32,779 nt of DNA from Octopus bimaculoides (taxonomy: Eukaryota): the NCBI RefSeq assembly GCF_001194135.2, contig NC_069001.1, positions 30,596,427 through 30,629,205 of the forward strand. Reading direction: 5' to 3'. Below the pieces are notes generated by a model. That model saw nothing but the letters and a program-made list of their open reading frames with translations. It had not been told where the DNA came from and did no database searches. Made by a program: the position numbers and the translations under genes. Shown in pieces: positions 1 to 32,779 of this stretch. How positions within the stretch are numbered: the stretch's first letter is position 1; each line of letters starts with the position of its first letter.

Positions 1-31
1 TATATATATATATACAGAGAGAGAGAGAGAG
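1..31. repeat. (TA)n-(GA)n compound microsatellite
   Basis: Directly visible dinucleotide runs. Confidence 0.95.
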
Positions 32-455
32 ATAAGAATAACGGTAAATGGAGACAAACGCTCAAGATGTTATTTAAAGCATTATTATCAACATATCACC
101 AACACATGTTTCGATAGATGAATTGAAATAAAACCGTTCAAATCGTCTAACCGGATTCAAGTGAGCCGACCGATATGCTTTATAGTACAGAACATTTACA
201 AACAATGTCCAAGCTATGCTTGTATTTCCCATATCTGTCCTTACTGCTGTCGTTTGTGTTATTGTAGTATTTGCTGCACTTTTCGTAGTTATTGTCTTTA
301 TTGTTGTTACCGCGCCTATGTGGATGCTCGGTAAGCAATTTTTTTTTTTCTCTATGTGTTTATTTCCTCGTGTTCGTTTTTGTCGAAAAGTAATGGTTCG
401 AAACGTAAAAGACTTTCTCACCTGCTTGTTGTTTATACACCTGTCTTCGTCTTTT

Positions 456-814
456 CTTGTGAATTATTTCACCTTCCACTTCAAAAGGAAAGTAGAGCTA
501 GAGAGAAAATGCCTGACTGCGAAAATGTTTGAGAGTCGATGGAAGAATGTAGCACGAAAGTTGCGAATAAATGGAACCACATGAATGAGACGAAGGACTC
601 ATATCAGTGGCGAGGCGGGGCACAAGGGGTCCGTGCTAAACCCGCCTTACCACTCCATCCGTAATGTCTTCCGGTCTGTCGCATCATCCGAGTATAATTC
701 GTTTTCATAATAAAACTTTTAAATGCATGTTTCTGTGAATTCATTCGTTTTCATCTGACCCCAAATCAGGTTGCATCGTTCCCTTTATGTCGCCCCTTGT
801 GGGTAATAAAAAAA
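456..814 (+). mobile_element. 3' end (ORF2 C-terminus + 3'UTR) of a diverged Tx1/L1-clade LINE
   Basis: 456-584 encodes LVNYFTFHFKRKVELERKCLTAKMFESRWKNVARKLRINGTT*. This aligns by eye with the ORF2 C-terminus at 31323-31455 (LVNFFSYHVGSKIRLVERRRLPRDMIVKRWKTVVHKLGMSDTR*). It is followed by about 230 bp of UTR ending gccccttgtgggtaataaaaaaa. Confidence 0.75.
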
Positions 815-979
815 TTCTTCGTCGTTTCTTGTTTATGTAAATTTCAACTATATAATAACGAAGGCAGCTATACGCTATATAAAATCAAAAAGGAAAATGT
901 CATTCTCACTAATTGTGACTGACGTTACTAGGTAACACATTAGCTTTCTTCCAAAGAATCTAGTGCTTTTAGCTTATAT

Positions 980-1160
980 TTTCTTGGGGCCAGCCAGACT
1001 GGAACAGTCTCAAGTGTAACCAGTGACCAGCCGAAGTTGCAGCGATGACCAGGAACTCGACTGACGGTAGAAAACCCCGATTGACCCGTCCTTGTTTTTC
1101 CTGTCCTTCTTTGTACCGTCTAACTGTCGGGATGTTTGTTGTCGCCTGTTACGTTCTTGT
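980..1160 (+). repeat. Dispersed repeat fragment, probable LINE 3'UTR
   Basis: 1056-1115 (ggaactcgactgacggtagaaaaccccgattgacccgtccttgttttt) is homologous to 25381-25430 (ggatctcgactgaagagagaaaactccgaatgacctgtccctgtttt). Confidence 0.5.
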
Positions 1161-1196
1161 TCCATTTTTTTTGTTTTACTTTTAATACATACATAT

Positions 1197-1426
1197 TCTT
1201 TATTGCCCACAAGGCGCTAAACATAGAGGGGACAAACAAGAACAGACAAACGGATTAAGTCGATTGCATCGACCCAAGTGCGTAACTGGTGCTTTATCTA
1301 TCGACCCCGAAAGGATGAAAGGCTAAGTCGACTTCGGCGGAATTTGAACTCAGAACGTAGCAGCAGACAAAATACCGCTGAGCATTTCGCCCAGCGTGCT
1401 AACGTTTCTGCCAGCTCGCCGCCTTG
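1197..1426 (-). mobile_element. Full-length tRNA-derived SINE (family 1, tail type 1) with 13-bp TSD
   Basis: Minus strand: head aaggcggcgagctggcagaaacgttagc, B-box-like gagttcaaattcc, core gtcgacttagcctttcatcctttcggggtcgat, tail gtttgtcccctctatgtttagcgccttgtgggcaataaagaa. Flanked by the direct repeat aatacatacatat (1184-1196 and 1427-1439). Confidence 0.92.
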
Positions 1427-2103
1427 AATACATACATATAGCGATATACGAATACTTTTCTCGCCTGTGTGTAAGTATATACATATATTTAAATTCCTTA
1501 CGACCTTTTTACGCTTTCCTTTAGCGCCTCCACACTTTTTCTTTCTTTCCACTTTTCTTTTCCTCGCTCCTCCTTCTCAAATTTCTTGACCTTCCCTTCA
1601 TTCCAGCTGCCTATTGACACACTATCTGTGCCCTAACAGTATTTGCAAAGGGAAGTCATTGTTCACATCTCCAGCCTGACGTGATACACACAGACCCGTA
1701 TTTCTGTTGATTCATTGGTGTAAGGAGACTTTTGAACACCCAGTGTTTTGATGTAGTTTTCTCCTCAGACAAAGTATCCAGGACTCAGTGTTTGTGGCAA
1801 TTGTTAATAACTTCAGCAAATTAAGTATTTGCCTATCCACGATGACATTTGCCAACTGACAATAAATTGTCCTGACCAAGGTGAACCTGAATCTTCGTAT
1901 GTTTCGGGAGATTCGAGCACGTATATAATAAACGACATGTTATATCGTCATTGAAAGACGAATATACCTTTTACGCGAAATATGTGTGGAGTTCATTTTT
2001 GCCTAACGTATGTAAATTGATATCAACATGTACACGCATTAATGAGTCTACTAGACAAATGTGTGGGTGTATGTATTCATACATATGCATAAATATACAT
2101 AAA

Positions 2104-2107
<4 letters not shown>

Positions 2108-2140
<33 letters not shown>

Positions 2141-2192
2141 TATTGTATATATATATATATGTATATATATATGTATACATACATATATACAC

Positions 2193-2255
<63 letters not shown>

Positions 2256-2280
2256 CAGATAGACAGACAGACAGACAGAC
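2108..2280. repeat. (TA)n, (GATA)n, (GACA)n microsatellite block
   Basis: Directly visible; explains the YI/YLSI pseudo-ORFs at 1951-2282. Confidence 0.95.
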
Positions 2281-2713
2281 ATGCAGATATTTATCGCAAA
2301 ACATTTGTTATTGTTTTTATATACGCTGCTATTTCGTATAGCAAGTTATAATATTTTCATAAACATCCATTATAAAGTCAGCCTAAGGCAAATTTAAAGT
2401 AGAGCCGAGGTGAGATGATATTTTTTCATCAATTTTCTAAGGAACTTATGTTTCCAAATAATAAATTCCTGGATACTTTTCAAAATTTTCAATTATTGCT
2501 TTCTGTGTATTTTTTTCTTTTTCCTCTGACTTTAGTTTTGTATCCGTAAGTGATGAAACTAAAGAACAGATTAAGAATAGAAAATGCCAGAATTTCATAA
2601 CTTAGTGGAAAATTAATCTCTAAATCTGGATAAAGAATCACTCAAAGTACACATGTAGACATATACTCTCATATCCACATATATACATGCATACACACAA
2701 GAACACACACTCT

Positions 2714-2758
<45 letters not shown>

Positions 2759-2821
2759 TTCTATTTCTAAAATGTGTATGCATGTATTTAAATATTATAA
2801 TTCATATAAATNNNNNNNNNN

Positions 2822-2871
<50 letters not shown>

Positions 2872-4033
2872 TTATATTTATCTAGTATGTGGGAATGTAT
2901 TTAAATAAGTAAATTATATACATATATATTACACACAACGACATCCACACGCACACATGCATCTATATATAAATATAAGCGTATGCACAGATGTCCGCCT
3001 CTATGTAAGTTTATGGCTTCTTAGTGTCTGTGTGCACGTCTATGTGTTTGTGTGCATGTGTATGTATGTGTGTGTATGTGCGTGTACTTTGATGTGGGTG
3101 CGAATGAGTTGTTCTGATTTACTTAAATCTACCTGCAGTATAGTTTTTAACTTATCCTAACTTATTCGTTAGATTTGTCTGACTTATCAAATTTATTTAG
3201 ATTTAGTTTTAGTTTTGGCTTAAGTTTCTAGCGAAAGCGCTCTAAGCAATTTCTGAGAGAAGTGCTGACTAAAAGAAAGAAGGAAAAAATCTGAACACCA
3301 CAGAACATGCGAAAGAGTTTTAAAACTTAATATTCTATTATAACGTTTAATTATTTATACTTAGGTACAAATAATATATACTCTATTTTTTTTAAATTTC
3401 ATATAGAAATAAATTTGTATATATTTGTGTTTATAGTTTTATATAATCGCATGTTTTATAGAATATTTTGTGCGATGGATTAAAATGGGCTTTCAATATA
3501 GATTCATCGGTCCCTGCTGCTCTGAGATCAAGTCCAACCTTCTATAATTTGTTTCGTTCATATTCAAAATGTTAAGGTAATTATTAGAAAATATATTATA
3601 AATTTTGTTAATCATATAGAACGTATTTCACGTGAAATTTCAGAGGTCTGTATTAAAGGTTAGTAGTGATCTTTGGAGATTGCATGAGGCTAAGGATTTT
3701 GCAAATCAATTTTTCACAATATAAAGTGAAATGTTAATTAGTTAAAAAGGAATTGATAAAATATATAATACTGAAATCTTATTGTGGGCGCTATATTGGT
3801 GGAATGTTGAGGGTTAACGAATTAAGGTTTATATCATATAGATATATAGATGTATATATATAGATATATAAAGTAAACAGAAAATCTTTTTAAGAATTTA
3901 TCAAGTAGTGAGCGTGAAAAAATCTCATAATGGAAAAATCCATCATTTATTCCCTATAAATATATTTATTTATATAAGGGCATTGCTACACATAAATGTC
4001 TCACGCTAAGAGGGATTCTGAAGCCAAACTACC

Positions 4034-4084
<51 letters not shown>

Positions 4085-4176
4085 GCGCAATGGCAAGCAA
4101 GATATCTGCTGATACATCAATATGCAATATATTTAAATCATAAATTGATCGATGGTTGGACTTTTTTTATTACTCT

Positions 4177-4414
4177 GGTCACTGCCTGAATAATAATAAT
4201 AATGATGATAATACTAATACTAATAATAATAATAACAATGAAATATACCTTCGGAATGAGAGAACCCAGGTTCGAAATTTCTCCAAAGTACCTGATGAAG
4301 ACTGGAGGGTATAGCAGCCGAAACGTTGTCTTAACAACGAACAAGATGAGGACAAATATCCGTCAAATGTAAATAATGTACATAATTCCTCATGTCATAA
4401 ATATAGAACTGTAA
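4177..4414 (+). mobile_element. Dispersed repeat with hammerhead-like core (Penelope pLTR-like / retrozyme-like)
   Basis: Closely homologous to 27011-27274: shared ggtcactgcc, gaacccaggttcga, ctgatgaag...cagccgaaa, aacaagatgaggacaaatatccgtcaaatgtaaataat. Confidence 0.75.
4286..4332 (+). ncRNA. Minimal type I hammerhead ribozyme-like motif
   Basis: CTGATGA at 4292-4298; stem II gactg/cagcc (ggctg/cagcc in the second copy); GAAA at 4320-4323; palindromic AACGTT stem III with GUU triplet; stem I aag(t)ac/gtctt. Confidence 0.6.
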
Positions 4415-5655
4415 TATCAAAAATTGTTCTAAACGTATATATTTGATCATAAGTTTGAGGAAAACAGGTGAATAAGTGAGATTGAAGTAAATCATAGACA
4501 AGTTTTTCTCCTATAACATCTATTTCAAACAAATTCAAATTGCATTCTATCGTTTTATATTTAGAAGGATGTATTAAACAATATAGATCTAGATATACAG
4601 TATTTGTATGAAAGGGGGAACGGCCGAAACTACAACACATTTGATGGGAAGTCGTGCCCGATCGCTTCTGACAAGAGACTTAATGATGTTAATAACAACA
4701 GCAGCGGCAAGAGAAACATCATCGGTCGCAGTAACAGCAATTAACTGAGGCAACATCAGCAATAATAGGAAGCTTAACAGCAAAGATGTCATTAAGGTTG
4801 TTAATTTTTTTTTTTTTTTTTAGATTATAAAAGAGGTGATGAGAATAAAACGGTAATTGCTACAATAAAATTAATAATAATAATTATAATGATAATAATA
4901 ATGATGAGAATTATCATGATGAAAATAAAACAAAAGAAGCATGTAACAAGGGGATGCGATAATAATTATTGTTATTTTATTATTATTATTATTGTTATTA
5001 TAATAAACGGATTTCATATATAATAATAAAATACAGTAAAGTTACGAACAAAAAAGCGAATAAAGAAGTAAAAAACAAAAATCTGCAATAATCGGATGTT
5101 TGCTGAGATAAACGGATGTTGAGTAAAGAATTGTACACGATATTGACAGCTTCACATAGTTGAGAAAAAAATATATGATAGAACAAGGAAAAAAAAAGAA
5201 TGAGTAAAAATATGAAAAATATAAAATCGAAGTGACAGTGGAAAATTAGAAGAAAACGTTAGACAATAATTCCGTAGACAATAACAATATAGATGAAAAA
5301 AAAAAGCAAAACATCGTTAAATTAAATACACACATGCGGAGGCGTTCAAAGAAATCTTTAACTGAATACAACACCTTGTTGATCGCAAGGAAAATATTTA
5401 TTTGTTGCACAATTAGAATATCGCATTATTGTTTCACCGGGAGGAGAATTGCTGGTAAATTGGCAAAGTTAATAGAGCACCAGCCAAATTGAAAGAACTT
5501 CAGAGAGAATGTATAACAGTATTTGTTGGCACGCTCTCTGCGCGAGGTTCGAACCTAGTGGAGGTCAACTTCACATTTTATTCTTTTTGGTTCGATAAAA
5601 TAATGCCAGTTTCCAGGCTTTGATCGATATAAACGATATCATCTCTCCCACTAAT

Positions 5656-5930
5656 GGCGCGCGGCTCAGTCGTTCCACTGTTCGCTCACAATCGTCTGGT
5701 CTTGAGTTTGATTCCCGCCTACGCGTTGTGTCCATGTGCAAGATATTTTTATGTTGCTCCTGTCCCCTCAGCTAGTAAAAATGAGTGGTAAATGTATATC
5801 CGAGTCATACTGAATCTCCCTGAGAACTAGGTTAAGAGTACGCGCGTTTACTCACCTACATGCTCGTTAATTTCACGAGCATGCTGGAACTCCCCTCCTC
5901 GTATCCGGTGGAATGCCAGTTTTTTAACCT
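5656..5930 (+). mobile_element. tRNA-headed SINE, family 3 (degenerate)
   Basis: Head ggcgcgcggctcagtcg, B-box-like gagtttgattccc, then cgttgtgtccatgtgcaagata...cctcagctagtaaaaatgagt. End coordinate approximate. Confidence 0.55.
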
Positions 5931-5977
5931 CTCACCTAACAATGCTGACCTTGAGAGTCAAAATGCGATTTCAAATG

Positions 5978-6115
5978 AGGTGAGCTGGAAGAATGGTTAA
6001 CGCATCGGACAAAATGTTTAGCGGTATTTTCTCCCGTTCTTTAAATGCAGAACTCAAATCTCAGCGAAGTCCACTTAACCTTCCAAAATTCCCACTAAAT
6101 CGCTTTGTGAAATGA
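5978..6115 (+). mobile_element. Old SINE family 1 fragment
   Basis: gagctggaagaatggttaacgcatcggacaaaatgtttagcggtattt matches the family 1 head. Confidence 0.7.
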
Positions 6116-6268
6116 ACAGGTCCTATCTCCAACAACAGATATCTCAAAAATTGAAGAATGGGTCCGAGTTAAGCCGCTGAGAACGCTGATTGTCTCCGTC
6201 AACACTGCCCCAGTGGTAAAGAGAAACATAAATGAAATTTTGAAATAAATTATCGTATAATACATTCA

Positions 6269-6325
<57 letters not shown>

Positions 6326-7412
6326 TTAGGGTCAGGTCCCTTCGTGCATATCTGTATCAGAAAATAATCTTAACACGTTTGAGCGAATCTTGAGGTGGAG
6401 ACGTCTTGAAATATCTTTCTATGACAGTTTACGCAGTGAAATAAAATCACGGCCTACTGAATCGTGTGTACAATTCACGTTGTGTTTCTTATTTGCCTAA
6501 AGAATAAACATTACATTTCTTAATCGTCTTTCTCTCGGAAATATCTGCATGAATGAAAATTGCACGTTCTGTAAGAATAACAATAAATCCTTCGCAATCT
6601 AAATCCCATAGAAAGAAAGAAAGAAATATATATATGAACAAAACTTTTTGCAATGATACCATATCAAGCCACACAGAAATCCAATAATTCATGCATCAGA
6701 AATACGTGTGTAAGTGATTAGTAAGGACACGTGCAGTGCATGCTGATGGAAGCTTCTAATGTGATATTCTCTCTACTCTTGTCACAAAGCTTTTCAATAT
6801 GTGTCTCTTTTCTGTATTATTTATATATTAAATATATTACTATGATTTACATGCTAATGACTAAATCCAGCGCATTTGCTCGACTTCCTCGGAAGAACAA
6901 CCCAATTTCTCTATAATCGCATTATACTACCTTTGGAAATATCCAAGTGTATACAAAGCAGTGTAATCCTGAAAGCATACTGCGTTTCAAAAACGTATAG
7001 TCACTCTTTATATGTATTTGATCATTCATGAGTTTAATTATGTCTGGCCAAAGAAAAAAGCAATATGATAATTAGCAGCAGCTTTGCTTTATATATAGCT
7101 TCACAATTTTCATATCGTATGTCCTTATGTTAATTTATAATAGCAGTGAGTTCCATATTTACTTACCGTTATATTGTGATCAAATTTATAAATCTACATT
7201 AGTCATAGATTAATGGTGATTACCATAGAGGTGTAATTGAAATGGTGGAAATACACAGGACCATAATTAGTAGAAGTGCAAGAATGCACACGGTTTCACC
7301 TACAAGATTATATTCAAATGTACATGTCATAACAGCGTAATAGCTTTGCCATCATCTTCATTGGAAATTAGCCAAGCAGCTATTAATGTTGTAGTCATTG
7401 TAACGGAAGATT

Positions 7413-7752
7413 GCTGGCAGAATCGTAAAGCACGCCAGACAAAATGTGTAGCGGCATTTCGACCGTCCTTACGTTCTAAGCTGAAATTCCGCTGAGGTCG
7501 ACATTTCCTTTCATCTTTCCGGGGTCGATAGTATAAGATGCATTTGATTAATGGGGCAAATGTAATCGACTTTCACTCTCTTCCGAAATTGCTGACTTTC
7601 TGACAAAATTTGAAACCACTATTGATGTCATTGTGAAGGCGGATCCGTAAAGCACACCTGGCAAAATGCTTAGAGGCCTTTCGTCTATCTTTACGTTCTG
7701 AGTTGAAATTCTGCTTAATTATTGGCCTTGTGCAAAAAATTGAAATCAATTC
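7413..7752 (+). mobile_element. Two degenerate SINE family 1 copies (7413-7572, 7636-7752)
   Basis: gctggcagaatcgtaaagcacgcc...gaggtcgacatttcctttcatctttccggggtcgat. The second copy ends ggccttgtgcaaaaaatttgaaatcaatt (tail type 2). Confidence 0.75.
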
Positions 7753-8989
7753 CTGTCATTAAAACAAGTCATTATTAGTCGAGCAGGCATAATTTCAAAG
7801 ACGTGCCAGCTATGATAACATCCTAGCCACTGTTGTTCCTGGAGCTACTTTGATCCGGGGTATTTACACCTGTCTTAGTCCTAGCTATAAGTTAAATAGC
7901 ATGTAACCACCGGAACCAGGTTGCGTTGAACACACGGGACGTAGCGAGGTAGAAGTGAAATACTTCGGCAGATAAGCTAATTGAGTTAGTGAATATAACT
8001 ACACGATGAGTGGATGAACGCACAATGAACTCTGAACAACCGGGACCAACTAGTATTAGTGAGCTTATGCTAGTACTTGTAGTCGTGGAAAGCACTCATG
8101 ATATATTTCAGCAAGCAAAAGATTAGTGCAGCCCAGGTCAGACATTTGTGTCTCATTGATCGATTGAGACGTCTGGTTTTGGACAGGAGATGACTGAGAA
8201 CAATCTAAGTAAATCCTATTTGATCTCAAGTGCATCACACCCAAAGCATATTTTGATCATGTCACAGGAGAGAAAAAAAATATGCGGTATCAGTATAGAA
8301 GAATTATAGTAAAAATTCTGCGCAAAATTGTGCATTAATAACACGAGCACGTGTACTCTTAGTAAATAGTCTGCAATTAAAAATAATATTTGTGTTGTTA
8401 TTAAATTTTGCTTCTCCATAACAGGAACATATTTTATTTTGATTTAATTTGTATGGAACATTTGGGAAATCTTGTCATTTGTTTAAAATTTCATTATTTT
8501 AAATATATTGTCTTCATTTGTTTGAAATTATTATACATAAATCATTATTTATATTGATATTTATTAATTGAATAATTGCAATCTTGCGTTATTTTAGCAT
8601 CCGCTTTCAGACTACGCTTTATCTGTCAGAAACTGCAGGTAAATCTCTTTATAAACACAGCCATCTAACATAAATAGTAATTATGTACTTTAACAGCAAG
8701 AAAAATAACAGAAATACAAAATAATTGGATAGCATCCCATATGTCTGCCACAAAGAACAACACAAAATATGGGGAAAATTCAAAAAAAATATTCAAACAA
8801 CCAGGAACAATGAGAACAACAACGCACAAATAGAGTATGTGACAAACATACAACTACACAATAAGGAATGTGAAACAAATGACCGACACAATATAATTCA
8901 AACATGAGAACAACACTCAAACAGTAATATTGATTTCAGGTTTTGGCGTAAGGCCAACATATTTAAAGCTAAGAAGATTAAATTAACCC

Positions 8990-9369
8990 TTGTACTCAAC
9001 CGGTGCTTCTTTTATGAAAGAATGAAAGACAAAGTCGACTTTGGTGGGATTATAGTGTAGAACGTAAAAAGCGGAAGGAATGACGGCAATCCTTTTGCCC
9101 GGGTTGCTAATGACTCCATCAGTTCGTCGCCTTACGAGTAACATTAACATTGATTTTAAATGTGGCACAAGGACAGGAGATTCGGAGAGAGAGAGAGAGA
9201 AGTCAGTTAAATCGACCTCACTGCTTAACACGTACTTATTTTATCGACTCCGAAAGGATAAAAGTCAAAGTCGATCTCGGTGCAATTTGAACTGAGAGCA
9301 TAAAGACAGACGGAATGCCGCAAAACATTTCGCCCGGCGTACTATCGATTTTGTTAGGTCGTTGCCTTA
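8990..9369 (-). mobile_element. Two degenerate SINE family 1 copies (8990-9134, 9201-9369)
   Basis: Plus strand shows the reverse-complement core (aaagtcgactttggtgg; ttatcgactccgaaaggataaaagtcaaagtcgatctcgg) and head ends gcctta. Confidence 0.75.
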
Positions 9370-9738
9370 CGTGTAGCATTAATGTTAATAACACAAAACT
9401 ACCTTTTTTTACTGGTCCTGATAAATTAAAGTCGAAGCTTCATATTACATTATTATGATGCATAGTAAAATATTTTTCGAGATCGTTAGTATAGTTAACG
9501 AACGTTATTACTAATTATAAGCAATTAATCAATGAACGAACACCTAAATTTCAATTAAGATGGGGCGGGGCACTTCTCTAAAATTATTTGCTGCAAATCA
9601 TGCAAAATTTCGTTTGGTTTAGCTCACAGATGAAACTATTCATGCACGGACCTGTCATTCAAGAGTTCAGTGCAAAATGCCGTGATTAAATTTGAAGTAT
9701 GTTTTAATAATATCATATTGAATATAGTGACGTAATTC

Positions 9739-10007
9739 AGGCGGTGGTCTGGCAGAATGGTTACCGTGCCGGACAAAAAGATTAGCGACATTTCTTTCGA
9801 CTTTACTTCCAAGTTTAAATCCTGCCGGGGCCGACTAGTTCAAATGCATAGATATCCACTTACAAGATGGTGAATTAGTAGTGTAATAAGATGTTAGGCA
9901 AAAGCTTTGTCAGTATTATGTTTAGTTCTCTACGCTCTGAGATCACTATTCGCACACGTCGGCTCTGCTTTTCATGCTTCAGGGATTGATAAATGAGTGT
10001 ACCAGTG
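9739..10007 (+). mobile_element. Degenerate SINE family 1 fragments
   Basis: aggcggtggtctggcagaatggttaccgtgccggacaaaa at 9739; gcttttcatgcttcagggattgataaatgagtgtaccag near 9967-10005. Confidence 0.6.
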
Positions 10008-11254
10008 TTGGGCAGTGGACAAGTAGAATTATTAGAGTAGAGAATGATACAGTTTGCAGTAATCCTTCATTTAAAACGCGGTATAGCCAGTACTTGAATT
10101 CGATTCCATGTATAGACTGATATAAATTCGACAACTTTTTTTTTTATTTGTGTTTACATCACTTCTATATATTCTGCAGTATCAGCAATAGTATCTATCG
10201 CGGCTCTATGTCTATATAATAAATAGATTCTATTTCTTATCATCTTACTCTATGGAAAGGAATGAAAAAAGCATAGAAATCACCGAAACATACATTTCCT
10301 TAGAAATTATAAGCGATTAGGTTGACCACATCACTTGGCTTGTGTTTATTTTATGAATTTAAGCAAGAACTACGACAAAAGAGCTATGGCTTGGATTTCA
10401 AAGAGAATTCAACGTTCTACTCTTAAATTATTTACGGTATGATGCAGCGTGTTCTACGAATACCACGGATTGTATTAGGTCAACTGAGTTATGGATAAAT
10501 GTCACAAGTACTATGCTGGTACTTGGAATTAATATGTAAATGAACACAACAAAATACGTCGATTACCGGTTGTTTGCATCAGAATTCAGTGCATATTTTT
10601 AAATATCTATCTCAGCCCGTCGATGCATCCACCTGCCTTCCTCCTCTCTCTCTTCTATCTCTCTCTCTACATACCTACCTACCTATCTATCTACTCATCT
10701 ATCGATCTATATATCCATCTGCCTAGACATCTATCCGTATATCTTTTATTTTCATATATCTATCTAGCTCTCTTTCTATCAGACGAAATATCTAATCATA
10801 TATGTCCATTCTCCTGTCTATACGGTAAACATTAAAATCTAATCGACAACAGAAGCATCTATCATCTTATATATTATTTCCATAACTAGTTATTTTATGT
10901 ATTATGCTTCACATTGATGTCAGACTCACATAAATAATTCCATAGATTGAACAACGGCCATGCACTTTTAGATATTGATGGTACGGATTCCTAATATAAT
11001 AAGTACAAGTTTACATATTTGCAGAAATGGAATAATATATCAATGTGACTTAAAGCTTAAAGTTTCGAAAGTAAATATCATAATGTATAATTGTTTCACA
11101 CCACACCGTTCTTGCTTACGGCCACATCATGCTGATTCCACTGGTTCTCGTCTGGTTTACCGAAGTCAAGATAAGTCGAACCTACTTAGTATTTATATGG
11201 GTGATCACTGCAAGCATCTCACAAGGTGGAGAGCTGGCAGAATGGTAAGCAGCA

Positions 11255-11480
11255 GAGCTGGCAGAATCGTTAGCGTGCCGGGTGAAATGCTTTGCGGTAT
11301 TTCGTCTGCCGCCGCGTTCTGAGTTCAAGTTCCGCCGAGGTCGACTTTGCCTTTCATCCTTTCAGGGTCGATTTAAATAAGTACCAGTTACGCACTGAGG
11401 TCAATATAATCGACTTAATCCGTTTGTATGTCCTTGTTTGTCCCCTCTATGTTTAGCCCCTTGTGGGTAGTAAAGAAATA
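11255..11480 (+). mobile_element. Young SINE family 1 (tail type 1) nested in a SINE head, 16-bp TSD
   Basis: Perfect direct repeat agaatggtaagcagca at 11239-11254 and 11481-11496 flanks a near full-length copy ending gccccttgtgggtagtaaagaaata. Confidence 0.92.
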
Positions 11481-11533
11481 AGAATGGTAAGCAGCATTTC
11501 CTCCGTTTTTAGTTTGTTGGTTCAAATGCCACC

Positions 11534-11622
11534 GGGGTCGACTTTGCCTTTCATCCCTTCGGGGTCGACTTTGCCTTTCATCCCTTCGGGGTCGACTTTG
11601 CCTTTCATCCCTTCGGGGTCGA
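11534..11622 (+). repeat. Perfect 27-bp tandem triplication of the SINE core
   Basis: ggggtcgactttgcctttcatcccttc at 11534, 11561 and 11588, plus a partial ggggtcga at 11615. Confidence 0.95.
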
Positions 11623-11648
11623 TAAAATAAGTACCCCTCGAGGACTGA

Positions 11649-12075
11649 GAGTTTGTAAACAACGATACCAATGGAACACAACCTAGGTACCGTAGTAAGC
11701 AATGGAATAAAATACAAATAATTTATGATAAAATTAACAAAAAGAAGACGTGGTACAATGCCGACAATTTTCAAGGTGTGATGTTTGTAGAAGCCACACC
11801 ACACGTCGAACTAGCCCGCAGATTTAGAAAAATGCTGAAGGACACCATGTTCATCCTAATACTCATGGAAAAACCAGGGAGATCCATCGGATCGATGATA
11901 TGCAAAACATACCTCTTCACAAAGTTCACGCGTGTAGAAGGGAACTGTGTAATGTGCAAATATAGTCCTGGTGTCAACTGCAAAAGCAGAAATTTAATTT
12001 ATAGAATAAACTGCATGGATGGTGATCATTAAAACTAGAAGACTGCGTACATAGATGAAACGGGATTATGAAATA
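11649..12075 (+). pseudogene. Penelope-like retroelement remnant (RT-EN linker, Cys motif and GIY-YIG endonuclease start)
   Basis: One frame reads QPRYRSKQW...KKKTWY...GVMFVEATPHVELARRFRKML...EKPGRSIG...C-x2-C...C-x2-RNLIYRINCMDGDH*N*KTAYIDETG. The IY...YI(D)ET spacing resembles GIY-YIG of Penelope-like elements; stop codons are present. Confidence 0.7.
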
Positions 12076-12879
12076 GAGTTTTTTTGAAAAGCAAACTTCG
12101 AGGAATACTACACAAGAAAATATCAAATGACACTTGTGTGGGAAAACGTCTGAAAAATTGTTATCTTTATCTAAATATTTTAAAGAGATTTTTTGTGTAA
12201 GCTGAAAGAATGCGAGGCGATACAAAGTATACTACTAGGAGAAAAATAAAATAAAATAAAAGAGAACAAAGAAGCAGTTGTAATCACTTTTTCAGGATAT
12301 TTGGGAAAAAAAGCGAGTGATGGAAAAGTTGTCGTTTAGATGTGTGGGGAAGAAAGTGTCGGTCACGTATGTTTATTTGCATTGTGAAAATCTATCACTT
12401 TGCTAAAATTTGTCGAACCATTGACAGCTGACAGACACAATTCAACTAATTTGATTGGAGACATGGGATATAGTTGATTAAATCTTCAGCATTATCTGGC
12501 TGTTGTTACTTTCTCAATCTGGAAACAATAAAACAAATTGTCAAACTCATTGTGATTCGATGTCAAATCGAAAGAATTCATATCAAAATGCTTTGAATTA
12601 TTTTGTTCAATGATCTACTCTTACGACAGTTCACCGCTATCCCTATAACTGTTTATTTGCGATTTTATTATTGTTTCTTGGAGACCGTATCAATATGTTT
12701 GTGTGTATGTGTGTGTTATCATGATAACTGAATATGTTTAATTGAACAGGACAGATAGGATGATTTCAGAAGTATAATGGCAGATATTGTGGTTTGTTTA
12801 TGCGTTGTCTTCTTGGTGTTAATTCTAAACATTGAAATTAATATCATTTGTGCTATAAGCAAATGGCCCGGAATTCTGG

Positions 12880-13000
12880 AGGAGGGGTGAGTCAATTACA
12901 CTGCCCGAAATGCTCGACAAGTATTTTATTTATCGATTCCCGAGAAATGCCGCTGGGAATTTTGTCTGGTGCGCTAACGATTCTGCCAGCTCGCTACCTT
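12880..13000 (-). mobile_element. Degenerate SINE family 1 fragment
   Basis: gcgctaacgattctgccagctcgctacctt is the reverse complement of the head. Confidence 0.7.
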
Positions 13001-13239
13001 TATATTGAAACTAATATATAGATCTAAAACAGCTAAATAATCAGCAATATTATGTGAAGACTTAATGGATTAAAACGAACTTTATCGCTTCACTGGAATT
13101 TTATTCCATCGATCTCGTAAGGAGGCAATGCAAAATACGTCTCGGCCTATTTGAAATTTGAACGCAAAGGGCCAGAAAACCACAGATATCATTTTGTCTC
13201 ACGCAGAAAGGATTCAGCTTTTCCACCGCTTTTATTTCA

Positions 13240-13412
13240 AGCGAAATGTTTAGCGGTATTTCCTCTGCCCTATGTTCTGAGTTCAAATTCCAGCGAGGTC
13301 GACTTTGCCTTTCATTATTTCGAGTTCGATAAATTAAGTGCCAGTTGCGTGCTGGAGTCGATCTAATCGACTAGTTCCCTCTCAAGAATTTTCGGGCCTT
13401 GTGCCTAGCGTG
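13240..13412 (+). mobile_element. SINE family 1 copy with tail type 2
   Basis: gcgaaatgtttagcggtatttc...gaggtcgactttgcctttca...aattttcgggccttgtgcctagcgtggaaaa. Confidence 0.85.
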
Positions 13413-14130
13413 GAAAAAAAAAACGAATAATTTGCCTTCTATTTAAGCACAACTCCAACAATTTTGAAGAAGTGTGCTCTGTAGATCCTATCAAAATATT
13501 ACGTGAATAGTTCTTTATCTTATCGACACTAAGAACTAAATTCAAACTCAGCAGAAATTCTGCATCAAATTTCATACTATCAAATAGTTATGTACACATT
13601 CTGAACCGAAAGCAAGACCGAAAACCATGTAATAACTATGTCACTCACATAATGTCTGCCCGAAGCATTGTTACTTGTGTGTGTTGGGTTATTGGTGTAT
13701 TGGAAAATTCTGTGATCGAAGGCTTCATTTGTTATTGATGACGTATTCGTGAGTGTGTGAACTTACTTCGTTATATGTCATTAAATATTCTCTTGTTATT
13801 CATATTTTTTTGTTAGAACAAATGTCACAACGTAAGTTCCGGTTGTTTTTTGTTTTGTATTTTTCTATTAAAAATTTATGCAAGTCATTATAGAATTTTT
13901 GATATCAGTACCGAATAAACGAGACACATCTCTCCTGCGTACAAAATATTTGACGATGTTGTCATTCAGAAAGTTACTTTCATACTTCCTGGAATAATGG
14001 TTCTTCTATTGTGGTGACTTTTTCTCAATAAGGATAGAATTGATGCTGTGAGTAATAAAATATGACGATCATTAAACGGTTCCACGTTACAAATGTCATT
14101 TTATTGTTCATTGTTCATATACAAAATAGG

Positions 14131-14426
14131 ACGGTGAGCTGTCAGGCTAGAACGCCGGGTGAAATGCTGAGCGGTATTTCGTCTGCCGCTACGTTCTGTG
14201 CTCAAATTCCACCGGGTCAACTGTGCCTTTCATGCTTTCGGGGTCGATAAATTAAGGCGTAGCAATGGCTGTGTGGTAAGTAGGTTGCTTACGAACCACA
14301 TGGTTCCGGGTTCAGTCCCACTGCGGGGGACCTTGGGCAACTGTCTTCTACTATAGCCTCGGGCAGACCAAAGCCTTGTGAGTGGATTTGTTAGACGGAA
14401 ACTGAAACAAGCCCGTCGTATATGTG

Positions 14427-14499
<73 letters not shown>

Positions 14500-14786
14500 T
14501 TGTGTGTCTGTGCCCCCCCCCCGAACATCGCTTGACAACCGATGGTGGTGTGTTTACGTCCCCGTAACTTAGCGGTTCGGCGGAGGAGAACGATGGAATA
14601 AGTACTAGGCTTACAAAGAATAAGTCCTGGGGTCGATTTGCTTGACTAAAAGCGGTGCTCCAGCATGGCCGCAGTGAAATGACTGAAACGAGTAAAAGAG
14701 TTTACCAGTTACGTACTGAGGTGATCTAATCGGCTGGTCCCCTCCCACCAAAGTTCAGGTTTGTGCTTATTATAGAAACGATTATT
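14131..14786 (+). mobile_element. SINE family 1 copy (14131-14256 + 14703-14786) split by a family 2 SINE
   Basis: Host sequence stops at gataaattaag and resumes at taccagttacgtactg, which is contiguous (taagtaccagtt) in uninterrupted copies. Confidence 0.8.
14256..14700 (+). mobile_element. tRNA-headed SINE family 2 with internal (TA)n(TG)n microsatellite
   Basis: Head ggcgtagcaatggctgtgtggtaag, B-box-like gggttcagtccca, central microsatellite 14425-14500, 3' part ending gactgaaacgagtaaaagag. Homologous minus-strand pieces at 24795-25012 and 25263-25370. Confidence 0.85.
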
Positions 14787-14959
14787 CATATACAAAATTT
14801 TTTGCATTCTCTTCTGCATTCTCCGTTAAGATCGAACAAATCAAAGACGCTCCAGTTATGACCATCCTGCCATAACTTTTCTACTTGCAGGGAAACCAGT
14901 ATCACCTTATACAACGCGCTATGTTCTGGTATATATACATTTGTCAAAGGCACCAGAGA

Positions 14960-15790
14960 GATGAGACATTGTTTAAGAGGTGATAGAGCTTAATGGTTGT
15001 TTCATGGATGGAAGGATTTCTTTATGATCAGGTGAGTAATTGGCTTTGTGATCGTTGTGTCAACTAAACTCTACCAAGTATTTGAAGTGCTGAATGATTT
15101 AATTTTACTTGAGCGCAGTGGTAACGGAAACCTTGAGGAACTTAGATCAAATCCTTTGTTATGCATGTTTCAAAGGACAGTTTTAATAAATTATCAATAT
15201 ATTTCTGATAGTTTAGATGGGAAGGGTAACTTGCTCGTCACGGCGAGCTAGCATAAATCTATCGCAGCTGCAAACAGGCGGCTTGTTTGACTGTCGTAGA
15301 GCAGGTATATGTGAAGCGTGGAGTATGATATGGATGTGGGTTGAGCGAATGTGATGAAGGAACAGCTGTACGGACTGGCAAGGTGAAGACGGTTCCGATT
15401 CGGTGGATGGAATTTTAACAATGTCAACTGATTAAGGGTGAGTAGATTGACTCACTGCTGGTCAAAGTTTCATGTCAGAGATGAAATACGCTGATTTAGA
15501 GAATCTCGGATGGCAAAAGAAATGTTGATATTTGAATCGACCACATTAATGTCGGAGGGTTGCGGGAGATATAAAACTGATGACTTGCTAGGGATCAAGA
15601 AAATCGTAAAACATTAGAGTAAGTTGATATATTTGAGGGAGTGAGAGAAGGAGACTTTGAGTTAGAGTGAATGGAAGCTACAATTACTGATATCCAAGAA
15701 ATATAAGTGTATGCCGGGAAATTGAAAATGTGTGTATACAGACACCAAATGCGAAGTGTTTATATTAATTTCTCCCCAATTGTGGAGTCA
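14960..15790 (-). mobile_element. Possible highly degraded LINE fragment
   Basis: Non-microsatellite, more GC-rich block with only weak minus-strand similarity to AP-endonuclease-type motifs; no intact motif seen. Confidence 0.2.
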
Positions 15791-15863
15791 GACTACTAGT
15801 GTTGAAAATGATATGTTCCAGCGTAGAATATACCTATCCCAGTGTATACAGAACTTTCCACGT

Positions 15864-15889
<26 letters not shown>

Positions 15890-15895
<6 letters not shown>

Positions 15896-16016
15896 ATGTG
15901 ACCACTAAGTGGTATTTCGCTGAATTTCTTTTGAGAACTGTTAGGTCTTAGTAGACACAACATGTGATCTTCTTCTAGCACATTAAATGTCCACTTTAGT
16001 GGTCATAGTCATATAT
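15890..16016. mobile_element. Short MITE-like fold-back related to 24269-24671
   Basis: Inverted pair gaccactaagtgg (15900-15912) / ccactttagtggtc (15991-16004). The right arm reverse complement atgaccactaaagtggacatttaatgtgctagaa matches the TIR at 24285. Confidence 0.6.
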
Positions 16017-16148
16017 AAACATATACCTTAATCCCCTAAGATCATAGATATTTTTTCTGAATGTCTGATTCTTTCAATGTGCTAGCTTCCTTGTAATAAA
16101 TCGATATTAATTAATATCTGATTTTTTTACCCTATGTTTTAATTTGAT

Positions 16149-16204
<56 letters not shown>

Positions 16205-16240
16205 CGTGTGCGTGTGTGTGTGTGTATAACACCTACTTAC

Positions 16241-16300
16241 CTGAAAAAGATTAAACATTTTGTAGATTCAGTTAGTCGCTAATTCCTAGAAAAGCCTTTC
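16241..16300 (-). other. Candidate 60-nt exon or recursive splice site
   Basis: Minus strand: acceptor tcttctatttttcag | 60 nt ending caaaATGtttaatctttttcag | gtaagtag. Internal gactaac branch-like motif about 30 nt before the final AG. Confidence 0.35.
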
Positions 16301-16399
16301 CTGAAAAATAGAAGACGTTTTCTATACGATGTAGCATTAGGCAAGCAATTTTATGCTAAAAGTTCGGATGTTTGCATCAGTAGTACAACTGGCGTCAGC

Positions 16400-16401
<2 letters not shown>

Positions 16402-16453
<52 letters not shown>

Positions 16454-16760
16454 AAAAGAAATAGTAGCTGCATCAGCCTACTATTATTACTACTACTACA
16501 ACTTAAAAGAAATAGTAGTTGTAGTAGTAAAAGGAGAGAAGATAAAAACATCCTGAAGATGACGAACAACAGGAAGAGCTTGAGAATGAGAAGGATGATG
16601 AAGCTGACGATGAAGATGCTGATGATGACGATGAAGGGATGATGACGAACGATGAAGATGATGAGGACGGCGATGAAGCTGATGATGAAAGATAACGAAA
16701 TATAAGAAGTAGAGAGAATAAGAGCAGAAACAAGAAGAAAAGAAAATAACAAAGAAAAAT
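16402..16760. repeat. (ACT)n microsatellite and GAT/GAA-rich low-complexity region
   Basis: Directly visible trinucleotide periodicity. Confidence 0.9.
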
Positions 16761-17087
16761 TGTCAGATCAGCGATGACAAGGAAAATAATACACAAAAAC
16801 ATTAAAAATCTTATATGACAAAAAATAAAAAAGATTTTAATCCCAAAATTGCAGAAAAATCGTGGATATTGAATAGACATTTCGAGTATGTCACAATTCT
16901 CGAACGTTCGTCATTACTTTTTGCATTTATTATTAGAAATATGGAATTGGATATTTGCAATAACAATAAGGAAATAGCATACTATAAAAGCTGAAACATG
17001 AATATTAAGAAGCAGCGTTTCCATTTGTTTAAATTTCATTATCGCTTTATGTTTCTATTTCTACACACACACACACACGCACATGTA

Positions 17088-17148
<61 letters not shown>

Positions 17149-17746
17149 AATAGATGGATAGATAGGTTAATAGGTAGGTAGATAGATATGATTGATATGA
17201 TAGATTCATATATACATATATGTGTGTATATATTTATCTATATATATATATATATATATATATATGAATGTGAGTCTGTATATATGTATATATATATGGA
17301 TATATGTAACTAGGCTGATATATATCACGTATGTGTTTACGCAAATGTGCCTACACATACACATATCCACACGCTATTTATATGTATGTGTGTGTGTGTG
17401 TGTGTGTGTGTGCATTTATGTTTTTATATTGAGAGAGTAACAGAAGATTATCGGATTAGAGTTGCCTTGTAGCTTCCAGGATATTTGCCGTTGATTCAGG
17501 TGGATTAAATTCGATGGGTAAGCATAAGTAAATTGCATATAATGAATTTGTTTGTTTACACAATGGAAATTTGCATAAATATATACATACATATATACAT
17601 GCATACTTATATATATATATATATATATATNNNNNNNNNNNNNNNNNNNNNNNNNTATGTATATATATATATATGTATTTGTGTATTATATATGCATATG
17701 AATATAATGTCTGTGTATGTATGTGTGTGTTTAAAGGAACGAAGTT

Positions 17747-17785
<39 letters not shown>

Positions 17786-18366
17786 ACACACTTAAATGCC
17801 GAACGATGAAAATGTGTACTCAATACAGCATTAGTGTACAATTTCTTTATTATTTGTGAATGAAGGCTACCAAAGGTAGGAAGATATCCTAATGTCTTAA
17901 CAATTTCTTAAGGCAATCATATGGAGAAAGGTGTTCGCCTCCATTTTGAAAAAAAAAAAGTTTCGTTTAGTTCGCGGAGGTCTCGTGAATTCACGTGAAT
18001 AAAACTATGAATCAATGAATCAAGAGTTGTTACTTTTGGGTGGCATCTTTTGCGTGTATGTCTCCCTTGGACTTGCTTTCGGGAAAATTGTTGTGTGGTC
18101 AGTTTGTTTGCATCGTTCTGTTTTTGTTCTCGGCACATTGTTCTTATATTTGTGTGCCCCGGTAGTTCGTTATTGGGACATATTTAATTCTGTCTGTGGA
18201 GTTTGTGTGCTATGTGTTTTTAGATTTTAAACTCAAGAAGACTTTATTAAATAAAATGACGAGTCTATATGTTTTCAGTAAAAATGCATTATTGTCTGTT
18301 TCTAAGAGACATTTTTGTGTAAGAATATAACTGTGCTCAAATACCTTACACACACTGTATACATAT

Positions 18367-18404
<38 letters not shown>

Positions 18405-18593
18405 NNNNNNNNNNNNNNNNNNNNNNNNNNNNNNNNNNNNNNNNNNNNNNNNNNNNNNNNNNNNNNNNNNNNNNNNNNNNNNNNNNNNNNNNNNNNNNNN
18501 NNNNNNNNNNNNNNNNNNNNNNNNNNNNNNNNNNNNNNNNNNNNNNNNNNNNNNNNNNNNNNNNNNNNNNNNNNNNNNNNNNNNNNNNNNNNN

Positions 18594-18686
<93 letters not shown>

Positions 18687-18737
18687 GTGCGGATTAGTAG
18701 TACAACAAGGCACCAATATTTATTGGAAATAGCAGTC

Positions 18738-19101
18738 GATACAAATACGACACTATTGCAAATCTTCACTGCGTATATTACTGGCAAAGACTTGTGAGTG
18801 CAACAAACTTTTTCACTGTTCTCGTTCTGTTAACGGCTAAGTGTTCAGGCGTGTATACTAGCATTGATGTGCCAACATTTGTAACATTGTCTAGGTGCAT
18901 GCAGCTGATGAAGACTGATCAAATTTACGTTGACAAACTTATTGGGAAAGTCTGAAACTTAGGTACTACATTATCCGATTCTGGGAGTCCATTTATCTTA
19001 TGTTATTCCTAGAGGTAAGAGAAATTTTTCATGTTTGTTGCACTCACACGTCTTTGCCAGCATATATGTATTGAAGCTTACAATATCGTCGTATTTGTAT
19101 C
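18738..19101. repeat. Imperfect inverted repeat (about 70-bp arms) enclosing a hammerhead-like motif
   Basis: 18738-18808 gatacaaatacgac...ctggcaaagacttgtgagtgcaacaaac is the imperfect reverse complement of 19033-19101. The right arm runs into an N gap. Confidence 0.85.
18899..18971 (+). ncRNA. Type I hammerhead ribozyme-like motif
   Basis: Stem I atgcag/ctacat (one mismatch); CTGATGA at 18905-18911; stem II agact/agtct (18912-16 / 18949-53); GAAA at 18954-57; stem III C-ttag-G; GUA cleavage triplet at 18963-65. Confidence 0.6.
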
Positions 19102-21519
19102 NNNNNNNNNNNNNNNNNNNNNNNNNNNNNNNNNNNNNNNNNNNNNNNNNNNNNNNNNNNNNNNNNNNNNNNNNNNNNNNNNNNNNNNNNNNNNNNNNNN
19201 NTATTTATGTGTTTTAGCCAAGTGGCTGCGGTCATGCTGGTGCACCATATAATATATACTGGGAGAGAGAAAGTAAAGAAAAACAGAAAAGAATGAAGAG
19301 GACAAAAAGAAAATATATATGATTGAATATACTCATGTAGACGCTTAACTCAAAACGAAGGATTGCATTTTAGAAAAGGAAAAATCTGTAAAAATGCCAT
19401 TATTCCTATTATTATTATTATTATTGCTATCGATACGGTTCTTGTTTTTATTTTTCTCTCTGTTCTTGTCGTTACAAAAACGAAAGACAGGTTGATTTTG
19501 CACGTGTAAATGTAATTATATCCATACACAATTATGAATAACATATGAATTTCTCAGATCTACGCACATGTTGGAACACATACAAATGTATGTGTACACG
19601 TATAACATACATTCATACGTATATANNNNNNNNNNTGTATATGTATTATGTATGTGCGTGTGTATATATGTATGTATTTAATAATCCATAAATATGCAAG
19701 CGCGTGTCCTTATTTAAGTTAAAAATATAAATGCGTTCATATAACTGTGATATGTGGCAGAAATACAACCATACACATTGTTTATACACTTTGGTCTGTC
19801 TTTTTTTTTACTTTCATAAACCCTTATTAACCCTTTGCATGTTCACATAACTCAATAATAACCACCACTTCTAATTTTTTTTTTTTTTTCAACACGCCTA
19901 TCTTTTATTCTTCAACTTTGTGTAATGATGTTTGTAATATTCCGCTGTGGTATATTTTTCGTTCTCTTGCAAAACAGAATACACGAAAATTTTTATTAGT
20001 CTCTTCGGCAGTTTTCACTGCAAAAGATTTTGTTTTAGATTTTGTTTATGTTATTGACGATATCTGTCTCCATAATTGGTCATGAAATAGCTTGGTCATT
20101 GTCTTTCATGTCTGTTTGTGTTTATTTTTATGGCTCCAAATATGTTTTGTTTTGAGTATTAATATACGAATGTCGTAGTATTTTTTAAAGAAATTCTTCA
20201 CAATATATTTTGCTGTATGAACTTACGTTTAGGAATCTAATTTGTTTATTTTTTTCTGTGTTATGTTCACAACAAATCACAAGCCTCAGTATTGTCGTAT
20301 ATATGATGTAAACTTTATAATTCTAGATTTTGTATCCGGAATAAAACAAACACACTCCTATCGACACAAAGATTTTCTGCATCTAAAACAACACCTCATT
20401 GCAATATGTTATATCACTCTACATAAAATGAAAGTAGACATACCTTTTTTTTTTGATAAAAGAAATATTTTATATAAAATTTTCCCCTAAAATAATATAG
20501 ACGATAGCCATAGAAGCAATATTAATGTCAACATGGAATACAAAAATAAACGTACAACTCCAGTAGTAGAGACCAACGTTAGAGCCAATGCGTCGGCGAC
20601 CACATAGATATAGAAATAACAGCCAGATTTTCATCAGATTGTAGTAAATTTCTTAGAAATGGAAGAAGCACAATGCACAATGCCGGCACATATGCGGTGC
20701 ATGATTATGGATGGTCCGGTAATAATTGCTATGTTTGTCCTTATGTCTACTTAAAATGGAGTTCTCAGCTGCAAATCTACATCAACCCTAATTACCACAG
20801 ACAAACATTCTTTTAATTGGAGAAACAAAGTTCTGGTGTTGATGATGAAAAGCATATAAAGCATTATATGATGTTTACTCACCTGCGGTAGAACAGCAAT
20901 TTATACAACGACTAACTGCATTTATTTTACAGTAGTCTTACATAGAGATCCAATACTTAGAGTCGTAAGCAAGCTTGTGTCCTGGAGTCAGTCGAAGCTC
21001 GATTCTAGAAATACACACCGTCATCCAGGATCTCCTATGCCAGATAATCATGGGACTTTCTTTAATTGTCTATGTACTGACCCTCATCGAAATGCTTAGT
21101 CAAAGTCTTCGGGAGGCTTATTTCCCAAACTTCACGTTGGAAGTCCTCCTCTTCTGCTCAATCGTCTAATGATCCCCAGTGGTCCACAGGCCTATGTTGG
21201 GATCAATTGCATATTTACGTAGCTTCTTTGGATTGTAATACTGGACTCATCACCACGGTTTTTTATTATTTCGTTTATATATGACATTCAAGTGTTTACT
21301 GGTCGAACATAGCAAATTCGAATCTTCTATTTTATGCATACTTCCAACTGTTGTGTACTTCCATTCTCCACGAGACGATGTAGCTCAGCTCTTTCTCGAT
21401 GATGAACTGCTGGTTCGATTTCTAGTCGCTCAGTATACATTAAAAAATTTTTTTTTTTTATTGATGAGTACGAGAAAATCTCCGGTAAAATTGATTTTAC
21501 GGTAATATTGTAATATAAG

Positions 21520-21952
21520 TTAAGGTGGTGAACCGGCAGAATCATTAGCACGATGATCAAAATGCTTAGCGGTATTTCGTCTGCCGCTACGTTCTGAGTT
21601 GAAATTCCGCCGAGGTCGACTTTGCCTTTCCTCCTTTTGGGGTCGGTTAAATAAGTACCAGTTACGTACTGGGGGTCGATATAATCGACTTAATCCGTCC
21701 TTGTTTGTCCCCTCTGTGTGTATCCCGCTGTGGGCAGTAAAAAAATAAGAATCATTAGCACGCTGATCAAAATGTTTAGCGGTATTTCCCCTGTCTGCAT
21801 GTTCTGGATTTGAATTCTGCCGGTGTCTATTTTGTCTTTTATCATTTTGGAGGTCGATAAATTCTCTACCAGTTGAACATTGGAGTCTATGTAATCAACT
21901 AATACTCTCACTCCAAATTCGTGGCGTTGAACCAAAACTTGAAAATAATATT
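21520..21952 (+). mobile_element. Old SINE family 1 host (tail type 2) containing a younger tail-type-1 SINE (21565-21747)
   Basis: 27-bp duplication agaatcattagcacg(a/c)tgatcaaaatg at 21538-21564 and 21748-21774. The insert has a near-consensus body and the tail gtttgtcccctctgtgtgtatcccgctgtgggcagtaaaaaaata. Confidence 0.85.
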
Positions 21953-23399
21953 GTAAGGTAGGTTGTCATGCCAAATACCATTTCTTTTCTTTGTAAATTT
22001 ATGCTGGCTGACCATTTGTTGTTTTTTATTGTTTTTTGTCTTGAGGGGGGGGGGTTAGTCCTTCATCTATTCTTGGCGTTCACTTCATGCTTTTGGTTAA
22101 CTGTAATTTCCTGCCATCAAAATAAAAGTGGTTTCAACAGAAAATTGTGAAGCAGTTTCATGTGTGACATTAACCGGTATAAGATTACAGACATTTGAAG
22201 AGAGGCCTACAATTAATCACAGACATTTGAATATTTCTCTACTATTCCCGCGCTGTCTTCGTTGCGAGTTCTCTGATTACTGTTCAATCCGATATCTCTG
22301 AAGAATGATTCCACAATGTTATACAGCTTCTTCATATAACTTTCGTGGGGTCATAGGCACGATATCACACGACTGGGTAGCTGATTTCTGTTCTTCATAG
22401 TTTTCTATCATTATGTGTGATGTCTAAATCTCACGCTAACCGAGCCTACATTGTTAATGTTTATTTCTGTTTTTATATATTCATGAATTAGCTAACCGTT
22501 ACAGTCATTTACAAGTATCAGTTGCGTCACTTCCAGCGCGGTTTGAAATCGTATGTAAAATCTCAAATTGTTACCATTAAACTAGCTCCCTAATTCATTA
22601 AATAGTATTATTCCTGTAATGTAAGTGGTTCATTTCAGTAACTTCACTCTTAGTGAAACGCCAATCGTCGCCCACACTTTCTTAAAACAGATTCAAACCG
22701 AAGTAACAATTCAACCTCATTTTGAGTAACGTGTAATTGGAATGAGCCCACTGAACGAAACCTTGGTTTAGATATCTTCTACTCACGCTACAACTTAATG
22801 AATCTATACAATGCAACGTATAATTACAAAGCAAATGCGTATTTTATTATGTTCCGCATTCATTTGTACATCATTAATTCCTATTTCAATGTTATAAATC
22901 TATTTACTTATTTCCTTGAAACTCAGGAAATTAACTTCAATCTTATATATTTTTTTACTTAATCTTTATATCTTTAAAAATATTTTTTTCCCGTTAGCAT
23001 TTTTAAAAATCTCGCGTTTACTTTGACGCTTTAGATTTATGTTTGAATTTCTGGAAGTCAAAAGCATCTGCTTATTCTGTGTGCATATATATATATATAT
23101 ATANNNNNNNNNNNNNNNNNNNNNNNNNNNNNNNNNNNNNNNNNNNNNNNNNNNNNNNNNNNNNNNNNNNNNNNNNNNNNNNNNNNNNNNNNNNNNNNNN
23201 NNNNNNNNNNNNNNNNNNNNNNNNNNNNNNNNNNNNNNNNNNNNNNNNNNNNNNNNNNNNNNNNNNNNNNNNNNNNNNNNNNNNNNNNNNNNNNNNNNNN
23301 NNNNNNNNNNNNNNNNNNNNNNNNNNNNNNNNNNNNNNNNNNNNNNNNNNNNNNNNNNNNNNNNNNNNNNNNNNNNNNNNNNNNNNNNNNNNNNNNNNN

Positions 23400-23430
<31 letters not shown>

Positions 23431-24268
23431 AATATATATATATATATGTGCGTCTGTGTGTACAAGAATATTTCCCATATTGTGAAATTATCATTTATTT
23501 TAACATCTGTTTTACTTTCAGACAATTTTATTTTTCTTCTCACATTCCCAAATTTGCAGCGAGCGTATATGAATTATTGTTGTTTCTTTTACTTTCTTTC
23601 TATTATTTCACATTCTAATAATATTATTTGTCTATATTTACAAAGTTTCAATAGATTCATTTAACGGTTATTTACGTGTATTCATTTTCTTTTGTGGAAA
23701 TGTTCTTGCCTTTTGTTTCAACAATTCATCTGAGATTAATTTTCTAAGATTTTTAATATTCTATACAGTCACATGCTCTCAATTCTTAAATTCTTATTTC
23801 GACTTGGTGGTACACAAAAAGAAGCATGTGCTATAAGTAATACATACATTTATATAGAAGTGAATACGTGTTTTAGGTGTGGTGGAATGTAGGATGCATT
23901 TATGTATTTATTTGAATGCTGTTATAGTTCTCCGTTACTGAAATGAAACCCTCCATGGTAACGATCTGAAAAGTCAAGTCTCCAGTGAAGTAAGCACACA
24001 TTCTACTCGCAGATACCAGAGGAGTGAAAGAAGATAACACAGTCAACACTGCCATGGACAATTGTAATTCTGTACTGAGCGATGTTTCTCATACGTTTAT
24101 ATGCAAACAAAATACATATGTGTGTACATATGTACACAGAGTAAACAAGACTATTTCGAAAATGGAAGCTAACATCTTTCTCCATGTTGTCGGCTTGAAA
24201 AATTGCATTAACACACACATACATACTTATATATATATATACACACACACACACAATTATCTACATAT

Positions 24269-24671
24269 ATGCGTATAAGAAAGAATGACCACTAGGTGGA
24301 CATCCAATATGCTAGAAAGAGATCATCAATGACCCAACCACAAAAGAAAAATCATGTTCTCCAGAAAAAATTCAGCAACAACATCAGAGTTTAGGCGGGC
24401 AGGACACGGTCGTCTCGGCGTTTCTTCGCCGCTTCGGTCGTCCGGCGTGCCGAGTCGTCGGCTGGCCGGTTTGGCGTCGAGGTGTCGCGCGCGTTTTTGA
24501 CGATAAAAATTTTCATTTTCATATTTTTTTCATTTGGTCCTGCCCGCCTAAGCTCTGGTGTTTTTGCTGAATTTTTTCTGGAGAACATTTTTTCTTCTGT
24601 GGTTGGGTTATTGATGACCTCTTTCTAGTATATTGGATGTCCACCTAGTGGTCATCCCTTCTTATACGCAT
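24269..24671. mobile_element. MITE/fold-back element with about 135-bp TIRs and a CpG-rich spacer
   Basis: Arms 24269-24405 and 24537-24671 are imperfect reverse complements (atgcgtataagaa...gaccactaggtggacatccaata...ttaggcgggcaggac). Confidence 0.9.
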
Positions 24672-24764
24672 GTAATACAATTTTTCTGAATTATCAGATT
24701 TTTTAGATGCTAGACCACTGGTTTTGAATTGAAATTAACATTCAATTTATCACCCTCAGTATAA

Positions 24765-24794
<30 letters not shown>

Positions 24795-24796
<2 letters not shown>

Positions 24797-25012
24797 TCTT
24801 TTATTCTTTTACTTGTTTCAGATATTTGACGACGGCCATCCTGGAACACTGTGTTAAAGCGCGTTAGTCGAATAATTCGACCCCAAAGTTTATTCTTTCT
24901 ACGACTAGCAATTATTCTATCGGTTTCTATGCCTAAACTACTAAGTTAAAGGGGTATGAACACACTAGCATCGGTCCTCAGGCGATGACACGGGGACAAA
25001 CACAGATACACA
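24795..25012 (-). mobile_element. SINE family 2 3' half
   Basis: Reverse complement of the 14500-14700 segment (cttttacttgtttcag...gcggccat-like, actactaagtta-aggggta-gaacac). Confidence 0.7.
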
Positions 25013-25262
25013 TAAAAAAATACATCCATGTGGTGGTGAAGCAACCTTCATACCACACAGTCACGCGCGCACCTAAATATATATACATGTATGTGTGTGT
25101 GTGTGTGTGTGTGTGTATTTATTCATATATATGTATATATATATATATATATAACTTTTCTGTTTCAATTCTTTCAGTTGATTGAGGAATTTAGGCTGCG
25201 CCTATGAGTGAACATCACCTTGAACACTTTTCAATAGAATGAGTTAACCTTTTCCTTTCTTT

Positions 25263-25370
25263 TGTTTCAGACTGGGTACTTAATTTGTCGGTATTTCTGC
25301 CAAACCGCTAACATACAGTGAGGTAAACGAACCGAAAGCAGTTGTCAAGCAGTGGTGTTAGGCAAACACA
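25263..25370 (-). mobile_element. SINE family 2 fragment
   Basis: gtacttaatttgtcgg...ccaaaccgctaa...gttgtcaagcagtgg matches family 2 in reverse. Confidence 0.6.
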
Positions 25371-25371
25371 G

Positions 25372-25494
25372 TCACGAACTGGATCTCGACTGAAGAGAGA
25401 AAACTCCGAATGACCTGTCCCTGTTTTCTTTGTATCGTCTATCTCAATGTTTTGTCCCTTTCTTGTATCACCTAACTGAAAGAATTTAATAAAA
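25372..25494 (+). repeat. Isolated LINE 3'UTR/tail fragment
   Basis: tgttttgtccctttcttgtatcacctaactgaaagaatttaataaaa resembles the Tx1-like tail at 31628-31679; the upstream part matches 1056-1115. Confidence 0.55.
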
Positions 25495-25972
25495 TGATTT
25501 TAAAATTATATTTAAAAAAAAATATAGAATATTACTGGATTCAATGATGAAAATCATCCTATCAAATATTTTGTTAAATTTTATAAAAAAAAGATGTTTG
25601 AATAAAAAAAAACAGCTTATTTACTGTTTGGAGGTCGAAAACATGTTCGTTGAAGTCTTCTTTATGCATAGTTTGCTTTAGAGTTCAAGGTTATAGATAG
25701 GGGAGTGTAGTTGTTTTTTGTCTAAAAAAATATCGCAGGGTTTCTGCCAAGAGAGTGACTTAAAAGCATCTATTATAGGGGCTTTATGTCCACCTGTGTG
25801 TGAGTATGCGAATATGAATTTATGTAAAGGGGTTAGTACTAAAATCTCTGTAAGAGATAAACGCAGTAACTGTACTGGCAACTGTTTATCGCTATTTAAA
25901 TAAGGCTATACACTCTATATACGGATGTATGCGTGTGGGTGTGCGTATGCCTATATACAAATGCATATATCA

Positions 25973-26093
<121 letters not shown>

Positions 26094-26399
26094 ACTAGAT
26101 ACATACATACATAGACACACAGACAGATAGATAGATAGATAAAAATAATCCTTTGATGGAATTTAATACAACGTTACGCGTATTACCCCTGACACACACA
26201 CACACACGCATATACAGGGGTTGAACAAAATAATGGAAACACCTACCATCATGGTATCATAATTATGAAATATCTATAAAACAGTCAAAAGCTTGTTTAT
26301 ATTGATGGCGTTTTTTTACCAGTGTCGCTCAATATGTTTCACTGGAATTACTGTTTCTTTTCAGATATCATCAGAAAAAGGTAATTAAAATTCTTTAAA

Positions 26400-26621
26400 A
26401 TGACAGATCTATCGGACTTTCAAAGAGGTCAAATTGGTCGTGCTCGTATGGCAATTGCTAGCGTAACGAAAAGAGCCGAAATATTTGGTGTATCAAGAAG
26501 TACTGCCTCGAAAATAATGATTTCCCTTCATTGGAGAATTAATAGTCAAGTTTATTTAAACATTTTATCTTATTAAATTCACCCTATGGTTGCAAAACTG
26601 CTTCCAGATGGAAATGCAATT
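26400..26621 (+). pseudogene. Tc1-like transposase remnant
   Basis: MTDLSDFQRGQIGRARMAIASVTKRAEIFGVSRSTASKIM (paired-like HTH) fused in frame to ISLHWRINSQVYLNILSY*IHPMVAKLLPDGNAI (region just before the second catalytic Asp). The central part is deleted. Confidence 0.75.
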
Positions 26622-26768
26622 ATTGTTGTTGTTGTTGTTATTATTATTACTATTATTGTTGTTAAATTCAAATTACGACAAACGTAAATAAACAAACGAA
26701 GTTTGCTTTTAGAAGCGTTGAGTTGACTTAGAAAGTTAAAGAAGTGATTTTAAATTCTCAATCGCAGG

Positions 26769-26974
26769 ATAATGCTAATAATATAGCCTGAACAGGATAA
26801 ACTACCCCTATTTTGCAGAGAAAAGTGTAGGTGGCTAGCTGTGGACTCGAACTCACATCCCTGTGATTACGCGTAATCACAGGGATGTCAGTTCGAGTCC
26901 ACAGCTAGCCACCTACACTTTTCTCTGCAAAATAGGGGTAGTTTATCCTGTTCAGGCTATATTATTAGCATTAT
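26769..26974. repeat. 206-bp spacerless palindrome (103-bp arms, one C/C mismatch)
   Basis: Centre ttacg|cgtaa between 26871 and 26872; only 26854/26889 fails to pair. Each arm carries a B-box-like gttcgagtcc. Confidence 0.95.
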
Positions 26975-27010
26975 TGTTGTTGTTTTTGCTGTTGTTATTA
27001 TTATTATTTA

Positions 27011-27274
27011 GGTCACTGCCAGGAATCGAACTCAGAATCTTGGGGTTAATAGCCCGCGCTCTTAACCACTACACCATAATAATAACATCGAAAAAGAACC
27101 TTAAGAATGAGAACACAGGTTCGATATTTTCCCAAGAAACCTGATGAAGGATAGGCTGGGTATATCAGCCGAAATGTTTTGTCAACAACAAACAAGATGA
27201 GGACAAATATCCGTCAAATGTAAATAATATAAATAATGTACATAATTCCTCATCTCATAAATACAGTACTGTAA
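27011..27274 (+). mobile_element. Composite repeat: antisense tRNA-like head (27011-27078) joined to a hammerhead-bearing segment
   Basis: Minus strand tggtgtagtggtt (A-box-like) and gttcgattcc (B-box-like). Plus strand CTGATGA at 27141-47, ggctg/cagcc stem, GAAA at 27171-74. Homologous to 4177-4414. Confidence 0.75.
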
Positions 27275-27730
27275 ACTAAATTTGCTTGAAATTTTAAGGT
27301 GTTTCAATTATTTTGTCCAACTCCTGTCTCTGTGTGTGTGTATGTGTGCGTGCATGTGTATGAAGTCTATATATACACATATATATACACATATATTGTG
27401 CTGTGTGGTAAGTAAATATACACAAGTTGCTCGAACTCTACACACCATGTGCTAGAGGGTTCCAAACTGATTTTTATCGGCGCCAAGAGGGCTTTCTCGT
27501 GACGTCGAAGACATTAGTGGTATTAGGGGACTATTGTTGACGCACGCATCGATAGTGTTGGCTCGATCAGTAGGAAAGTAAACTCACGTCTCATAGATCT
27601 GGTTAAGCGTTTTCAGTTGGCGGATCGTTATAGACTTGACTATCCGAACGTCCCAGAGTGGACCTGGATGAGTGGCGACGGATGGTTCAAGTCTTATTTA
27701 AATAAATTAGTGATAAATATTAGAGACAAG

Positions 27731-28295
27731 GGATCTTTTTTAAAACGGGGGCCACATTTTTCATTAATGTTTTACGTAGTGTTTTTGGTACCGAAAGAAT
27801 TTCAAACTTCGTATACTTATCTATTTTGTGTTATAGAACAGAAAAATATTTTTGTATTCGAATTTATTTCATGTAAAAAATTGTCTTATTTCGATAATTT
27901 CAACCAATCACTGACGTCCATTCAGCCGATATACATTAAGTGCCGACTACATAAACAAACGATTCTTCGTTTTATTTGCTTTTTTCATTTTAAATTTGCT
28001 TTAACCGTAACCCTAACCCTAACCCTAACCCTAGGGTTAGGGTTAGGGTTAGGGTTAATTGCTTCAGAATCGTTTGTTTATGTAGTCGGCGCTTAATGTA
28101 TATCGGCTGAATGGACGTCAGTGATTGGTTGAAATTACAGAAATACGACAACTTTAACATGGAATAATTTATGGATTTCTTTTTTTTTAAGAAGACTAAG
28201 AGAAAAAGATGTTTTATATGACACATTCTACCAGTGTTCCAAGTTTCAAAGTGTTTCGTTAATGAAAAATGTGGCCCCCGTTTTAAAAAAGATCC
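27731..28295. mobile_element. 565-bp palindromic MITE, perfect 37-bp TIR, 8-bp TSD GAGACAAG (Merlin- or hAT-like)
   Basis: TIR ggatcttttttaaaacgggggccacatttttcattaa at 27731-27767 and its reverse complement at 28259-28295. TSD at 27723-27730 and 28296-28303. Inner arms 27895-27966 / 28066-28137 have 1 mismatch. Confidence 0.95.
28002..28058. repeat. Inverted telomeric repeat (TAACCC)4-5 / (GGGTTA)4 at the MITE centre
   Basis: Directly visible; symmetric about cccta|ggg at 28032/28033. Confidence 0.95.
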
Positions 28296-28652
28296 GAGAC
28301 AAGTCTAGTTTTAGTTGTCCACAGCTTATCCAGGTGTCCTACACTGACCATAGAATAGTTAAGTGTAGACTGTATATAGATAGTACACTTAAGAAAGGAC
28401 CCGGCTACTGGAAGCTGAACAAGTCTATTTTGACATGTGAGGCATACCGTATCCGGATTAGGGAGTTATTACAGATGGCGTTAACCGGTGGTGGTTCGCC
28501 CTCAAAAGAGCCATTGGTTTCGAGTCCATTAGGTTTAGCAAACAGCTAAGACTAGATAGGGCTAGAATAGAAGGGATAAGTTAAGGATTTAGAGAAGGCC
28601 TTGAGGTTGGGCTCTGCATCTCACATTCTGGTGGCGAGAAAGGTATTGGACC

Positions 28653-29149
28653 GTGTGGGAAAGCTGAACTTCGACCGTGAGGGCTTTGTTATTTGAACTG
28701 TTGCCCTCATTAAGAGGAGAAAAAAACACAATATAGGTTTCCCGTTTTGAGGGATTAATTTATGCTGTAGAATTTATTTATTTTTGAACTGTTATCCTCG
28801 TTAAGAGGAAAAAAACACATACAGGTTTCCCGTCTTTAATGTGTTCTGTGCTGTGTGGGAAAGCTGAACTTCGGCCGTGTGGGCTTTGTTATTTGAGCTG
28901 TTGTCCTCATTAAGGGGATAAAAAACACAATATAGGTTTCCCGTTTTGAGTGATTAATTTATACTGTAGGGTTTATTTATTTTTGAACTGTTATCCTCGT
29001 TAAAAGGAAAAAAACACTGCATAGGTTTCCCATCTTTGACGTGTTCTGTGCTGTGTAGGAAGACGAAACTTCAGCCGTTGTAGGCTTTATTGTTTGAAAT
29101 ATTGTCCTCATTATGAGGGGGAAAAAGTGATTATAGGTTTCCCGTTTTG
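28653..29149 (+). repeat. About 2.5 copies of a 200-bp tandem unit built from about 91 + 109-bp related subunits
   Basis: Units start gtgtggga/gtgtagga at 28653, 28853 and 29053. Each contains two gaactgtt-cctc-ttaa...aggtttccc motifs (28695, 28786). Confidence 0.9.
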
Positions 29150-29176
29150 GAAAAGTAAGCTCGTTACAGGCTCTAC

Positions 29177-31679
29177 TACTTAGCTGTCCACAGCTCGTCC
29201 AAGTAGCTTACACTGACCATAGAATGATCAAGTGTACACTGGACGCAGATAGTACAGTTAAGAGAGGATCCGGTTATTCGAAGATGAACAAGTCTAGTTT
29301 GACTTGCGGGATCTTACCGTAGCCGGATTAAGGGATTAGTACAGAGGGTGTTAACCGTCGCTGTGGTTAATAACCGATGGTGGTTCGCTGTGAAGAGTGC
29401 CATTAGTTTTGAGTCTATTAGGTTTAGCCGTCAGCTAAGACTAAATGGGGCAAGAATAGAAGGGAAACTAGTTAAGGACATAGAGGGAGCGTTGAGGTTG
29501 GGCTCTGCATCTCACATTTTGGCAGCGAGAAGGGCCTTGGACCGTCACCTCAAAGCCAATCACGAGGGGTGCAGAGTTCAGAGCTAAAGTGCACGCATTG
29601 GGCCGTGACGGAATTAATGTTGCCGGATCGGCCCGTGCGGTAAAAAGCCAGGGTGGCAATGATGCCATAATTAGGTCTTTCGTCGACGAAAACGGACGTT
29701 AGGTCGAAGGACCGGACAAGATGTGTGAAGCGCTTTACACGCACTTTGCCGAGTTGTTCGGGAGGGGCGCGACGCTGGATCATGGTGAGGCCCTTAGTGA
29801 CTTCCTGTCTCTCANNNNNNNNNNNNNNNNNNNNNNNNNNNNNNNNNNNNNNNNNNNNNNNNNNNNNNNNNNNNNNNNNNNNNNNNNNNNNNNNNNNNNN
29901 NNNNNNNNNNNNNNNNNNNNNNNNNNNNNNNNNNNNNNNNNNNNNNNNNNNNNNNNNNNNNNNNNNNNNNNNNNNNNNNNNNNNNNNNNNNNNNNNNNNN
30001 NNNNNNNNNNNNNNNNNNNNNNNNNNNNNNNNNNNNNNNNNNNNNNNNNNNNNNNNNNNNNNNNNNNNNNNNNNNNNNNNNNAGCTTGTCGGGGAAGCGC
30101 AAACTTGCGCCATCCCGGGCAGGTCGATCCACGACAATCTGCACCTTATACACTATTTCTTAGAAAGGGGTTGGAAACTTTCTGGCGCAGGGGGAGGACT
30201 GGTGCATTTAGACCAGTCTAAAGCATTTGATAGGGTCGACCATCGGTACTTAACGGCGGTCCTCGAGGAGGCTGACCTGGACCCGACCTTACACGGTTGG
30301 ATCGCTGCTTTGTATAGCGACATCGAGTCTGTCGTCAAGGTGAACGGTTTCTTTTCGAAACCAAATAGGATCGAGCGTTCAGTTCGTCAGCGATGTCTCC
30401 TGTCTGCGCTTCTGTATCTGTTGGCTCTTGGGTCATTGCTGCGGAAGTTGGAGGCACTAGGGGGTGTACCACATGATCTATAGTGTGGAAGAGGAGCTAC
30501 AGCTTATGCGGATGACATCTCCGTCATCGTGGCTGATGAGGGTCAGCTTCCTGCCGTGAAAGAGGCCATCAAAAGGAGCAAAATTAACAGGGATAAGTCA
30601 CTCGGTTTGCAACTCGGCACTTGGAGGGGCAAGCAGATGACGTCCAATAACGTCGTGGGACGTTGGACGGAAAGCCCTGTTTAGTTGCTAGGAGTCTGGT
30701 TTGGTTTAGACCTTCAGATAGAGAAAAGTTGGAGTGAGGTACCCAGCAGGGTGACTGTTCTAACCCAGACTTGGTCTGGGCGGGCGTTATCCTTGCTAGG
30801 AAGGGCGGAGGTGGACGACCAATGTTGGCAACAGGACTTCTACCACGGATTTCTATAGCGGGTTCGTGGAGTTTATGTCTGAAGGCGCCTTTTGGGGAGA
30901 CCCTAGGCTACGATGAAAATCAGTTGGTCAACCTGTTCGGGCCGGGGTATCTGGATAATTACCAGAAATCCCTAGCCTCGCAGTGTTTCCGTGCGGTGTT
31001 ACCTGTTCATGATAACTTATCAAGGCACGGGAGTGCCGTCTTGCCGACATGCCCACGATGTAAGCAGGGTAGGGAAACCGTCGTGCACAAATTCGTGGAG
31101 TGTCCGGAGTTATCGGGACTGATAGCTTTCGTCGAACAACTACTGTCAGTGATGGGAAGAGTAAAGCTATCAGCTGAGTCTATCATCGAGATTGTGCTGC
31201 CTCCTTCCCTCAACAGAGAAAGGAAGGCTTGTTTTTCCTGCATAGTAGCCATACTGAAAGAGACAGTATGGTAGACGCGTATGAAACGTATTGTGACAGG
31301 CAACTTCGTCTCCGGCCAGAGATTGGTCAACTTTTTTTAGTTATCACGTCGGTAGTAAGATTAGGCTGGTGGAGAGGAGACGTCTGCCACGTGATATGAT
31401 TGTAAAAAGGTGGAAGACGGTAGTGCACAAGCTGGGTATGAGTGACACCAGGTAGGTGAGGCCGAGTTTGGAAGTAAAACTTCTACCCGGATGGCTGGAA
31501 GTCTGTCCTTTAAATCGGATTTTTATATATTTTTAAACGTAATAAAATTGATCATGTATAAACTCATCCGAATTTTCACGTGTAATTTCCAATCGTAAAG
31601 CTACTTCACCGTCTATGTTTGTCTGTCCTGTTTTGTCCCCTCTCTGTAAATGCCTAAATGGCAAATTTCTTGAAATAAA
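29177..31679 (+). mobile_element. Tx1/L1-clade LINE copy B: disrupted ORF2 (EN end, RT, zinc-binding region) and 3'UTR
   Basis: AYTDHRMIKC; GRSIHDNL...LDQSKAFDRVDHRYL...VRQRCLLSALLY; YADD at 30505-30516; CPRCKQGRETVVHKFVEC; stop at 31453-55; tail ending gaaataaag. Multiple stops and frameshifts, one N gap. Confidence 0.93.
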
Positions 31680-32779
31680 GTATCTCGCTTCCGAGCCTGC
31701 GTCGGTCTATTCGCTGCATTGATTTTTAACAAGACGGACAGAATTTTATGAGCTGCTTGGCAGCGGTTTGTCGGTGAGTGTTGTACGGGTGGAAACGAAT
31801 GTATTCGGACCTTAGCGAGTGTGAGCTGTCCTCATCGGAGGAGGATTTCGTCAAGGCAGCAAATAGAATGGATGAGCATTTGAAAAGAGTAAAGAGTTTT
31901 GATGAAGCTGCAGAGACGAAGAAAACGGAAGTGGACCTAATTGAACTGAAGGAGCTGTGTAAGATGACACAGAAGGTGGGTGGTGATGTAAAGTTATTAC
32001 CCCTGAAAAGGGTTATGCAAAAAAAAAGACCATCACCTACAAGGTGTATGCAGTGGAGAAAAGGAAGGTGGAGCGGATCGGGATGGAAATAGTAGAAAAA
32101 GCTCAGAAGGGGCTTTCGAAGGAAGTGACGTATATAGCCAAACGAAATGGACATGGGACGGTGGTTGTCCAGTTTAGGACAGCGGAGGAGACGAAGAAGC
32201 TGGTGAGCACAACTGTAAAAACGGAAGAACTAATACTTCTACCCACGTACCTTGGAAGAAAGACTTCTATGGTGAGGGTAGAAGGAATTCCGCCGCATAT
32301 AGAAGTGGCTTGGGTAGCGGCAGCCGTCCTCGCTGGAAGTGAGGAGGCGGTGGAGGTCCTCCAAGCCACAGAGACGGAGGAAGGAGGATTTAAAGGGAAA
32401 AAAATTAGAAATTATCATAGATGCAGAGGCGAACCTGCTAGAAAATTTGGCGGAGATGGTGAGGTTGGGAGAAATAGTATTGAGAGTATGAGTAGAGGGC
32501 AGAGCACCACTTTGTTTTAGATGTGGCCAAAAGGGCCACATTAGAGCATACTGCCCTCTACAAAGGACAATGGCTGAGGATGCATTGTGGAGATGGAGGG
32601 GAAGAGAGAGGGAGAAAAGACAGAAGAAGGAAAGGAGAAAAAGGAGAAAGAATGGAAAGCTACAGAGAACAGAAGGAGTAAGAGGAAAACAAAGAAAAGA
32701 CACTGAGTATGATGTGGTACCCCAGTTCAATTTCATCCCACCCAAGACCACTCAGATTCACCTTCCCCATACAGACACC
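31680..32779 (+). mobile_element. Tx1-like LINE copy C: 5' region and frameshifted ORF1 (gag-like, CCHC knuckle), truncated by window end
   Basis: Overlapping ORF pieces 31778-32092 and 32044-32520, then VEGRAPL-CFRCGQKGHIRAYC (CX2CX4HX4C at 32513-32554), followed by a Lys/Arg/Glu-rich region. Confidence 0.85.

Follow-up and report, generated by a model that had tools for sequence, protein, structure and literature searches.

A 3′ tail shared by octopod SINEs and L1/Tx1-type LINEs points to a SINE/LINE partnership

That SINEs can borrow the 3′ tails of LINEs has been an established principle since the 1990s (Ohshima and Okada), and L1-superfamily LINEs are usually regarded as "relaxed" users of poly(A). 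SINEs make up the largest repeat class in octopus genomes, roughly 8–12%, and the evolution of octopod genomes has been connected with the burst of these elements. Three octopus SINE families, OK, OR1, and OR2, were reportedly described by Ohshima and Okada in 1994.

Stringent pairing of SINEs with LINEs has been reviewed (PMC3747384), including the assay of the eel pair UnaL2/UnaSINE1. According to Kajikawa and Okada 2002, as cited there (PMC3747384), UnaL2 is an L2-clade LINE with a (TGTAA)n end, the tail contains a conserved stem-loop, reverse transcription is believed to begin at a defined 3′ terminus, trans-mobilisation of UnaSINE1 is accounted for by tail recognition, and a cell assay proved the mechanism. 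L1-superfamily 3′ ends are also shared with SINEs, namely between ZmSINE2/3 of maize/sorghum and a monocot L1 lineage and between SINEX-3_CR and L1-1_CR of Chlamydomonas (Ohshima 2012/2013; PMC3472496, PMC3747384). These plant and algal elements have a hairpin with compensatory changes and end in poly(A) (PMC3472496, PMC3747384). Mammalian L1 and Alu/B1 have only poly(A) in common. For the Tx1 clade, the sole link to a SINE in the literature that we searched is that of SINEU in crocodilians (PMC4494074), for which Tx1-Mar was proposed as the mobiliser (Kojima 2015). This link consists of a shared target, Mariner-N4_AMi, and of shared U1/U2-derived 5′ heads; SINEU has poly(A) and snRNA heads (PMC4494074).

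Among the 58 SINE/LINE pairs surveyed in 2013, none is from an octopus and none involves Tx1. Genome papers sort octopus SINEs into "tRNA-Core / tRNA-Deu / unclassified" (PMC8967140, PMC13282606), and in recent annotation nearly every octopus SINE family, including 893 recently active ones, was left unclassified with no partner LINE named (PMC13282606). In the literature searched, which did not extend to Repbase Reports, to the octopus SINE paper of 1994, or to the octopus genome paper of 2015, no octopus SINE/Tx1 tail pair is described. Here, we analysed one stretch of octopus DNA (hereafter, the window), 32.8 kb of draft sequence with seven N runs, many microsatellites, and short interspersed repeats, in which SINEs and LINEs end in the same tail. 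Compared by description (octopod, abundant, with a conserved core), the SINEs in the window are probably the same as, or related to, OK/OR1/OR2 or the octopus SINEs of the genome papers.

The common 3′ end of SINE and LINE copies

Three SINE copies in the window carry the shared tail. Copy 1 (1197–1426, − strand) is full length, has its tail at 1197–1262 as detected using nhmmer and BLAST, and is flanked by a perfect 13-bp duplication (1184–1196 and 1427–1439). Copy 2 (11255–11480, + strand; tail at 11415–11480) sits in the head of an older SINE between the two copies of a perfect 16-bp duplication, agaatggtaagcagca (11239–11254 and 11481–11496). Copy 3 (21522–21747, + strand), likewise with the tail, abuts the next SINE, which is of a different tail type and starts with agaatcatt. 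SINEs are dense in the window and often nested in one another, and two SINE copies occupy one and the same position within a SINE head.

The terminus of the tail-bearing SINEs reads ...CCTTGTGGG(C/T)A(A/G)TAAAGAA(A)TA, without poly(A), and in all three copies conservation of the tail equals that of the remaining element. The earlier note had called this subfamily young, a description that was not supported because the three copies are only 80–87% identical to each other in pairwise BLAST comparisons. The subfamily is modular: its head bears Pol III box-like motifs, its core recurs in other SINE subfamilies, and its 3′ module is ~60 nt long. The box A-like tggcagaatcg and the box B-like gagttcaaattcc in the head were recognised by eye only, and searches of the SINE and of the whole window with ARAGORN and Rfam detected neither a tRNA nor any other RNA family; a tRNA origin is an assumption, one that is consistent with published work on octopus SINEs. 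The core, ggtcgactttgcctttcatcctttcggggtcgat..., is common to nine copies in the window and to one Argonauta SINE family. At least five other SINEs in the window have the same head and core followed by a different tail. Since these sister SINEs change tail right after "aatcgact," the tail is a swappable module that defines the subfamily.

The tail was also present on two LINE copies in the window. LINE A (456–815) is a short 5′-truncated retrocopy. Its ORF2 C-terminus remnant (...LVNYFTFHFKRKVELERKCLTAKMFESRWKNVARKLRINGTT; 456–584, + strand, with the stop at 582–584) comprises ~42 codons, is 45% identical to P0001 over 40 residues, and was detected by tblastn with the proteins P0087/P0002 at E = 5e-9 to 8e-9. 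The remnant is followed by a 231-nt 3′UTR (585–815, + strand), which closes with a tail of ~44 nt (772–815; nhmmer tail profile, E = 6e-10) ending in ...gccccttgtgggtaataaaaaaat without poly(A). The 5′ target-site duplication of LINE A, tcttcgtcttttcttgt (444–460, + strand), overlaps the first LINE bases with its last bases (microhomology) and pairs with the 3′ duplication (816–832, + strand) at 16/17 positions, an agreement as good as none of 2000 shuffles gave.

LINE B (about 27424–31682) is an old, damaged copy. Its degenerate ORF2 (27424–31455, + strand, with the stop at 31453–31455) was delineated using tblastn with P0089, P0097, P0087, and P0002. On the same strand, it contains endonuclease remnants (27424–27727 and 28280–28492, duplicated at 29155–29584; tblastn), an RT (30085–30810; Pfam RVT_1), and a zf-RVT domain with the C-terminus (30888–31455; Pfam zf-RVT), and it has suffered frameshifts, stops, an internal tandem repeat, a ~145-aa deletion, and an N gap at 29815–30082. 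The EN, RT, and zinc motifs that had been read in this copy by eye were thus recovered, the endonuclease remnants aligning to residues 104–349 of 1150-aa relatives that bear PF03372. The 3′UTR of LINE B (31456–31682, + strand; position of the 3′ end approximate) includes the tail at 31612–31682, detected by the nhmmer profile at 31625–31680 (E = 4e-7), in which the terminal hairpin has diverged (tgcc-taaat-ggca) and aaataaag is preceded by an insertion of 6 nt. A target-site duplication and a 5′ boundary were sought for LINE B and neither was found; the ORFs just 3′ of it gave Pfam hints that were all sub-threshold. Tblastn with cephalopod ORF2 proteins matched both LINE copies, at 438–581 (E = 5e-9) and at 30891–31425, and together with the alignment these matches bear out the earlier claim that their ORF2 C-termini are homologous.

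The proteins closest to the LINE remnants are cephalopod (Argonauta hians, Octopus sinensis, and metagenome/read-archive contigs), which by itself marks the window as octopod DNA, probably from an Octopus species. Using ORF2 C-termini, we retrieved the independent LINE copies L004, L007/L008, L001, L011, and L076. L003, L005, L009, and L010 were left out since their contigs stop short of the LINE 3′ terminus, as was the cuttlefish relative L077, the 3′ end of which is not delimited.

A 3′ end of ~40–60 nt is common to the SINEs and to L1/Tx1-type LINEs from the window, O. sinensis, A. hians, and read-archive/metagenome contigs. The sequences that the earlier note had quoted were all found where it had placed them. 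Its first match, of 781–814 with 11442–11480, includes the 14-base block gccccttgtgggta and was recovered by masked self-BLAST as 778–815 versus 11440–11479 (82.5% over 40 bases); its second, of 31617–31643 with 1227–1253 on the − strand, is identical at 24/27 positions and was recovered as 31617–31647 versus both 1221–1251 and 11422–11452 (87% over 31 bases). These two partial matches turned out to be the two halves of one homologous tail of ~60 nt. LINE A, L004, and L076 were 80–85% identical to SINE copy 2 across the terminal 40 nt (LINE A alone, 82.5%), which equals the identity of the SINE copies among themselves (82.5–85%). The nhmmer tail profile detected exactly five tails in the window, three on SINEs and two on LINEs.

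Since the in-window BLAST matches are weak when taken singly (E = 0.002), whole LINE 3′UTRs were aligned to whole SINEs and the alignment scores were compared with those of 1000 dinucleotide shuffles. For LINE A, LINE B, L004, L007, and L076, z was 7–19 against SINE copies 1 and 2, and shuffles as good numbered 0/1000. In particular, LINE A gave z = 7.8–11.4 against the SINEs (0/1000), LINE B gave z = 10.2 against SINE copies 1 and 2 (0/1000), and z reached 18.6 for L004 from O. sinensis against SINE copy 2 and 13.8 for L076 from Argonauta. The terminal part matched less well in the L001 and L011 lineage (z about 4), and the alignment score of a second Argonauta LINE, L002, to the SINE was not significant, with only the hairpin and the AAGAAAGAAAT end kept. 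With the exception of LINE B, all strong matches were co-terminal, the LINE 3′ end lying on the SINE 3′ end; the terminal part of LINE B has diverged, and only the upstream half of its tail scores. In total, 11 tails aligned co-terminally. SINE and LINE copies alike end in ...AATAAAGAAAT without poly(A), their ends following the form ...AATAAAGAA(A)T(A), and their target-site duplications are of similar lengths (13 and 16 bp for the SINEs, 17 bp for LINE A). Together, these results confirm that the tail match between LINE and SINE is real and beyond chance.

Chance or low-complexity convergence, in which a T-rich stretch and an AATAAA signal would produce a similarity of the kind that the single matches at E = 0.002 might suggest, has a practically negligible probability and was rejected on the basis of z-scores of up to 19 with 0/1000 shuffles as good, of co-terminality recurring across many independent copies, and of a metagenome contig scan with the DNA motif ATGTN{1,8}CCCTTGTGGNNARTAAA, the 64 loci of which were all chance occurrences, unrelated, without SINE/LINE homology, and none extending past the motif. 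A scan of the metagenome contigs with a protein pattern revealed no confirmed relative.

The tail in independent LINE copies and the clade of the LINE

The tail occurred at the same position, after the end of ORF2, in seven LINE 3′ ends from several species and samples, and the ORF2 C-terminus upstream of it was intact or near-intact in L001, L004, and L076. L004, which lies on an O. sinensis chromosome, has the tail with the end ...tgtccccctctatgtttgggcccttgtggctaataaagaaat, and in L076 from A. hians, which retains a near-full-length ORF2, the tail ends in ...gtcccctctatgtttttgcccttgtggctaataaaagaaata. Short repeats, (ATT)n or (ATC)n, directly follow L001, L076, and L011. Target-sequence specificity is a feature of many Tx1 elements, though not of all; LINE A, L004, and L007 have mutually unrelated flanks. 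These three copies can be aligned colinearly from ORF2 across the complete UTR to the tail, without a SINE head or core. Because the LINE A UTR is colinear with those of two other LINE copies, the tail belongs to the LINE and is no nested SINE fragment.

This bears on a weakness that the earlier note had itself pointed out, namely that the LINE may lack the tail and that a SINE, or a SINE 3′ fragment, may have chanced to insert behind its stop or UTR. SINEs are dense here and nesting is frequent, LINE A itself is of small size, and the match covers just ~40 nt, all of which could favour such an insertion. It would have to account, however, for the same placement of the tail in seven independent LINE copies, for the colinearity of the three UTRs, and for the single 16/17 duplication that encloses the ORF2 remnant, the UTR, and the tail of LINE A as one unit. 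We therefore rejected nesting as the source of the match and consider it very improbable.

We then placed the LINE family among known clades. Its domain set consists of an APE endonuclease, an RT, and a C-terminal CCHC zinc knuckle (PF03372 in full-length relatives; RVT_1 and zf-RVT in LINE B). Compared with solved structures, the Argonauta protein P0002 scored 150 bits against human L1 ORF2p and 83 bits against R2, and the RT, for which a position outside Tx1/L1 had been considered, thus falls within the L1 superfamily. With a protein from Takifugu that bears the name "Transposon TX1 ORF2," P0002 reached 219 bits, and this TX1-named protein scored 127 bits against human L1. The names of cluster members yielded no clade labels. 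In published work, L1-Tx1 is the octopus L1-type LINE and counts as one of the families with recent activity in O. vulgaris (PMC13282606, Table 1); it also belongs to the repeat complement of coleoids (PMC8967140), and Tx1 is among the clades in a mollusc-wide RT phylogeny (PMC10294476). Judged from protein similarity, membership of the LINE family in the L1 superfamily is solid, and membership in the Tx1 clade is probable on the basis of the pairwise scores and the published labels for octopus and mollusc L1-like LINEs.

The terminal hairpin and the tail in Octopoda

A 4-bp hairpin is possible in the tails directly before AATAAA. In the SINEs of the window and LINE A it takes the form GCCC-CUUGU-GGGU, in the other LINEs and the Argonauta SINEs the form GGCC...GGCU or GGCC...GGCC, and in LINE B the form UGCC...GGCA. 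Across the 11 aligned tails, 85.7% of cells were compatible with pairing, compared with 71.7% in shuffles and 24–52% when the pairing partner was slid. One pair of the hairpin, for which no sequence lacks pairing, occurs as G-C five times, as C-G four times, and as U-G once; the covariation score was 0.39 versus 0.17, a value reached by 0/500 shuffles. The C-G variant is common to the window SINEs and LINE A, and the G-C variant to the Argonauta SINEs and the Argonauta LINEs. An extended stem of 11 pairs (CTCTATGTTT with AATAAAGA) is also compatible with the data (83.9% paired). RNAalifold found no consensus structure for the tails, and folds of single sequences were no more stable than those of shuffles (z from +1.1 to −2.1). 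The small terminal hairpin is therefore suggestive, with covariation seen and thermodynamic support weak.

In 43 kb of Argonauta DNA, the nhmmer profile detected ~30 tails, mostly on SINEs of at least two families, which differ in their heads and one of which has the octopus SINE core. The Argonauta SINE tails all end in gtccttctatgttcggcccttgtggctaatagagaaatcta. The many SINE tails on at least two families in Argonauta suggest that the SINE/LINE tail partnership is old and widespread in Octopoda, as it appears to be. The tail is also old in the LINE, being present in two LINE lineages with ORF2 C-termini that are 45–52% identical, and in both Octopus and Argonauta. On the SINE side, it is found on at least three different heads or bodies.

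Since the tail occurs in two LINE lineages and in both genera, but is one of at least two alternative tails among the SINEs, the simplest reading is that the direction was from LINE to SINE, that is, that the SINE would have captured the LINE 3′ end. Transfer the other way, in which a SINE that already existed supplied a LINE lineage with its 3′ end, perhaps through template switching, would leave the tail with little to say about the mobiliser. Recombination between retroelements is known, and tail-bearing SINEs far outnumber LINE copies, especially in Argonauta. We nevertheless regard such a transfer as quite improbable, because the tail ends a colinear UTR in both of these divergent LINE lineages and in two octopod superfamilies, whereas among SINEs it is swappable between heads and bodies and has been replaced in the sister subfamilies. 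Even if the tail had passed from SINE to LINE, a functional tail shared by the two would still imply shared machinery.

A candidate SINE/LINE partnership and its relation to described pairs

Because the SINE ends in the same 40–60 bases as the LINE, it very probably borrows the LINE's copying machinery, as far as can be judged from the tails. We consider it likely that the SINE tail comes from a Tx1-like LINE, with a classical stringent SINE/LINE partnership as the most likely mechanism. Of the earlier proposal that a Tx1-clade LINE mobilises the SINE, the homology of the tails, their co-terminality, and the tail as an integral part of the LINE held up; the Tx1 placement is probable, and trans-mobilisation and capture are what we infer from these observations. 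In the mechanism that we propose, ORF2p would recognise the terminal ~30–60 nt of its own RNA, including the small stem-loop just before ...AATAAAGAAAT, and target-primed reverse transcription would begin at the ...GAAAT end, not on poly(A). SINE RNA with the same tail would be accepted in trans. Stringent priming and use in trans of this kind would give a common terminus and duplications of 13–17 bp.

The tail may, on the other hand, be a relic of former use of this LINE or of mere recombination with it, the SINE being amplified by another abundant octopus LINE (RTE-BovB, CR1, or Dong-R4) or by relaxed priming on its A-rich 3′ terminus. These three clades show the highest activity in O. vulgaris (PMC13282606, Table 1), the SINE does end in an A-rich stretch (AATAAAGAAAT), and the sister subfamilies in the window carry a different tail. 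In the same-genome sample, which consists of three tail-bearing SINE copies and two LINE copies, all three SINE copies (3/3) nonetheless keep the tail as they keep the rest of the element, and their terminus is the LINE terminus, without poly(A). In addition, the hairpin variant of the SINEs is that of the LINE of the same genome or lineage, and the lengths of the SINE duplications match that of the LINE copy. We consequently judge it unlikely that the tail is a relic and favour the stringent partnership.

A broader scenario can be put forward tentatively, in which one Tx1-type tail, stringently recognised without poly(A), has served as a common ticket for several unrelated SINE heads across Octopoda since before the split of Argonauta and Octopus. 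The Tx1 LINE would then possibly be a main engine of octopod SINE expansion, and the pair the first animal case of stringent 3′-end recognition in L1/Tx1. As the likely tail donor, the Tx1-like LINE is a concrete candidate for the enzyme driving that expansion, and the tail is a simple marker for sorting octopod SINE families by partner. Since the tail-borrowing principle is decades old, the advance is incremental; its added interest lies in the apparent reach of the pairing throughout Octopoda and in the lead that it may give to the enzyme responsible for SINE expansion in octopods.

Set beside the described systems, the octopod pair resembles UnaSINE1/UnaL2 in its shared 3′ tail and in the lack of poly(A) (PMC3747384). 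It differs from that pair in that the LINE is of L1/Tx1 type and the elements end in ...AATAAAGAAAT, to which some of the LINE copies add a short (ATT)n, and in being known from sequence alone, whereas the eel mechanism has been demonstrated in cells. As for SINEU/Tx1-Mar of crocodilians (PMC4494074), the LINE put forward to mobilise the SINE is one of the Tx1 clade. Unlike SINEU, the octopod SINEs are linked to their LINE by the 3′ tail, have no poly(A), and carry heads with Pol III box-like motifs, and no common target was seen. Alu/B1 and mammalian L1 share with the octopod pair the LINE enzyme superfamily (APE, RT, and a C-terminal cysteine-rich domain) and duplications of ~13–17 bp; in contrast to the poly(A) that joins the mammalian elements, the octopod elements share a specific tail. 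The plant and algal L1 pairs are similar in that an L1-superfamily 3′ end is shared with a SINE, and the octopod pair differs from them in being from an animal (a cephalopod), Tx1-like, and without poly(A). It would thus add an animal case of sequence-specific 3′-end recognition in the L1 superfamily, which bears on whether stringent recognition is ancestral to L1-type elements (PMC3472496, PMC3747384).

Tail-bearing SINEs in Argonauta hians and a second SINE tail type

The tail profile, an nhmmer model of the 3' module of about 60 nt common to the SINE subfamily and the L1/Tx1-type LINE ends, produced approximately 30 matches in two Argonauta hians loci (L002 and L076; 43 kb in total). The resulting tail density in these loci was about 0.7 per kb, whereas the window was far sparser. 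The tail-bearing SINE copies in L002 and L076 all terminated in ...ggcccttgtggctaatagagaaatcta, and these copies belonged to at least two families whose heads differed from each other.

Sister SINE subfamilies carried the tail ctctc..cgaaatt...ttgaaa... in place of the Tx1-like tail, with the switch directly following aatcgact. This second tail type was detected in the window at 7413-7580, 9164-9368 (minus strand), 13241-13405 and 21748-21935, and also in Octopus sinensis (locus L004, 3237-3400).

SINE insertion sites

An identical site in the head of another SINE, ggc^AGAAT..., was the insertion point for two of the window's three SINE copies with the Tx1-like tail (11239-11254; 21537-21550 / 21748-21761). 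The 3' end of the tail-bearing SINE itself, AAGAAAT, was similar to this AGAAT target. Insertion at AGAAT, seen in just these two cases, could reflect microhomology-guided priming or a path to tandem SINE dimers. In addition, SINE copy 2 had interrupted an older SINE, whose core segment ggggtcgactttgcctttcatcccttc occurred as three tandem units (11520-11640).

LINE copy B, its 3' flank and other repeats in the window

In the endonuclease region of the degenerate Tx1-like LINE copy B, about 490 bp was enclosed by a perfect 37-bp inverted repeat (27731-27767 / 28259-28295). The endonuclease end was present twice with 77% identity (28311-28654 / 29180-29545), the two copies being separated by a tandem repeat of 100-200 bp (28653-29149). 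Immediately 3' of this LINE, two overlapping ORFs of 104 and 158 aa (31778-32520) gave a sub-threshold RRM_3 hint (E = 0.07) and nothing else; they could represent ORF1 of an adjacent LINE extending past the window edge.

Elsewhere in the window, we found a 140-bp inverted repeat (24266-24405 / 24537-24674; 91% identical, with about 130 bp between the arms) and a dispersed direct repeat of about 190 bp (4226-4414 / 27076-27274; 80%), which are probably other small mobile elements.

Simple repeats behind P0001-like LINE ends

In LINE copies of the lineage resembling P0001, an ORF2 protein, the terminal ...GAAAT(C/A) ran straight into (ATT)n or (ATC)n. Such repeats occupied 2020-2105 in L001 (at least 28 units), 11193-11206 in L076 (4 units) and 1333-1344 in L011. 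They could be 3' repeats made by the reverse transcriptase or, alternatively, could reflect a microsatellite target preference, as is known for some Tx1 elements.
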